Virus record (IMG/VR): IMGVR_UViG_3300025108_000062
Coordinates: 1-55,450 of that record
Length of the DNA stretch: 55,450 bases
Source: a virus
Taxonomy: Duplodnaviria; Caudoviricetes
Reading direction: 5' to 3' (one strand)
Within the stretch, counting starts at the first letter, position 1. Every line of letters starts with the position of its first letter. The position numbers and the translations under genes were made by a program. A model generated the notes under the pieces. The model worked only from the letters and a program-made list of their open reading frames with translations. It had not been told where the DNA came from and ran no database searches. Positions 1-55,450 of the stretch are shown here, one piece after another.

Positions 1-204
1 ACGAAGTCACAAATTCGTGTATTGCAATCGATTGGGAGAGGGTTAAGAAAAACTAACGATGGGCGAGGTACTACAATTTATGATTTGGCAGATGATTTAT
101 CATGGAAAAGAAAAAAGAATTACACACTTAATCACGCGATAGAACGTGTAAAAATATACACAAAAGAAAACTTTAATTACAGAATTCACGAAGTGCCAAT
201 ATGA
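1..204 (+). CDS. uvsW: UvsW DNA helicase, C-terminal fragment (5' truncated by window)
   Basis: Frame open from base 1: KSQIRVLQSIGRGLRK (SF2 motif VI) ... IYDLADDL ... NYTLNH; T4-like synteny before gene 55. Confidence 0.9.
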   Translation, partial: TKSQIRVLQSIGRGLRKTNDGRGTTIYDLADDLSWKRKKNYTLNHAIERVKIYTKENFNYRIHEVPI

Positions 205-683
205 ATAAAGATCTTAAAGACTACTTGAATCAGTTTGAGATAGTAACTTATAGGCTAATCGACGGTAGTCACATAATAGCAAACGAAGAAAAATTTGACA
301 GAAATACACGAAGCTTCCACCTCACTGGAGCTGTAGAAATCCAAATCTTAGGAAAGGACGAATCATTTTTTAGTCCTTGGATGCTAGTAAAAGACATCGA
401 TGTTATACAAATAAAGGAAAGTCAAATTATATCTTCTGGAGTTCCTTTGGAAAGTGTACAAATACAATATCACAGGTATTTAATAAAATCTAATTTAGAA
501 GGCCATCTTACTAACAATGAGATTGATACTGTTTTAAAACAATTGTTTAATGATCCAGTTGATAATTTTATGAATACAGATATTGATGGAGGTATCGATG
601 GTATGGAAATTGATGATTGCTATAATCCACAATCATCTTTTAAATGGAGAAGTAAATGGGATAATCCATACGGCAAAAATTAA
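201..683 (+). CDS. Hypothetical protein
   Basis: 160 aa ORF with ATGA overlap to uvsW stop. Confidence 0.6.
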   Translation: MNKDLKDYLNQFEIVTYRLIDGSHIIANEEKFDRNTRSFHLTGAVEIQILGKDESFFSPWMLVKDIDVIQIKESQIISSGVPLESVQIQYHRYLIKSNLEGHLTNNEIDTVLKQLFNDPVDNFMNTDIDGGIDGMEIDDCYNPQSSFKWRSKWDNPYGKN

Positions 684-770
684 CATAGATGTTTTTTGCC
701 TTTCTAAGAATATTATACACCAAATTTATAATTCTGTACATAAAAAAATGCACAAGGTTGCAATTAAATA

Positions 771-799
771 TGTACATTTAAGAGTTTATATTGTATAAT
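771..799 (+). promoter_or_regulatory. Sigma70-type promoter (TGTACA-N17-TATAAT)
   Basis: Same -35 TKTACA / 17 bp / -10 TAKAAT layout recurs at about 4155, 4467, 8928, 11440, 16653, 17829, 20659, 38150, 39517, 43382 and 46116. Confidence 0.7.
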
Positions 800-810
800 A
801 TAACTATGCT

Positions 811-1389
811 ATGAAAAAGAAAGCTAAAGATAAACCTCACTACGTAAATAACAGGGAGTTTTCAACCGCCGTTGTAGAATACACTGAATCTGTTTTAGAA
901 GCCCGAGAAAAAGACGTTGAAGAACCACGGATCACCGAATACATTGGAACGTGCTTTCTTAAAATTGCAGAAGGCCTTTCCCATAAACCTAACTTTTCTG
1001 GATATACGTACCGTGAAGAGATGGTGATGGATGCAGTCGAAAATTGTATTAAGGCCATTATGAATTATGATGTAAAAAAGGCGACTCGCACTGGTTTACC
1101 TAATGCGTTCGCATACTTTACACAAATTACATATTACGCGTTTTTAAGACGAATCGCTAAAGAGAAAAAGCACCAGGATATTAAAGAGCTGTATATGGAA
1201 CACGCAGATGCCGCAGGATTTATGGATGTAGGCGATCATAAAGGCGCAGATGGAATTGTTGAACGTATTCGTTTTAAATCACAACTTATTAGAGATCGCG
1301 ATTCTGCAATCAAAAACTTCGGCAAAAAAATAAAAAAGAAAAAGCGATCTAAAAAAAGAATTTCCGGACTGTTAGAAGATTTTATTTAA
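811..1389 (+). CDS. 55: Late-transcription sigma factor gp55
   Basis: HYVNN.EF, IG.CFLKIAEGLSHKPNF, YREEMV.DA.ENC, NAFAYFTQI.YYAFLRRI.KEKK motifs. Confidence 0.95.
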   Translation: MKKKAKDKPHYVNNREFSTAVVEYTESVLEAREKDVEEPRITEYIGTCFLKIAEGLSHKPNFSGYTYREEMVMDAVENCIKAIMNYDVKKATRTGLPNAFAYFTQITYYAFLRRIAKEKKHQDIKELYMEHADAAGFMDVGDHKGADGIVERIRFKSQLIRDRDSAIKNFGKKIKKKKRSKKRISGLLEDFI

Positions 1390-1390
1390 T

Positions 1391-2449
1391 ATGAAAATAG
1401 CTCTTATTAATGATACACACGCTGGAATTAAGAATGGTTCAGATATTTTTTTGAATCACTCATCTAGTTTTTATAATGATGTCTTTTTTCCGTATTTGCT
1501 AGAAAACAACATTAAAGATATAATTCATTTAGGAGATTATTTTGATCACCGTAGATACATAAACTACAAAGTTTTAAAACAAAATTATAATGATTTTATA
1601 AAAAAACTTTATGATTATGATATGTTTATGGATATAATCCCAGGAAACCATGATGTTTATTATAAAAACACTAACGAATTAAATTCTTTAGAATTAATTT
1701 TAAACAAATATAGCGATAGGATTAATGTTTCTATGAATCCTATCGTAAAAAAATTCGCTGAATTAAAAATCGGCTTTTTACCATGGATGTGCGAAACTAA
1801 CAATGATGAATGCATGGATTTCATTAAAAATTCTGATGCATCTATTTTAATGGGTCACCTAGAATTAGGAGGATTTAAATACATGGGGAATGCTGACATT
1901 AAGTCACACGGAATGGATAGCAGTTTATTTGATCGTTATGAGTCTGTTTATTCTGGCCACTATCATACGAAAAGCAGCCAAGGAAATATTACATATCTCG
2001 GAACGCAATTTGAGCTTACTTGGTCTGATGCTCATGATCCAAAATATTTCCATATTCTTGATACAGAAACTCGTAAAGTCGAAGCAATTAAAAATCCTCA
2101 ATATCTATTTCAAAAAATTTATTATGATGAAGATAATCTTAAAGCGATAACCAGAGATGAAATTCAAAACACCTTTGTTAAAGTCATTGTAACTAATAAA
2201 AGTGATTTGTATATCTTTGACAAATTCATGGATTTGCTTTATGATTTTAATCCCTATGAAGTTCGAATCATTGAATCATTTGATGAGTATGATGGGGATA
2301 ATATTGATGATGATGCAGTAAGAGTTGATGATACTCCAACATTGCTAAACAGTTACATCGATGCTACAGAAACTAATTTAAACCAAGACGTTCTTAAAAA
2401 AATGATGCAAGAACTATTAATTGAAGCACAATCTTTAGATACTATATAA
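1391..2449 (+). CDS. 47: Recombination endonuclease subunit gp47 (Mre11/SbcD-like)
   Basis: Metallophosphoesterase motifs DTH, GDYFD, GNHD, GH, SGHYH. Confidence 0.95.
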   Translation: MKIALINDTHAGIKNGSDIFLNHSSSFYNDVFFPYLLENNIKDIIHLGDYFDHRRYINYKVLKQNYNDFIKKLYDYDMFMDIIPGNHDVYYKNTNELNSLELILNKYSDRINVSMNPIVKKFAELKIGFLPWMCETNNDECMDFIKNSDASILMGHLELGGFKYMGNADIKSHGMDSSLFDRYESVYSGHYHTKSSQGNITYLGTQFELTWSDAHDPKYFHILDTETRKVEAIKNPQYLFQKIYYDEDNLKAITRDEIQNTFVKVIVTNKSDLYIFDKFMDLLYDFNPYEVRIIESFDEYDGDNIDDDAVRVDDTPTLLNSYIDATETNLNQDVLKKMMQELLIEAQSLDTI

Positions 2450-4182
2450 TGATTACATTTAAGAAACTTACGTGGAAAAACTTTTTATCAACAGGCAACA
2501 AAGAAACAGCGATTTATCTTAATCGTGATTCTGCGACTCTTATTGTTGGTTCAAATGGTGCAGGAAAATCAACAATGCTTGATGCTTTGTCTTTTGCACT
2601 ATTTGGGAAGCCTCATAGAAGTATTAACAAACCACAATTGGTAAATTCTATAAACAACACAAAATGTCTTGTCACTGTAGAATTTTCTGTTGGATCAATT
2701 GAATACAAAATTATTCGAGGAATTAAACCTAATATTTTTGAGGTTTATCGAAATGGAGAACTATTAAACCAAGAATCACATAGCCGCGATTATCAAAAAA
2801 TCATCGAGCAAAATATTCTTAAACTTAATCATAAGTCGTTCCATCAAGTTGTTGTTTTAGGATCATCTAACTTTATTCCATTCATGCAGCTACCTTCTTA
2901 TCAAAGAAGAAACGTTATTGAAGACCTCCTTGACATTGGAATATTTACAAAAATGAACGGTGTTCTAAAAGAAAAAATTGCTATTCTTCGTCATAGCATG
3001 AGTGAAACAGATAATGAATTAAATATACTTAAAGAACGGATTGATCTTCAAACAAAACATATCGATGAACTAAAAAAGATTGATTCTTCTCATGAAGAAA
3101 AAAGAAAAAACGAAATTTTCAATTTAAACGAAGAAGTTGAAGAATTGCTTAACAGCAATTTATCACTTCAAAATGAGTATGACGAATCTTATAATACTTC
3201 AATAGAATCTCATAAAAAAGAAAAAGAAAATATGAACACTTATGCTATGAATATTAACAGTATTAAGCATAAGATGGATGATATCGTAAAAGAATCTATG
3301 TTCTATGATAAGAATGATTGTTGCCCTACGTGTGAGCAAGACATTTCGAAAGAATTGAAAGAATCTAAAAATCATAATTGCAAGATAAAAGCTAAATCTC
3401 TAAATGAAGATTACTATAAAGCAAAAAAAGAATTTAAGATAGTTGAAGAAAATGTAAATGAAATAAACAAGAAAATTGTTCACTTGAATGAAGTTAATTC
3501 AAGTATGCTTAACAACCAAACACGAATTAATATTCTTAAAAAGCGGATTCAAAGCCTTTCTAAAAATATCGATATTCAAGACACTAATGCTGCTGAAAAA
3601 ACACTGTCTAATGATAGAAGCAAAAGAGCAAATTTAAATGAAGTACGTTTAAAGCAATCACAAAAAAGCTCTTACTTTGATGCTATTAGTGAACTCTTAA
3701 GAGACACTGGAATTAAGACTAAAGTTATTCGCCAGTATCTTCCAATCATGAATAAGCTTATCAATCAATATTTACAAGTTCTTGATTTCTTTGTTCTTTT
3801 CCATCTTGACGATTCTTTTAATGAAACAATTAAATCTCGCCACCGCGATGAATTTACGTATGCATCTTTTTCAGAAGGAGAAAAACAAAGAATCGATTTA
3901 AGTTTATTGTTCTCATGGAGACAAATATCTAAAATGAAGAATAGCGCAAACACTAATCTTTTGGTTCTTGACGAAACGTTTGACTCAAGCATGGACGCAG
4001 ATGGTGTTGACAATCTTCTTAAAATTCTTAATACACTCGGTAAAGAAACGAATGTTTTTATTATTTCCCATAAACAGGATTTGTTAGAAGGTAAGTTTCC
4101 TAATAAGATTGAATTTGAAAAGGTGAACAATTTTAGTCAAATGAAAAAAAGTAGTTTACAAACAGCCAAAAATATAGTATAA
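2449..4182 (+). CDS. 46: Recombination ATPase gp46 (Rad50/SbcC-like)
   Basis: Walker A GSNGAGKST, zinc hook CPTC, signature FSEGEK, Walker B LVLDE. Confidence 0.95.
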   Translation: MITFKKLTWKNFLSTGNKETAIYLNRDSATLIVGSNGAGKSTMLDALSFALFGKPHRSINKPQLVNSINNTKCLVTVEFSVGSIEYKIIRGIKPNIFEVYRNGELLNQESHSRDYQKIIEQNILKLNHKSFHQVVVLGSSNFIPFMQLPSYQRRNVIEDLLDIGIFTKMNGVLKEKIAILRHSMSETDNELNILKERIDLQTKHIDELKKIDSSHEEKRKNEIFNLNEEVEELLNSNLSLQNEYDESYNTSIESHKKEKENMNTYAMNINSIKHKMDDIVKESMFYDKNDCCPTCEQDISKELKESKNHNCKIKAKSLNEDYYKAKKEFKIVEENVNEINKKIVHLNEVNSSMLNNQTRINILKKRIQSLSKNIDIQDTNAAEKTLSNDRSKRANLNEVRLKQSQKSSYFDAISELLRDTGIKTKVIRQYLPIMNKLINQYLQVLDFFVLFHLDDSFNETIKSRHRDEFTYASFSEGEKQRIDLSLLFSWRQISKMKNSANTNLLVLDETFDSSMDADGVDNLLKILNTLGKETNVFIISHKQDLLEGKFPNKIEFEKVNNFSQMKKSSLQTAKNIV

Positions 4183-4194
4183 TATCTAAACAAT

Positions 4195-4497
4195 ATGGAA
4201 GGCATTAAATATGATTCAGAAAAACCAGACTATAGTTTAGTTCCACCGAATGCGCTAAACGACGTTGTAAAAGTATTAACACATGGAGCCCAAAAATATG
4301 ATAGAAACAATTGGCAATATCTTGAGAATCTTGATAGTCGTTATTTTGCTGCAGCGCAACGTCATATGTGGGCCCTTCAACGAGGAGAAACTTTGGATGA
4401 GGAAACCGGCATTCATCACGCCGCACACGCGGTTTGCTGCATGATGTTTTTATTGGAATTTTATTATTTACAAACCCCTGAAAATAGTATAGAATAA
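4195..4497 (+). CDS. dNTP diphosphohydrolase-like protein (DUF5664-type)
   Basis: G.KYD..K..YSL.P, GA.KY...NW, AA.RH, G...D.ETG.HH.AHA pattern. Confidence 0.8.
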   Translation: MEGIKYDSEKPDYSLVPPNALNDVVKVLTHGAQKYDRNNWQYLENLDSRYFAAAQRHMWALQRGETLDEETGIHHAAHAVCCMMFLLEFYYLQTPENSIE

Positions 4498-4504
4498 CTT
4501 GATT

Positions 4505-5176
4505 ATGAAAATCAGTAAAGAAACAATCGAAGTTCTTAAGAACTTTTCCGCAATTAACCCTAATCTTGTGATTAAAGAGGGTAACAATTTATCAACAATT
4601 GCAGACGCTAAAAATATTATGGCTTCTGTTGTTGTAGAAGAGTCCTTTGACTCTGAAGTAGGTATATACGATCTAAATGAATTTTTATCTGCTCTTAATC
4701 TCATTGACGATCCTGACTTAGACTTTGGCGAAAATTCAGTTTCTATTAATAATACTCGAGCGTCAGTCAACTACCGTTATTCGGATCCTCTTATTCTTAC
4801 TTCTCCACAAAAAGAAGTGAGCATGCCTGAGGCTGATTTTAAGGTTGAAATTACTTCAAACGTTATTAATGAAATTCGTAAAGCTGGAGGTGCTCTTGGT
4901 CACGTTGTTGTCTCGATCTGCTCTCTCGAAGGCGATAATAACGTTTATTTAGAAGTAAAAGACCCAGACAACTCTTCCGCCAATACGTATCGACTTCTCA
5001 TCGGCGATGACGAAAGTAGAACTTACGACTTTCAATTTCTTATTTCTAACTTAAAACTTCTACCAGACGATTATGAAGTTTCAGTTAGTTCTAAACTTAT
5101 TTCACAATGGAATGGTATAAAAAACAAAACCAAATACTGGATCGCTTTAGAAAAAAATTCATCATTTAACAACTAA
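4505..5176 (+). CDS. 45: Sliding clamp gp45
   Basis: MKISKETIEVLKNFSAINPN, IYDLNEFL, C-terminal YWIALE. Confidence 0.95.
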   Translation: MKISKETIEVLKNFSAINPNLVIKEGNNLSTIADAKNIMASVVVEESFDSEVGIYDLNEFLSALNLIDDPDLDFGENSVSINNTRASVNYRYSDPLILTSPQKEVSMPEADFKVEITSNVINEIRKAGGALGHVVVSICSLEGDNNVYLEVKDPDNSSANTYRLLIGDDESRTYDFQFLISNLKLLPDDYEVSVSSKLISQWNGIKNKTKYWIALEKNSSFNN

Positions 5177-5190
5177 CAAAAAAACATATT

Positions 5191-5439
5191 ATGTCAGACA
5201 ATAAAAAAGACACCGCAGTAGAAACTAACGAAGTGCAAGAAGTACAATTGAATGTTCAGCACATCTCATTCGCAACACAAATTATTGACACCGCCTCCGA
5301 GCGAGGTGCTTTCAAGGGCCCCGAACTTTCGTCCGTTGGCCAGTTGCGTGATCTCTTTGTAGAATTTGTTAAGCAGAACGCGCCAAATGAAGAACCTGCA
5401 GAAGACTCTGTTGAAGAAACATCTGAAGCTTCAAAATAA
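5191..5439 (+). CDS. Hypothetical acidic protein
   Basis: 82 aa ORF, IID.A..RGAF.G.EL..VG core. Confidence 0.6.
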   Translation: MSDNKKDTAVETNEVQEVQLNVQHISFATQIIDTASERGAFKGPELSSVGQLRDLFVEFVKQNAPNEEPAEDSVEETSEASK

Positions 5440-5493
5440 AAAAACTAACCTGGCTATGTTGTTAAACTAGCCAAACACTAAAAACGTATTATT

Positions 5494-5784
5494 ATGACTG
5501 GTACAAAAATACAAAGAGCTTATATTAAGCTTATTAAAAACAAAAAAGCTCGTACGAGTTCTTCTGATAAATATTTTCACGTATTTTCCGAGAATGACGA
5601 AGCGTATCTTTTTACTCATTACGAAATGGAGAAAGCTCAAAGGCGTGCTAAAAAAAATCCAGAGGATGTATATCCTGTTGAATTTACTGAACCTGAAGCG
5701 AAGGTGATTGAAAAAGAAGTCGTGAAATATATCGAAGTTAAAAGTCCTGGCATTTTCTCTAGATTAGCCAATATTTTTAAGTAA
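5494..5784 (+). CDS. Hypothetical protein
   Basis: 96 aa ORF with TATTATG start context. Confidence 0.55.
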   Translation: MTGTKIQRAYIKLIKNKKARTSSSDKYFHVFSENDEAYLFTHYEMEKAQRRAKKNPEDVYPVEFTEPEAKVIEKEVVKYIEVKSPGIFSRLANIFK

Positions 5785-5791
5785 GATCTGC

Positions 5792-5867
5792 GCTCCGATA
5801 GCTCAGTTGGTAGAGCAGTTGATTTGTAATCACCAGGTCGTCGGTTCAAGTCCGACTCGGAGCTCCA
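5792..5867 (+). tRNA. tRNA-Thr(UGU)
   Basis: Acceptor GCTCCGA/TCGGAGC, D-arm GCTCAGTTGGTAGAGC, anticodon loop TTTGTAA, GTTCAAGTC, encoded CCA. Confidence 0.95.
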
Positions 5868-5872
5868 TTTAT

Positions 5873-5947
5873 TCCGAAGTAGCTCAGTGGTAGAGCGGGT
5901 GGCTGTTAACCACTAGGTCGTAGGTTCGAACCCTACCTTCGGAGCCA
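5873..5947 (+). tRNA. tRNA-Asn(GUU)
   Basis: Acceptor TCCGAAG/CTTCGGA, anticodon loop CTGTTAA, GTTCGAACC, G-CCA end. Confidence 0.95.
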
Positions 5948-5994
5948 TTTTAGTATGTACAATCTGTAAAAATTAGTGTAAAATATATTTGTTT

Positions 5995-6936
5995 ATGAGT
6001 AAAAGTGAATTCCTATGGGTTGAAAAATATCGCCCACAAACCATCGAAGATTGTATTCTTCCAGAAAGTCTAAAGAAGACTTTTCAAAAAATTGTTGACA
6101 CCGGCGAAATGCACAACATGCTTTTAACAGGATCAGCTGGTCTTGGTAAAACAACAGTCGCTAAAGCTTTGTGTCACCAGTTAAACCTCGATTGTATGGT
6201 AATCAATGCTTCTGAAGAAAGTGGTATTGATGTTCTTCGTTCTAAGATTAAACAATTTGCTTCTTCTGTTTCTCTAAATGGAGGAACTAAAGTTGTAATT
6301 CTTGATGAAGCTGATTATCTTAATGCTCAATCGACACAACCAGCTCTTAGAGGTTTCATTGAAGAGTTTAGTAAAAATTGCAGGTTTATTTTAACATGTA
6401 ACTTTAAGAATCGTATTATTGAACCTTTGCATTCTCGTTGTTCTGTTATTGAGTTTAATACGACTAAAAAACAGCTCGCCGGCCTAGCGGCCGGATTTAT
6501 GAAACGCTTACAAGATATTCTTACAGCAGAAAAGGTTTCATTTAACAACAAAATTCTAGCTGAATTGATTATGAGATATGCGCCAGATTGGCGTAGAGTT
6601 ATCAATGAAGTTCAACGATATTCTTCATCAGGTGAAATTACAGCTGATATTCTTGTTGGAATGTCAGATCAAAATATTGCTTCTCTTGTTGGTTTTCTTA
6701 AAACAAAAAACTTTAAAAACATGAGGTCTTGGGTGACTAATAATACAGATGTTGATTCGTCTGTTATATTTAGACGTATTTATGATACACTTTATGACTA
6801 TGCCCAGCCACAATCAATACCTGCTATTATTTTAATTCTTGCTGATTATCAATATAAGGCGGCCTTTGTTGCTGATAAAGAATTAAACACCGTTGCTTGT
6901 CTAACCGAAATTATGGCATCTTCAGAATGGAAATGA
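5995..6936 (+). CDS. 44: Clamp loader large subunit gp44
   Basis: LWVEKYRP, GSAGLGKTT, ILDEAD, SRC motifs. Confidence 0.96.
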   Translation: MSKSEFLWVEKYRPQTIEDCILPESLKKTFQKIVDTGEMHNMLLTGSAGLGKTTVAKALCHQLNLDCMVINASEESGIDVLRSKIKQFASSVSLNGGTKVVILDEADYLNAQSTQPALRGFIEEFSKNCRFILTCNFKNRIIEPLHSRCSVIEFNTTKKQLAGLAAGFMKRLQDILTAEKVSFNNKILAELIMRYAPDWRRVINEVQRYSSSGEITADILVGMSDQNIASLVGFLKTKNFKNMRSWVTNNTDVDSSVIFRRIYDTLYDYAQPQSIPAIILILADYQYKAAFVADKELNTVACLTEIMASSEWK

Positions 6937-7361
6937 AAAAGGTAACACCGTTTACATTTATTAATTCTATTAATAATGGCAAAAAAGATAAGCATCTTTT
7001 AGAAGATTGTAAGGCAGACCAATCTCTTGAGATGGCAAATCCCGAATCTCCTGATAAAGCTTATGTGCCATTTGTAATTAATCGAAGCTTATCCTACTTT
7101 AAAGATACTGTTATTTTTGCGAATGAAATGAACATTAATCACACTTTGCCTAATCGAATGCAATACGATTTTTATCGCAACATGGTTACAGCAAAGAAAA
7201 GGTTTTCAAAATGGGGTAAAAAAGCAAATGCGTTAAAGGATATTGAAATAATTCAAAAAGAATATGGCTATTCTCGAGAAAAAGCCGAAGCTGTTTATCC
7301 TATTTTCAACAACAAACAAATAAATATTCTTTATAAGAAACACGACAAGGGAGGAAAATAA
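6933..7361 (+). CDS. 62: Clamp loader small subunit gp62
   Basis: Y.PFVINRSLSYF.DT...ANEMN, QYDF, KKRFSKW, YGYS.EKA; follows gene 44. Confidence 0.9.
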   Translation: MKKVTPFTFINSINNGKKDKHLLEDCKADQSLEMANPESPDKAYVPFVINRSLSYFKDTVIFANEMNINHTLPNRMQYDFYRNMVTAKKRFSKWGKKANALKDIEIIQKEYGYSREKAEAVYPIFNNKQINILYKKHDKGGK

Positions 7362-7453
7362 ATGAAATTTAAAAAAACAAAAACAATTGGTATATTAGCA
7401 GCAGCTGCGTTTTCTGTTAAATTGCTTATCCGCAAATTTAGAAATAAAAAGTA

Positions 7454-7708
7454 ATGAGTGTAGAATTTAAAATATCAAAAGAATTTGAAAAAGAAGCTGA
7501 AAAGTTAGCAAAGTGTACTAGAAAAATGATGGATCAGGCAGATGAAAAAATCATTTCCCTTTTGGATAAAGCAAAAAAAGAAGAATGGTATACTGGCCCA
7601 TCAGTTATTATTGAAGAGTTGATGTTTGATTATTGTTTAAACAAGTCAGAAAGATCTTGGTCTAATTATTGCGGATCACATAGTTACCTTCAAGAAGATA
7701 CCTATTAA
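7454..7708 (+). CDS. Hypothetical protein
   Basis: 84 aa ORF, preceded by a 30-codon hydrophobic/basic ORF at 7361-7454. Confidence 0.5.
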   Translation: MSVEFKISKEFEKEAEKLAKCTRKMMDQADEKIISLLDKAKKEEWYTGPSVIIEELMFDYCLNKSERSWSNYCGSHSYLQEDTY

Positions 7709-7738
7709 AGTATGTGAATATGGCAAAGGTTAAAATTC

Positions 7739-7746
7739 TATAAATA
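7739..7746 (+). promoter_or_regulatory. T4-type late promoter TATAAATA
   Basis: Exact gp55 consensus; other exact intergenic or gene-end copies at 8166, 23954, 23963, 29762, 36801 and 52051. Confidence 0.65.
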
Positions 7747-7751
7747 GTTCT

Positions 7752-8174
7752 ATGAACGAAGATGTTACAGAATGGAAACCTTCTAATATGCTCGAGGTTC
7801 GGATTGAAGAACCAGATGACTTTCTTAAAATAAAAGAAACACTTACAAGAATTGGTGTATCTTCTAAAAAAGAACATAATACACTTTACCAAAGCTGTCA
7901 TATTTTGCATAAACAAGGCCGCTATTTTATTGTGCACTTTAAAGAACTTTTTTTACTGGATGGAAAACCATCAAACTTTACAGAAGACGATTTAGCTCGT
8001 AGAAATACAATTACCACTTTACTTTCTGATTGGGGTTTACTTGAAATTGTAATACCTTCATCTGCAAATCCAAAAACATCTTTAAGAGCAATTAAAATTA
8101 TTTCTCATAAAGATAAAAAAGAATGGAATTTAGAATCAAAATATTCAATTGGTAACATTAAATCGTATAAATAA
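7752..8174 (+). CDS. regA: Translational repressor RegA
   Basis: PDDFLKIKETLTRIG, LYQSCHILHKQGRYFIVHFKELF.LDG. Confidence 0.96.
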   Translation: MNEDVTEWKPSNMLEVRIEEPDDFLKIKETLTRIGVSSKKEHNTLYQSCHILHKQGRYFIVHFKELFLLDGKPSNFTEDDLARRNTITTLLSDWGLLEIVIPSSANPKTSLRAIKIISHKDKKEWNLESKYSIGNIKSYK

Positions 8175-8176
8175 CT

Positions 8177-8261
8177 TTTGAAAAGCACGAAGCTTTTCAA
8201 ATCGGATGTCCGAAAGGAGTCCACAACATTAACTCGCTTAAATAAGGAGATAAAAAAAATG
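8177..8261 (+). promoter_or_regulatory. Structured hsp20 leader, ROSE-like RNA thermometer candidate
   Basis: Three hairpins; the last pairs CTC-G-CTT with the SD AAGGAG, leaving a bulged G. Confidence 0.55.
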
Positions 8262-8666
8262 ACAACATACAATATTCCACACGCGTGGACAGTCGGGTTC
8301 GATTCCGTCTTTGACCGAATCGAAAAATTGAGTTCAAAACAACCAACTTATCCACCACACAACGTGGTGAAACACGATGAAGATAGCTTTGAAATTGCTA
8401 TTGCAGTCGCTGGATTTAGTAAGAGTGATTTATTCGTTGAACAAGAGGAAAATGTTCTTTCCGTCGCATCTAAAGATGTTGATTTAAACGGCAATAAAGA
8501 ATATATTCATAAAGGAATTGCAACACGTAAATTCAATAAAACGTTTACGTTAGGTGAATACATTGAAGTTTCAAAGGTATCTCTCACTGATGGAATTCTA
8601 TCTGTGTTTTTAGAGAAATCAATTCCTGAAGATAAAAAACCAAAATCATTTAAAATTGATGACTAA
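8259..8666 (+). CDS. hsp20: Small heat-shock protein (Hsp20/IbpA-like)
   Basis: YPPHNV, IAIAVAGF, YIHKGIA.R.F, L.DGILS, PE..KP; SD AAGGAG upstream. Confidence 0.93.
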   Translation: MTTYNIPHAWTVGFDSVFDRIEKLSSKQPTYPPHNVVKHDEDSFEIAIAVAGFSKSDLFVEQEENVLSVASKDVDLNGNKEYIHKGIATRKFNKTFTLGEYIEVSKVSLTDGILSVFLEKSIPEDKKPKSFKIDD

Positions 8667-8694
8667 TTAAATATTAGCCGATGTAAGTTAACTT

Positions 8695-8728
8695 AAGCTC
8701 CCTTATGCAAAAGTGTAAGGGAGCTTTT
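8695..8728 (+). terminator. Rho-independent terminator
   Basis: AAGCTCCCTTATGC / GTGTAAGGGAGCTT stem ending in a T run. Confidence 0.8.
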
Positions 8729-8743
8729 GTAATAAATAATATT

Positions 8744-8944
8744 ATGACAATCTTTAATGAAGAAACACAAACATTCAATTTTAACAATAATCAGCAATAT
8801 GACGATGTAGTGTTCTATGATAAAAAAGGTAATCTCTTTGAGACATTTAGCTCTTTTTCAAATACCATAGTTTCATCCGCAAATGTTTTAGAAAAATCAG
8901 TCTTGCAAGATTGGACCAATTTTATTATGTACAAGTGTGTTTAG
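8744..8944 (+). CDS. Hypothetical protein
   Basis: Short ORF after AATAAATA (late-promoter variant). Confidence 0.4.
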   Translation: MTIFNEETQTFNFNNNQQYDDVVFYDKKGNLFETFSSFSNTIVSSANVLEKSVLQDWTNFIMYKCV

Positions 8945-8962
8945 ACATGGTATAATACTTAT

Positions 8963-11437
8963 ATGTTACTAGGTGGATTCTATACAAGTGTTGAACGTTT
9001 AGCAAACAATCTTCTATATCGTGGCTACGATGACGATGGCAAAAAAATATCTCATCGTATCAAATATAAACCAACGCTTTATCTTAAGTCTAAAAAGCAG
9101 AATACATCTTGGAAGTCACTCGATGGTGTTCCAGTAGATCCTATTCAGTTTAGCTCAATGTCAGAGCTAAGGGATTTTCAAAAAACTTATCGCGATGTTC
9201 CTGACTTTAAGCTGTATGGCAACGAACGACACATCCCAGCTTTTATTCAAGGGCAGTTTCCAAATGAAATTCCTTATGATCGACGACTAATTGACATCGC
9301 TTCTCTTGACATTGAAACATCGTTTGGCGATGGTTTCCCAGAAATTGACAATCCTGTTAATGAGATTCTTACTATTGCACTAAAAAGTTCTAGAGACGAC
9401 ACCTATCGTGTTTGGGGTTTAAAACCTTATGACGAGCAATCGACACAATTGCGTTCTTTAAAGATTGAATATCGTCAGTTTAAAGACGAAGCTTCGATGC
9501 TGGAAGCATTTGTCGAATATTGGGCAACGCCAGAAAATACACCTGATATTATTACAGGTTGGAACACCCGCTTTTTCGATATTCCATACATGATTTCTCG
9601 AATGGTTTTTCTTCTTGGCGAAGACTTCGCAAAAGGTCTTTCCCCATGGCGCAAGATTGAACGTAGAGATATTCGTGTTCAAGGTAGTGTTCGAACAACC
9701 TTTGACATTATGGGTATTCAGCATCTTGACTATATGGAATTGTTTAAAAAGTTTGCTTATACATACGGCAATCAGGAGTCTTATTCTCTTAATCATATTT
9801 CGAGTGTAGTACTTGGCGAGAAAAAGCTCGACTATTCTGAAGTTGGTTCTTTACGCGATCTTTATGATGCAGATTATCAAATGTTTGTAGATTACAACAT
9901 TAAAGACGTCGAGCTCATTGAGCGTATGGAAGACAAACTTGGTCTTATTACTCTTGTTATGACTATGGCGTACCTAGGTGGTGTAAATTATCAAGACACA
10001 TTAGGTACCTGTGCGATATGGGATTCAATTATTTTCCGAAGGCTAGCTCGTTTCAATATTGCTACAATTCCATCATCTGATAAAACATCAGAAGCTTTTC
10101 CAGGTGGATATGTAAAAGATCCTCATGTAGGTATGCACGATTGGGTAATGTCTTTTGACCTTAACTCACTTTATCCAAACATAATTGTTCAATACAATAT
10201 GTCGCCTGAAACTATCTTAGGAATGCCAGGCGCTGAAGGTGCTGTAGCTTCAAATGGCGCTGTGTTTAGTAAAGCGAAGAAAGGTATTATTCCCGAAATT
10301 GTCGAAGAGTTATACGCAAAACGTGTAACTGTTAAAGACGAAATGCTTCAAGCTAAAACTAAACTTGAAACAATTTCAAAAACCCAGCGTAATGAATACC
10401 AAACAACCTCAGGGAAAGTTGCACGCCTTGAAACTCTTCAGACAGCAATTAAAATTCTTCTTAACTCTCTTTATGGTGCTATGGGCAACAAATACTTTCG
10501 TTACTTTGATCTTCGAATTGCTTCTGGTATTACTCTGACCGGCCAAGCGGTCATCAAACATGGTGAAAAAAATGTAAATACATTTCTGGACAAATTTATT
10601 GGCGAAAGTAAAGATCGTGTTATTGCAATGGACACTGACTCGCTTTACATTGGAGTTAACGACATCATTGAAAAGTTTAAACCTAAGAATCCTATAGCAT
10701 TCCTTGATGAGTTTGGCTCTAAAGCAATTGAACCTATGCTTGAAAAAGCGTTCCAAGAGTTTTCTGATAGTACAAATGCTTATACAAATCGTATGGTTAT
10801 GAAGCGAGAAGCTATCGCAGATCGAGGTATTTGGACTGCGAAAAAACGTTACATTCTTAATGTACATAACAACGAAGGTGTACAATACGCTAAACCTAAA
10901 ATTAAAATGATGGGTATTGAAGCAGTAAAATCTTCTACGCCTCAAGCTTGTCGAGAAGCTATGAATCAAATGTTTAAAATCATTGTGACAGGCGATGAAG
11001 ACAAAACACAGGAAGCAGTATCTCTTTTCAAAGATCATTTTAAATCTCTTCCTGCTGATCAAGTTGCGTTTCCTCGTGGTGTGACTGATATGACTAAATG
11101 GTCTAATCGTTCTACTGTTTACACAAAAGGAACACCTATACACGCCCGGGGTGCACTTCTTTACAACAATCGAGTAAAATCATTAGGTTTGGAAAAAAAA
11201 TATGAACTTATCCAAAATGGCGATAAAATTAAATTTTTGTATCTTCATGTTCCAAATACAATTCAAGAAAATGTCATATCATTTCCGGGGCATTTGCCTG
11301 AAGAACTCGAGCTAAATAAGTACATTAATTATGATCTTCAGTTTCAAAAGACTTTTCTTGACCCAATCAAAATTATCCTCGATGCGATTGGTTGGTCAGC
11401 AGAACCAAGAGCAGATCTTCAACAATTTCTATTTTAG
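8963..11437 (+). CDS. 43: Family B DNA polymerase gp43
   Basis: Exo DIET, GWN..FFDIPY, YNIKDV; Pol SFDLNSLYP, K...NSLYG, DTDS, KKRY. Confidence 0.97.
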   Translation: MLLGGFYTSVERLANNLLYRGYDDDGKKISHRIKYKPTLYLKSKKQNTSWKSLDGVPVDPIQFSSMSELRDFQKTYRDVPDFKLYGNERHIPAFIQGQFPNEIPYDRRLIDIASLDIETSFGDGFPEIDNPVNEILTIALKSSRDDTYRVWGLKPYDEQSTQLRSLKIEYRQFKDEASMLEAFVEYWATPENTPDIITGWNTRFFDIPYMISRMVFLLGEDFAKGLSPWRKIERRDIRVQGSVRTTFDIMGIQHLDYMELFKKFAYTYGNQESYSLNHISSVVLGEKKLDYSEVGSLRDLYDADYQMFVDYNIKDVELIERMEDKLGLITLVMTMAYLGGVNYQDTLGTCAIWDSIIFRRLARFNIATIPSSDKTSEAFPGGYVKDPHVGMHDWVMSFDLNSLYPNIIVQYNMSPETILGMPGAEGAVASNGAVFSKAKKGIIPEIVEELYAKRVTVKDEMLQAKTKLETISKTQRNEYQTTSGKVARLETLQTAIKILLNSLYGAMGNKYFRYFDLRIASGITLTGQAVIKHGEKNVNTFLDKFIGESKDRVIAMDTDSLYIGVNDIIEKFKPKNPIAFLDEFGSKAIEPMLEKAFQEFSDSTNAYTNRMVMKREAIADRGIWTAKKRYILNVHNNEGVQYAKPKIKMMGIEAVKSSTPQACREAMNQMFKIIVTGDEDKTQEAVSLFKDHFKSLPADQVAFPRGVTDMTKWSNRSTVYTKGTPIHARGALLYNNRVKSLGLEKKYELIQNGDKIKFLYLHVPNTIQENVISFPGHLPEELELNKYINYDLQFQKTFLDPIKIILDAIGWSAEPRADLQQFLF

Positions 11438-11488
11438 TATTTACATTAGTAAATATATAAGATATAATACATAAACAAATTAAAAAAT

Positions 11489-11905
11489 ATGAGTAAAGAT
11501 TGGGTACAAGATATTAGTGATATGCATGAAAAGTACGGAGTACGTCCTGCAGTTGAAAAAATGAATAGTTTAGATTTACGCACATTCTTAAACTTTAGAA
11601 TTAATTTTCTAAAAGAAGAATTAACTGAAACTCAGGTTGCATCAAACAACGCTGGCTATGTTGATTCTGAAGAAGTTGTTGATGGTCTTATTGACTTATG
11701 TGTGGTAGCCATTGGCACGTTGGATGCCTTTGGTGTTGATGCGTATAAAGCGTGGGATGAGGTATTTAAAGCAAATATGAAAAAAGAAGTTGGCATTAAA
11801 GAAACAAGGCCTAATCCTCTTGGTCTTCCAGACCTGATTAAACCTGAAGGATGGGAAGCACCTTCTCATAAAGATAATCATGGTGATTTAGAAAAACTTT
11901 CATAA
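11489..11905 (+). CDS. MazG-like/all-alpha NTP pyrophosphohydrolase (candidate dCTPase)
   Basis: L.EEL.E ... EVVDGLIDL, ANM.K, PDL.KPEGW. Confidence 0.75.
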   Translation: MSKDWVQDISDMHEKYGVRPAVEKMNSLDLRTFLNFRINFLKEELTETQVASNNAGYVDSEEVVDGLIDLCVVAIGTLDAFGVDAYKAWDEVFKANMKKEVGIKETRPNPLGLPDLIKPEGWEAPSHKDNHGDLEKLS

Positions 11906-12843
11906 TGTATTCGCTCACAATATTCAATTCTATTTTCGATAATAAAACACATCGAAAAATGGCCTTCCAAGATTGGAAAGGTTTTGAAGACTTGTTATAT
12001 TCTTTGAGCAAACAGCCTGGTTATAAACCAAAGAAAGGAGAAAGAAAAGATGGCTCGCCGCTTATTACACCAGCTACCTATGATGGGGGCACGACTCGCG
12101 CTAATAGGAATGTTATTTCGTGGGCTAGTTGGGTTGCCCTTGACATTGATGAATATGATTCTACGTTCGAAGAAACGATCGAAGCCTTTAAAGGTCATCG
12201 ATTCGTGTGCTATAGCTCTGCATCTTCATCGAAAGAAAAACCAAAATTCAGAATTGTCTTCCCGCTCACAGAAGAAGTAAAAGCTGATAAGATTAAACAT
12301 CTTTGGTTTGCGTTAAATAAAGAATACAATTCACTTGGTGATCCGCAAACCAAAGATCTTTCGCGCATGTATTATGTTCCAGCACAATATCCTAATGCGT
12401 ATAACTTTATTTTTACACATGAAGGACCATTTCTTGATCCGGTAAAACTAATGGCAAAATATGATTTTGTAGAAAATTCAGGAAATTCATTAAGTGATCA
12501 TTTACCTGAAGCAATTCAAAAAGAGTTGAAAAAGCACTATGAAAGCAAGTTGACAAATACAAATATTAAATGGTCATCTTATCGCGATTGTCCTTTTGTT
12601 AACAAGCAGCTTGTTACTGAGTATATGACAATTAATGAATCTGGTTGGTATCATCACATGTATCGAATAATGATGAGTATTGCTGCTAATGCTATTCGTA
12701 GAAAATATCCTATCACACCTAACGAGGTTGAATCACTTGTTAGAGAAATTGACAACGAAAATGGAGGGTGGTATCGTGGTAGACCAGTAAAACTTGAAGC
12801 TGCTCGAGCCATAGATTTTGCAGTCAAAAGTGTATCTTTTTAG
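11905..12843 (+). CDS. Archaeo-eukaryotic primase (AEP/prim-pol)-like protein
   Basis: ALDID (DxD), YSSAS....PKFRIVFPL, D.QTKDLSRMYYVP and a helical C-terminal domain. Confidence 0.65.
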   Translation: MYSLTIFNSIFDNKTHRKMAFQDWKGFEDLLYSLSKQPGYKPKKGERKDGSPLITPATYDGGTTRANRNVISWASWVALDIDEYDSTFEETIEAFKGHRFVCYSSASSSKEKPKFRIVFPLTEEVKADKIKHLWFALNKEYNSLGDPQTKDLSRMYYVPAQYPNAYNFIFTHEGPFLDPVKLMAKYDFVENSGNSLSDHLPEAIQKELKKHYESKLTNTNIKWSSYRDCPFVNKQLVTEYMTINESGWYHHMYRIMMSIAANAIRRKYPITPNEVESLVREIDNENGGWYRGRPVKLEAARAIDFAVKSVSF

Positions 12844-12866
12844 CAGTTTTATACAAAAATGACTTA

Positions 12867-12957
12867 AATCTGTAATACAAATTAAAAAAAGTGCTATTAT
12901 TTAGTAAAAAAGTATTTACAGTGGTCATTTTTTGTGGTAGAATATAATCAGAATCAA
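12867..12957 (+). promoter_or_regulatory. Early promoter cassette with AATCTGTA-W-TACARATT palindrome
   Basis: Palindrome 12867-12883, A-tract, TTTACA 12915, TAGAAT 12938, then ATAATCAGAATCAA. Confidence 0.8.
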
Positions 12958-12975
12958 GGAAAACCCCTTAATAAA

Positions 12976-13089
12976 AGCTCTATAGTTTAAAAAGTAAAAC
13001 ATTCTCCACGACCTCTTCAACCATAAGTCACCGAAACCCCAATGGTTCGGGCGAGAAAAATAAAGGTGCAATTCCTTTTAGAGCAGCCA
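12976..13089 (+). ncRNA. tRNA-like RNA with a 46 nt insert replacing the anticodon loop
   Basis: GCTCTA/TAGAGC acceptor + G-CCA, D-arm GTTT/AAAC, stem TTCTC/GAGAA, T-arm AAAGG-TGCAATT-CCTTT. Confidence 0.6.
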
Positions 13090-13099
13090 ATTTCCCATA

Positions 13100-13207
13100 A
13101 GTAATCAGATGAACACCAGTAATCAGATGAACACCAAAAAAAGCCTATTTTTAGTAAAAAAAGTATTTACAAACTACCCATCGTGTGGTAGAATATAATC
13201 AGAATCA
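13100..13207 (+). promoter_or_regulatory. Early promoter cassette with two tandem 18-bp degenerate TGTTC-N4-GAACA units
   Basis: AGTAATCAGATGAACACC twice (13100-13135); TTTACA 13166; TAGAAT 13189. Confidence 0.8.
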
Positions 13208-13227
13208 AGGAAGAAAGTATATTAGTT

Positions 13228-13467
13228 ATGAAAGAAAATAATAACGAGCAGAAGAAGCAAGTGTTGGAGCATATGGATGAGCTTATGAACTGCTTTACTG
13301 ATAAGCTTAAGGTTCTTGAAGCATTAGATAGTGATAGAGCTTGTAGCGGTTGTGCAGATCTTAATGATCAGCTTGATAGCTTATGGAAGCATCAGACTAA
13401 ACTTAAGCAAGCTATTTACAGAGGTAAGGATGTTGTCCCAAATGATCTCGCTAAACTCTACAGCTAA
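13228..13467 (+). CDS. Hypothetical early protein
   Basis: First ORF after promoter; CSGC motif. Confidence 0.55.
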   Translation: MKENNNEQKKQVLEHMDELMNCFTDKLKVLEALDSDRACSGCADLNDQLDSLWKHQTKLKQAIYRGKDVVPNDLAKLYS

Positions 13468-13489
13468 AGGAACTCAACTATATTACATC

Positions 13490-13690
13490 ATGAAAGAAAA
13501 CAAAAAACTAGAGAACGGACTAACTTGGATTAAAAACCACCTCCTGAACTCCCCACCCCCGCGGGAGGAGCTACACATGCTTGTCAAAGAGGCATCTGAG
13601 AATTTTAAAGTTGATGTAGATCTTATGCGTCGTAAAGCTGAGTCTTCAATTGTTCACACCATTGATTTGAGTAACTTTATCGAGCTCTAA
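13490..13690 (+). CDS. Hypothetical early protein
   Basis: ATG at 13490 within the listed ORF avoids overlap with the previous gene. Confidence 0.5.
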   Translation: MKENKKLENGLTWIKNHLLNSPPPREELHMLVKEASENFKVDVDLMRRKAESSIVHTIDLSNFIEL

Positions 13691-13703
13691 AATAAATTTT
13701 ATT

Positions 13704-13910
13704 ATGTTAAAAGAAAAAATGATTAGAAACTACATTGATTCAGGTGAGCATGTTTTCGTCTCGCTCAAACCATTTGATCCTATTGATGAATCCCTTTCCG
13801 CAGAAGGTGTTATCAAGCGGTTGGATGCGAATGGATGGTTTCAACTTGAATTCATGGGATCAATAAACGGTTACCATATTAGCCAAGTTAAAAGCATTAT
13901 AACAGATTAG
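13704..13910 (+). CDS. Hypothetical early protein
   Basis: 68 aa, TATTATG start. Confidence 0.5.
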   Translation: MLKEKMIRNYIDSGEHVFVSLKPFDPIDESLSAEGVIKRLDANGWFQLEFMGSINGYHISQVKSIITD

Positions 13911-14029
13911 TCAAGTGAGTATAAACACGGTTAAGCGATAGAATAAGACGTAAAATAATGAACTATTGTGGGAGTAAGGGTGCCCTCAGAGAAAGACCCT
14001 CAACTTTAGGAAAACACAAAACAAAATAC

Positions 14030-14153
14030 GGCCCGGTCATTTAACAGGTAAGACCCATCTATATTATACCCAAATCAGTAAAGTGCACTTTACTGTGATG
14101 CGCGCTAGCTAGCGTCTATAGAGGGAATGCAGGTTCGAATCCTGCCCGGGCCT
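14030..14153 (+). ncRNA. tRNA-like RNA with enlarged, hairpin-containing anticodon arm
   Basis: Perfect acceptor GGCCCGG/CCGGGCC, D-loop AACAGGTA, canonical T-arm GCAGG-TTCGAAT-CCTGC, inner stem TCTATA/TATAGA. Confidence 0.7.
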
Positions 14154-14154
14154 G

Positions 14155-14223
14155 CTCCTAGCAATTAACGAGGCGTCAAAGACTTCACGCCTACAACCTG
14201 AAAGGGGGAGGCTAGGTGGGAGT
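14155..14223 (+). ncRNA. Possible structured RNA element
   Basis: CCTAGC/GCTAGG enclosing AGGCGT/ACGCCT and CCT-GAAA-GGG hairpins; GC-rich in AT-rich context. Confidence 0.35.
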
Positions 14224-14237
14224 AAAAAAAATATATT

Positions 14238-14447
14238 ATGAAAAAATCAAATCAAATCAAATCGGCTATTGTCGAGGAAGTAATCCAAGATCTCATCCGC
14301 GAGATCGAAAGTGAACCGGACGATTCTATAGCACTTCCTATTTGGAAAGTCATGATGAGGTTACGTGAAAAATATTGCCCAGTAGACACTACAAACTTTA
14401 TTGAGAAATATGGATCGTATGATAATAAAAAAGCAAACTTTATGTAA
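14238..14447 (+). CDS. Hypothetical protein
   Basis: 69 aa, TATTATG start. Confidence 0.5.
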   Translation: MKKSNQIKSAIVEEVIQDLIREIESEPDDSIALPIWKVMMRLREKYCPVDTTNFIEKYGSYDNKKANFM

Positions 14448-14497
14448 AAAAAGTATTTACAACTGCCATTTTTTATGGTAGAATATATTCAGAATCA
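14445..14497 (+). promoter_or_regulatory. Early promoter cassette
   Basis: AAAAAAGTATTTACA (14456), TAGAAT 14479, CAGAATCAA. Confidence 0.8.
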
Positions 14498-14512
14498 AAA
14501 AAGACTACCACA

Positions 14513-14722
14513 ATGAAAACTGAAAAACCACTTGCCACAATAACTAAAGAAAAAACAGATTACGATAAATTCTTAGAGGAACGTAATGCCGCTCAACTAT
14601 TAAGAGACGAGCTTTGTTGGCTCCTTGGATATATGGATTCCCGCGATGACGTGGTCGTCAGAGATAAACTTAAGAAGGCCTTAAAAGAACACGATGAGAA
14701 CCGATGCCAATCTTGGCTTTAA
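14513..14722 (+). CDS. Hypothetical early protein
   Basis: First ORF after promoter. Confidence 0.5.
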   Translation: MKTEKPLATITKEKTDYDKFLEERNAAQLLRDELCWLLGYMDSRDDVVVRDKLKKALKEHDENRCQSWL

Positions 14723-14728
14723 TATTTT

Positions 14729-15004
14729 ATGAAAGCACATATGAAAAAGCATTATAGCAATAACTATAATAAAACAGTTTCGTGGGATAATGGTTATACG
14801 TGTAATTATAACGAATATTTCCAGGTCGAAAAAATGGAAGATATTGGAATGGTTTACCCTTCTCCGCAATATCTTAAAAACAACAAAGAAACACGTGTAA
14901 CTTTAGGTGGTGGAAATCAAGCATATAGATATGCTACTAATGGAGAAGTCGAGTTCTATGTAGACTTTGAAGCTAAAGCTTTTTGGAGGGAGGATTTTAG
15001 ATGA
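14729..15004 (+). CDS. Hypothetical protein
   Basis: 91 aa ORF in operon. Confidence 0.5.
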   Translation: MKAHMKKHYSNNYNKTVSWDNGYTCNYNEYFQVEKMEDIGMVYPSPQYLKNNKETRVTLGGGNQAYRYATNGEVEFYVDFEAKAFWREDFR

Positions 15005-15127
15005 ATCGCAAAGACAGAGAATTTTTTGAAAATGTCGTATTTGGATGTTTTCTACTTTTAGCGGCTGTAGCATTTATAGCAGTGTTTATAAAACTAATTG
15101 AAAATATTTAACACAAATTATCATATT

Positions 15128-15553
15128 ATGAAAAAAACAATATTACTAGGATTTGGTTTAGCCGTTCCTATTTGGGGAGTTACATTTTGGTCAGCACAAA
15201 ATGCAAAGAGTGTAGAAATCGTAGAAAAGGTAGTGTTGTCTGAACCAGAAAAGGTTGAAGCACACGTCTTTCTAACTAAATGGCAGATTGATAAAATGTC
15301 ATCTTCCTTCAGCGAAGATTCACACCCTTCCGATACCGTTAAATTTAACAGCATTGTTAGAAAAGATGGAAGCGGTTGGAGGATTTCTTCCACACACTTG
15401 GTTAAAGGTTCAGAAAGGTATCCAACACCAAAAGGTCCGTATTACGTGGTTGACTCATCATATGTTGACCACTCGGGAGATTTTAAATCTTGCATCGAAT
15501 ACGCAGATAGCTATAAAGAGTTTCATGATTATATCGTGGTAAGTCCTGAATAA
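15128..15553 (+). CDS. Hypothetical membrane-anchored/secreted protein
   Basis: MKKTILLGFGLAVPIWGVTFW N-terminal hydrophobic segment. Confidence 0.55.
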   Translation: MKKTILLGFGLAVPIWGVTFWSAQNAKSVEIVEKVVLSEPEKVEAHVFLTKWQIDKMSSSFSEDSHPSDTVKFNSIVRKDGSGWRISSTHLVKGSERYPTPKGPYYVVDSSYVDHSGDFKSCIEYADSYKEFHDYIVVSPE

Positions 15554-15574
15554 GTAATACTACAACTTAATCGT

Positions 15575-16198
15575 ATGGAGAACACAGTAGAGTTATTAGG
15601 ACATTATGGATCAGATGAAACAATTGCGTGCAGCGCTTGGACATCAACATCAAGAAAACTGAATGAAGAAAAACGAAAAAGAATTCCGGAGCTCCTCAAC
15701 ATGCTTTGGAGCGAGGGACACGAAACCCCTTTTGAAAAATGCAGCGTTCATTTTCTTATTGATTGTGATATCGCCTCTCATATTCATTTACTTAAGCATA
15801 GATTATCTTCGCTTAATGCAGAGTCGGCACGATACAAAGAACTAAAAGAGGATAAAATGTTTGTTCCTGAAGATTGGCCAGCATTTTGGCAGGAAATGTT
15901 AGTGTCTTATACACAAAAAGGGAATGAGCTTTACCATCAGTGTGTCGGTGAATTGACTGATACACTAGGACGTAAACGAGCAAAAGAATCTGCCCGCTTC
16001 TTTAAGACTTACAATAGCCGCATCCAAGCAGATGTACAATTTAATTTACGTTCTTTCGCCAATTTTATTAAACTGCGTAAAAGCCAACACGCGCAAAAGG
16101 AGATTAGAGAAATCGCTGAAAAAATGCTTAACTGTGTTATGCTTATTGAAGGCAATCCCTTTAAACACACACTAAAAAGTTGGCACAAAATTATTTAA
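15575..16198 (+). CDS. thyX: FAD-dependent thymidylate synthase
   Basis: GHETPFE, HLLKHR.SSLNAESARY (ThyX RHRx7SxR-type motif), NLRSF.NF..LR...HAQ.EIR. Confidence 0.9.
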   Translation: MENTVELLGHYGSDETIACSAWTSTSRKLNEEKRKRIPELLNMLWSEGHETPFEKCSVHFLIDCDIASHIHLLKHRLSSLNAESARYKELKEDKMFVPEDWPAFWQEMLVSYTQKGNELYHQCVGELTDTLGRKRAKESARFFKTYNSRIQADVQFNLRSFANFIKLRKSQHAQKEIREIAEKMLNCVMLIEGNPFKHTLKSWHKII

Positions 16199-16207
16199 AA
16201 AAACATT

Positions 16208-16645
16208 ATGAAAAAAGCAGCATTATTATCAACACTTATTCTTTTAACCTCATTTTTAATCAAGTATGGAGTAGAGGCATACGTATCTCGTCCACCCGAT
16301 TATCCAGACGGCCCAACCGTAAATGCCGATAATTTGTACACGGATTACGCTACGAGTACATTTTATAACTCAGCAAACATGGGTCAAGACAGCTTATTTA
16401 CGGGAACATCTATTAGATACCACGTTAATGGTGAAATGCTTGCAAAGGCTGGAATTAAAAATGGAAAACTGCATGGCCCGTTTGACTCTTGGTACGAGAA
16501 CGGACAGAAACATATTTCTTTGGTTTGGAACAATGGAGAAAAATTCAAGAATTTTAAAGCGTATTTTCCTAATGGTAAGCGCATCCCTGGCGATGCTAAT
16601 GTTCTCGCAGAGCGAATTTTTTCTGGTGAAATCATTGAAGAGTAA
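16208..16645 (+). CDS. Membrane-anchored MORN-variant repeat protein
   Basis: N-terminal hydrophobic helix; KNGKLHGPFDSWYENGQK repeat type. Confidence 0.65.
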   Translation: MKKAALLSTLILLTSFLIKYGVEAYVSRPPDYPDGPTVNADNLYTDYATSTFYNSANMGQDSLFTGTSIRYHVNGEMLAKAGIKNGKLHGPFDSWYENGQKHISLVWNNGEKFKNFKAYFPNGKRIPGDANVLAERIFSGEIIEE

Positions 16646-16687
16646 TTTGTTATTTACAAATACCGCGTAATAGTGTAGAATATAGTT

Positions 16688-17419
16688 ATGCAAACTAAGG
16701 ATATCCGCGATCTGTTTATTGATCTATATAACACAGAAAAATACGTTACCGATAAAACAGGTGTAAAAACACTTGAAATTGTTGGTGCATCTTTTACTGC
16801 TGATGAAGTATCAATATTCGGTACTCCTAATAATGAGTATATCAAAAGAGAAATTGATTGGTATCTTAGCGAAAGTCTTTATGTGTATGACATTCCTGAA
16901 AAAACGCCTGAAATATGGAAACAGATATCATCGACAAAAGGCAAGATTAATTCTAATTACGGTCAGCTGATCTTTAGTAAAGAAAACCATAAGCAATACA
17001 ACCACGTATGCCAGCAACTCTTATGTGATCCAAATTCACGAAGAGCTGTTATGATTTACCAAAGACCTACTATGCATGACGATTTTAGTGTTGATGGTAT
17101 GTCTGATTTCATTTGCACTAACGCTGTACAATATATGGTCCGTGACAACGCTCTTCATGCTGTTGTTCAAATGCGATCAAATGATGTTGTGTTTGGTTAC
17201 AGAAATGATTATGCCTGGCAAAAGTTTGTCCTTGATCGTCTAGTAAAAGATCTAAATGATTTTGGTGAAAATACTTATTCAGCCGGTGACATTACTTGGC
17301 AAGTAGGATCTTTACACGTATACGAACGCCATTTCAAGTTTATTGATAAGGAAATCGAAGCAAGAAAAAAGGCTGATGAAGTTCAATCTCTTGCTCAATC
17401 ATCGATGGGTGACTCATGA
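16688..17419 (+). CDS. 42: dCMP hydroxymethylase (T4 gp42 homolog)
   Basis: Colinear with T4 gp42 as recalled: DKTGVKT.EI.GASF.ADE, INSNYG, DGMSDF.CTN.VQY, MRSNDVVFG.RNDYAWQ (Asp at the cytosine-specificity position), GSLHVY.RHF. Confidence 0.92.
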   Translation: MQTKDIRDLFIDLYNTEKYVTDKTGVKTLEIVGASFTADEVSIFGTPNNEYIKREIDWYLSESLYVYDIPEKTPEIWKQISSTKGKINSNYGQLIFSKENHKQYNHVCQQLLCDPNSRRAVMIYQRPTMHDDFSVDGMSDFICTNAVQYMVRDNALHAVVQMRSNDVVFGYRNDYAWQKFVLDRLVKDLNDFGENTYSAGDITWQVGSLHVYERHFKFIDKEIEARKKADEVQSLAQSSMGDS

Positions 17420-17841
17420 AGTTTAACGCATCTCAACTAGATAGCGATTTTTATCTCGCTCGAGCTAAGGCAGAGGCGGCCGAAATCTTTTCAAAGACAA
17501 GTACCCGTTTAAAAAGGTCATTCAACCAAATTTTAGAAACAACTTTGTACGGCCATGCTCCTGAAGTATTTCTTATAAAAGAAATGGGATTTACTGATGA
17601 TACTAGAAAATATAAAGACGTTATTGATGCGGAGAATAGTTTTGTAGAAGTAAAAGTAACTGAAGGTGACTATTACGTTCCGTATGTTTTAAAGAGAGCC
17701 AACCGTGCTCGTCAAGACGCGTGGAGAGAATACCCGGATATTCTATATATTTTTATCGGAGACAAGGTGACTGCAGACTATAGCCTCCACGGCATTTACT
17801 ATTGGAATAAAAATAAGAAACAATTTGTTTTACAAAATTGA
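17416..17841 (+). CDS. Putative PD-(D/E)XK-fold nuclease-like protein
   Basis: E...(x)...YKDVID....VEVK motif; ATGA-coupled to gene 42. Confidence 0.4.
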   Translation: MKFNASQLDSDFYLARAKAEAAEIFSKTSTRLKRSFNQILETTLYGHAPEVFLIKEMGFTDDTRKYKDVIDAENSFVEVKVTEGDYYVPYVLKRANRARQDAWREYPDILYIFIGDKVTADYSLHGIYYWNKNKKQFVLQN

Positions 17842-17863
17842 TAAAATATAATATAATAACAGC

Positions 17864-18217
17864 ATGGAAAGTAAAAAAGAATCGATTAAGGTTTTAGAAG
17901 AGTGCGCAGATTTACAGATAAAAAAGTCTAATGACTACCAAAATCCTAACTCACGTATAAAACAGACAGATTATTATCCTCGTGGAATTGTGTCAATTCT
18001 TGATATTGTCCACGCAAAAGTTCTTCGTATGCAATCCGTTCTTGAGGCAATGGAATACGACACAGAATATACCCAAAACTTTGAATCTTTGGAAGACTCT
18101 GCAAAAGATTTGATTAATTATTCTTCATTCATGGTTGCATACATGCGGCATGGTATTGAAGGTCAATCGCCTGACCGCGATTTTCTAAACCGCAAAAAAC
18201 CTACAGGTCATAAATAA
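17864..18217 (+). CDS. DUF1599/nucleotide-modification-associated (MazG-fold) protein
   Basis: KKSNDY, K..R, ES.EDS..DLINY pattern. Confidence 0.7.
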   Translation: MESKKESIKVLEECADLQIKKSNDYQNPNSRIKQTDYYPRGIVSILDIVHAKVLRMQSVLEAMEYDTEYTQNFESLEDSAKDLINYSSFMVAYMRHGIEGQSPDRDFLNRKKPTGHK

Positions 18218-18221
18218 TTTT

Positions 18222-19457
18222 ATGAAAATAATACATATATTAGGCAGAGGGATTGAAGGTTGCGGTGTAACACGATTTACATTAGAAATAAAAAATTGGG
18301 CCTTATCTAAGGGATGGGATTATAAAATTTATGCAACTAAAGATAAGCGTTGGACTCGGGCTAAATCCCACATTTTAGGAGAAAACGTAATTGAACAAAA
18401 ATTTGGCAATAAACCTTCTAGAGGTGATAGTGTTTGCGGCGTTGATAATATCATTGAAGATGCAAAAGATGCTGATATGGTAATTATCGGTTCGCTACCA
18501 TCGAAAGGGCATCCAGATGATTGTATTGAAAACTTTAGTAAGCTTATTAGCAGTATTGATACTAAAGTTGTTATGATTCAACATGATCATAAAATGATGT
18601 CAATCCGTAGGAATGCAGTCCTCGACGAAACAATTAAAAAGGCTGATGTTATATTCTCTTATTCTACAAAGAGTCCTTTTATGAATTATTGCAGAACTGT
18701 TGGAACAAACGCAGCGCTACACAATTTTTGTAATGGGATTGACATTTCAACAATTAAAAATGAGTATTGGAAATCAATTGAAGAGCAAGATGAAAATCAT
18801 TTAAAATGGATCGGCCGTAGTGCGTATTGGAAAGGATTTGATGTTCTTTTTGATTTATATGAAAACAACGCAAAAAACCAAGGTTTTCTTTTTACGTTAG
18901 AAGGAATGGAACGATCAATTCAGTTTGTAGATATACGCAAAAAATACGATTTTCATCATCCAGACAGCGACTTTGGTTTTAATTTAGAATACGACACTAA
19001 GCCATATGTGTTTTCAGCATACAAATACACTGAAATGCTTGAAAGATTATCTAAATGCGCCTTTGGTTTTCAGCTAACATATCTTCAGCCTGAATACATT
19101 CAAAATTTTATTGAATTTACTCACTTAGAAATTGTTGCGGCTGGATGCATTCCAATATTTAGAAAGTCTTATGGCGATCATTGCTATCATTTGCAAACTG
19201 GTAATGCAATGACTGCTGATAACGATAATGGAACAATTTGGCTAGGAGAAGTTGGCTCAGATCACGCACAAAATATGGAGTTAATTAATCAATTAAGAAA
19301 AGATTCTGTAATGCGTGATGAATGGAGACATAAAGCATATGAGTACTATTATTCTCATAATTCGCCTGATTCATCGTTTAATGATTTCTTTAATAAAGTG
19401 AAAAAAACAAATAAAGAAACTAATCGTATTATAAACATCGAAGAATTTTTTGCATAA
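18222..19457 (+). CDS. a-gt: DNA alpha-glucosyltransferase (T4 a-gt homolog)
   Basis: RGIEGCGVTRF, KDK.WTR..SH, QHDH...S.RRN..L.ET...ADVIFS, WIGR...WKG, EG.ERS, EMLER.SK, EFTHLE....G.IP. Confidence 0.88.
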   Translation: MKIIHILGRGIEGCGVTRFTLEIKNWALSKGWDYKIYATKDKRWTRAKSHILGENVIEQKFGNKPSRGDSVCGVDNIIEDAKDADMVIIGSLPSKGHPDDCIENFSKLISSIDTKVVMIQHDHKMMSIRRNAVLDETIKKADVIFSYSTKSPFMNYCRTVGTNAALHNFCNGIDISTIKNEYWKSIEEQDENHLKWIGRSAYWKGFDVLFDLYENNAKNQGFLFTLEGMERSIQFVDIRKKYDFHHPDSDFGFNLEYDTKPYVFSAYKYTEMLERLSKCAFGFQLTYLQPEYIQNFIEFTHLEIVAAGCIPIFRKSYGDHCYHLQTGNAMTADNDNGTIWLGEVGSDHAQNMELINQLRKDSVMRDEWRHKAYEYYYSHNSPDSSFNDFFNKVKKTNKETNRIINIEEFFA

Positions 19458-19458
19458 A

Positions 19459-20655
19459 ATGAAAAACAAATATAATTACGCTTCGTGCGTTCCACTTATA
19501 GGTGGTGAAACAATCGCAATGGAAAACGCCTTTGAAAAAAGACCTGAGTATATTTTATCGTATTCGCCTTTTCAAGACAACGACTCACAACTTCTAAATC
19601 ATTATAATAATGAAGTTCCATATTATTTAATTGATCAAGGGGATGAAAAGAAAAGTTATGTGGATGTAGTAAACGCTGTATGTCCATGTGCTGGGTTATC
19701 TTCACTTAGTCCATCAGCTTCTATAGATAATAAAGCAAACGATTGGATGGTTGAATCTGCAAAATACGTTTTAGGTAAAGTTAAACCTAAAGTTTTTTGG
19801 GGAGAAAACGCTCCTCGTCTTGCTTCAAAAATGGGTGGTCCTATCGTAAAAAAATTAAGAGATGTAGCAAAAGAAAATGGTTATACTCTTCTCTTATATA
19901 AAACAAAATCAAAACTTCACGGCCTAAGCCAAACTAGGGACAGATCTTTTTACTTTTTCTGGAAAGGAAAAAGAATTCCATATATGCCTTTTTATCATCG
20001 TCCACACGAAAGAATTGAAGATACTATTATAAATTCATTTGTGTCTGATGATGATCCTATGAATAAGTTGACAAACACTGGTAAACCAACAGAAAATCCT
20101 TTTTACAAATATGTTTTAGAAGAAATTGAAGGCGGTATTACTCATAGACAATTTTTTGATAAGATTGAAAAAACTATTAATCCTATGGATTATATAGAAA
20201 AACATGGTATAGAATATGATAAAGTTGCGGTTTGGATGGAAGACAATGGTTATCCTAAAAAAGCAGAAAGATGCTTGCAGGTTCATAAAAAGCTAAAAGC
20301 TGGAGGAAACGTTATGCGCAAATTAACCGAAATACCTAAGGATTACATTGGTGCTTTCGTTGGTCATATGCCAACATGTCTTACACACCCACATAAAGAT
20401 AGATATCTTACTATTCGTGAGTGTTTAGCGATTATGAAAATGCCAAAAGAGTTTCAACTTCAAGGAGGAAAAAGAAATCTTAATATGATTTGTCAAAATG
20501 TTCCTGTTACTACAGCTACAGACATGGCGTTAGGTATTAAAGATTGGCTCAATGGAAAATTAAATAGTCGTGAAGCAGATTTTGCTATCGCTGATAATAA
20601 AAAACAAACAATAGAATTTGAGGAAAATGTTCAAACCATTGAATCTTTCATTTAG
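19459..20655 (+). CDS. C5-cytosine methyltransferase-fold protein with atypical motif I
   Basis: Motif IV CPCAGLS, VI WGENAP, VIII SQTRDRSF, IX RYLTIRE, X QNVP; motif I reads PLIGG. Confidence 0.75.
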   Translation: MKNKYNYASCVPLIGGETIAMENAFEKRPEYILSYSPFQDNDSQLLNHYNNEVPYYLIDQGDEKKSYVDVVNAVCPCAGLSSLSPSASIDNKANDWMVESAKYVLGKVKPKVFWGENAPRLASKMGGPIVKKLRDVAKENGYTLLLYKTKSKLHGLSQTRDRSFYFFWKGKRIPYMPFYHRPHERIEDTIINSFVSDDDPMNKLTNTGKPTENPFYKYVLEEIEGGITHRQFFDKIEKTINPMDYIEKHGIEYDKVAVWMEDNGYPKKAERCLQVHKKLKAGGNVMRKLTEIPKDYIGAFVGHMPTCLTHPHKDRYLTIRECLAIMKMPKEFQLQGGKRNLNMICQNVPVTTATDMALGIKDWLNGKLNSREADFAIADNKKQTIEFEENVQTIESFI

Positions 20656-20708
20656 TGGTGTACAAACAGACAAAACAGTAGTATAATATCTACAAGCTAA
20701 AAACAGAT

Positions 20709-21758
20709 ATGTCATTATTAGAAAAACTTAAAAAATCATCCCGCTCCGCGGGTGCAGCTGTCCTTTCAGAATCAAAACTTTTTTCTGAAAAAGAATTGAC
20801 ACCAACACCGGTGCCAATGATCAACGTCGCGCTGTCTGGCTCAATCGATGGCGGACTTGCCTCAGGCCTTACAGTATTGGCCGGCCCATCAAAACATTTT
20901 AAAACATCATTTGCGCTTTTAATGGCTGCTGCTTATTTGAAAAAACATGATGATGCGGTTCTTATGTTTTATGATTCAGAATTTGGATCACCACAATCTT
21001 ACTTTGAATCTTTCGGAATTGATACTTCGCGTGTACTTCACACACCTGTTACTAACATTGAAGAACTGAAGTTTGATATTGTACACCAATTAAATGAGAT
21101 TGATCGCAAAGATAAAGTCATTGTTGTAATTGACTCTGTTGGAAATATTGCTTCTAAGAAAGAAGTTGAAGATGCTGAAAATATGAAATCAGTTGCTGAT
21201 ATGACACGGGCAAAAGCTCTTAAAGGTCTTTTTAGAATGATTACACCAACACTAACTCTTAAAGATATTCCTCTTCTTGCTATTAATCACACATACATGG
21301 AACAAGGTATGTTCCCAAAAGCTATTGTTTCAGGTGGAACTGGTGTAATGTATTCTGCTGACAATGTTTGGATTATCGGCCGCCGACAAGAAAAAGACGG
21401 CACCGAAATCAAAGGTTACCACTTTGTTGTAAACGTCGAAAAGTCTCGTTTTGTTAAAGAAAAATCTAAAATTCCTATTTCAGTTTCTTGGGAAGGTGGC
21501 ATTCAGAAATGGTCTGGTTTACTCGATGTAGCTCTAAAAACCGGTCACGTCGTTAAGCCTAAAAACGGTTGGTATCAAGCGAAAAATCCAGCTAATGGCG
21601 AAGAGCTCTGCGGAAATGTTCGTGCTAAGCAAACTTTAGAAAAGGCTTTCTGGGAACCAGTTTTTGAAAATACTGACTTTGCACAAGATATTGAAAAGAT
21701 GTTTAAAATTGGAACAGTAGAAATGGTAATAGAGGAGGTTGAAGATGCCAGCGAATAA
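20709..21758 (+). CDS. uvsX: RecA-like recombinase UvsX
   Basis: AGPSKHFKT, YDSEFG, ADMTRAK, SGGTG..YSAD, KSRFVKEK. Confidence 0.96.
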   Translation: MSLLEKLKKSSRSAGAAVLSESKLFSEKELTPTPVPMINVALSGSIDGGLASGLTVLAGPSKHFKTSFALLMAAAYLKKHDDAVLMFYDSEFGSPQSYFESFGIDTSRVLHTPVTNIEELKFDIVHQLNEIDRKDKVIVVIDSVGNIASKKEVEDAENMKSVADMTRAKALKGLFRMITPTLTLKDIPLLAINHTYMEQGMFPKAIVSGGTGVMYSADNVWIIGRRQEKDGTEIKGYHFVVNVEKSRFVKEKSKIPISVSWEGGIQKWSGLLDVALKTGHVVKPKNGWYQAKNPANGEELCGNVRAKQTLEKAFWEPVFENTDFAQDIEKMFKIGTVEMVIEEVEDASE

Positions 21759-22071
21759 AGTAAACGTCGACAGATATATTCAATTTGTTGAAAAAGGTGA
21801 TAGTGAATTGTATGCATTAAAGGTTGTACAAGGTCCTTATACTGGTGTAATATATACCTATGGTAAAGTTGAAATCAAAGGTACAGTTGATGAACCAGTT
21901 GTAAAATTTGACTTTGCAATTAATGAAGTTCCTAAAGGAAAAAAGAAAACTAAATTAGAAAAATCTAAGGCGTTTAAAAATTTTATGGGTGATATCCTTA
22001 TCACTTTAATCGAAGAAAAAGTTAATGACGAATCTACAGAAGCTGATACTCAAGAATCTGACGAACGATGA
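21745..22071 (+). CDS. Hypothetical protein (position of T4 gp40)
   Basis: About 108 aa between uvsX and 41; synteny only. Confidence 0.55.
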   Translation: MPANKVNVDRYIQFVEKGDSELYALKVVQGPYTGVIYTYGKVEIKGTVDEPVVKFDFAINEVPKGKKKTKLEKSKAFKNFMGDILITLIEEKVNDESTEADTQESDER

Positions 22072-23392
22072 AGAATTTTGTCGTCAGACACTACCACACC
22101 TCAAGCCTGAATACTTTGAAAACGAGTATCGGCCTGTGTATGAACTAATACTCCAATTTTTAGGTAATTACAACAAATTACCAACATCATCTGCACTGGA
22201 TGTTGAGTTTCAAAAGTCTGATTTTATAAATAAGTCAAACAAGAATGAGATTCATAATTTAATTCTTGATTTATGTAATCATGAGAAGATTGACAGAGAA
22301 TGGCTACTGAACTCTACCGAGGAATGGTGCAAGAATAGAGCAGTCTATCTTGCTATCATCAAATCTATAAGCATCATCGATGGAAAGGAAACACAACTAA
22401 CAGATGGTGCAATCCCCGGAATATTATCCAAGGCACTCCAAGTGTCTTTTGATACAAATGTCGGCCACGACTATTTTGAAAATTCAACCCAACGATACGA
22501 TTTCTATCATGCTCAAGAAGATAAAATACCGTTTGACATATCGCTCCTTAACACCATTACAAAAGGTGGTGTTTCGAATAAAACTCTTAACATCATATTG
22601 GCAGGTACGGGTGTGGGAAAAAGTTTGGCGATGTGTCACTTCGCTAGTGCCAATCTCGCCGCTGGACTCAACGTATTATACGTTACTCTCGAAATGGCAG
22701 AAGAAAGGATTGCTGAGCGAATCGATGCTAATTTACTTGATGTCCCGATTGATCAACTTGAGACGTTGCCTCAACAACTTTTTGATACCAAAGTTGACAA
22801 ACTCAAGGAGAAGTCTAGAGGCAAACTTATCGTAAAAGAATATCCTACAGCTACAGCGCATGTCGGCCATTTTAGAGCTTTGTTTGATGAGCTAAGGCTT
22901 AAGAAAAACTTTAAGCCTGATATAGTTTATGTCGATTATCTTAACATTATGGGATCATCGCGCATTAAAGGGTTGGGTGGCTCTGTTAATACGTACTCGC
23001 TTATTAAAGCAATTGCTGAAGAACTCAGAGGTTTAGCTGTTGAGCACGATGTTCCAATCTGGTCAGCTACTCAAGTTACTCGTTCAGGTTTTGGTAATAC
23101 TGATGTTGAGTTGACAGATACTTCTGAATCCTTTGGTCTTCCTGCAACCGCTGATTTAATGCTTGCCCTTATTTCCACCGAACAGCTGGAAGGTATGAAT
23201 CAACTTATGGTAAAGCAACTTAAAAATCGATATAACGACCCAACACAGAACAAAAGATTTGTTGTTGGTATTGATCGATCTAAAATGAGACTATACGATG
23301 TTGAAGATTCAGCTCAAACTTTATCTAGTGATGAAATTACAACATCTGCAGCACCTTGCGGAAATAGCGACTTTTCAGCCTTTAAAATATAG
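22025..23392 (+). CDS. 41: Replicative helicase gp41
   Basis: AGTGVGKS, TLEMAEE, VDYLN, SATQ.TR, TSESFGLPATAD, KQLKNRY. Confidence 0.96.
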   Translation: MTNLQKLILKNLTNDEEFCRQTLPHLKPEYFENEYRPVYELILQFLGNYNKLPTSSALDVEFQKSDFINKSNKNEIHNLILDLCNHEKIDREWLLNSTEEWCKNRAVYLAIIKSISIIDGKETQLTDGAIPGILSKALQVSFDTNVGHDYFENSTQRYDFYHAQEDKIPFDISLLNTITKGGVSNKTLNIILAGTGVGKSLAMCHFASANLAAGLNVLYVTLEMAEERIAERIDANLLDVPIDQLETLPQQLFDTKVDKLKEKSRGKLIVKEYPTATAHVGHFRALFDELRLKKNFKPDIVYVDYLNIMGSSRIKGLGGSVNTYSLIKAIAEELRGLAVEHDVPIWSATQVTRSGFGNTDVELTDTSESFGLPATADLMLALISTEQLEGMNQLMVKQLKNRYNDPTQNKRFVVGIDRSKMRLYDVEDSAQTLSSDEITTSAAPCGNSDFSAFKI

Positions 23393-23396
23393 ATAT

Positions 23397-23471
23397 TGTT
23401 CATTTGAACACCAAAATAGGTGTATTTTCTAGAAAAAAAATATGTACAATGGCTAGTTTTTATGGTAGAAT
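23397..23471 (+). promoter_or_regulatory. Early promoter with perfect TGTTC-N4-GAACA palindrome
   Basis: TGTTCATTTGAACA 23397-23410; TGTACA 23443; TAGAAT 23466. Confidence 0.8.
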
Positions 23472-23485
23472 CTATCTAGATAGTA

Positions 23486-23932
23486 ATGGTTAAAGTATCT
23501 GGATCCGGAAAAAATAAAAGGGCCGAAGTAAAATCTCTAATCGAGTTTTGTGTAGACAAGCTTATGCCGAGACTTAAAGACAAATTAGCAATTGATGTAA
23601 CACTAATTGCTAATCTTACAGAAAAGGAAGGCCTTGCTGGAGATTGTATATGGAATGATGATTCGTGTAATCGTCCTAGAGAGTTTATAATACGTGTTGA
23701 TTCTACACAAGATCGTGATGATATGATGGAAACTGTTGCTCACGAAATGGTTCACGTAAAACAGTATGCCAGAGGAGAGCTTAAAGATTTTTCTGCTACA
23801 GACGCAGTTTGCAAATGGCAGGGGAAAGATATCAATCTTTCAAAGTTAAACTATTATGATCATCCATGGGAGATTGAAGCCCACGGCCGTGAAAAAGGAT
23901 TGTACATCCAATGGGTTTCTTCAGAGATTTAA
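23486..23932 (+). CDS. HEXXH zinc-metallopeptidase-like protein
   Basis: TVAHEMVHVKQY ... PWEIEA. Confidence 0.75.
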   Translation: MVKVSGSGKNKRAEVKSLIEFCVDKLMPRLKDKLAIDVTLIANLTEKEGLAGDCIWNDDSCNRPREFIIRVDSTQDRDDMMETVAHEMVHVKQYARGELKDFSATDAVCKWQGKDINLSKLNYYDHPWEIEAHGREKGLYIQWVSSEI

Positions 23933-23997
23933 CATTAATCATATCGTCAAGTGTATAAATATTATAAATAGAAATACTACTTAATTTATGGGGAATC

Positions 23998-25806
23998 ATG
24001 TTAACATTTAAAGATTACGAAATTTTATCGGATACTATGACAGAAGCAACAGTGAGTGCTTCTAAATACGGAGAAGGATCATTCTTCATTTTAAAGACTC
24101 AAAAGATTGATGCTTTTAATAAAAAACTCGCTGGAAAAATTAACTTGCCACCTTCGCCGGTTTTTAGTAAATTAGATCCCAGCAAAGTTCCTTCTGATGC
24201 TATTATATTTGGTAATCCTAAGGACGAATTAAGAGCTGCATTTAATATTTTAGACGGTCCAGATGGAAAATCATATGGTGCAGTTGCATGGTATGAAAAA
24301 GCAGTTGATAACTATTTTAACAATTTAAAAATAGGATCAGACATAAACTGGGGAAGAGACACACCAACACTAGAAACAGTTCAGTGTATTGGTGTTTTTT
24401 ATAAATCAGTAGAAGCCGATGCTGAAGACAGAAGCCGCGTAATTAAAAATGTAAAGGATATTCTTAACAACGGCCAAGATTGGGATACTAAAGGGAAGTC
24501 AGGTCTTCTTTCAAAACTTGACACAATGACTTCCAAGAATTTTAATGAATTGATTGGACTAATCGCTGGTATGAGTGATTTTATGAGTCTTATTGATTTT
24601 AAACCAAACATTATCCATGGAAGAATTAATGACTATTATTCAGCTGAAGAAGAAAACGAAAACGTTGAAATAACAGGCGTTAAAGCAAATACTGCAGACA
24701 TGATTATTTCTTCCGCTGATGCTAATAAAACGATTGAGGCAATGAAAAGCGACTCATTCACATTTGATAAAAACGGATTAATTACTGGAAAAAATAGTAA
24801 GATTAAGCTTATACAAGTATCTTTGAAAAAATCAGCTAATAAAGCACAACTTGGTAAGGTTACAGCGTACCTTATTCAGAAATACGGTTTACCTTCTTAC
24901 GACGATTACTTCACCGATATTGTCAACGAATCAATTGTTATTGATGAAGGTGTTATCGATTTTATTAAAACTGCTTACAGTAAAGTAAAGGATGTTTTTT
25001 CAAAAGTTTCTGCAGCAGTTACTAATTTCTTTAGTAATATTATGAATAACTTTAAAAAGGTTAATTCTAAAGAGAAGAAAAAAGTTTTTTCACGTTATCA
25101 AAAGCTTTTCAATTTAGGAAAAAGGGATATGTTTATCCTTGAAAGTTATGCTGAAAACCCAAATATTATTCTCGAAAAAAAGGCTGAACAAACTTTGAAC
25201 AGCAAGCTTGAAAATATTAAGATATCTAACGCAAATAAACTCGTTAAAGAAGTTAGAAATAAAAAGAGCGAAATTATTAATTTGTATAATACTAAAGATT
25301 ATCTTATACATAAAGCCGGGAGTAAGATTAAGAACTTTAGTGACAAAAGCGAATTAAACATCGATGTTATTTCAAAACTTCTTTCTAATTCGTATTCATT
25401 GGCATCTGTACAATCTATTATTGGTACAGCGAAAACAGACGAAATTATGTCTGCGGTGATTGACATGCATAAAGAAGTATTTTTCGGTAAGACATCTCTT
25501 CCTCTATATAAAGTGTATGGAAAGTCAGGAGGTAAGTCATGGGAATATTTGGGTTCAGCTGACGAATATGTTGAAAAGAAAAAAGAAAAACTTAAAGACG
25601 TTCAATTTCCAATTTCAGGCATTAGGATGAATACACAAGATAATAAATATTTAAATATCGATCTGTATGTTGTAAGTGACGTTGTGGACAATCAAATTTT
25701 TTATACAGCATTCCGCACTGGAACCAATGCATCAGGTAGATTCTCCTTTAACTTTGAAGGAACTAAAAAAATATCGCACGAACAATTTATTAAATTTTTA
25801 AAATGA
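23998..25806 (+). CDS. Large late protein, probable head-internal, possible nuclease fold
   Basis: Tandem TATAAATA upstream; N-terminal MLTFKDY; TADMII...IQVSLKK resembles a PD-(D/E)XK variant. Confidence 0.55.
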   Translation: MLTFKDYEILSDTMTEATVSASKYGEGSFFILKTQKIDAFNKKLAGKINLPPSPVFSKLDPSKVPSDAIIFGNPKDELRAAFNILDGPDGKSYGAVAWYEKAVDNYFNNLKIGSDINWGRDTPTLETVQCIGVFYKSVEADAEDRSRVIKNVKDILNNGQDWDTKGKSGLLSKLDTMTSKNFNELIGLIAGMSDFMSLIDFKPNIIHGRINDYYSAEEENENVEITGVKANTADMIISSADANKTIEAMKSDSFTFDKNGLITGKNSKIKLIQVSLKKSANKAQLGKVTAYLIQKYGLPSYDDYFTDIVNESIVIDEGVIDFIKTAYSKVKDVFSKVSAAVTNFFSNIMNNFKKVNSKEKKKVFSRYQKLFNLGKRDMFILESYAENPNIILEKKAEQTLNSKLENIKISNANKLVKEVRNKKSEIINLYNTKDYLIHKAGSKIKNFSDKSELNIDVISKLLSNSYSLASVQSIIGTAKTDEIMSAVIDMHKEVFFGKTSLPLYKVYGKSGGKSWEYLGSADEYVEKKKEKLKDVQFPISGIRMNTQDNKYLNIDLYVVSDVVDNQIFYTAFRTGTNASGRFSFNFEGTKKISHEQFIKFLK

Positions 25807-26327
25807 ACCAAAATGTACTAGAAGCACTTGATTTTCATTACGAAAATAGCATCCCACTAGCTAATAATATTTTTAGACCTCATTCTGAAAATTATTACAA
25901 ACTTTTTAGTTATGCACGTATTCTTAAAGAGTCTTTAAATTTAACTGATTTTGACGAGTATTTGTTATCAACAGACATTGGAAATTTTGGAATTTACGAA
26001 GGAATTGAAGTTCCTTTAGATCATCCATTCATCAATGAAGCAGAATACAAAGGTAATAAGGTTGATTTGAATCAACCTAAGCGAGGCGGAAGTAAGAAGT
26101 TTTATGTTTATGTTAAGAATGATAAAGGCAATATCATAAAGGTTGAGTTTGGCGATACATCAGGCCTTGATGTAAATTTCGCTGATGATGGTGCAAGGAA
26201 ATCTTTTGCTGCACGTCACAAGTGTCATCTTAAAAAAGATAAAACAAAAGCAGGATATTGGTCGTGTAATCTCCCACGATACGCATCTGAACTAGGTCTT
26301 AAAAACGGAGGTAATTTTTTCTGGTAA
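25803..26327 (+). CDS. Conserved T4-like late hypothetical protein
   Basis: EAEY.G..V.L..P.RG..KKFYVYVKN, RKSFAARHKC, AGYWSC. Confidence 0.7.
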   Translation: MNQNVLEALDFHYENSIPLANNIFRPHSENYYKLFSYARILKESLNLTDFDEYLLSTDIGNFGIYEGIEVPLDHPFINEAEYKGNKVDLNQPKRGGSKKFYVYVKNDKGNIIKVEFGDTSGLDVNFADDGARKSFAARHKCHLKKDKTKAGYWSCNLPRYASELGLKNGGNFFW

Positions 26328-27835
26328 TGAGTAATCCATATACAGACACAAAAGAAGGTAATGCGAACATTCGTATTTTTGAAGCCGCAGTAGATTCGAA
26401 AGAACTTGTTTGGCATCGTGATAAACAAAATCGGCGAGTTACTATTTTAGAAGGTGAAGGCTGGTCGTTTCAAATGGATAATAATATTCCAAAAAAATTG
26501 GTTGTAGGCGATGTTATTAATATTCCTAAAATGGAATATCATCGTATATACGAGTCAGGATCTACCAATCTTAAAATTTTAATCGAAGAACCACCTATGA
26601 AATCATTTAAAGACTATATTTCAGAAGCTTCCCGCGCTGGCAAAAACACACACATGACACATATCGAAGATCGTGTTATTTACGGTGGAGTCAAGGGAGC
26701 GAGAGAATCAATTCTTGCTCTCCGTTCTTTAAGAGATATGCTAGCTGGTAAAGTTAGTTCTTCAACTAATGTTACTGAAAAATGGGACGGTGCACCTGCG
26801 GTATTTGCCGGAATTGATCCTTCAGATGGTAAGTTTTTCGTAGCAAAAAAAGGTATTTTTAATAAAGATCCAAAGGTTTATAAGTCAGAGGCCGATGTGA
26901 GAAACGATACATCTGGCGACTTAGCAGACAAATTAGTAATCGCATTCAATGAACTTAAAGATCTTGGTATTAAAAACGTTATTCAGGGAGATATTATGTT
27001 TACAAAGGGAGACCTTGAATCTGAATCTATCGATGGTGAAAAGTATATTACATTTCAGCCTAACACCCTCGTGTATGCAGTTCCTTCCGGCTCTGATTTA
27101 GCAAAGACAATTTCAAAGGCTAATTTAGGAGTTGTATGGCATACAACTTACAAAGGTGATAGTTTTGAATCTATGACTGCATCTTATGGTGTAGACGTTT
27201 CTTCTCTTAAAAAGAAAAAAACAGTTTGGTATCAAGACGCTGATCTTAAAAATCTTTCTGGTACCGCAACATTAACTAAAGCGGATACTGAAGAAGTTAC
27301 TGAGCAACTTTCAAAAGCTGGTAAAATCTTCCAAAAGATTAAGTCGACAACTCTTAACGAGCTAGAGAATAATCCAGAACTTGCTACTAAACTTGAGACA
27401 TTTAATAACACACTAGTAAGAAAGCGTGAGCGTATTGAAAATACTGCAAAGCATGTAAATGATCTAATTGCTTGGTTTGATAAAAAACATAAAGCCGAGT
27501 ACAAAAAGCGCAAAAGTGATAAAGGCAAACGAGATATAGCACTGAAGAATGAAAACGAAATGAAATTCTTTTCTAAGGAAAATAGAAAGAACCTTGATAT
27601 GATGTATCAACTAATGAATGCAATTATTGATGCCAAGTTGATTATTATAAATAAATTAGATAAGTTAAAGGAAATTGACACTTTCATTAGAACAAAAAAA
27701 GGTTTTAAAGTAACAGGTTCAGAAGGATTTGTTGCGATTGACTATAACACTAATGGCGCAGTTAAACTAGTTGACCGATTAGAATTTTCTACAAATAATT
27801 TTTCACCAGATGTTATCAAAGGATGGGAACGATAA
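26327..27835 (+). CDS. Cupin-like N-terminal domain fused to a ligase-type nucleotidyltransferase (DUF6267-like)
   Basis: ELVWHRD cupin-like module (aa 1-90); then MKSFKDYISE; motifs TEKWDG, QGDIMF, EGFV, VKLV. Confidence 0.6.
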   Translation: MSNPYTDTKEGNANIRIFEAAVDSKELVWHRDKQNRRVTILEGEGWSFQMDNNIPKKLVVGDVINIPKMEYHRIYESGSTNLKILIEEPPMKSFKDYISEASRAGKNTHMTHIEDRVIYGGVKGARESILALRSLRDMLAGKVSSSTNVTEKWDGAPAVFAGIDPSDGKFFVAKKGIFNKDPKVYKSEADVRNDTSGDLADKLVIAFNELKDLGIKNVIQGDIMFTKGDLESESIDGEKYITFQPNTLVYAVPSGSDLAKTISKANLGVVWHTTYKGDSFESMTASYGVDVSSLKKKKTVWYQDADLKNLSGTATLTKADTEEVTEQLSKAGKIFQKIKSTTLNELENNPELATKLETFNNTLVRKRERIENTAKHVNDLIAWFDKKHKAEYKKRKSDKGKRDIALKNENEMKFFSKENRKNLDMMYQLMNAIIDAKLIIINKLDKLKEIDTFIRTKKGFKVTGSEGFVAIDYNTNGAVKLVDRLEFSTNNFSPDVIKGWER

Positions 27836-29748
27836 AAAAAATAAACAATATTAAAGGCTTTAAACAGTTTAATGAAGACAGCGTAAAGGCAATAGTTTTT
27901 ACGTTTGGAAGATTTAATCCACCTACTGTTGGACACGGCAAGCTTATAACCAAGGTAGCTGCAGCAGCTATTGGAAATCAGTATCGTATATATGCTTCGC
28001 AATCTAATGATTCTAAAAAGAATCCTCTTAAATATAAAGAGAAAATTCGTGTTATGCGCAAAATGTTTCCAAAACACGGAAGAAACATTATTGAAGATAA
28101 GAATGCAAAAACTGCATTGCACATCGCTTCTATTTTACATGACCAAGGTTTTACAAAGCTGACTATGGTTGTTGGCTCTGACCGCATAAAAGAATTCCAA
28201 AAACTTCTTAAAAACTATAATGGTGTAAAAGGCCGCCATGGATTTTATGATTTCAATGATGGTATAGAAGTTATTTCAGCCGGTGAGAGAGATCCTGATG
28301 CAGAAGGTGTTGAAGGAATGAGTGCTTCTAAGATGCGTTCAGCAGCAATCGACGGCGACTTTAAATCTTTCAGCCAAGGATTACCAAAGGAGTATGGCGA
28401 AGACATGACACTGTTTAATCTAATTCGAAAAAGAATGGGCTTAAAAGAAAAGGTCAGCTTTCGTAAACACATTCAACTTCCAAGTTTTTCAGAAAAAAGA
28501 GAGCAGTATATTTCAGGCGAAATATTTAATGTCGGAGACACTGCTGTTACTGAGTCTAATGATGAAATCGTAATTAAAGAAAGAAAGTCAAATTACGTTA
28601 TTGATTCAAAAAACAAAAAACATTTTATTGAAAAAATCAATCCTTCTTATAAAAAAGATTTGTCAAAATCAACTACGGCAAAACGCCAAGCTCAGTTTAA
28701 TAAGCAGGCTAAAATGGACGATGATGATCCTAAAGCTTATAAGAAAGCCCCAGGAGATGCTCGAGCAAAGACAAAGGTTTCTAAGCACACAAAGGCATAT
28801 CATAAAAAATTCGGTAAAAAAGAAGCCTTGGATCAAGGAACAGATGAGTTAGTTAAAGCGTACAAAAAGCTTACACCTCTCGAAGAAAAACAAATTGCTG
28901 GTCTTAAGAAAAAAGCAGAAGAATCTGGTATGCCATATAGTGTATTGAAAAAGGTGTTTGACCGCGGAATGGCCGCATGGAAGACCGGCCATCGTCCAGG
29001 AGCAACTCCTCATCAGTGGGCGTATGCACGAGTCAATTCTTTTGTTACAAAGAGTAAAGGCACATGGGGTGGAGCCGATAAAGACTTAGCAGCAAAGGTT
29101 AGAAAAGAATCAATTGAGGAAGAAGCTGTGTGTCCTCCGGCAACACAAGATTTAAAAATAAATACAAAAAATCGAGATGCCACAATTAAAGAGTATAATT
29201 ATGGTCCTTTAAATGTTGATGAACCTGGCACTTATTGGAAAGATATTGCTAAGTATTGGAAAACAACTGTACAAGCTGCGCAGAAGTCAATCTGTGAAAA
29301 TTGCGTTGCCTTTGATATCTCTCCTAGAATGAAAGATTGTATGCCTGGTGAAACATCTGATGAAGATGGTGAACTTGGTTATTGCTGGATGCATCACTTT
29401 AAATGCCATTCTGCTCGAGCTTGTCATACGTGGGCTAAAGGAGGTCCAATTGACACTGATAAAATTTCAGCTGAATGGGCTAAGAGAGCAGGCAAAGACT
29501 ATTTTAAAGAAGATACCAAAACATTTTCGGAAGGACCAGGCAAATATAAAGGAGAAACTTGGGAAGACGGTTTTAAAAGACGTGTAGTAAAAACAACAAA
29601 GCCTGAACATAAAGAAAAAGGTTACAGTTGGCGCATTAAAGGAAAGGAGCGGGACGAAATTTCAATTAAGCTTTATAAAGAAAAGCCTGATTTTAAAGAA
29701 TTTGAAAATCAAATGAAACGAGTCGCTGGCCATGAGTTTGGTGGTTAA
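27823..29748 (+). CDS. Cytidylyltransferase-like (HIGH superfamily) protein with C-terminal accessory modules
   Basis: FTFGRFNPPTVGHGKL, VVGSDR, SAGERDPDAEG..GMSASKMR; Cys/His module C..C...YC..HHFKC....C. Confidence 0.8.
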   Translation: MGTIKKINNIKGFKQFNEDSVKAIVFTFGRFNPPTVGHGKLITKVAAAAIGNQYRIYASQSNDSKKNPLKYKEKIRVMRKMFPKHGRNIIEDKNAKTALHIASILHDQGFTKLTMVVGSDRIKEFQKLLKNYNGVKGRHGFYDFNDGIEVISAGERDPDAEGVEGMSASKMRSAAIDGDFKSFSQGLPKEYGEDMTLFNLIRKRMGLKEKVSFRKHIQLPSFSEKREQYISGEIFNVGDTAVTESNDEIVIKERKSNYVIDSKNKKHFIEKINPSYKKDLSKSTTAKRQAQFNKQAKMDDDDPKAYKKAPGDARAKTKVSKHTKAYHKKFGKKEALDQGTDELVKAYKKLTPLEEKQIAGLKKKAEESGMPYSVLKKVFDRGMAAWKTGHRPGATPHQWAYARVNSFVTKSKGTWGGADKDLAAKVRKESIEEEAVCPPATQDLKINTKNRDATIKEYNYGPLNVDEPGTYWKDIAKYWKTTVQAAQKSICENCVAFDISPRMKDCMPGETSDEDGELGYCWMHHFKCHSARACHTWAKGGPIDTDKISAEWAKRAGKDYFKEDTKTFSEGPGKYKGETWEDGFKRRVVKTTKPEHKEKGYSWRIKGKERDEISIKLYKEKPDFKEFENQMKRVAGHEFGG

Positions 29749-29782
29749 AAATATCAAACATTATAAATAGTAAAATAATTAT

Positions 29783-30079
29783 ATGAATCAAGGAGACAAT
29801 AAACGTTTAGATCGAATTGAAGAAAAAATTGATAAAATGACTGCGGCTGTTATTGCTTTAGCTCGTGCTGAAGAAAAAATTGTTAGTCTTGATGAAACAA
29901 CCAGAATGATTCTTAATAAAATGGTTGATCAAGACAAACGTTTACGAACACTTGAAGCGACGCAATTAGATACAGAATCAACTATTAAAACTGTAAGAGC
30001 CGTTGCTTTTACAACAATATCTGCGTTAATTACAAGTGCTGTCGCAGGAATAATTTGGTTATTGTCGGGAGGAAAATAG
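29783..30079 (+). CDS. Late coiled-coil protein with C-terminal TM helix
   Basis: TATAAATA at 29762; RLDRIEEKIDK; hydrophobic C-terminus. Confidence 0.6.
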   Translation: MNQGDNKRLDRIEEKIDKMTAAVIALARAEEKIVSLDETTRMILNKMVDQDKRLRTLEATQLDTESTIKTVRAVAFTTISALITSAVAGIIWLLSGGK

Positions 30080-30080
30080 T

Positions 30081-30437
30081 ATGATAAGCTTTAAACAATT
30101 TTTGCTTGAAAAGCCATTAAATCCTGCGCAAAGAATTGCTAGAAGCCGTACGATGAAAAGGTTGATGCCAAAAATTCAAATGAAAAGAAAGCTGGCAATG
30201 AAGAAAAAAGCCTCCTTTGATCAGTTGAAAGCAAGATCCGTTAAAAAGGCTACAGACATTGTTAGAAAAAAATTAGCTAAAGGTGACTATTCTTCAATGA
30301 CATATTCTCAGAAAATTCAAATTGACAAAAAACTCGAAAAGAAAAAAGGACTAATAAAAAAACTTTCTAAAAAACTTATTCCAGCTATAAAACAAGCAGA
30401 AGCTGATAGAATTAAAAAAGCTAAAGAAAACTCATAA
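30081..30437 (+). CDS. Highly basic probable internal head protein
   Basis: MISFKQFLLE N-terminus; Lys/Arg rich. Confidence 0.6.
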   Translation: MISFKQFLLEKPLNPAQRIARSRTMKRLMPKIQMKRKLAMKKKASFDQLKARSVKKATDIVRKKLAKGDYSSMTYSQKIQIDKKLEKKKGLIKKLSKKLIPAIKQAEADRIKKAKENS

Positions 30438-30453
30438 CAATATAAATAGAATT

Positions 30454-32157
30454 ATGTACCAAGACGATTTAACGAAAAAAATTGCCAACGCGGCAAAAGA
30501 AGTACTTGAAAATAAAAAAGTAAAAGAAACTGAGGTTCAGCCTTCAGACAAAGACTTTGTCGATCTTCATTCGATTGATAAAGGAAAGCGTCGTGGCTCA
30601 ACTCCTCTTACGGAAAAAGATATTGACGAAGCAAATGAATTTACTAAAGCTGCCGCAAAAGCCGCAGTTGCTGGTGATGACGAGTTTGAATTTGACGGTA
30701 AGAAATTCCCTACTGAAATGGATGTTGAAGTAGCCAAGAAAATCCTTGGTGAGTCAACAGAGCTTGATGAAGCTACCATGAGCTCAGGCGTAAAAATGGC
30801 AGGTGAACGCATTTATGCTTTAGAGAAACAACTAAAAGTCGGATCAGCGGTAAATAAGGGTGTTAACAAAGCACTTGGAGGAAAGTACGATGGTGACTTT
30901 AAGGATATGACGAAAGCTATCGATAAAGTCATTTCTGTTTGGGAAGAAATTGAGTTTCAGTACGGCCAGAGTGAGTCAACTAATGTTGACGAATCAGTCG
31001 ATCTTGATGAAGCATATATTGACGTTGATACTGCCGATCCAAAATCAATTGAATTTGCAAAGCTGATGAAAAAGTATCGTGTTAAAGGAAGAATTATAAC
31101 AATGAAAGGCCCTGGCGGTGGAATGCCATTGGTTAGGCTTACTGGTAAAAAGAAAGACCTAGAAGGCATTTTAAAAGATCCTAAAGGTTGGCAGGATGAC
31201 GGATTCCTTGCAGGATTTATTGAGGAATCGGCCAATCCTGGAAAGGCTATCGAAGAAGCTATAAAAGGACTTTCTGAAGAACAAATCGATGAGCTTATTG
31301 GTGGATTGCTTAAAAAAGGAGCTAAGGCTTTAGGCAAGGCTGTAAAAAGTCGTGTTACTAAATCCGGAAGACAAGATCGTGCTGACAAAAAACACAAGTT
31401 AGACGTACGAGGAAAAAAACTTGAAATAAAGAAAAAAATTAATGACATTTTAGATAAAAAGAGTAAAGCTCAAAAGAAAAAAAGAGATGTCGAAAAAGAC
31501 TCAAAAGCTGCAAAAGCACTTGATGACAAAATTGATGGATATAAAACACGTATTGATCAACTTAAGGATAAAATGAACGATATTGTTGAAAGCGATATTG
31601 AAGAATCTAACAGTTGAAAAGATAAAGTAGAATCTGAGTCTCAGGTTGATGAAGCAGTTAGACCAAACGATAAAGTTTTTGTTAAAGGAAAAAACAGAGA
31701 TGGTAAAACCATAAGTTATTTTGCGTTCGGCGCATCTTTTAAAGAAGTTAAAGCTTTTAGGAGGGCAATAAAGAAACTGCTATCTGATCACGCTCAGAAA
31801 AAATTTGATGTTTATGTTGATGGAAATTCAGACCTTGTAGATTCTGATTCAAGCAAAACGATTGTTAGATTTGATGACAAAATGACAGTTGCTGACGTTG
31901 CTAAAGCTGTCGAAGAGTTTATCAATAAAGAGTATCCTCCAAAGAAAGCTGCTCCTGCTGTTGACTATAAAACAGACACACGTACAATTGTTACAGCCGA
32001 TGATGAAAAAGCAAAAGAGCTTAAGAAAAAATATCACGGCAAAGGAACTAAAGTACGAATTATGAAGAGAAAATCTGGTAATAAGGTATACATCGATTCT
32101 AAAACATCTGAAATTCATAAAGCAATTAATGATGCATTAGCTGATGAATTGAATTAA
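30454..32157 (+). CDS. Probable internal head/core protein interrupted by one in-frame TGA (31615-31617)
   Basis: ORFs 30454-31617 and 31882-32157 share a frame, which is open for the 88 codons between them; [ILV]DEA repeats on both sides of the TGA. Confidence 0.6.
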
Positions 32158-32291
32158 ACAACAAAAATAAAATGACATTTGAGTTAATGACTGATGGAAT
32201 AACAGCTATTGTTCTTTTGTCGTGTGTTTCCTTATTAATAATGAATATGCGTCAATAGACTTGCAGTATAAAGGTTAGATAAATAACTTAT

Positions 32292-32663
32292 ATGGACAAA
32301 CTATTTGACGAATTAACAAGTCAAAATTTTGAATTATTTGCTGCTAAATATTACACTAATAAAAGGTGTCTTACTATGGATGAATTTTACGGTGATTTAT
32401 CAACATTTAAATACATAGTAAGATTGCTTAGGAGATACAGAAGTTCTGGCAAATTACAAGAAAAACTACTTTTAAACCACTTGATTTTAATTTACAATGT
32501 TTTTGAAATACACGCTGCAACACGGATGCTTTTCTTTAGAGTTGATGAAAATTTGTGGCCAGCGCTTAAAACATTTATGATTTATTTAAATTATTTACAA
32601 CCGAACACTTATCAAGATATAAATATTGATTTGAGTATAGCTAACAAACTGAAAGAAATATAA
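32292..32663 (+). CDS. Conserved T4-like hypothetical protein
   Basis: NF.LFA.K.Y, EF..DL..FKY..RL, LLLNHLI..YNVF. Confidence 0.75.
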   Translation: MDKLFDELTSQNFELFAAKYYTNKRCLTMDEFYGDLSTFKYIVRLLRRYRSSGKLQEKLLLNHLILIYNVFEIHAATRMLFFRVDENLWPALKTFMIYLNYLQPNTYQDINIDLSIANKLKEI

Positions 32664-32665
32664 CT

Positions 32666-33244
32666 ATGGGATTATTTAGAGGACCAGACTTTTTTTACGC
32701 ATTACGATTTCTTCGTCTATTAACGATGCCGTGGATAAAAACCGACGCGTTTAAACAGGGCATTGTAGACGATCAAGGAGTAAAAGTTAAAAAACCTGAA
32801 ACACCTAAAGAAAAGTCATCATACACAATTTTTCATAAATTAGTATTCAATATTCGAAGGCTTTTGGGAAAAATCCCGTTAGGCAAAAGTACAATAGCAC
32901 GTTACGCCGCGGCATTGTATCTCATTAAGGAACATACAAAAATTAGCGATGAACGTCTAGTTAAGATCCTTAAAGAAACAAATGGTGTAGATCTTTCGGA
33001 ATATAAGCCAGACTTAAATGAATGGTATTTGACCGAAGACGGAAATATAGAAAAGGGAAAATATGCACTTGTCCGTGACATAGCATTACCAAAGACCGGA
33101 GAAATTTTAGCATTAAAAGGGTCTATGGTAGAAACAACGGAATCTCAACCGCATGGCTCAGTGTTGGGTCATGCGGTATTTAAAGTTAAACACGTTAAAA
33201 CACAACAAACAGTATACGTTACACAGGAAGATATCGCTAGATGA
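32666..33244 (+). CDS. Conserved T4-like hypothetical protein
   Basis: RFLRLL..PW..TDAF..GI.D..G, YT.FH.LVFNI.RL, YAAALYLIKE. Confidence 0.75.
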   Translation: MGLFRGPDFFYALRFLRLLTMPWIKTDAFKQGIVDDQGVKVKKPETPKEKSSYTIFHKLVFNIRRLLGKIPLGKSTIARYAAALYLIKEHTKISDERLVKILKETNGVDLSEYKPDLNEWYLTEDGNIEKGKYALVRDIALPKTGEILALKGSMVETTESQPHGSVLGHAVFKVKHVKTQQTVYVTQEDIAR

Positions 33245-33510
33245 AAAAAGAAAATATGACCACGTCGGCAGTTGCAATTACCGACAAACCGTTAGGAGCC
33301 GTAGTAAAAAGAAAATATCGTGTTTTTGATGTTTCTATGGAGACTTTTAGAAAGTTCGAAACCGGCCGTACAAAATATGAACGGTGGTCAAAATTTATTA
33401 ATGAAGGCGAGAAAAATATTGTCGATTATTATAATCGAAATAAGGACGCTGTGATTGTTTTACGTAACGCAGAAACTGGAGCTTTACGTGCTCTATATAA
33501 TTCAAAATAA
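33241..33510 (+). CDS. Conserved hypothetical protein
   Basis: F..G..KYERWSK, IVLRN..TGA. Confidence 0.65.
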   Translation: MKKENMTTSAVAITDKPLGAVVKRKYRVFDVSMETFRKFETGRTKYERWSKFINEGEKNIVDYYNRNKDAVIVLRNAETGALRALYNSK

Positions 33511-33572
33511 GTAAAAATAGGTTTTACTTATCTGCTTTAATGTGTTATAATAATTAACATCAAATCACCGCT

Positions 33573-34547
33573 ATGTCTATATTCGAAGAACAACAATCTC
33601 GTAAACCAAATTTATATCCATGGACAGAACAGTTCATTGAATCCATGCATAACGGATTCTGGACTGATAAAGAATTCTCTTTCACGTCTGACGTTCAACA
33701 ATTTAAAACTGAACTTGACGATCAACAAAGAGAAATTATTGTCAGAACACTTTCAGCTGTTGGCCAAATTGAAGTCGCAGTAAAAACTTTCTGGGCTAAA
33801 CTAGGAGAGAATCTTCCACATCCCGCGCTTCAAGACTTAGGTTATGTAATGGCTAATACTGAAGTGATTCATAATAACGCATATGAAAGACTTCTTACGG
33901 TGCTTGATATGGAAGATGTGTTTGAAGAAAATTTAAAACTAGACTTTATTCAAGGTCGTGTTAACTACTTACGCAAATACACACACAAATTTTATAAGAG
34001 CTCTAAGAAACAGTATTTGTATGCCCTCACACTTTTCACACTGTTTGTAGAAAACGTATCTCTCTTCTCTCAGTTTTATATTATTAACTGGTTTGCACGT
34101 TATAAGAATGTGCTAAAAGACACTGATCAACAAGTTAAGTACACACGAAACGAGGAGAATATACACGCTCTTGTTGGCATGAAAATCATTAACACGATTC
34201 GTGAAGAAAGCCCTGAATTATTTGATGAAGAGCTAGAAGAAAGAATTCGAGGAGAGGCCGTAGACGCATTTACAGCCGAAAGTAAAATAGTTGATTGGAT
34301 GATTAATGGAATTGATGAGCCAGGATTAAACGCCACTATTGTTAAAGAGTTTATTAAAAACCGTATTAACTCTTCTTTAGATCAAATTGGTTTCGAACCC
34401 GTATTTGAAGTAGATGACACTCTTTTAGAATCGACTATGTGGTTTGAAGAGGAGCTTCTTGGAAATAACATGACTGATTTTTTCCACTCACGCCCTGTTG
34501 AGTATTCGAAGAAAAGTCAGTCTTTTGACGAGGACGATCTCTTTTGA
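33573..34547 (+). CDS. nrdB: Class I ribonucleotide reductase beta subunit
   Basis: EVIH..AY, VENVSLFSQF, EE.IH, DFF..RPVEY. Confidence 0.93.
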   Translation: MSIFEEQQSRKPNLYPWTEQFIESMHNGFWTDKEFSFTSDVQQFKTELDDQQREIIVRTLSAVGQIEVAVKTFWAKLGENLPHPALQDLGYVMANTEVIHNNAYERLLTVLDMEDVFEENLKLDFIQGRVNYLRKYTHKFYKSSKKQYLYALTLFTLFVENVSLFSQFYIINWFARYKNVLKDTDQQVKYTRNEENIHALVGMKIINTIREESPELFDEELEERIRGEAVDAFTAESKIVDWMINGIDEPGLNATIVKEFIKNRINSSLDQIGFEPVFEVDDTLLESTMWFEEELLGNNMTDFFHSRPVEYSKKSQSFDEDDLF

Positions 34548-34574
34548 TTTTAAATTTTTTGCTATTATAATATT

Positions 34575-36221
34575 ATGAATGACATTTATTGGTTAAACAA
34601 AGACAGTCGGCAGTTCCTTGAAAGGGGCTATCTACTTCCTGGTGAAAGTCCAGAACAGCGCATTATTGACATTGCGAATAAAGCCCAAGAATATCTTGGT
34701 GATGATAGTTGGGCTGAAAAGTTTATTGACTATATGCACAAAGGATTCTATTCCTTATCATCTCCTATTTGGTCTAACTTTGGGAGAGATAGAGGTTTGC
34801 CGATCTCTTGTTTTGGATCTTATATTCCAGATGATATGGAGAAGATTCTTGGTAAGATTGCTGAGGTTGGAACTATGTCTAAAGTCGGCGGAGGAACTTC
34901 TGCGTATTTTGGCGATGTACGTTGTAGAGGAGCAGAAATTTCTAGCGGAGGAAGTGCTACTGGAGTTCATCACCAGTTAACAGTATTTGATTCTTTAACA
35001 AATTACATTTCACAAAGCAATGTCCGACGAGGATCATTTGCGGCTTATTTGCCGATTGACCATGGCGACATTGAAGAGTTTTTAGGAATTAGAGGTGAAG
35101 GAAATGCTATTCAAGATCTTTCTATTGGTGTTACTATCAGTGACGAATGGATGAAAGAAATGGTTGCAGGTGATAAAAAGAAAAGATCTATATGGGGTAA
35201 GGTTATTAAGAAGCGTTATGAGTCTGGGTATCCTTACATATTCTTTTCTGATAACGCTAATAACGCCGCTCCGGAAGTTTACAAAGATAAAGGTAAACGT
35301 ATTCACGCTTCAAATTTGTGCACTGAAATATTTTTATCCGCAGAAGAAGACGAGTCATTTGTGTGTGATCTATCTTCTCTTAATCTTGCTAAGTGGTCAG
35401 AAATTGTTGAAACCGACGCTATTGAAACATTGACACAGTTCCTTGATGCTGTTATGACTGAGTTTATTAACAAAACTCGTGGAGTTAAAAATTTAGAATC
35501 ACCACATAAGTTTGCTATGACTCAAAGAGCTCTTGGTATAGGCGTACTAGGTTGGCATTCATACTTACAACAGGAAAGTATTGCTTTTGAGTCCATGGAA
35601 GCTAAGCTCCAAAACTCTCTTATTTTTAAGACTATTCAAGAGAGGACAACTGCAGCTTCTAAAGAAATGGCTATTGAATATGGTGTACCATCTCTTATGG
35701 AAGGTTATGGTTTACGTAATAGTTGCTTAGTAGCTATTGCTCCTACCACAAGCAGCTCTTTTATTCTAGGTCAAATTAGTCCTTCAATCGAACCTCTTAA
35801 TAGTAATTACTTTACAAAAGATCTTGCTAAAGGCAAGTTTACCTACAAAAACCCAGAGCTTACTAAAGTTCTAATTAGCTACGATAAAAACGATAACTCT
35901 ACTTGGAGAAGCATATTGCAAAAAGGTGGTTCTGTACAGCATTTGAAATTCCTCTCTGACCACGAAAAAGAAGTATTTAAAAACTTCGGTGAAATATCTC
36001 AGAAAGAAATTCTTATCCAAGCAGCACAACGCCAAAAATACATTGATCAAGGGCAGTCTATTAACATGATGGTTCCACCTTCGACTAAACCTAAAGAAGT
36101 TAACGAACTACTTGTATGGGCATGGGAAAACGGGATTAAGTCATTGTATTATCAGCGTAGCGCAAACCCTGCTCAAGAGCTTGCACGCTCACTAAACGAA
36201 TGCACTACGTGTGAATCATGA
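34575..36221 (+). CDS. nrdA: Class I ribonucleotide reductase alpha subunit (short; no evident ATP cone)
   Basis: PISCF, GGGTS, RRG, SNLCTEI, VCDLSS, APTTSSS, KSLYY, C-terminal CTTCES. Confidence 0.95.
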   Translation: MNDIYWLNKDSRQFLERGYLLPGESPEQRIIDIANKAQEYLGDDSWAEKFIDYMHKGFYSLSSPIWSNFGRDRGLPISCFGSYIPDDMEKILGKIAEVGTMSKVGGGTSAYFGDVRCRGAEISSGGSATGVHHQLTVFDSLTNYISQSNVRRGSFAAYLPIDHGDIEEFLGIRGEGNAIQDLSIGVTISDEWMKEMVAGDKKKRSIWGKVIKKRYESGYPYIFFSDNANNAAPEVYKDKGKRIHASNLCTEIFLSAEEDESFVCDLSSLNLAKWSEIVETDAIETLTQFLDAVMTEFINKTRGVKNLESPHKFAMTQRALGIGVLGWHSYLQQESIAFESMEAKLQNSLIFKTIQERTTAASKEMAIEYGVPSLMEGYGLRNSCLVAIAPTTSSSFILGQISPSIEPLNSNYFTKDLAKGKFTYKNPELTKVLISYDKNDNSTWRSILQKGGSVQHLKFLSDHEKEVFKNFGEISQKEILIQAAQRQKYIDQGQSINMMVPPSTKPKEVNELLVWAWENGIKSLYYQRSANPAQELARSLNECTTCES

Positions 36222-36385
36222 CAAAAGAACAAGTTAATTGCCAAAGCTGCTCTGCAGATTATTATATTATGTGGAGTGATGATTTAGAAGACGATTACGG
36301 AAACCAAGTAGTTCCTGAGTACTGTCCTTTTTGCGGATCAAGTCATATTTGTGTTGAAGAAGAATATTTACTTGAAGAAGACTAA
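36218..36385 (+). CDS. Small zinc-ribbon protein (not in ORF track)
   Basis: 55 aa, MTKEQVNCQSC...YCPFCG; overlaps both neighbours' start/stop. Confidence 0.7.
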   Translation: MTKEQVNCQSCSADYYIMWSDDLEDDYGNQVVPEYCPFCGSSHICVEEEYLLEED

Positions 36386-36792
36386 TGTACACATACAAAA
36401 TTAAAGAAATCACAAAGGTAGTTGACGGAGACACAGTCGATGTTATTATTGACTTAGGCTTTGGTATAACTAAAAAAGAACGCGTACGAATTGCTGCAAT
36501 TGACGCTCCTGAGTCACGGACCCGTGACCTATACGAAAAAAAGCTAGGATTAGAAGCAAAACACTGGCTAAAAAAACACGTTGAATACTGTGATAGTGTT
36601 ATTATTAAAACTGAAAAGGAAGGCAAATACGGCCGTATTTTAGGTTGGTTATACACAGATGAATTCAGCATTTCTTTGAATGAAGTAATGGTAGAAAAAG
36701 GTTATGCTTGGGTATATGATGGAGGAAAGAAAGAAAAGGATTATGACGAGTTAAAAGAAAAAAGAATTGCAGATGGATCGTGGATTAAATAG
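36385..36792 (+). CDS. Thermonuclease (SNase) family protein
   Basis: KVVDGDT, RVRIAAIDAPE, GKYGRILG, G.AW.YDGG. Confidence 0.88.
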   Translation: MYTYKIKEITKVVDGDTVDVIIDLGFGITKKERVRIAAIDAPESRTRDLYEKKLGLEAKHWLKKHVEYCDSVIIKTEKEGKYGRILGWLYTDEFSISLNEVMVEKGYAWVYDGGKKEKDYDELKEKRIADGSWIK

Positions 36793-36817
36793 CTGTTTTG
36801 TATAAATAGAATTGAGT

Positions 36818-37729
36818 ATGTGTGTAGTAGCGGTAAAATATATGAATGGTTACGGCTGGATCGGTGCAAAAAACCGTGACCGTAATTATAAAACAGATGT
36901 TGTAATTACACAATCTAATCGTCACGGTTTACAACGCTTATACATTGATGACAAACTAAGTAGATGGAGCGAAGGAGTCAATGAACATGGGTTAGCAATT
37001 ATATCTGCGTCCTTTTCTGTTAAAAGCGACGAAAAGGAAGGCGATAAGATTATTTTAAAAAGAAAAAATAAGCGAGACAATATTGGATATTATTCTCCTG
37101 ACGGAAGGGCAATTAGAAAAGCTCTTTTGGCCAAAACACCTAAGGAAGCTTTAGATCTACTTGTTGAACTTAAATTGGCTGGTGCTACATATGTCTTTAA
37201 TGAAAAAGATTGTTATGTTCTTGAGGGAGGATTTACTGTAAGAAAAGATGATGCTACTAAAGAAAATCCAAGAGAGTACAAATACGTTATAAGCAAAATT
37301 TCAAAAGACGAACCGTGTTCGTGTAGAACAAACCACGGTATTACAATGAAGGAACTTGGGTATCATAAAAACCCAACCGATGAACGTTTAGTTAAAGCCC
37401 GTGAAAGTAGCGAAAAACGTTTAGAATACGCAAGGAAGTTTGCGTCAGCTGATATTTCAGAACCAGGAGAACTCATTGATCAAATCGCAAAATGTCCTGA
37501 TAAAGACGTTTTCATGAATCCAATGAGAACAGGCAATATTAAAAAAGGTGAGATGGTGACAACTGGACAATTGTTGATTGTACCAAAGGAAAGAACACTT
37601 CATTATAGACCAATATACTCTTCAGTTTCTTTTGATTACGACCGCTTAAGTGGTCCTGAAGCAAAAACTTTTTTTGAAATTATTTCATCCCGTAAGCTCT
37701 TATCCTTTAAAGAGTTCGCGCATAAATAA
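36818..37729 (+). CDS. Ntn-hydrolase (C45/NRDE-like) late protein
   Basis: M-C N-terminal nucleophile, KNRDR, EGVNEHGL, RTNHG; TATAAATA at 36801. Confidence 0.7.
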   Translation: MCVVAVKYMNGYGWIGAKNRDRNYKTDVVITQSNRHGLQRLYIDDKLSRWSEGVNEHGLAIISASFSVKSDEKEGDKIILKRKNKRDNIGYYSPDGRAIRKALLAKTPKEALDLLVELKLAGATYVFNEKDCYVLEGGFTVRKDDATKENPREYKYVISKISKDEPCSCRTNHGITMKELGYHKNPTDERLVKARESSEKRLEYARKFASADISEPGELIDQIAKCPDKDVFMNPMRTGNIKKGEMVTTGQLLIVPKERTLHYRPIYSSVSFDYDRLSGPEAKTFFEIISSRKLLSFKEFAHK

Positions 37730-37733
37730 CTTT

Positions 37734-38147
37734 ATGTGGATTTATAACGGAGAGGAATTTACCTCTGAAATGATCGAATCATACCATGGATTTGTGTATG
37801 AAGTAACCGATACTCATAATAAAATGAAGTATATTGGTAAGAAAAAGTTTTGGTCTAAAGTCACCCGCCCTCCTCTTAAAGGCAGAAAAAACAAAAGGAG
37901 ATCTATAAAAGAGTCGGATTGGCAAAAGTATTATGGTTCGAATGAAGAAGTAAAGACACTAGTAGAGGAGTTTGGACCTAGCAGATTTGAAAGAACCATA
38001 CTAAAATTGTGTGTTTCTCCAGGGCAAATGACATATTTCGAAATGAAAGAGCAAATTGACAGAGAAGTGCTTTTTAAGCCAAATGAGTACTATAATGCCT
38101 TTATTGGCGGTAAAATCCATAGAAAACACGTTTTTAAGGAAAAATAG
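37734..38147 (+). CDS. GIY-YIG family endonuclease
   Basis: GFVY...KYIGKK, ESDW..YYGS, YYN. Confidence 0.75.
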   Translation: MWIYNGEEFTSEMIESYHGFVYEVTDTHNKMKYIGKKKFWSKVTRPPLKGRKNKRRSIKESDWQKYYGSNEEVKTLVEEFGPSRFERTILKLCVSPGQMTYFEMKEQIDREVLFKPNEYYNAFIGGKIHRKHVFKEK

Positions 38148-38201
38148 TATTTACAATGGTTAGTTTTTATGGTAGAATATATCCATAACAAACAGAAAAC
38201 T

Positions 38202-39089
38202 ATGATTATTGTTGACTACTCAGGAATTGCAATTGCGGCTATTTTTTCTCAAGATAGACCGGAAGAAATTGAAGAAAGCCTTATTAGGCACATGATTCTA
38301 AATCGTATTAGAATGTATAATACTAAGTTCCGTGAAAAATACGGAGAAATGGTAATTGCTTGTGACAGCTCGTCCTGGCGTAAAGAAACATATCCGCAAT
38401 ACAAAGCTAAGCGCAAGACCAGCAGGGATGAATCACCATTAGATTGGGGCCATTTCTTTACGCTAATTAATAGTATACGAGACGAAATCAAAGAACACAC
38501 ACATTATCCTGTGGTTCAAGCAGATCGAGCAGAAGCTGATGATGTCATCGCAGCACTGGTTGAATCAACACAGGAGTTTGGCAAATCAGAGCCTGTTATG
38601 ATTGTGTCTTCTGATAAAGATTTCTTTCAACTTCAACGCTATTCTAACGTTAAGCAGTTTAGCCCAATGAAACGTGATTTCGCTAATGTAGATGATGCTG
38701 CATTTTATAAATTCGATCATGTGTGTCGAGGTGACAGCAGTGATGGTGTTCCAAATGTTTTAAGCGTAGACGATAGTTTTACAGAAGGAATTCGTCAAAA
38801 ACCTATGCGAGCCAAAAAAATTCAAGAGTGGTATACTGCTAAAAATGATTCTGAACTAATGGACATGATGGGCCAAGAAACATACCGCAATTATTGCCGC
38901 AATAAATCTGTTATCGATTTAGACTGTATTCCTGAAGATATTGTACAAGATATTAACGATAAATATAATCTACAGAGAAATAAAGATAAAGGAAAGGTTC
39001 TTCCTTACTTAATTGAAAAGCGTTGTAGTATGTTAGTCAGTTCTGTAGAAGACTTTTTCCCACCAAAATACGAATCAAGTTACATTTAA
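38202..39089 (+). CDS. rnh: RNase H / 5'-3' flap exonuclease
   Basis: IVDYS, WRK..YP.YKA.R, EADDVIA, SSDKDF.QL, GD.SDGVPN. Confidence 0.93.
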   Translation: MIIVDYSGIAIAAIFSQDRPEEIEESLIRHMILNRIRMYNTKFREKYGEMVIACDSSSWRKETYPQYKAKRKTSRDESPLDWGHFFTLINSIRDEIKEHTHYPVVQADRAEADDVIAALVESTQEFGKSEPVMIVSSDKDFFQLQRYSNVKQFSPMKRDFANVDDAAFYKFDHVCRGDSSDGVPNVLSVDDSFTEGIRQKPMRAKKIQEWYTAKNDSELMDMMGQETYRNYCRNKSVIDLDCIPEDIVQDINDKYNLQRNKDKGKVLPYLIEKRCSMLVSSVEDFFPPKYESSYI

Positions 39090-39093
39090 AATT

Positions 39094-39516
39094 ATGCAAA
39101 AATATATTTATGAGGTGTTTGAAGAAGTATGCAAACTAGAAAATCGAGATGATAGAATAGCATGCTTAAAGAAAAACGAATTCAAACAATTAAAAACTGT
39201 TCTTCAACTTTGTTATAACGACAATATTGAATTAGACTTACCTAAAGGTAGACCACCTTTTGAAGAATGTCCTGAAGGTAAGGAACCATCTTCTTTTAAC
39301 AGCGCATTTAGTTCAATACACATGTGTGTTGTTAAAAATAATGTTTTAAGAATAAAAAAGGAAAAAATCTTTATTGGCATTTTAGAACAATTGTGTAAAA
39401 ATGATGCACATATTCTTTGCGCAGCTAAAGATGGTACAATCACGACACTTGAAAACAAAAAATATTCGAAAATCACAAAAAGCTTAGTACAAGCTGCATT
39501 TCCTAATATTTTATAG
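39094..39516 (+). CDS. Conserved T4-like hypothetical protein
   Basis: LP.G.PPF, KE..FI..LE.L...DA, Y..ITK.LV..AFP. Confidence 0.7.
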   Translation: MQKYIYEVFEEVCKLENRDDRIACLKKNEFKQLKTVLQLCYNDNIELDLPKGRPPFEECPEGKEPSSFNSAFSSIHMCVVKNNVLRIKKEKIFIGILEQLCKNDAHILCAAKDGTITTLENKKYSKITKSLVQAAFPNIL

Positions 39517-39554
39517 TGTACAATATGCTCACATTGTGATAGAATACTTCTGTA

Positions 39555-40100
39555 ATGAATGTATTTGTTTTAGATAATGACCCTACCACCGCAGCTCAAC
39601 AGCACTGCGACAAGCATGTCGTAAAAATGATTATTGAGTCTGCTCAAATGCTATCAACTGCTCATCGCATGTGTGATGGAAAACCAGAACGTAGACCATC
39701 AAGTTCAGGTAAAACGATGCAACAGTATTATGTTTTACCTGACGAACGCGAAAATATTCTTTACAAAGCAGTTCACAAATATCACCCATGTACAGTATGG
39801 ACAATGGAAACCATTCAAAACTATCGGTGGCATTGGCAGTTATTCAACGCTCTTTGCGACGAGTATAAGTATAGATATGGCAGAGTTCATAAGACCGATG
39901 AAGTACTCCGCGATGAACTTTACTGGGGTCCGGCAAACATTGCTGATTCTAAAAAAACAAAATTTCCATTAGCTATGAAATCAAACCCCGAATGCATGTT
40001 CGATGATCCTGTCAAATCATATCGAGAATTTTACAAAACAAAACAAGACAGATTCAAAATGGTGTGGACAAACCGCGAAACACCAAACTGGTTTAAATAA
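39555..40100 (+). CDS. Pyrimidine-dimer DNA glycosylase (DenV-related) family protein
   Basis: MNVFVLD.DP..AAQ.HCDKHVVKMI.ESAQMLST, HPCT.W, EY..RYG..H. Confidence 0.75.
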   Translation: MNVFVLDNDPTTAAQQHCDKHVVKMIIESAQMLSTAHRMCDGKPERRPSSSGKTMQQYYVLPDERENILYKAVHKYHPCTVWTMETIQNYRWHWQLFNALCDEYKYRYGRVHKTDEVLRDELYWGPANIADSKKTKFPLAMKSNPECMFDDPVKSYREFYKTKQDRFKMVWTNRETPNWFK

Positions 40101-40102
40101 TT

Positions 40103-40357
40103 ATGACATACGAATATATTTGCGATAAATGCAAAAACCGATGGGACGAGTCTCATCCTATGAAAGATCGCGATCTCCCTGTAGGAAAAAAATCTCCGTG
40201 TTGCGAAGATGGAATTGTTAAAATGGCTATCACCGCTCCAGGTCTAAACTTTGATGGAGCCATTTCACCAATCCGAAGAGCAGGAACTGGATGGAATGAC
40301 GTCCTAAAAGGAATTAAAAAAGCATCAGGAAAAGACAATACAATCGATCACTACTAG
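40103..40357 (+). CDS. FmdB-type zinc-ribbon protein
   Basis: YEYICDKC ... PCC. Confidence 0.7.
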   Translation: MTYEYICDKCKNRWDESHPMKDRDLPVGKKSPCCEDGIVKMAITAPGLNFDGAISPIRRAGTGWNDVLKGIKKASGKDNTIDHY

Positions 40358-40358
40358 A

Positions 40359-40610
40359 ATGAAAATTACAACACAACAAACATTGCCAGTCGAAGTCACA
40401 CTTAACGACGATCAACAAAGAAACGTCACAGCTACCTTTTTAGAAAAGGTACTTAACTGGAATCGTGATTACTTTATTGAAGATAAGCTAGTAAAAAACA
40501 CTAAAACTTATTACACAAGCCATTCGTGGAAAAAAGTGGAAACTGTAAGAAAGGCCACAACTGAAGATAAATTCGCGTTTGATGTTTTCCAACAAATCTA
40601 CAATAGATAA
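40359..40610 (+). CDS. Hypothetical protein
   Basis: 83 aa in operon. Confidence 0.5.
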   Translation: MKITTQQTLPVEVTLNDDQQRNVTATFLEKVLNWNRDYFIEDKLVKNTKTYYTSHSWKKVETVRKATTEDKFAFDVFQQIYNR

Positions 40611-40613
40611 TCC

Positions 40614-41357
40614 GTGCCTAGAAAAAGTACTAAAAAGAACGATAATGTTATTGTTCCTCAGGTAGACATGCTATCTGAGTATTCAAATAATATGCGTGAT
40701 ATTAAACCTATCACTGATTCTCAAATCGAAGCTTATGAACAATGGGACAGAGGCAGAAACCTGATTTTGTCAGGAGCTGCTGGATCTGGTAAAACGTTTA
40801 TAGCATTATACCTAGCTCTTCAAGAGCTTATTAAAAATCGTAAAAAACGATTGGTCATATTAAGATCTGTTGTACCAACGCGTGATATTGGATTTTTGCC
40901 AGGAACACAGGAAGAAAAAGAAGCAGCATATTTGACACCTTATATTGGTGTTATTAGTGAGATCTTTAAAAACAATCCTACACTTTTTACATCGTTTCTT
41001 AAAAATGGAACAATTGAATTTCTCACAACATCTTACATTCGAGGAATAACTTTAAAGGACGCAATTGTAGTAGTTGACGAATTTCAGAATTGTAACTTTC
41101 ACGAATTAGATTCTATAATCACAAGGATTGGTAAAGGATCACGTGTGATTTTCTCTGGTGATTATTACCAATCGGATTTTACAAATAGAAAAGAAAAAGA
41201 AGGCATTGGTGAGTTTTTAAAAATTATTGAATCGCTAAAACACTTTAAAAAGATTGAATTTACTTGGAAAGATTGTGTGAGGTCAGGAATGGTCCGCGAC
41301 TATCTTATGACAAAAGAAAAAATGATTGAAGACAACGCAATCAACATCCCTAAATAA
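40614..41357 (+). CDS. phoH: PhoH-family ATPase
   Basis: GAAGSGKT, RS.VPTR.IGFLPG, RG.T, DEFQN, TRIG, GD..QSD. Confidence 0.93.
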   Translation: MPRKSTKKNDNVIVPQVDMLSEYSNNMRDIKPITDSQIEAYEQWDRGRNLILSGAAGSGKTFIALYLALQELIKNRKKRLVILRSVVPTRDIGFLPGTQEEKEAAYLTPYIGVISEIFKNNPTLFTSFLKNGTIEFLTTSYIRGITLKDAIVVVDEFQNCNFHELDSIITRIGKGSRVIFSGDYYQSDFTNRKEKEGIGEFLKIIESLKHFKKIEFTWKDCVRSGMVRDYLMTKEKMIEDNAINIPK

Positions 41358-42037
41358 TGAACAAGACATTTGAACATGCTGATATTCAGCTTAAATACGA
41401 AGAGCTCTCGGCTAAAACTGAAAAGAGCGGTCGTGTATATACTACACCAGGAGGCAACAAATATCCCTCAGTGACTACTGTATTAGGATATCGTGACCGG
41501 TGGAAATGGGCTAAATGGCGAAAGTCAATTGGTGAAAAAGAAGCGAATCGTATTACGCGCCATGCTACAACACGAGGAACTGCTGTTCACAATATTGCTG
41601 AACGCTACATTAATAACGAAGAAGATTTTATTCGAACTGATAACGACAAAATGCCTCATATCCAGTTTGGATGGAAAACCCTTAAAAATGTTATTGACGA
41701 CCGAATTGGTAAAGTGTATATGCAGGAATGCACGCTTTACTCTGACGATTTAAAGATTGCTGGACGTGTTGATTGTATCGCCGAATTTGATGGTGAACCA
41801 GCTATTATTGATTTTAAAACTTCTGGTAGAGTAAAAGCAGAAAAGGAAATTGGTACGTATTTTATGCAAGAGTGTGCTTATGCAATTATGTTCAAAGAAC
41901 ACACTGGTATCGACATTAAAAAACTAATTACTATTATGGTAGTAGACGGTGATCCTAAGCCAATTGTTTTTGAACAAGCTGTTGGCGATTGGGAAGATAA
42001 GTTGAGAAAAGAAATTGACTATTATTACAGCTGGTAA
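41357..42037 (+). CDS. PD-(D/E)XK exonuclease (Cas4/lambda-exo-like)
   Basis: YPSVTTVL, RGT.VH, AGRVD, IIDFKTS, YFMQ..AY. Confidence 0.85.
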   Translation: MNKTFEHADIQLKYEELSAKTEKSGRVYTTPGGNKYPSVTTVLGYRDRWKWAKWRKSIGEKEANRITRHATTRGTAVHNIAERYINNEEDFIRTDNDKMPHIQFGWKTLKNVIDDRIGKVYMQECTLYSDDLKIAGRVDCIAEFDGEPAIIDFKTSGRVKAEKEIGTYFMQECAYAIMFKEHTGIDIKKLITIMVVDGDPKPIVFEQAVGDWEDKLRKEIDYYYSW

Positions 42038-42043
42038 ATTGCT

Positions 42044-42613
42044 ATGATTATTTTGACGGATTGCGATGGTGTCCTTCTTTCATGGGTGCACTCGTTTGAA
42101 TGGTGGATGAAGCGGAAAGGTTATAAGCCTTGTGCTGTTTCATACGATGTATCAGAACAGTATGGTATTAGCAAAAAACACGCTGCAGATCTTGTAGAAG
42201 TGTTTTGCGAATCTGCTGCAATTGGATACTTGCCTCCTCTAAAAGATGCGATTAAATATGTGCGAAAGCTTCATGAGGAGCAAGGTGCAGTTTTCCACTG
42301 TATTACTTCGATTGGTGTTGACCCTTATGCAGTAAAACTCCGTGAACAAAATCTTAATAGAGTGTTTGGAGAAACTGTTTTTGAAAGAATCCATTGCCTA
42401 CCTTGTGGTGCAGACAAAACTGAAGCGCTTAAAAGGTATAAAGGATCTGATTTTGTATGGGTTGAAGATAAATTGGAAAACGCAAACCTAGGAGCTGACA
42501 TGGGTTTAAGGTCGTTTTTAATAAACCATCCATATAATCAAATGGGCGTTGTGCATGAGGATGTTACTAGAGTTAATAATTGGAAAGAAATATACGAGCA
42601 TATCGCGCAATGA
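42044..42613 (+). CDS. HAD-superfamily (deoxy)nucleotidase
   Basis: LTDCDGVL, ITS, K, WVED...N, VTRVNNWKEI. Confidence 0.8.
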   Translation: MIILTDCDGVLLSWVHSFEWWMKRKGYKPCAVSYDVSEQYGISKKHAADLVEVFCESAAIGYLPPLKDAIKYVRKLHEEQGAVFHCITSIGVDPYAVKLREQNLNRVFGETVFERIHCLPCGADKTEALKRYKGSDFVWVEDKLENANLGADMGLRSFLINHPYNQMGVVHEDVTRVNNWKEIYEHIAQ

Positions 42614-43374
42614 AAAAGGTAGCATTTTTAAACCTATCATACAACGCGTTTAACAGGAACGACATCTGGAAATCTTTCTTTGACCAGGGTAATCACAACT
42701 TGTATATACATCCTAAAGATGACTCTGAGTGTGTGTTCTCTAATTACTTTATTGATAATCGCGTAGAAACCGGATGGGGTCATTTCTCTTTAGTTGAAGC
42801 TACTATTGAATTAATGAAAGCAGCGCTTGAGGACAAAGACAATGAATACTTTACACTTATTAGTGATTCTCACCTTCCTTTATATTCTCTAGAGAAAGCA
42901 ACAAAGTTAATCAAAGAAAATTATAACAAGATGACGTTTAGCACTCATGGAGCGATATCAACAAAAGAGAAGAGCCAAAGAGTTTTAAAACACGGAGTTC
43001 AAGGAAATCATAATTTTAACTTGTATAACGCAGTGTGTCAATTCTTTGTTTGTAGAAGAAAGGATGCGATTCGTTTTATTGAAACCTTTGAGCACTATTC
43101 AAAGTTCTTTGTTAAGAACAAAGTTATTTTCGCCGATGAATTTTATTTTTGGGCAGTTGCAAGAGAGCTAAAGATGGATTTTGATATTGGTCAAGCATCA
43201 ACATACTCTGACTGGTGTGAATATCCAATTGAGGGGACAAATAGAATTCAAAGACAACCTCGCGAAGAATTTAGTCTAAATTCTTTAGTGCTGAAAGTAC
43301 TTAGAAAGCAGGGGTTTGTATTTACACGGAAAGTTATGCCAACTACTAAAATATCTGCAGACATTTTTAATTAA
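42610..43374 (+). CDS. GT14/Core-2/I-branching-like glycosyltransferase
   Basis: KVAFL, LYIH, V.T.WG..SLVEA...L...AL.D..N..F.LISDS.LPL, DEFYF, F.RK. Confidence 0.75.
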   Translation: MKKVAFLNLSYNAFNRNDIWKSFFDQGNHNLYIHPKDDSECVFSNYFIDNRVETGWGHFSLVEATIELMKAALEDKDNEYFTLISDSHLPLYSLEKATKLIKENYNKMTFSTHGAISTKEKSQRVLKHGVQGNHNFNLYNAVCQFFVCRRKDAIRFIETFEHYSKFFVKNKVIFADEFYFWAVARELKMDFDIGQASTYSDWCEYPIEGTNRIQRQPREEFSLNSLVLKVLRKQGFVFTRKVMPTTKISADIFN

Positions 43375-43416
43375 AAAAGTATTTACAATTCACAGAAAAT
43401 AGGTTAGAATAATAGC

Positions 43417-43614
43417 ATGACAGTTGAGGAATATAAAAAATCACTACAAATTACTGCTGAAATTTTGGAATTGGTGCATAACCATATTCCTCCAGGCAAA
43501 GACGATTCAGGATCAGTCAACAATCTTGATAATCTTATTAATGATTTAGTGCACCTGAGAGCTAATATTTTTGCTGAAGAAAACGAAAAAAACCAAGACA
43601 AATTTAATTTTTAA
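43417..43614 (+). CDS. Hypothetical early protein
   Basis: After promoter 43382-43410; shares N.LPP/HIPP.DD.G.V motif with ORF 53960. Confidence 0.55.
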   Translation: MTVEEYKKSLQITAEILELVHNHIPPGKDDSGSVNNLDNLINDLVHLRANIFAEENEKNQDKFNF

Positions 43615-43755
43615 AATTATGAAAAAAACAGAATTAGTGCGTTATCGTGTTTTCGATAAAGACGGTAGATATCACCAATCGTATCTCTATAAAGAAGATG
43701 CAAAATTTTGCGCAAAGCGAATTGGTGGTGTAATCAAAGAAGTAGAGGAAAATAA

Positions 43756-43998
43756 ATGATTTGTGGATGTGGTAGTCCTATTGAAAAGGCCAGGCGTGAG
43801 CTCAATTTAAAGCTGTGTAAGTCCTGCGCCTTTTCTCTTCCTGATCATGATCAGCCGAAGATAAAAGGGCGTATGGTTTATAGCCATAAAACTGGCGGAG
43901 AAATCGAAATTATGTCGAATGAATCATGGGACGAAAATAAAAAATATTTTATTCCTAATGGTCCTCGGAGTTCAGTTAAAAACTTTTCGAAAGGATAA
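43756..43998 (+). CDS. Zinc-finger protein, TraR/DksA C4-like
   Basis: C.CG..I...R......C..C. Confidence 0.5.
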   Translation: MICGCGSPIEKARRELNLKLCKSCAFSLPDHDQPKIKGRMVYSHKTGGEIEIMSNESWDENKKYFIPNGPRSSVKNFSKG

Positions 43999-44001
43999 TT
44001 T

Positions 44002-44649
44002 GTGCCTGACCCAAACATATTAAAAATTGAAAAACATAAAATTGCGTTTATGTTTGTGAATAAGGCCGGCAATTCTTCTGTAAAAAGAGTGATTGCAGAA
44101 AAGCTTTTAGGAAAAGGAAATGGAAAAGACGTTGTTTTATCATGGTCAGAACCTTTTCATGAAGATGTGGAATTTACTAATAGAATAAGTATACCACCCG
44201 ACTATCTTATCTTTGGCACCTGCCGTCATCCTGAAGATAGACTAATTAGTTGTTGGAAAGATAAAGTTCGCAATGGATTTAAACTACACGAAGGTTTATA
44301 CAAATCTTCTCGGAAATTTTACAAAGATATGCCATTTGCTGAATTTGTCAAAGAAATTTCTTTGATTAAATACAGATCTAAAATATGGGATCAACATATT
44401 AGACCGCAATGGCATGATTTAGACTTAACGCGCATTTCCTATCTAATCAGGGTTGAAAATTTTATTAGCGATTGGGAAAATGCTCGGGAAATGATAAAAA
44501 AACACTGCGGTGAAATATATCCAGAAATGATATTTCATGATCGAAACACTGGTTTATCTAAACCAAAAATAAGCAAAAAAACAAGATCTTTAATTGAAAA
44601 AATATACGCAAAAGATTATAGAATTTTAAACTATAAAAGCCGTGCCTGA
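44002..44649 (+). CDS. Carbohydrate sulfotransferase (Sulfotransfer_2-like)
   Basis: 5'-PSB KAGNSS; 3'-PB RHPEDRLIS.W.DK; DQHIRPQ; C-terminal Y.KDY. Confidence 0.8.
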   Translation: MPDPNILKIEKHKIAFMFVNKAGNSSVKRVIAEKLLGKGNGKDVVLSWSEPFHEDVEFTNRISIPPDYLIFGTCRHPEDRLISCWKDKVRNGFKLHEGLYKSSRKFYKDMPFAEFVKEISLIKYRSKIWDQHIRPQWHDLDLTRISYLIRVENFISDWENAREMIKKHCGEIYPEMIFHDRNTGLSKPKISKKTRSLIEKIYAKDYRILNYKSRA

Positions 44650-45274
44650 TCCAAATATCATAAAAATAGAAGAAGACAAAATTGGCTTTATGTTTGTATG
44701 TAAAGCTGGAAACACTTCTATTAAAGAAGTATTAAAAACACACTTCTGCAAAGATAGAATAATTAAAAATATACATACAAAAACAGCCTTACTACCTTAC
44801 GTCAAATACTGTAAAAAAGATACATTCACTGATGATTATTTAGTTTTTGGCACGTGCAGACATCCAGAAGATCGCTTAATAAGCTGCTGGAAAGATAAAA
44901 TTTTCAATAGATTTCATCCAGGATTCCGACACAAAGAATATAATTTTTATAGGAAAATGCCATTTTCAGATTTTGTTGAAGAAATCTTAAATATCGAAGA
45001 TGGCACTGATTGTGAGCAGCATATCCGCTCTCAACATTTTGACTTAGATGTTGAAAGAATTGATTATCTTATAAGGATGGAATCATTTTATGATGATTGG
45101 GAAAAGTCGCTTCTGCTGATAAAAAACCATTGCGGGAAGAATTACCCTAAAATGACATTTCATAAAAATAAGACAGAAAGTGTAGATTTAGAGATAAGTA
45201 AAGAAACAAGAGCTCTTGTTGAAAAGCGGTATGCTAGAGATTACGAGCTTTTAGGATATAAAAAAAGATCATGA
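44642..45274 (+). CDS. Carbohydrate sulfotransferase, tandem paralog
   Basis: KAGNTS; RHPEDRLISCWKDK; same MPDPNI start as the previous gene. Confidence 0.8.
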   Translation: MPDPNIIKIEEDKIGFMFVCKAGNTSIKEVLKTHFCKDRIIKNIHTKTALLPYVKYCKKDTFTDDYLVFGTCRHPEDRLISCWKDKIFNRFHPGFRHKEYNFYRKMPFSDFVEEILNIEDGTDCEQHIRSQHFDLDVERIDYLIRMESFYDDWEKSLLLIKNHCGKNYPKMTFHKNKTESVDLEISKETRALVEKRYARDYELLGYKKRS

Positions 45275-46113
45275 GAGTTTTAGTTAATGCAGTATTGTCA
45301 CACCAGCATAAAGCTATTGGCAATTTTCTTCTTGGATTTGATAAAGAAAAACACGAAATTCATAATTTCAATCCTTCATCTTTGCCAAATGGATCGTACG
45401 ATATTTGTATTTGTTGGGGTGTAGCGCAAATGGAAAAAGTTAAAAAATATGCTAAAATTAAAAATTTTATTATATTCGAAAATTCTTATCTCAACAATGT
45501 TCAAGGAAAAGCAAAAGAATGGGTTTCAGCCGGTTGGAATGGCCTTAATGGCAGAGCTAATTTTTGTAACAAAAATTCTCCAGATGATAGGTGGAAAAAA
45601 CACTTTAACGATGGTAGATTAAAGGAGTACACTGACGGCGATTATATTCTTATTCCTCTCCAGATTAACGGAGATCAATCTCTAAAATATCTCGATTGGG
45701 ACGTCAATTATCAAAGCATATGTGAGTCAATTAGAAAACACACAGATTTGCCGATTTTAATTAGGGATCACCCAACAAGACCAAACACACAACAAAAAAT
45801 AGAAGGAGTAAACGATGTTAAATACGCTGATTTCAAGTTGCCTATTCAAACTGCAATTAGTGGAGCAAAATGTGTTGTTACTATCAATAGTAATGCTGGA
45901 GTTGATTCTGCATTAGCTGGAAAACCAGTTATCTCCATTGATAAAGGTTCAATGGTGTGGAATATTTCAGATCATGATTTTACAAACATAAATAGCCCAA
46001 AGCAATATGATAGAACACAGTGGTGCAACGATATTGCTTATGCGCAATGGCATCCAGACGAACTCAGATCTGGAGAAGCTTGGAATCATTTAAAGAAAAT
46101 ATACGAAAAATAG
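45271..46113 (+). CDS. KpsS/KpsC-like capsule glycosyltransferase-fold protein
   Basis: ILIPLQ..GD.S, R.HP, VVTINSNAG.DS.L.GKPV. Confidence 0.7.
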   Translation: MRVLVNAVLSHQHKAIGNFLLGFDKEKHEIHNFNPSSLPNGSYDICICWGVAQMEKVKKYAKIKNFIIFENSYLNNVQGKAKEWVSAGWNGLNGRANFCNKNSPDDRWKKHFNDGRLKEYTDGDYILIPLQINGDQSLKYLDWDVNYQSICESIRKHTDLPILIRDHPTRPNTQQKIEGVNDVKYADFKLPIQTAISGAKCVVTINSNAGVDSALAGKPVISIDKGSMVWNISDHDFTNINSPKQYDRTQWCNDIAYAQWHPDELRSGEAWNHLKKIYEK

Positions 46114-46150
46114 TATTTACAAACCTCTAAAAATACAGTATAATAAACAC

Positions 46151-46378
46151 ATGAACAGCGGAATTGTAATAGATACACTTAAAAACGGTAACTTCGTGAT
46201 TTTAGATAAATACAACACCGAATCAGTTATTAGTGGTTACGCTGCTTTTAATTACTACAACCAAATGTCAGCAGGGGAAAATATTACATTTACTAGAGAG
46301 GCAATAGATGAAATCCAAACGGGAATTGAAAATGAGCTCGCTAGACAAGAGAAACTTAGTCAGGCATCCTATGCCTAA
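46151..46378 (+). CDS. Hypothetical protein
   Basis: After promoter 46116-46144. Confidence 0.5.
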   Translation: MNSGIVIDTLKNGNFVILDKYNTESVISGYAAFNYYNQMSAGENITFTREAIDEIQTGIENELARQEKLSQASYA

Positions 46379-46582
46379 GCCTACGATTCGCTTTGTCAAT
46401 AGAAAAAAGAAATTATCTAAATATGCATGCCGCAATAAAAAGAATCAAATATGAAATGTATTTTGCATTATATGTTTTTACTGTAATTCCAGCTTCATTG
46501 TTTTTAGCGTATTTTACTATTACAGTTGATATTTTTAAAAAGGCTCCTCACGAAATAGAAAAACATCTTAAAGATAAAATTT

Positions 46583-47026
46583 ATGGAAAATAAAATTTTA
46601 AAATGCGAATACGAAAATGAATGGAAAGGGTTCGAAATTATAGAACTCCCTGTTGATGATATTTGGCAATCAGTCCCTATTGCTGAAAAGGTTAATGGAC
46701 AAGAATTTTACAGCCGCGTAAAACAAGATATTCAGAAAGAAGGTATGCATTTCCCTATTATGTGTGTTCATAGTAACTATAACAAATTAGAAGAAGCAAA
46801 AGATCGATGGGGTAATAAAATTAACGAACTACCTTTTTGGCATAATGCTCTCGGTAAACATAAAAAAATGGTATGGAGTGTATGGGGAGGTTCTAACCGC
46901 CTTGCAATTGCAAAGGATTTAGGTTACACACACATTGATGTCGCGGTTATTCCTACAATTAAACAAGCTGTTTCTTTACAAAAACATATGAGAAAGCCGT
47001 ATAACTCAAGATATTACGGAAGATAA
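46583..47026 (+). CDS. ParB/Srx-like domain protein
   Basis: DI.KEG..FPI ... GGSNRL..AK.LG..HI. Confidence 0.5.
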   Translation: MENKILKCEYENEWKGFEIIELPVDDIWQSVPIAEKVNGQEFYSRVKQDIQKEGMHFPIMCVHSNYNKLEEAKDRWGNKINELPFWHNALGKHKKMVWSVWGGSNRLAIAKDLGYTHIDVAVIPTIKQAVSLQKHMRKPYNSRYYGR

Positions 47027-47036
47027 ATACTATATT

Positions 47037-47297
47037 ATGAGCGAACTATTTGACTTTGGATTTACCGCAGTAGACGAAACTGAACTTGCATCTTATCAAC
47101 AAGCAGAAGCTAAACTTGAGGATGCAGAAGAAGAGACCCTTGCGGTATCAGAAAAAATTGACAACCTTTATAACGCTATTCAACCTTTGCTGAATAATTT
47201 AAAATCTAACCCTGAAAAAGAATACATTCTATGGCCTAATCGCCTAGAAAAAGTAGAAGAATTTGAAAAATTTCTTTATGACATTTATAAGTCATAA
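47037..47297 (+). CDS. Conserved hypothetical protein
   Basis: FDFGFTAVDE.EL, PLL.NL..NPEKEYI.WPNR; GATAAATA upstream. Confidence 0.65.
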   Translation: MSELFDFGFTAVDETELASYQQAEAKLEDAEEETLAVSEKIDNLYNAIQPLLNNLKSNPEKEYILWPNRLEKVEEFEKFLYDIYKS

Positions 47298-47331
47298 AGC
47301 ATTGAAGAAAAAAAAAAATAAAATATATTAT

Positions 47332-48054
47332 ATGAAAAACAAAAAAACACTAAGTGTCATCGCCCTTATTACAGGAACTATTATTAGTCTTTGTGGATTA
47401 GCAAACGCTAGCTATAAAGTTCCTGTTCTTGGTTGGGATCTTCATCCATTGCAACCTGTTGATATCGCAGGAGAAGCGAGTTTTAAAGAAAAGAGAATTG
47501 ATCGAGGATTGTTCACACACACTGACGCTTTTAGCGCTGGAGGAAGTGGAGTTATTGGTTCAGCTTATGACACCCCAATCGTTGGAGGCGTTGAATTTAT
47601 TAAAGGTGAAAATGATGATCTATTTACAGGATATGTTGGAATCGCAGGAGACAATCTTTATGTTGGATTGAATCTTGGAACTAATGCAGCTGACGGTGAT
47701 ATCGCAGGAGATACCGATTTCAACTTAAACGTTGGATATGCGTATGATCCAAAATTCTTTGATGTTATCGTATCAACTGAAGTGAACTATATTTCCGGAG
47801 GAGCATTTGATTTATCATTGAGCGCATCCCGCGAACTTTTTTCAGCATTTGGAGTCTTTGTTAACGGATCAGTCGAAGTTGGTAAAACTTGGCAATACGC
47901 TGAAGATTACGAATGGGTGCAAGGTGCTATTTCCGCAGTATACGGTCTTCCAGGCGGAGGACAGGTGTTCGGAGAAGTAGCTTATGTAGATAACCAACTG
48001 CAAACTGACGGCTTTGATGCTGTTGTTCAAGCTGGTGTTAAATACACATTCTAA
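47332..48054 (+). CDS. Outer-membrane beta-barrel protein with signal peptide
   Basis: Signal ending ANA; alternating amphipathic strands; C-terminal beta-signal GVKYTF. Confidence 0.75.
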   Translation: MKNKKTLSVIALITGTIISLCGLANASYKVPVLGWDLHPLQPVDIAGEASFKEKRIDRGLFTHTDAFSAGGSGVIGSAYDTPIVGGVEFIKGENDDLFTGYVGIAGDNLYVGLNLGTNAADGDIAGDTDFNLNVGYAYDPKFFDVIVSTEVNYISGGAFDLSLSASRELFSAFGVFVNGSVEVGKTWQYAEDYEWVQGAISAVYGLPGGGQVFGEVAYVDNQLQTDGFDAVVQAGVKYTF

Positions 48055-48078
48055 TCAAAAAAAGTAACTAAATCTATC

Positions 48079-48105
48079 AAAGCTCTGCGAAAGCAGGGCT
48101 TTTTT
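48079..48105 (+). terminator. Rho-independent terminator
   Basis: AAAGCTCTGC-GAAA-GCAGGGCTTT followed by T run. Confidence 0.85.
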
Positions 48106-48109
48106 AGTA

Positions 48110-48184
48110 TGTTCATTTGAACACCAAAAAAGTGCAATTATTAGTAAAAAAAGTATTTACAAACCGCAAAAAATAGGTTAGAAT
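48110..48184 (+). promoter_or_regulatory. Early promoter with TGTTC-N4-GAACA palindrome
   Basis: TGTTCATTTGAACA 48110-48123; TTTACA 48156; TAGAAT 48179. Confidence 0.85.
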
Positions 48185-48190
48185 ATAGTC

Positions 48191-48493
48191 ATGATCAAAA
48201 AAGAAAAGGACATTTACAGGGTTCAAAAGGGTAACAATTATAGCCTGTACACAAAAAATGGTGTCAAACACAATTTGAGTGGTCCTGCTCTAAAAATTGA
48301 CGAAGACGAATGGTACTATATTAAAGGACAGAGCTACACTTGGAGCCAATGGACTGATTATGTTAGCCTTTTTCAGAGCTTTGAGAAACCGCAGTTTGAT
48401 ACAGAAAAGGACCAATTTGCTCTAGCTGAAGAGTCTTCTGACGGCATATCCATAGATTTAAAGGAATTTAAAGGAAAAAGCCGTAATCTGTAA
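48191..48493 (+). CDS. Hypothetical early protein
   Basis: NG.KH...GPA....EWY..G motif. Confidence 0.55.
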   Translation: MIKKEKDIYRVQKGNNYSLYTKNGVKHNLSGPALKIDEDEWYYIKGQSYTWSQWTDYVSLFQSFEKPQFDTEKDQFALAEESSDGISIDLKEFKGKSRNL

Positions 48494-48562
48494 TACAGAT
48501 TGAAAAAAAGTGCAATTATTAGTAAAAAAAGTATTTACAATCCGCAGAAAATAGCTTAGAAT
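48485..48562 (+). promoter_or_regulatory. Early promoter with AATCTGTAATACAGATT palindrome
   Basis: Palindrome 48485-48501; TTTACA 48534; TAGAAT 48557; drives a 36-aa ORF at 48569-48679. Confidence 0.8.
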
Positions 48563-48680
48563 ATAGTCATGCAAGATAAAAAAAGGTTAGAAGAAAGACT
48601 TAAAGAGTCCCTTGAAAAAGGTCATATCAGCGAACAAGACGCTCGCGAGATCCTCAAATTGAGTGAAATTGAAGATTAAT

Positions 48681-48787
48681 TGTTCAGTTGAACACCAGTA
48701 TTCATCTGAACACCAAAAAAAAGCACATTTTTAGTAAAAAAAGTATTTACAATCCGCAGAAAATAGGTTAGAATATAATCAGAATCA
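48681..48787 (+). promoter_or_regulatory. Early promoter with tandem TGTTC-N4-GAACA units
   Basis: TGTTCAGTTGAACA 48681-48694 and TATTCATCTGAACA 48699-48712; TTTACA 48746; TAGAAT 48769. Confidence 0.85.
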
Positions 48788-48798
48788 AACAAGAAACT

Positions 48799-49242
48799 AT
48801 GAAAAGAAACGGCAAAAAGAACATCCAACTCCTCCGCAACCTCATTTCAACCTTCAATGGAGATATTCCACGAAAAACGGTTGTTGCTCTTGCTACTAGC
48901 AACAATCTCATCGAAAATGATACCTATCCACTCATTAAGCCTATTGCTCGAGGAAATGAGCGAGGAACATACAGCGTTGATAAGATGTTGGAACTCGCCG
49001 ACAAAATCCTCAACAAAGGTAAAAAGGCCAAGCCTAGTACAAAAAAGGCTGTCAAAAAACCTTCTCTCAAGGAAGAAATTTTGGCGATGACTCCAACTGA
49101 ATTGGTTGACGAGTCTGGAATGTTTGAGGTTGCAGCTGCAATCCACGAGGAAAAAAACTACAACAATCGAGTATGGGGAGAAGTTCCATATACTGAAGAC
49201 GACGTCAATGACGAGCTCAGCCTTATGGGAACTTACCTTTAA
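48799..49242 (+). CDS. Hypothetical early protein
   Basis: 147 aa; Lys-rich linker and acidic tail ending ELSLMGTYL. Confidence 0.6.
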   Translation: MKRNGKKNIQLLRNLISTFNGDIPRKTVVALATSNNLIENDTYPLIKPIARGNERGTYSVDKMLELADKILNKGKKAKPSTKKAVKKPSLKEEILAMTPTELVDESGMFEVAAAIHEEKNYNNRVWGEVPYTEDDVNDELSLMGTYL

Positions 49243-49269
49243 TTTAAAAGATCAGATATAAAATTAGAT

Positions 49270-49485
49270 ATGAAAGAAATGAGTAAATGTTACAAGTTGA
49301 TTAAGCACTATGGATCGGATCATAGTGAGAGCGTGGTAGCGGTATCACATCAAATGGAGAAGCTTCACAAGGCTTTAAAGGTGCTTAATGTTAAAGGATG
49401 GGATGTCTTATCTGAAGATCAACTCGAATGGGCACACCAGCGAGAAGGCAACTACTTCGCAGTTGTTCCAGTCACTTACCTCTAA
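49270..49485 (+). CDS. Hypothetical protein
   Basis: 71 aa in operon. Confidence 0.5.
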   Translation: MKEMSKCYKLIKHYGSDHSESVVAVSHQMEKLHKALKVLNVKGWDVLSEDQLEWAHQREGNYFAVVPVTYL

Positions 49486-49486
49486 T

Positions 49487-49675
49487 ATGAAAACAATAGA
49501 ACTAAAATACCTACTAAAAAAGGTCGCGCTCTCTCCGAAAGAGGAGCCCGTATTGATGGGCGAGATCACACTCGCTGTTAACGTGATTGAAAGAGTTAAG
49601 CACCAGAATCCGGGGCTTTATGAGAAGGTGCTGGATATGATCATGCCTGTTGAGGATGCTCCAATTGGTGAGTAA
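49487..49675 (+). CDS. Hypothetical protein
   Basis: ATG 1 nt after previous stop. Confidence 0.5.
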   Translation: MKTIELKYLLKKVALSPKEEPVLMGEITLAVNVIERVKHQNPGLYEKVLDMIMPVEDAPIGE

Positions 49676-49753
49676 AGATTGAAAAAAAGCACATTTTTAG
49701 TAAAAAAAGTATTTACAATCCGCAAAAAATAGGTTAGAATATAATCAGAATCA
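49676..49753 (+). promoter_or_regulatory. Early promoter cassette
   Basis: Near-identical to 48716-48787; TTTACA 49712; TAGAAT 49735. Confidence 0.85.
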
Positions 49754-49769
49754 AGCAAGAAACCACATT

Positions 49770-50252
49770 ATGACTACCACAGCTACAGAAAAATTCACCC
49801 AGATTTTCACTCAAATCCACGAAAATTATGGTTCACATGATTGGGATGGATCTGGCGAATGCCCGAACCATTGGAAACCTAAAGGAGGCACGACGTATAT
49901 CCTCGCGGAAGATGTTGATGTTGATGCCTTTATCAAAGCTATTGAAAGCGAAGACGACTATTTTACGGAAAAAGTTAGACACCAGGAAGTTGTTGAAGAC
50001 CCATACGAAAATGTTGAGTCTTGGGATCCACCAACATGGGTTACGAGTGCAGAAGATGGTTTCTTCCTTGACATCACGCAAACGGCTGAAACCAGCTCTT
50101 TACACCCAAAAATCGCTGTAAAAAAGTCTGTCACATGTCTTAATTTTGAGGGCTATTACAACCATCTTGAAACAGTGTACACTACGGTTGATGGAGAAAT
50201 TCTCGGATCGTCTAAAATTGAAGCTTGGCTCAAAGCAAATCCTTCTCGATAA
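49770..50252 (+). CDS. Hypothetical early protein
   Basis: TQ..ENYG.HDWDG.GECP..WK.KGG motif typical of phage early hypotheticals. Confidence 0.65.
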   Translation: MTTTATEKFTQIFTQIHENYGSHDWDGSGECPNHWKPKGGTTYILAEDVDVDAFIKAIESEDDYFTEKVRHQEVVEDPYENVESWDPPTWVTSAEDGFFLDITQTAETSSLHPKIAVKKSVTCLNFEGYYNHLETVYTTVDGEILGSSKIEAWLKANPSR

Positions 50253-50338
50253 TTAAAGTCTAATTATCTGCAAAAAAATATGTACAACTACCATTTTTTA
50301 TGGTAGAATACTATCAGAAACAAAAAACAAACTATATT

Positions 50339-50728
50339 ATGAAACTAAGTCAATTCGATAAGTCGTCAGTAAAAGAAATCAGGGTAGCTATGGATGCTGC
50401 TCTCGCAAAAGTAGAAAAGCAGTATGGAATTAAGATTTCTACAGGAAACGCTAGGTTCTCTGAAGAGGAGATTGTTTTTAAGGTTAAAGCTAACGCCATT
50501 GATACTAGCGGAAACGTAAAAACTAAGGAAGCTAAAGCATGGGAGACGATTCGACACGCTATTGGACTAGGAAATTTGTCAGTAGGTGATGATATTAAAG
50601 TCCAAGATAAGTTTTTTGCATTAAAAGGCTATAACAGCAGAGCCCGAAAATCACCTATTGAAATTGAAGATTACAACGGCCGAGCATACAAAATTTCAGT
50701 TGATACGCTAAAATTATTCAACAAGTAA
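50339..50728 (+). CDS. Hypothetical early protein
   Basis: After promoter TGTACA 50281 / TAGAAT 50304. Confidence 0.6.
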   Translation: MKLSQFDKSSVKEIRVAMDAALAKVEKQYGIKISTGNARFSEEEIVFKVKANAIDTSGNVKTKEAKAWETIRHAIGLGNLSVGDDIKVQDKFFALKGYNSRARKSPIEIEDYNGRAYKISVDTLKLFNK

Positions 50729-50755
50729 AAAAACAAAAAGTAGAAAAAATATATT

Positions 50756-51580
50756 ATGGGATTCTTTAAACAAATTGACACACTTGATCAGGTACCGCAA
50801 TTCAACGTTGAAAAGGTAAAAGTTTTTGACGCAAATAATCGCGAAATTCCTAACACTTATTCACTTCAGCGAGGTGATAATAACGAACATTTAGGTATGG
50901 TTAAGGAAAACTATCGACCAATCCAAATGGATGAAATGATTGATATCCTTAGCACTGCTTCAAAAAATGTTGGCGATATTAATCATGTTGCTTATGCATT
51001 CGCTAGGAAAGGTCGACAAGTCGTCATTCAATCTAAATTGGCTGAAGATATTAACGTTGACGGTGATATCTTGAAGCCATATTTTTACACTGTTATTGAT
51101 AACAGTGGTAAAGGTTCTAATAAAACTATTCCTTCAACTGAGAGAATTGCTTGTATGAATGCGTTTCATTTAATTAAATCTGATGCTTCAAACCGAAGTT
51201 TGCATAACACTAACTTCGATCATAAGGTTGAAGCAATGACTGATAATATTGTCAACTCAGTAAATAGAGCTAGACAGTTTAGCTCAGTTATTGAAAGACT
51301 AAAGGGTTTATCGTATACTAGAAAAGATATGGAAAACCTATCTGAAAATCTTATTCCAGTAAAAAAGGATGAGTCTACAAACCGAGTGAATAAAAGAGCA
51401 GAGCTTCTGCATCTATTTAGCAGAGGTCTTGGAAACTCAGGCCGCACTAGGTGGGATGCGCTTAATGCTATTACTGAATACGAAACGCACAAAGGTAAAA
51501 AGACACCTGAAAAACTTGTGCATGAGCTTACCGTTTCTAACACTCTTTCAAAAAGAGGTTTTGAAATTCTAGCTGCTTAA
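50756..51580 (+). CDS. DUF932-family protein
   Basis: R.D....LG.V...Y.PIQ, RIACMN, T.W.A.NA.TEY..H. Confidence 0.75.
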   Translation: MGFFKQIDTLDQVPQFNVEKVKVFDANNREIPNTYSLQRGDNNEHLGMVKENYRPIQMDEMIDILSTASKNVGDINHVAYAFARKGRQVVIQSKLAEDINVDGDILKPYFYTVIDNSGKGSNKTIPSTERIACMNAFHLIKSDASNRSLHNTNFDHKVEAMTDNIVNSVNRARQFSSVIERLKGLSYTRKDMENLSENLIPVKKDESTNRVNKRAELLHLFSRGLGNSGRTRWDALNAITEYETHKGKKTPEKLVHELTVSNTLSKRGFEILAA

Positions 51581-51690
51581 TTATGGAACACGAAACTATT
51601 ATAGAAGCTATTAGTTTTATATTGAAACTAATCCTAGGTGGCTTAAGTTGTTTAGCTATAGGCACCTTTTTAATGGCAGTATAAAAACAT

Positions 51691-51776
51691 GGCTCGGTGG
51701 CGGAATTGGTAGACGCTGTGGATTTAAAATCCATTGATCCTAGATCGTGCGGGTTCGATCCCCGCCCGAGCTACCA
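51691..51776 (+). tRNA. tRNA-Leu(UAA)
   Basis: GGCTCGG/CCGAGCT, GGCGGAATTGGTAGACGC, loop TTTAAAA, long variable arm, A-CCA. Confidence 0.93.
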
Positions 51777-51966
51777 TTAAAAAAAACATTAATAAAAATT
51801 TATGAACGAAATTAATCATTCACCAGAACTAATCGATTATTGCATTGATAATAAGCTAACATTTGCTGAAGGATATGCAGCAATGATTGAACAAAAGCTT
51901 TCCAAGCTTGAAGAAGATCTACGCGATTTACGACGGGATATTGAATTTAGTATCGATTAATAAAAT

Positions 51967-52042
51967 GCGCTTGTAGCTCAGTGGTTAGAGCAGGGGTCTC
52001 ATAAACCCTTGGTCGCTGGTTCGAGTCCAGCCGGGCGCACCA
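51967..52042 (+). tRNA. tRNA with CAU anticodon (most like tRNA-Ile2; elongator Met not excluded)
   Basis: GCGCTTG/CGGGCGC, loop CTCATAA, TTGGTCGCTGGTTCGAGTCCAGC resembles ileX-type tRNAs. Confidence 0.88.
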
Positions 52043-52064
52043 TTTAAATGTATAAATAAATTAT

Positions 52065-53303
52065 ATGAAAGCGACAGATAAGATCAGCAAAATAATCGAA
52101 AATCTTCAAGATTCCATCAAAGAATTAGAAGGGCTGAAAACCGCTATTCCAAAAGCAGAAGAAGTTTCTAGTGCAGAATACAGCAGTGCTGAATCTAGTG
52201 CTGAATCCAAACCTACCAAGCAAAGAGGGACATGGCCATGTCCCAAACCTACCCAGGGTTTTTTTTCTCGTGGCTTAACCAAATCATGGCCAAGCTTCAA
52301 ATATCTCTCAGGGGAGATCGTAGGAAATCTGACGAAAACTCGGACAATGGCGTTAGATGACTTTAACGTCATTCACTCACTTGGTTATAAGTCTGACATG
52401 CACATTAAAACTGATACGCTTTTAGGGAGCATATCACGCGAGATGCCAGGCCATAAAGGCTTCATTGGTACAGTAGACGCGTCTAACGGAATTACATATT
52501 TCATGCCTGCTTACTCAACTTCTATCGGCAAATTAGAAAGACAAACTGGCAAACTTACTCTCGAAAACAAATTTCCTTCAACACCTCAAGTTAGATCTGG
52601 AGCTGAAGGAAAGAACGGTGTCATTTATATGCCATCCTATACTAGAACTCTTAAAATATACACCTACGATACTAAGACTGGAGAGACTACATCATTTACT
52701 CCTGAAAAACCTAAACGAAGTGGAATTGGTGGTTGCAACCATATTTGGGGAGCAGCTACAGATAAAAAAGGAGAGATTTACATGCCTCAAGTTCTAGGTT
52801 CTAGTGTTGCTAAGATTGATAAGAATGGTGTTTTTAAATACCTTGAAGGTCCTCCTGCTACTTCTGGAGTTTCCGGATGGACCCACAAATATGTCGGAGC
52901 AATTTATGTTGAAGCCGTTGATAAAGTATTCTGTTTACCAAGATGTGGTAAAAAAATCTTAATCATTAATTGTGTTGACGACACATACGAAGAAGTTGAC
53001 CTTCCAGCAGATTATTTGAAGGTGGCAAACAAGAATAAAAACTTTCACGGATTTTTAGGGCCTGATGGTTGGGTTTACAGCGCTTTCTGGGCTGACACCA
53101 AATGCTTTAGGATTAATCCGCACACCAATGAAATTCAGTGGAAAGATTACGAATACGAATTTATGGATGGACACCCAACAGTCAAAGCAGGATCAGGAAT
53201 CATGAGTCTTGGAACCGGATATTCTACAGCAGCACTAGTCAAAAACAAGAGTGTATACCTCGGCTTAGCTGGTACTTCAAGAGCTATTAAGCTCGAGTTC
53301 TAA
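52065..53303 (+). CDS. Late protein with probable beta-propeller domain
   Basis: TATAAATA at 52051; repeats of (G).NG.IY.MP....I...D..T; coiled-coil N-terminus. Confidence 0.65.
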   Translation: MKATDKISKIIENLQDSIKELEGLKTAIPKAEEVSSAEYSSAESSAESKPTKQRGTWPCPKPTQGFFSRGLTKSWPSFKYLSGEIVGNLTKTRTMALDDFNVIHSLGYKSDMHIKTDTLLGSISREMPGHKGFIGTVDASNGITYFMPAYSTSIGKLERQTGKLTLENKFPSTPQVRSGAEGKNGVIYMPSYTRTLKIYTYDTKTGETTSFTPEKPKRSGIGGCNHIWGAATDKKGEIYMPQVLGSSVAKIDKNGVFKYLEGPPATSGVSGWTHKYVGAIYVEAVDKVFCLPRCGKKILIINCVDDTYEEVDLPADYLKVANKNKNFHGFLGPDGWVYSAFWADTKCFRINPHTNEIQWKDYEYEFMDGHPTVKAGSGIMSLGTGYSTAALVKNKSVYLGLAGTSRAIKLEF

Positions 53304-53304
53304 A

Positions 53305-53517
53305 ATGAAAAGCTACAAACAATTTTACAAAATAGCAAGAGATCGAGGTTTTTCGTGTGAACCTGTTGCAAACACACCAGAGTTTAGTCACGCAGAAGAA
53401 GCTTTAGTATATTGGAAGTATAACGCAAAAAGAATTCACGACAGCAATTTTTACAACGATCCGACAGTTTTAATTAGACGAGAGGTGCATACTGTTATTG
53501 AGAAACAACTTGATTAA
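53305..53517 (+). CDS. Small hypothetical protein
   Basis: Starts MKSYKQF, downstream of a late gene. Confidence 0.5.
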   Translation: MKSYKQFYKIARDRGFSCEPVANTPEFSHAEEALVYWKYNAKRIHDSNFYNDPTVLIRREVHTVIEKQLD

Positions 53518-53836
53518 TGAATAAATTATGGAGAATATGGTGTAAAACTATGGGAGAAAAGGTGAGTGCAGATTCACGAGAAGCCGACATCGCTGCTCTT
53601 ATTAGAACCTTTTGGTGGTTTGTGCATATTACAACATGCGGTTTTATCATCGCAAATACAATTAGACACTGGTAAATTATGTTTGAAAATTTTCACTTAG
53701 ACGACTTAGGTCGCATCACATACAGAATTGTCCGAAGATTTGGATATACCGAAGAATGGTGGTTTGAATACGACGAAAAAGGTACTAAAACGTGCACTAA
53801 GTATATTAAGGAGCATAAACCTTTTTAGAGGTTAAT

Positions 53837-53930
53837 TGTTCAAATGAACACCAAAATCTGTATTACAGATTAAAAAAAGTGCATTTTTTGTAAAAAAAGT
53901 ATGTACAGTAGTCATTTTTTATGGTAGAAT
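53837..53930 (+). promoter_or_regulatory. Early promoter carrying both palindromes
   Basis: TGTTCAAATGAACA 53837-53850; AATCTGTATTACAGATT 53855-53871; TGTACA 53902; TAGAAT 53925. Confidence 0.85.
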
Positions 53931-53959
53931 ATTACTAGAATAAAGCAAGAAACTACCAT

Positions 53960-54172
53960 ATGACCAAAGAAATTGAAGAGTGGAAAAAACTCAGACAGGA
54001 AAAAATTGAAATCGCCCAGAAAGTTTACGCAATCGTAAATTATAATCTTCCTCCAGATGACGATGCTGGAACAATTCAAAATGTGGTAAACCTCGTCGAC
54101 GACCTTAACGATTACGTAAAACACTTAACTGAAATCGACCCAGTCATCGATCAACGAGTACTTTCTATATAA
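53960..54172 (+). CDS. Hypothetical early protein (probable paralog of 43417)
   Basis: IVNYNLPPDDDAGTIQN vs LVHNHIPPGKDDSGSVNN. Confidence 0.55.
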   Translation: MTKEIEEWKKLRQEKIEIAQKVYAIVNYNLPPDDDAGTIQNVVNLVDDLNDYVKHLTEIDPVIDQRVLSI

Positions 54173-54173
54173 T

Positions 54174-54857
54174 ATGAAAAACACACTAATTATTATTACT
54201 GCTATTATCGCAGCTGGTTTTTATTTCGACCGAAAACCAAAAGTCATTGAGACCGTAAAAGAAATTGAGACTATTAGGGAAATGACTCCTCTTCTCGTTA
54301 AGCCAAATTTTATTTACGTAAATCATTCTATTGAAATGCGTGTTAGAAAAGAACCTCTGCTTGTTAAACCAAATGTTGTTCCTTTAAAACCTAAACCTAA
54401 TTACGATTTTCACAATGAAATGTTGAAAGGCGTTAAATTTTTTGAAGGATTCAAAAGTAAATCATACTACTGTTGTGCTGGTGTTAAGACTATTGGTTAT
54501 GGGTGTACAGACAAAAAAATTGTTAATATTGGAGTGATTACTCAAGATAAAGCTTCTGCTCTTTTATTAAATGAATTACGTTCTGTACGTGAGAAAGTGA
54601 AAAAGGAAGTTAAAGTGCCACTAACTGAATATCAGCTGTGTGCTCTTACTTCTTTTACATACAACTTAGGCCTTACTAATCTCAAAGAATTGATTAATAG
54701 CCCTAACCGTCTTAACGATGGAAACTATAAAAGTGTAGAAAAAATCATGCCTCTTTATCGTAATGCAGCTGGCAAAATTAAAAAAGGTTTAGTTAAGCGG
54801 AGAGCTTGGGAAGTTTCTTTGTGGAATGGTGAGCCGAATTGTTTAATTACACACTAA
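54174..54857 (+). CDS. GH24 phage lysozyme with N-terminal membrane/SAR-like segment
   Basis: EG.......C.AGV.TIGYG (E-x8-C-x5-T), AL.SF.YNLG, GL..RR..E. Confidence 0.85.
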   Translation: MKNTLIIITAIIAAGFYFDRKPKVIETVKEIETIREMTPLLVKPNFIYVNHSIEMRVRKEPLLVKPNVVPLKPKPNYDFHNEMLKGVKFFEGFKSKSYYCCAGVKTIGYGCTDKKIVNIGVITQDKASALLLNELRSVREKVKKEVKVPLTEYQLCALTSFTYNLGLTNLKELINSPNRLNDGNYKSVEKIMPLYRNAAGKIKKGLVKRRAWEVSLWNGEPNCLITH

Positions 54858-55012
54858 ATTAGAATATGATTATAAAAAAAGGAGATTTTACAGGATATGG
54901 TGTGGTTACTATGGTAGCTCACTGGGGATTTATTGCAGTATCTAAAGATGGAAAAGTTACTGTAAAGACTAATCCCGATTGGGATGATTGGTACAAGCAA
55001 GGACGTTAAGAT

Positions 55013-55267
55013 ATGAAGCAAGTAGTAAAATCTCGATATGGAGACTCTAGAATTTTCTTTTGTGAAGATTCTAAATGGTATGTAGATCTTAAAGAAACTC
55101 GCTTTGTAAGATTTATAGGAGAGGGTGATGATATAGATGCAATTGATCCCGATGGAGGTCCTTATATCGCTATAGGGTATAAGCTAAGTGATATAGCTAC
55201 TTTCCTTCCTGATACAACAATCTCTAAGCTTAATAGAATTAAACCGGGTACGTACCAATTAACTTAA
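55013..55267 (+). CDS. Hypothetical protein
   Basis: SRYGD.R, DPDGGPYI..G. Confidence 0.55.
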   Translation: MKQVVKSRYGDSRIFFCEDSKWYVDLKETRFVRFIGEGDDIDAIDPDGGPYIAIGYKLSDIATFLPDTTISKLNRIKPGTYQLT

Positions 55268-55450
55268 TTAAATTATGAAGTTATTATTTTTTACACTTGT
55301 TATCTAATTTTTATCATGAACATAGAAAAAACATGGATGGAAGAGGCTCGTCAGATTGCAGCGCAATGCTGGTGCGACGAGGAAACGCAAGATCGTGAAA
55401 TGGATGTTGTCCTCGCGGAAGCAGTGGCGAAACGGATCGCGGCTTGGATG

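What the first reader, a model, noticed from the sequence alone, without database searches (positions are those of the whole stretch)
14030..14153. tRNA mimic with intact acceptor and T arms but no anticodon loop
Seen: perfect 7-bp acceptor GGCCCGG/CCGGGCC and canonical GCAGG-TTCGAAT-CCTGC. The anticodon arm is extended (TCTATA/TATAGA) and encloses about 50 nt containing the perfect palindrome CAGTAAAGTGCACTTTACTG (14076-14095) and CGCTAGCTAGCG. No CCA is encoded. The insert is too short for a group I intron. Known: T4 makes tRNA-like stable RNAs (species I/II) of unknown function. Inference: an early-expressed RNA processed like a tRNA but non-decoding, possibly a decoy for anticodon nucleases or a ligand for tRNA-sensing defence or stringent-response proteins.
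Basis: partly seen in the sequence, partly recalled or inferred. Interest (0 to 1): 0.7.

Follow-up and report, generated by a model that had tools for sequence, protein, structure and literature searches.

The report
Anticodon-less phage tRNA look-alike RNA
A marine T4-like phage carries a conserved RNA gene that is built like a tRNA but has no anticodon loop and no CCA end and is always fused to a second small folded RNA, so it cannot decode and most likely serves as a processing and stability handle or a tRNA decoy.

Summary
Window 14030-14153(+) has a 7-bp acceptor stem, a D arm with A14/G18G19/A21, a canonical T arm, and a 9-bp "anticodon" stem bearing two hairpins instead of a loop.

It is not a decayed tRNA. 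I found 24 distinct variants in 34 sequence contexts on 48 loci of uncultured marine phage contigs. The non-coding DNA is about 90% identical where the neighbouring protein is only about 55% identical.

It is not an intron-bearing tRNA. Five relatives are 66-70 nt "short forms" without the insert, and they still have only a 4-nt loop. Two short forms were scanned, and both pass Rfam's tRNA threshold with the anticodon loop deleted. The family is therefore tRNA-derived and non-decoding.

Covariation supports all helices, including the window's palindromic hairpins.

- The element is always followed at once by a near-invariant ~72-nt three-way-junction module (14154-14228) ending in GGGAG.
- All four genuine tRNAs of the window encode CCA, and this element never does.

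Best reading, inferred: an RNase P-processed two-domain stable RNA in which the tRNA body acts as handle. The rival is an elbow/acceptor decoy.

The family is absent from Rfam. The closest analogues are T4 RNA C and T5 RNA1/2. This scan already noted the same family on another genome (e1-5810517).

The parts
14030..14036 (+). 5' strand of the 7-bp acceptor stem (GGCCCGG)
   Evidence: 7 of 7 pairs are kept in 21 of 24 distinct variants. Compensatory changes occur at pairs 2:71, 5:68 and 7:66.
14039..14054 (+). D arm: stem TTT/AGA (14040-42 / 14051-53) and 8-nt loop AACAGGTA with A14, G18G19, A21
   Evidence: GG is in the D loop in 23 of 24 variants. This arm aligns to the D arm of Rfam tRNA in the short relatives.
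14054..14063 (+). 5' strand of the extended 'anticodon' stem (CCC, bulged A14057, TCTATA)
   Evidence: Helix 3 is 94.9% paired over 9 variants. Pair 27:97 switches C-G / U-A / U-G.
14064..14075 (+). Single-stranded junction of the insert (TTATACCCAAAT)
14076..14095 (+). Insert hairpin 1, a perfect 20-nt palindrome in the window
   Evidence: In relatives it is kept with G-U pairs and double changes (helix 4), so it is an RNA-level helix.
14103..14114 (+). Insert hairpin 2 (CGCT-AGCT-AGCG)
   Evidence: Helix 5 is 100% paired. Pair 80:85 is U-A in 8 variants and A-U in 1. The loop varies (AGCT, CCGG, CATG, CGCG).
14117..14125 (+). 3' strand of the extended stem (TATAGA GGG)
14126..14128 (+). Variable-loop remnant (AAT). 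The U next to the T stem can form the 15:48 pair with A15.
   Evidence: GAAT or TAAT precedes the T stem in 23 of 24 variants. The 15:48 pairing is inferred from tRNA knowledge.
14129..14145 (+). T arm GCAGG-TTCGAAT-CCTGC
   Evidence: The T loop is TTCRA.. in all 24 variants, one of them read one base out of register because of an indel. A-U to G-C compensation is seen in L033 and L063.
14146..14153 (+). 3' strand of the acceptor stem (CCGGGCC) plus discriminator T. No CCA is encoded.
   Evidence: The discriminator is T in 32 and A in 2 of 34 contexts. The next three bases are GCT in 34 of 34.
14154..14228 (+). Downstream partner module (DOWN). Outer helix CCTAGC 14157-62 / GCTAGG 14211-16. 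Hairpin AGGCGT 14171-76 / ACGCCT 14187-92. Hairpin CCT-GAAA-GGG 14197-14206. Tail TGGGAGTA 14217-24.
   Evidence: It directly follows the discriminator in all 30 model matches. The helices are 99-100% paired, and 3 of 6 outer-helix pairs are compensated. RNAalifold offers an alternative outer helix that shows no covariation.
13911..14005 (+). Upstream ultraconserved module (UP). It is separable from the tRNA-like unit, so probably not part of it.
   Evidence: It stands alone in L017 and is separated from the unit by an ORF in L012 and L026. It has no thermodynamic signal (z +0.74).
13166..13194 (+). Nearest upstream sigma-70-like promoter (TTTACA-N17-TAGAAT). It would drive read-through into the element in the window.
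   Evidence: No promoter-like site lies directly before the window copy. That it drives the element is inferred.

Best explanation
What it is (shown): a conserved, tRNA-derived RNA domain that keeps the parts of a tRNA that make the L-shape and the acceptor end, namely the 7-bp acceptor stem, the D arm with G18G19 and the T arm. The anticodon loop has been lost. The anticodon arm is a 4-5 bp stub, and the window's lineage has grown a two-hairpin expansion of about 58 nt at its tip. The domain is fused, with no spacer, to a near-invariant ~72-nt three-way-junction domain that ends in a GGGAG tail.

How it most likely works (inferred):
1. The unit is transcribed either from its own promoter 14-15 nt upstream, or, as in the window, by read-through inside an early polycistronic RNA.
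2. Host RNase P recognises the acceptor/T-arm/elbow and cuts between C14029 and G14030.
3. Because no CCA and no AU-rich trailer follow, and the structured partner domain starts at once, the 3' side is not matured into a chargeable end.
4. The product is a stable two-domain small RNA. Its tRNA body acts as a processing and stability handle: it gives a defined, base-paired 5' end and an exonuclease-resistant fold.
5. The invariant downstream domain with its GGGAG tail is the working part. Its target is unknown.
For: Conservation:
- The intergenic DNA is about 90% identical to relatives whose flanking protein is 51-57% identical.
- I found 24 distinct variants in 34 contexts on 48 loci.

Covariation:
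- Over 29 distinct rows, 95.8% of cells pair. 10 of 35 pairs change on both sides, against 2.3 +/- 1.0 in shuffles (0 of 500 reach it). Slid controls pair at 33-52%.
- For the window-type alignment of 9 variants: 95.8% paired, and 8 of 35 pairs change on both sides against 3.0 +/- 1.3.

tRNA ancestry and loss of decoding:
- The short forms L033 and L022 score 43.8 and 34.9 bits on Rfam tRNA (threshold 29). They align over model positions 1-71 but have 3 or 0 nt where 6-7 loop positions belong.

Elbow kept:
- GG is in the D loop in 23 of 24 variants, TTCRA is in the T loop in all, and the acceptor is 7 of 7 paired in 21 of 24.

Not built to be charged:
- 0 of 34 contexts encode CCA, while 4 of 4 genuine tRNAs in the window do.

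Fused partner:
- All 30 matches to the model span both domains.

Transcription and processing context:
- 18 of 34 contexts have GAAC-N4-7-TAnAAT ending 14-15 nt before G1. 16 of 34, including the window, do not, so the same mature 5' end needs processing.
- The base at -1 is a pyrimidine in 33 of 34 contexts.

Free anticodon arm:
- The arm varies freely: a stub, or one of four insert types, 66-141 nt overall. This fits a role that needs only what RNase P grips (recalled knowledge of RNase P recognition).
Against: - No RNA ends, no cleavage and no stability have been measured. The RNA-library evidence is contigs only, and DNA carry-over cannot be excluded.
- A bare processing signal would not need such a strictly conserved acceptor sequence, nor an intact D arm. 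The inserts themselves keep their structure within a lineage, which hints at a function of their own.
- 22 positions of the leader, 5' acceptor strand and D arm were fixed by my metagenome search pattern, so part of the apparent conservation there is by construction. The two members found through the partner domain, L056 and L063, do vary at those positions.
- The job of the partner domain is unknown.
- If the host has RNase Z and a CCA-adding enzyme, the tRNA body could be released and CCA-tailed after all.
Confidence: 0.45

Rival explanations
1. tRNA decoy or sponge. The L-shaped body, alone or with its partner domain, binds and titrates a host or phage factor that reads the tRNA elbow or acceptor end and not the anticodon. 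Candidates are RNase P, CCA-adding enzyme, EF-Tu, an acceptor-end-modifying toxin of a defence system, or a ribosomal tRNA site.
For: - The elbow and acceptor are kept in nearly all variants, and the fold is supported by covariation.
- Relatives carry, 0.1-1.2 kb away, TLD-only mini-tmRNAs. A molecule of that kind is reported to inhibit tmRNA, perhaps by titrating SmpB (passage of PMC4131195). Decoy RNAs therefore seem to be part of this lineage's repertoire.
- T4 RNA C and T5 RNA1/RNA2 show that phages keep such RNAs.
Against: - No target is known.
- The 3' end is not free unless it is cut after the discriminator, and no CCA is encoded. Enzymes acting on the CCA end would therefore need extra processing steps.
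- It cannot mimic a substrate of anticodon nucleases, because there is no anticodon loop.
Confidence: 0.25
2. Chargeable non-ribosomal carrier. After cleavage at the discriminator and CCA addition, the RNA is aminoacylated by a synthetase that ignores the anticodon, and it donates the amino acid outside translation or enters the ribosome like a tmRNA.
For: - The acceptor helix and T arm are intact, and the discriminator is conserved (T in 32 of 34 contexts).
- tmRNA-like TLD-only genes in relatives show interest in ribosome rescue.
Against: - No CCA is encoded in 0 of 34 contexts, whereas 4 of 4 true tRNAs of the window and the TLD-only RNAs of relatives encode it.
- There is no G3:U70; pair 3:70 is C-G.
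- U73 is not the discriminator used by the anticodon-independent Ala, Ser and Leu systems (recalled).
- The partner domain starts directly after the discriminator.
Confidence: 0.05
3. Decaying tRNA pseudogene disrupted by an insertion. The palindromes would be a DNA-level mobile or protein-binding insert flanked by a TCTATA duplication.
For: - The insert sits between two TCTATA copies. The short forms have one copy, which looks like a target-site duplication.
- The hairpins are perfect palindromes in the window.
- One degenerate second copy exists in L048, with the D-loop GG lost and an acceptor mismatch.
Against: - The family is more conserved than the neighbouring proteins.
- The short forms without the insert also lack an anticodon loop.
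- The insert hairpins are kept through G-U pairs and double changes in relatives, which DNA palindromes would not tolerate.
- TCTATA / TATAGA is also simply the two strands of the extended stem.
Confidence: 0.03
4. Intron-containing tRNA that is spliced to a normal decoding tRNA.
For: The insert lies where tRNA introns lie. A joint skipping 61 nt was seen in one contig of an RNA library.
Against: - That joint equals the genomic short form found in DNA contigs (L022, L041, L044). It is a relative, not a splice product.
- Removing the insert leaves a 4-nt loop.
- About 58 nt is far too short for a group I intron (recalled).
- ARAGORN finds no tRNA here or in 10 related loci.
Confidence: 0.02

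Closest known systems
Phage T4 RNA C (species 1 RNA, rnaC) next to RNA D
   Same: It is a stable phage RNA of a T4-type phage. Folding gives an acceptor-like 7-bp stem, a canonical T arm (CCGGG-UUCGAAU-CCCGG) and two hairpins in place of the D and anticodon arms, with no anticodon. Its role is unknown (passage of PMC3014915).
   Different: - No detectable homology: my model gives only a 6.8-bit local T-arm match.
- T4 RNA C has two U-U mismatches in the acceptor stem and no recognisable D arm.
- It lies in the tRNA cluster.
- No counterpart of the fused downstream domain was seen.
Phage T5 RNA1 and RNA2 (annotated 'tRNA-like stable RNA with unknown functions')
   Same: Acceptor stem, D-like arm, T arm and an enlarged central region instead of an anticodon arm.
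   Different: - They score 8 bits on my model, below ordinary tRNAs at 21-24 bits.
- They come from a different phage family.
- They are not fused to the partner domain.
Ordinary tRNA (Rfam RF00005)
   Same: The short relatives align end to end and pass the family threshold (43.8 and 34.9 bits). The acceptor, D, T and variable regions are all present.
   Different: - It has no 7-nt anticodon loop.
- It has no encoded CCA, although the phage's real tRNAs have it.
- The window copy itself does not reach the threshold (14.9 bits).
- ARAGORN rejects it.
tRNA-like processing handles: MALAT1/mascRNA, gammaherpesvirus tRNA-miRNA units, plant mitochondrial t-elements (recalled, not read here)
   Same: These are tRNA-shaped, non-decoding modules whose job is to recruit RNase P or RNase Z and so define the ends of a neighbouring RNA. 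mascRNA also has a stunted anticodon arm.
   Different: - They are eukaryotic or organellar systems.
- The Rfam mascRNA model gives only 21.1 bits against a threshold of 42.5 on L033.
- Cleavage has not been shown here.
TLD-only mini-tmRNA (as in mycobacteriophage DS6A) and tmRNA
   Same: It is an anticodon-less tRNA mimic encoded by a phage. Such genes lie 0.1-1.2 kb from the element in relatives and pass or nearly pass the Rfam tmRNA model (62.3, 58.7 and 45.7 bits against a threshold of 47). The DS6A precedent comes from passages of PMC4131195.
   Different: The element has a true D stem and G18G19, C3-G70 instead of G3:U70, a U discriminator and no CCA. It gives no tmRNA hit.
YrlA / bacterial Y RNA (Rfam RF02553)
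   Same: tRNA mimic without an anticodon.
   Different: YrlA is circularly permuted: the acceptor is closed by a loop and the ends lie at the Ro-binding stem. Here the topology is that of a normal tRNA. The score is 15.6 bits against a threshold of 69. No Ro60-like gene was seen among the 40 window proteins I scanned.

Membership tests
tRNA (Rfam RF00005, decoding tRNA) | 7-bp acceptor stem stacked on a 5-bp T stem with a TTCRA T loop | tested here: met
.
tRNA (Rfam RF00005, decoding tRNA) | D arm with A14, G18G19, A21 | tested here: met
   GG is kept in 23 of 24 variants.
tRNA (Rfam RF00005, decoding tRNA) | Score at or above the curated threshold (29 bits) | tested here: inconclusive
   The window copy gets only a 14.9-bit local T-arm match and is absent at gathering threshold. 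The short relatives L033 and L022 score 43.8 and 34.9 bits.
tRNA (Rfam RF00005, decoding tRNA) | 5-bp anticodon stem closed by a 7-nt loop with an anticodon | tested here: not met
   The window has a 9-bp stem plus two hairpins. The short forms have 4-nt loops. ARAGORN makes no call.
tRNA (Rfam RF00005, decoding tRNA) | 3' CCA, encoded or added | tested here: not met
   Encoded CCA is found in 0 of 34 contexts, against 4 of 4 real tRNAs of the window. Post-transcriptional addition is not testable with these tools.
Intron-containing tRNA | Removing the intervening sequence restores a normal anticodon arm | tested here: not met
   Natural insert-less relatives have a 4-nt loop.
tmRNA / TLD-only tmRNA | G3:U70, no D stem, GGxUUCGAC-type D loop, encoded CCA, match to RF00023 | tested here: not met
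   The element has C3-G70, a real D stem and no CCA, and gives no RF00023 hit. Neighbouring genes in relatives do meet these features.
YrlA (RF02553) | Permuted tRNA-like module on a Ro-binding stem; score of at least 69 bits | tested here: not met
   15.6 bits, E 2.2, and a different topology.
T4 RNA C / T5 RNA1-2 type 'tRNA-like stable RNAs' | Sequence or structure homology to those RNAs (no curated model exists) | tested here: not met
   Model R1 gives 6.8 bits on T4 rnaC and 8 bits on T5 RNA1 and RNA2. Only the architecture is alike.
T4 RNA C / T5 RNA1-2 type 'tRNA-like stable RNAs' | Accumulates as a discrete stable RNA in infected cells | not testable with these tools
   Only contigs of RNA libraries were available.
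tRNA-like processing handle (mascRNA / t-element type) | Cut by RNase P at the 5' side and/or RNase Z at the 3' side, releasing the neighbouring RNA | not testable with these tools
   The anatomy is compatible. The Rfam mascRNA model gives 21.1 bits against a threshold of 42.5.

The most novel reading that the evidence does not exclude
The two domains together are a ribosome-directed RNA, a 'tRNA plus Shine-Dalgarno' mimic. The L-shaped body would dock in a ribosomal tRNA site or at an elbow-binding site. The invariant GGGAG tail, which can alternatively pair with the GCUCC next to the discriminator, would bind the anti-Shine-Dalgarno sequence. The phage could thus park, mark or re-programme host ribosomes early in infection. 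In this reading the RNA is a sister device to the TLD-only mini-tmRNAs that its relatives encode nearby.
Probability: 0.07. Interest if true: 0.85.

Novelty: new variant of a known kind. Interest (0 to 1): 0.55.

Why it matters
Phage 'tRNA-like stable RNAs' (T4 RNA C and D, T5 RNA1 and RNA2) have had no known function for about fifty years. This family offers a cleaner case:
- The tRNA ancestry is provable.
- The anticodon loop is cleanly deleted.
- CCA is specifically absent although the phage's real tRNAs have it.
- A fixed partner domain is attached.

It therefore says which tRNA features the function needs (elbow and acceptor helix) and which it does not (anticodon, chargeable end). It also gives direct tests: RNase P cleavage, 3'-end mapping and pull-down.

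It is also a practical warning. tRNA finders miss these genes, and the intergenic region would be left unannotated.

The weight is limited for three reasons:
- The function remains inferred.
- The host is uncultured.
- This scan had already noted the same family on another genome.

Tried and rejected
Searches that found nothing:
- Megablast of 13000-15500 against 50,697 phage records gave no match.
- blastn of the region and of a short form gave only T-arm-sized hits, with 0 records covering 80% or more.
- Two exact-pattern scans of 185,579 prokaryote genomes gave 0 hits.
- The exact 24-mer scan of viral contigs found only an unrelated GC-rich phage, L004.
- The protein downstream of the element (14238-14447) has no relatives by the search for related loci.
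- The 16-mer of the partner domain gave 10 chance hits among 12 new loci.
- The closest deposited phage by DNA polymerase, C48C1 (48% identity), lacks the element. Its only match is a 23.8-bit tRNA-like hit. L022 could not be searched there because it is not held.

RNA-library contigs:
- Four runs hold relatives of UP, the element and DOWN, including a short form.
- Contigs cannot show transcription, ends or strand. The lack of cover over the flanking genes is expected from sequence divergence, so I draw no conclusion from it.

Protein partner:
- Pfam or PHROGs scans of 40 window proteins found the T4-type replication set but no RNA ligase, CCA-adding enzyme, Ro60, SmpB or synthetase-like protein. 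The window is about a third of the genome, so this says little.
- At least six unrelated small ORFs follow the unit in different relatives, so there is no constant protein neighbour.

Other points:
- Rejected: UP as part of the unit. It occurs alone and apart from the unit.
- Unresolved: the alternative outer helix UGCUCCUA:UGGGAGUA is 97.8% pairable but shows no covariation.
- Ancestral isotype: not recoverable.
- One slip: the structure string was one character too long. It was corrected.
Full report
**1.

- GGCCCGG (14030-14036) pairs with CCGGGCC (14146-14152).
- The T arm GCAGG-TTCGAAT-CCTGC lies at 14129-14145, and the discriminator T at 14153.
- No CCA follows; the next bases are GCT.
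- The long stem is CCC-(A)-TCTATA / TATAGA-GGG.
- The two palindromes at 14076-14095 and 14103-14114 hit themselves on the opposite strand at 100%.

The RNA folds at -44.7 kcal/mol, against -31.2 +/- 3.5 for 200 shuffles, and none of the shuffles reaches it. ARAGORN finds four ordinary tRNAs in the window but not this element. Rfam at gathering threshold finds the same four only. At relaxed threshold the element gives only T-arm-sized matches: tRNA 14.9 bits and YrlA 15.6 bits, E 2.2.

**2. Where it sits**

The window is a 55,450-base virus record estimated at about 32% of a genome. It carries the T4-type replication set:
- late sigma factor, gp46/47-like nuclease, clamp and clamp loader, RegA-like repressor;
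- family-B DNA polymerase, UvsX, helicase, ribonucleotide reductase.

The polymerase is at most 48% identical to any deposited phage. The best hit is Phage C48C1 (Kyanoviridae), followed by Synechococcus T4-like phages at about 45%.

All genes run on the + strand. The window has 15 copies of TTTACA-N17-TA(G/T)AAT. The one at 13166-13194 is the nearest upstream of the element, and the next is at 14456. In the window the element therefore lies inside a run of small early-type ORFs with no promoter of its own.

**3. It is a family, not a relic**

Relatives were reached in four ways:
- through the 68-aa protein upstream (7 loci, one at 94% and six at 51-57% protein identity);
- through exact or IUPAC patterns in viral contigs;
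- through a pattern in metagenome contigs (32 loci);
- through a 16-mer of the downstream domain (2 new members among 12 new loci, the other 10 being chance hits).

The non-coding stretch 13911-14237 is about 90% identical to relatives whose flanking protein is only about 55% identical.

Altogether I hold 24 distinct element sequences in 34 distinct contexts on 48 loci. Many loci are the same contig fetched from two collections.

A caveat applies. The metagenome pattern fixed 22 bases of the leader, 5' acceptor strand and D arm, so invariance there is partly by construction. The two members found through the downstream domain, L056 and L063, do differ there (A2, U5, A7, D loop), and each acceptor change is matched on the other strand, except for one C-A mismatch in L056.

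**4. The key relatives are short forms**

Five distinct variants (on L022, L029, L033, L041, L044) are only 66-70 nt long. They have an acceptor stem, a D arm, a 4-5 bp hairpin closed by a 4-nt loop (UAUA or CGCA), 4 nt of variable loop, and a T arm.

Rfam's tRNA model aligns two of them end to end, over model positions 1-71, at 43.8 and 34.9 bits (threshold 29). Only 3 or 0 nucleotides stand where the 6-7 loop positions belong.

This gives three results:
- The family descends from a tRNA.
- Its defining change is loss of the anticodon loop.
- The window's insert is not an intron, because natural insert-less copies still cannot decode.

The longer forms carry one of four insert types at the tip of the stub:
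- the window type, 122-126 nt;
- a 110-nt type;
- a 102-nt type;
- a 97-nt type.

There is also one degenerate 141-nt second copy in L048.

The window's insert lies between two TCTATA copies, where the short forms have one. This could be read as a target-site duplication. But TCTATA / TATAGA is also simply the two strands of the lengthened stem.

**5. Structure is under selection**

I built a covariance model from the five short forms plus the downstream domain. It matched 30 places in the 29 sources I gave it, each across both domains. I left out loci that repeat the same contigs, and truncated copies.

On that alignment:
- 95.8% of 1,012 cells form standard pairs.
- 10 of 35 pairs show changes on both sides, against 2.3 +/- 1.0 in shuffles (0 of 500 reach it).
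- Slid registers pair at only 33-52%.

The alignment is fitted to the model, which favours the structure somewhat.

An ordinary MAFFT alignment of 9 window-type variants was also tested against my hand-written structure. The degenerate L048 copy and two truncated copies were left out. It gives 95.8% paired, with 8 of 35 pairs changing on both sides, against 3.0 +/- 1.3 (0 of 500).

Hairpin 1, a perfect palindrome in the window, is kept in relatives through many G-U pairs and through A-U to G-C swaps. Hairpin 2 shows a U-A to A-U swap. These are RNA helices, not DNA-level palindromes.

RNAalifold on the short forms recovers the cloverleaf on its own.

Across variants:
- The acceptor is 7 of 7 paired in 21 of 24.
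- GG is in the D loop in 23 of 24.
- The T loop is TTCRA.. in all, one of them read one base out of register because of an indel.
- GAAT or TAAT precedes the T stem in 23 of 24.

Everything needed for the L-shape and its elbow is kept. That these bases make the elbow contacts is tRNA knowledge, not tested here.

**6.

First, the discriminator is always followed at once by a ~72-nt module (window 14154-14228). It has:
- an outer helix CCUAGC / GCUAGG;
- a 6-bp hairpin with a 10-nt loop;
- a CCY-GNRA-like-GGG hairpin;
- a tail UGGGAGUA.

The module is almost invariant. The outer helix is compensated at 3 of 6 pairs; L012 reads CUUGGA / UCCAAG.

RNAalifold proposes a competing helix between the GCUCCUA next to the discriminator and the GGGAGU tail. 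It is pairable in 97.8% of cells but shows no covariation. A two-state fold is possible but not shown.

Second, the four genuine tRNAs of the window all encode CCA followed by T-rich sequence. None of the 34 contexts of this element encodes CCA. The phage writes CCA where it wants a chargeable end, and it does not write it here.

**7. Transcription context**

- In 18 of 34 contexts a GAAC-N4-7-TAnAAT motif ends 14-15 nt before G1. In 16 of 34, the window included, it is absent and the element follows an ORF or the UP module.
- The base before G1 is a pyrimidine in 33 of 34 contexts.
- After the tail comes another promoter-like site in 16 contexts. In 9 contexts an ATG lies 6-13 nt after GGGAG, and the rest have other arrangements.
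- The next ORF belongs to at least six unrelated small-protein families. There is no constant protein partner, and the unit behaves as a self-contained cassette in a hyperplastic region.

**8. Expression**

Contigs from four RNA-library runs hold relatives of UP, the element and DOWN. One carries a short form joined to UP and the start of DOWN. Another spans 14023-14227. Contigs cannot show transcription, strand or ends, and DNA may be present in such libraries. I count this only as compatible.

**9. What it most likely does**

Shown: a tRNA-derived, non-decoding, structurally constrained domain, fused to a constrained partner domain, restricted so far to uncultured marine T4-like phages.

Inferred: RNase P sets the 5' end at G14030, both in copies with their own promoter and in read-through copies. 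With no CCA, no AU-rich trailer and a folded domain starting at once, the 3' side is probably not matured. The product would then be a two-domain stable RNA whose tRNA body is a processing and stability handle for the invariant partner. I put this at about 0.45.

The pattern of constraint fits: what RNase P grips is kept, and the anticodon arm is free to shrink or grow. It fits a decoy for any factor that reads the elbow or acceptor about equally well, which I put at about 0.25.

The other readings score low:
- a chargeable carrier: about 0.05;
- a pseudogene: about 0.03;
- a spliced tRNA: about 0.02.

**10. Comparison with what is known**

- T4 RNA C folds as an acceptor-like stem (two U-U mismatches), a T arm and two hairpins. 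A review passage says the roles of RNA C and RNA D are unknown (PMC3014915).
- T5 RNA1 and RNA2 are annotated 'tRNA-like stable RNA with unknown functions' and fold similarly.
- My model scores these RNAs at 6.8-8 bits, below ordinary tRNAs. The likeness is of kind, not of descent.
- YrlA has a permuted topology and does not match.
- mascRNA, herpesvirus tRNA-miRNA units and plant mitochondrial t-elements are functional analogues recalled from memory.

**11. Is it in print?**

Six full-text searches turned up no description of this family. I read passages only, from six papers:
- PMC10690425;
- PMC3014915;
- PMC4131195;
- PMC13434031 and PMC12282133;
- PMC9004378.

PMC10690425 reports 8,495 candidate structured RNAs from IMG/VR, some of them tRNA-like. 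Its supplementary tables could hold this motif, and I could not open them.

This scan itself noted the same family earlier on another genome (e1-5810517), with the same closest relatives. Other notes list unrelated anticodon-less tRNA mimics in other phages. The theme is recurrent, and this window adds a further member, not a first sighting.

**12. Verdict**

A real feature: a new variant of the known but unexplained kind 'phage tRNA-like stable RNA'. Interest 0.55.

Noticed in passing
L017:13880-13942(+), L023:5762-5826(+), L033:4160-4224(+), L044:2287-2351(+), L039:2889-2951(-), also L045, L037, L040, L011:1227-~1290(+): Relatives of the window's phage encode 63-65 nt 'TLD-only' mini-tmRNAs. 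These have an acceptor with G3:U70, a tmRNA-type D loop, a T arm and an encoded CCA, with the whole mRNA-like part replaced by a tetraloop hairpin. They score 62.3, 58.7 and 45.7 bits on Rfam tmRNA (threshold 47) and lie 0.1-1.2 kb from the tRNA-like unit. ARAGORN misses them. None was found in the window itself by a motif search.
   Followed up: partly
window 13911-14005 (+): This is an almost invariant ~95-nt non-coding module (GTCAAGTGAG...CCCTCAGAGAAAGACCCT) that shares GTGGGAGTAA with the tail of the downstream domain. In relatives it starts right after a promoter-like site, can stand alone before an ORF (L017), or is separated from the tRNA-like unit by a small ORF (L012, L026). It has no thermodynamic fold signal (z +0.74) and too little variation for covariation. 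A frame-breaking indel in L023 argues against a conserved peptide.
   Followed up: partly
window 12844-13227 (+): A 380-nt gap without an ORF of 40 aa or more lies between two strong promoter-like sites (12915, 13166). It contains a tandem direct repeat AGTAATCAGATGAACACC x2 and a GC-rich hairpin region. It may be another small RNA.
   Followed up: no
window, 15 sites (e.g. 4155, 12915, 13166, 14456, 48156, 48534, 48746, 49712): There are 15 copies of TTTACA-N17-TA(G/T)AAT, often with a shared spacer. They look like the early promoter set of this phage. The relatives with other insert types instead use GGAACT-N4-5-TATAAT before small ORFs and RNA genes.
   Followed up: partly
L048: 599-798(-) and 189-329(-): Two copies of the tRNA-like plus partner unit lie about 350 nt apart on one contig. 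The second has lost the D-loop GG, has an acceptor mismatch and carries a larger insert. It appears to be a decaying paralogue.
   Followed up: partly
L040: reverse-strand positions ~1318-1360 and 1486-1607: A 5' fragment of the element (acceptor 5' strand, D arm, start of the stem) is followed by a fresh copy of the UP module and then a complete element. This looks like a recombination scar within the stub.
   Followed up: no
L004:2150-2750(-): An unrelated GC-rich viral contig shares the exact 24-nt T-arm and acceptor string. It shows a run of tRNA-like 3' halves separated by about 100-nt GC-rich spacers with recurring motifs. ARAGORN's calls there look forced.
   Followed up: no
window 18222-19457 (+): The PHROGs hit is to an alpha-glucosyltransferase (E 2.8e-74). 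It lies near a ThyX-like ORF and a thymidylate-synthase/hydroxymethylase-like ORF that I did not scan. This suggests modified, possibly glucosylated, DNA as in T4.
   Followed up: no

Follow-up and report, generated by a model that had tools for sequence, protein, structure and literature searches.

A conserved in-frame UGA cassette in a modular gene of uncultured marine T4-like phages, a candidate for programmed stop-codon read-through

An in-frame TGA within a long open frame

The window analysed here is the whole 55,450-nucleotide stretch of an IMG/VR virus record (IMGVR_UViG_3300025108_000062), assigned to the Caudoviricetes. The gene under study lies on its plus strand and comprises the following features.

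30441..30448, + strand: late-promoter-like motif TATAAATA, 5 nt upstream of the ATG
30454..31614, + strand: upstream ORF of 387 codons, predicted to be always translated, from ATG 30454 to TGA 31615-31617
30454..31614, + strand: modules of this upstream ORF, namely one at the N-terminus that is conserved, others, and a helical region rich in Lys
30454..30495, + strand: N-terminus MYQDDLTKKIANAA, which in relatives reads MKPQDQALANIAE/A or MYQDDLTKKLAE/A
30763..30774, + strand: linker motif L-D-E-A (residues 104-107), one of five [LIV][DE]EA
30622-33, 31003-14, 31249-60 and 31645-56, + strand: the other four [LIV][DE]EA
31603..31614, + strand: 5' context GAA TCT AAC AGT (E-S-N-S)
31615..31617, + strand: in-frame TGA, the putative recoding site, identical in 19 of 19 distinct homologous junctions
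31618..31630, + strand: A-rich spacer AAAGATAAAGTAG, 13 nt (K-D-K-V-), whose TGA-hairpin distance is also kept in the divergent variant L010
31631..31647, + strand: hairpin AAUCUGA-GUC-UCAGGUU, 7 bp, with G invariant as first loop base (RNAfold, RNAalifold)
31618..32154, + strand: read-through extension of 179 codons, with predicted folded domains
32155..32157, + strand: final stop TAA

The original prediction described a 387-aa ORF ending at this TGA and followed by a frame that stays open, with no start for 88 codons, to a total of 567 aa. This architecture was confirmed: past the TGA the frame is open to TAA 32155-57, giving 567 residues if the TGA is decoded, and the first ATG, GTG or TTG 3' of it, at 31882, lies 88 codons downstream. 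Gene callers split the gene in two and start the C-terminal part at differing internal positions, within a domain. TGA terminates 13 of the 77 ORFs of the window, and the in-frame extension reaches 179 codons here against at most 21 for the other TGA-terminated ORFs; with no other long extension among them, the remaining TGAs are real stops, as had been proposed. The leaky UGA-A context invoked for this site is present, the base after the TGA being an A, but can make up at most part of the signal: TGA-A also stands at 8 of the window's 13 ordinary TGA stops and is the commonest TGA context there. A terminator-like site at 31722-34 does not exceed chance expectation (2 found versus 1.2 expected), and the RNA run X23 contains parts of the gene but not the junction.

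Conservation of the TGA, its flanks and the downstream frame

The phages carrying the cassette are uncultured, marine and T4-like. Across metagenomes, IMG/VR and one MAG contig, TGA was found in all 19 distinct homologous junctions. A metagenome pattern search, in which the stop codon, the loop and the 3' arm were left unconstrained, returned 32 matches: 16 were homologous junctions, with TGA in 16/16, and the remaining 16 carried sense codons at the site and had nothing downstream in common. The consensus of the cassette is E-x-N-G/S, TGA, K-D-K-x-K/E-S-E-x-Q, with A as the base after the TGA in 18 junctions and C in one. The 5' context is E-x-N-G in the other 17 close variants (ESNG in L106) and G-S-D in L010. 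In this divergent version of the cassette only the UGA, K-D-K and the hairpin are retained, and the distance of the hairpin from the TGA is unchanged although the peptide register differs.

By contrast with the fixed cassette, the modules flanking it vary between phages, with at least five different downstream modules and, depending on the phage, 106 to 387 codons upstream. The frame is open past the TGA in 18/18 variants examined, for 87-367 codons in 16 of them, while in the other two it ends with the contig, at 44 and 129 codons. Across the same 18 variants the first ATG, GTG or TTG occurs 21-89 codons past the TGA, at a position that is not conserved. Tandem stops close 9 of the 16 complete long ORFs. 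Considered together, TGA, cassette and hairpin exceed chance recurrence, in 19/19 junctions.

Over the 10 codons past the TGA the amino acid varies at 6, and third codon positions account for only 2 of the 10 variable columns. Every cassette variant uses GAG/GGG and CAG, although in the window only 19% of Glu codons are GAG and 26% of Gln codons are CAG. The cassettes of the window and of L002 differ by 0 synonymous and 5 non-synonymous changes. Judged by this substitution pattern, the cassette is under apparent RNA-level constraint, with synonymous variation suppressed.

The hairpin proposed as AATCTG-AGTCT-CAGGTT at 31631-47 exists, RNAfold and RNAalifold drawing it with 7 bp and a GUC loop, and the RNAalifold consensus structure across variants is this same hairpin. 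Its stem starts exactly 13 nt past the UGA, with 20 nt between UGA and loop, and across 8 hairpin variants its free energy lies between -3.7 and -7.0 kcal/mol. The first loop base, a third codon position, never varies: it is G in 18/18 aligned variants, followed by U or G. Pairing is kept in 98.4% of cells versus at most 46% when the partner is slid. No pair is altered on both sides relative to the commonest pair, and covariation is not significant (score reached in 316/500 shuffles), so that the conservation of the hairpin could be hitch-hiking on a recently spread cassette. Taken alone, the hairpin is no better than chance, equal geometry and stability being found after 3.8% of random positions and equivalent hairpins following 5.3% of the UGA trinucleotides in the window. 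A structure beginning 13 nt past a stop is further away than classical read-through and frameshift stimulators and nearer to SECIS geometry. Between 31400 and 31900, Rfam returned chance matches only (E >= 0.38) and no SECIS family at E up to 10.

Codons 14-88 past the TGA evolve with a dN/dS of 0.06-0.24 in five comparisons; for the whole C part the ratio is 0.20-0.28 versus 0.24-0.38 for the N part, and purifying selection begins directly 3' of the cassette. Because it acts on a stretch that holds no start codon, this selection shows, at the level of sequence evolution, that the extension is translated. The AF2 model of the extension has a mean pLDDT of 83, with the cassette residues 1-11 disordered, and the full-length model is poor (pLDDT 50), the linkers not being mappable in it. 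Searched with Foldseek against the PDB, the confident model of the C part had no match at E <= 0.001, and the ESM Atlas gave no usable match.

Relatives also exist in which the two parts form one protein. In P0003 (595 aa, from a cluster of 14 members) both halves are fused, with a 9-residue gap exactly over the cassette, and in L018/P0006 the C module lies inside a TGA-less protein. What P0003 shows is tolerance of the fused state; it is no evidence for read-through itself. In searches for the DNA of this fused form, a degenerate pattern for its linker ESESQVDEA matched nothing but an acidic protein that is unrelated, and no close locus emerged from a protein-guided scan.

Late-promoter motif, linker motifs and protein identity

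When the read-through protein was compared by tblastn with 50,697 phage records, nothing matched. Pfam and PHROGs held nothing significant for either half, Pfam likewise none for nine relatives or modules, and the PDB sequence search yielded only E of about 0.08, coiled-coil noise. Short motifs are more informative. The motif TATAAATA, which we take to be the T4 late-promoter consensus, is present 11 times in the window, always on the + strand, and its exact form stands upstream of the gene in 11 of the 17 family members examined. The gene had been presented as that of a late head protein: late expression is indicated by this motif 5 nt before the ATG and by nothing else, and "head protein" stays conjectural. 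In relatives the N-terminus ends in [IL]-A-E-A and resembles the capsid targeting sequence of T4 IPII/IPIII, MKTYQEFIAE/A, a resemblance to be taken only as a lead; the window copy reads I-A-N-A.

The [ILV]DEA repeat does continue past the stop, as originally noticed, with five [LIV][DE]EA in the read-through protein, one of them 3' of the stop (V398-D-E-A). Two more occur in the other ORFs of the window (16,095 aa in all), so that the density is 8.8 versus 0.12 per 1000 aa, an enrichment of about 70-fold. The available text of PMC9026906 gives the site of the T4 gp21 prohead protease as L/I-X-E with a Glu-Ala bond, which these linker motifs fit. From TATAAATA, the N-terminus resembling a capsid targeting sequence (CTS) and the [LIV][DE]E/A linkers matching the gp21 site, we infer a late, capsid-targeted polyprotein that would be cut at [LIV][DE]E/A by the prohead protease. 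This idea is a lead built on short motifs, with no family, structure or fold match.

Programmed read-through and competing explanations

The original prediction had offered regulated read-through, giving a short and a long protein, as one of its two readings, and this is now the best-supported one, given the conserved TGA, flanks and hairpin within shuffled modules, the start-less extension under selection and the fused relative. The gene is probably subject to programmed UGA read-through yielding isoforms of 387 and 567 aa. Most ribosomes would stop at TGA 31615-17 and release the 387-aa protein, while a fraction would decode the UGA, most likely through tRNA-Trp or another near-cognate tRNA, and translate a further 179 codons, yielding the 567-aa isoform. 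The signal would be a portable 9-codon cassette placed in an ordinary inter-module linker and composed of Asn-Gly/Ser codons, UGA followed by A (C once), an A-rich K-D-K spacer and the small hairpin, and the hairpin and the context may raise the rate of read-through. If the product is a capsid polyprotein, read-through would keep the C-terminal modules at a low dose, as in Gag-Pol, these modules presumably having no targeting signal of their own.

A more elaborate form of this model is tentative and, taken whole, rather unlikely. The cassette would be a portable recoding module that is gained and lost in the linkers of capsid-targeted polyproteins and doses their cargo, the hairpin being the putative binding site for a factor acting in trans. 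With its fixed distance and invariant loop G, the hairpin would then be something other than a passive roadblock, and a trans-acting host or phage factor would tune UGA read-through during infection, in a SECIS-like manner without selenocysteine.

We regard as improbable that the TGA is a true terminator and that the downstream part is produced by non-canonical initiation or re-initiation. Gene callers annotate the locus in this way, and initiation rules may be unusual because these phages are without Shine-Dalgarno sequences, which precede 7 of 78 ORFs, a chance level (8.7% of random positions). However, the start-less stretch and the unconserved position of the first start codon described above argue against a separate gene, as does purifying selection from directly past the cassette. 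Moreover, none of the codons that follow the TGA (AAR GAY AAA) is a near-cognate start, and in relatives the downstream modules lie within longer proteins.

Cognate suppression by an opal suppressor tRNA of phage or host (anticodon UCA), possibly restricted to the late stage of infection, is quite unlikely. T4-like phages do carry tRNA genes, the window, which represents about one third of the genome, has four of them, and the frequent tandem stops would suit such a suppressor. Yet the tRNAs of the window are Thr, Asn, Leu(taa) and Met, with Leu and Met also present in 2 of 5 relative records, and no suppressor or Sec tRNA was found in the window or in five related IMG/VR fragments that are 7-13% complete, relatives of 17-22 kb being rated 10-13% complete. 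If a suppressor acted generally, the other 12 TGA-terminated genes would be extended too, and the conserved cassette and hairpin would be left unexplained.

The other reading of the original prediction, in which host SelB binds the hairpin as a bacterial SECIS (bSECIS) and Sec is inserted at the UGA, appears very unlikely. In the portion of PMC13188914 consulted, bSECIS elements have an apical loop of 3-9 nt, an upper stem of 4-16 bp, a G in the first two loop positions and 16-37 nt from UGA to loop. The present hairpin agrees with this geometry (loop GUC or AGUCU, 3-5 nt; stem 6-7 bp; spacing 20 nt), and the in-frame UGA conserved in 19/19 junctions and the invariant loop G also speak for it. 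With the UGA in the A site the hairpin lies outside the ribosome, a placement that suits a protein-binding element. The likeness to E. coli fdhF and bSECIS consists of an in-frame UGA and a small loop starting G-U or G-G about 20 nt on; unlike bSECIS genes, the present family has a weak hairpin, no Cys homologues, no redox motif, a dispensable linker and no Rfam match. Indeed, 8/8 hairpin variants miss the bSECIS stability threshold (MFE <= -7.5 kcal/mol). Examination of homologues for TGY or TGG at the TGA codon revealed no Cys, Trp or other sense codon, either in the 19 junctions or in a junction-spanning search of the protein database. The 567-aa protein contains no Cys and no CxxU-type motif, the UGA codon falls in a predicted disordered, charged linker, and P0003 deletes it together with 8 neighbouring codons. 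Further, tRNA-Sec was not found in the window, and selB exceeded the cut-off in 0/61 family and 0/201 order genomes around the sole junction-bearing MAG, whose link to the host is weak; the E. coli positive control scored in this search. In its main text, the GOS selenoproteome paper holds no passage on phage, Pelagibacter or cyanobacteria. Sec insertion through host SelB is accordingly not supported.

Translational bypass, a frameshift pair or a stop-reassigned genome is extremely unlikely. In T4 gene 60, the known case of bypass, the stop adjoins a hairpin, and in four variants of the present cassette a GAA TCT direct repeat flanks the 9 codons; nevertheless, no in-frame landing codon matches the codon before the stop (GGN or AGT), and the nearest GGU/AGU is out of frame. 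Bypass of the gene 60 type was rejected on the ground that no matched in-frame landing codon exists past the stop, and frameshifting is opposed by the closure of both other frames within a few codons. Genome-wide stop-codon reassignment has reportedly been found in phages by Ivanova in 2014 and Borges in 2022. Like these phages, the present one has an in-frame stop in a probably late gene; unlike them, it has a single conserved site, TGA serves as a normal stop for 13/77 ORFs, and no suppressor tRNA is seen. Reassignment was rejected as well, since only 1 of the 13 TGA-terminated ORFs has a long extension and the tRNAs are Thr, Asn, Leu and Met.

Absence of function, through nonsense mutation, a decaying gene or assembly error, has a negligible probability, for beyond the bare in-frame stop nothing supports it, and the sequencing error or nonsense mutation originally allowed for is excluded by 19 distinct junctions in independent assemblies, by concordant contigs of two further runs (X9 and X11), which cross the TGA with no difference there among the matches listed, and by the downstream dN/dS of 0.06-0.24.

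Programmed stop-codon read-through is a textbook process in RNA viruses and phage Q-beta, in which low-frequency reading of UGA in a bacterial host gives a short product in the main and, as a minor one, a form extended at the C-terminus. A1 of Q-beta, cited in PMC7026636, is the read-through product of a leaky UGA ending the coat gene. As for A1, we propose a short and an extended product from a UGA in one frame; unlike Q-beta, the present case concerns a large dsDNA T4-like phage, with a portable 9-codon cassette, a hairpin at fixed distance and a stop between shuffled modules, and some relatives are fused and have no cassette. Read-through giving short and long protein forms is hardly known for DNA phages, and full-text literature searches and the portions available of two recoding reviews contained no described case for a tailed dsDNA phage. 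The cassette, about 50 nt long, makes a minimal bacterial UGA read-through signal directly testable, and natural controls are at hand: the cassette occurs in about 19 different sequence contexts, one version of it is divergent, and a relative has it cleanly deleted. Annotation is affected too, gene callers cutting such genes in two.

Among polyproteins, the opal codon of alphavirus nsP3 is a leaky internal stop; nsP3 and Gag-Pol belong to eukaryotic systems with pseudoknots or extended structures about 8 nt downstream. Gammaretroviral Gag-Pol is presented as UAG read-through in parts of PMC5009743 and PMC7026636. As in both, a leaky stop within a polyprotein would here set the ratio of upstream to downstream parts, packaging and cleavage being putative in the phage; by the logic of Gag-Pol, the downstream part would be targeted through the upstream part before a protease separates both. 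If the capsid-polyprotein reading is true, it would reveal a way in which phages control the stoichiometry of proteins that are internal or injected.

Within phages, the closest comparison is with the T4 internal proteins (IPs), IPI/II/III, CTS and gp21 substrates, as covered in sections of PMC9026906 and PMC3012670. Unlike them, the present proteins have no sequence homology to IPs, are far longer and multi-modular, and in the window copy the N-terminus has I-A-N-A, not I-A-E-A. Like them, the family appears to be late, is encoded outside the structural cluster, has an N-terminus of the form M-K-x-x-Q-D/E...[IL]-A-E/A and recurring L/I-X-E/A sites, and its content is highly variable between related phages.

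Conservation and probable translation across the in-frame TGA

The frame of the 387-aa protein ends at a TGA but stays open as far as a TAA, the earliest in-frame ATG, GTG or TTG lying 88 codons downstream of the TGA. A Pfam search gave no family match for the part before (N part) or after the TGA (C part).

30454-31617, + strand: 387-aa reading frame
31615-31617, + strand: TGA, within a conserved short block (the cassette)
31631-31647, + strand: hairpin
30454-32157, + strand: read-through frame of 567 aa
32155-32157, + strand: TAA closing the read-through frame

IMG/VR relatives of either half carry the same TGA arrangement. Among 28 contigs with the conserved N-terminal module, ten had the TGA in frame between the same short flanks, ten held a complete gene without TGA, and seven ended at the contig edge (27 of 28 classified). 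For a scan of metagenome contigs, the stop codon and the hairpin's loop and 3' arm were left unspecified in the search pattern. Of 32 matches, 16 were homologous junctions, all with TGA; the other 16 had sense codons and dissimilar downstream sequence and were discarded as chance matches. Altogether, 19 distinct junction sequences (including one contig from a GTDB MAG) were collected and TGA was found in 19/19, with no sense codon and with A as the following base in 18 and C in one. Contigs from two further sequencing runs cross the window's TGA, with no difference there among the matches listed. A word-based search of a 5.8-billion-protein collection, covering proteins of 311-993 aa, found none with a sense codon within an intact cassette. 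Re-reading of the frame and these junctions confirmed the in-frame TGA, open frame and hairpin of the original prediction. Its statement that other TGA codons are real stops also held: TGA is the ordinary stop of 13 of 77 window ORFs, and none of the others extends beyond 21 codons.

Sequence comparisons indicate that the extension is translated. Codons 14-88 past the TGA, a stretch without upstream in-frame start codon, showed dN/dS of 0.06-0.24 in five comparisons, and the entire C part 0.20-0.28 versus 0.24-0.38 for the N part. Across variants, 21-89 codons separate the TGA from the first canonical start, whose position is not conserved, and gene callers place the start of the "second gene" within domains. 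An AlphaFold2 model of the 179-residue extension had a mean pLDDT of 83, with disorder limited to cassette residues 1-11. Tandem stops (TAA TAA, TGA TAA or TAG TAA TAA) end 9 of 16 complete read-through ORFs in relatives, e.g. at 4867-4872, 3193-3198 and 5008-5016 of loci L002, L003 and L004; the window's ends with a single TAA.

The cassette reads E-x-N-G/S, TGA, K-D-K-x-K/E-S/P-E/G-x-Q-V/I, and the protein modules on both sides of it vary between phages, spanning 106 to 387 codons upstream and 87 to 367 downstream, with at least five different kinds directly after it. Modules placed after the TGA in one phage are internal in TGA-less proteins of others (e.g. locus L018 and protein P0006). 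Another related protein, P0003 (595 aa, from a cluster of 14 sequences), aligns across the junction with the window's read-through protein, so that both halves are one polypeptide there. Since the sole gap in this alignment, of 9 residues, falls exactly over the cassette, its 9 codons were either gained or lost within an ordinary "EES..ESQVDEA" linker. In locus L006 (4402-4416), the gene stops at ...SESNK TAA, immediately upstream of the DUF7207 gene, where other relatives have ...ESNG TGA and the extension.

With a conserved TGA cassette, a selected extension and a fused relative, the read-through proposed in the original prediction is supported, and we consider programmed read-through of this TGA the probable reading; that the UGA is read through by any means, suppressor tRNA or selenocysteine (Sec) included, is distinctly probable. 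Full-text literature searches and passages of recoding reviews yielded no account of programmed read-through for any tailed dsDNA phage.

A hairpin under putative RNA-level constraint

The RNAalifold consensus over 18 junctions, a 7 bp hairpin with loop GUC, GGU or GGA, is exactly the hairpin first noticed in the window. Its positions were paired in 98.4% of alignment cells, against at most 46% with partners slid, and pair 3 occurred as U-G, U-A and C-G, never C-A; covariation is not demonstrated, because the shuffle control was not significant (316/500). A comparable hairpin, taken alone, is found after 3.8% of random positions.

Among the first ten codons past the TGA, six differ between variants in the encoded amino acid, and third positions make up just two of ten variable columns. 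GAG/GGG and CAG occur in every variant, although GAG represents 19% of Glu and CAG 26% of Gln codons in the window. In the divergent locus L010, the hairpin keeps its distance from the TGA despite a different peptide register. This third-position quiet, the rare codons and the L010 spacing are signs of constraint on RNA rather than peptide. A further such sign is that an unrelated gene (L085, reverse strand, ~3640-3666 of the reversed locus) has the peptide ESESQVDEA with common codons (GAA TCA GAA TCA CAA GTT) and no hairpin; that frame, of 258 residues, is very acidic and scaffold-like in composition.

Alternative decoding of the UGA and the host

No suppressor tRNA was found in the genome fragments examined, which cover 7-13% of a genome. 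A 123-nt stretch of locus L104 (G003:C1:465-587) scored 31.9 bits for the Rfam tRNA family, uncalled by ARAGORN; this could be a chance match or a tRNA carrying an insert.

Sec insertion at the UGA, which would make this a selenoprotein, is very unlikely. The legend of Fig. 2 in PMC13188914 gives the bacterial SECIS (bSECIS) consensus as a loop of 3-9 nt with G within its first two bases, a stem of 4-16 bp, a distance of 16-37 nt to the UGA, and an MFE <= -7.5 kcal/mol. The SECIS-like character originally proposed holds for geometry (20 nt spacing, invariant loop G) but not for stability, for which 8 variants gave -3.7 to -7.0 kcal/mol. Moreover, Rfam has no matching family at the hairpin, no variant has Cys at the UGA codon, the read-through protein lacks any Cys, the UGA falls within a charged, disordered linker segment absent from P0003, and no tRNA-Sec was found in the window.

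Shine-Dalgarno motifs (AGGA/GGAG/GAGG at -18..-4) precede 7 of 78 window ORFs, equal to the rate at random positions (8.7%), so this signal is absent; upstream regions are A/T-rich. A missing Shine-Dalgarno is typical of Bacteroidota, suggesting a host that does not use it, such as a member of that group. The sole MAG hint, a weak one, is a 4.4-kb junction contig (L106) binned in a Crocinitomicaceae MAG, seemingly phage DNA that was grouped with a bacterial genome; at 1761-3872 the contig carries a near-identical N part, the same TGA cassette and three C modules. selB above the curated cut-off was found in 0/61 Crocinitomicaceae genomes and 0/201 of its order (E. coli control positive), which only leans against Sec because the host link is weak.

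A translational hop (no matched take-off/landing codon, other frames closing quickly) and code reassignment (no sign, TGA ending 13/77 window ORFs normally) were rejected.

A possible capsid-targeted polyprotein and its neighbourhood

The read-through protein may be a capsid-targeted polyprotein, as its motifs and N-termini suggest. Its linker motif [LIV][DE]EA is ~70-fold enriched (5 in 567 aa versus 2 in 16,095 aa) and fits the site of the T4 prohead protease gp21, described in PMC9026906 as cleaving behind L/I-X-E, an activity originally demonstrated on a Glu-Ala bond. Relatives' N-termini, MKPQDQALANIAE and MYQDDLTKKLAE, each followed by A, are similar to the T4 IPII/IPIII capsid targeting sequence, MKTYQEFIAE followed by A (translated from the T4 record). 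Passages of PMC3012670 and PMC9026906 describe T4 internal proteins as diverse among relatives, with the targeting signal alone in common. Downstream modules would reach the prohead only via fusion to the N-terminal signal, and the leaky stop would set their dose; such a polyprotein would explain why they lack their own start.

The window, a whole viral contig (55,450 bp, 35% G+C), has all large ORFs on the same strand and holds the arm of a T4-like myovirus genome that serves replication and nucleotide metabolism, including a gp43-type polymerase, clamp loader, gp46/47, UvsX, gp41, primase, alpha-glucosyltransferase, nrdA and nrdB. Its polymerase shares 45-48% identity with the enzymes of Synechococcus myophages and "Phage C48C1". 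The sequence TATAAATA, which we take to be the T4 late-promoter consensus, lies 5 nt upstream of the studied ATG, and 11 of 17 family members have an exact copy ahead of the gene. The window holds 11 copies, all on the + strand between 7739 and 52058 (e.g. 23954, 23963, 29762, 30441, 36801 and 52051), not above shuffles (7.4 +/- 2.5); most precede an ORF start by a few to ~45 nt in our reading of the ORF list, and they may be late promoters scattered across the replication arm.

18222-20655: alpha-glucosyltransferase (PF11440), then a C5-cytosine-methylase-like gene, probably DNA hypermodification genes
26327-27835: 502-aa DUF6267 protein, matching phrog_455
27823-29748: 641-aa protein with cytidylyltransferase-like N-terminus and DUF5824, also matching phrog_455 and apparently multi-modular like the studied gene
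32172-32261: hydrophobic 29-codon ORF MTFELMTDGITAIVLLSCVSLLIMNMRQ, found by eye between the studied and DUF7207 genes, which may encode a small membrane peptide
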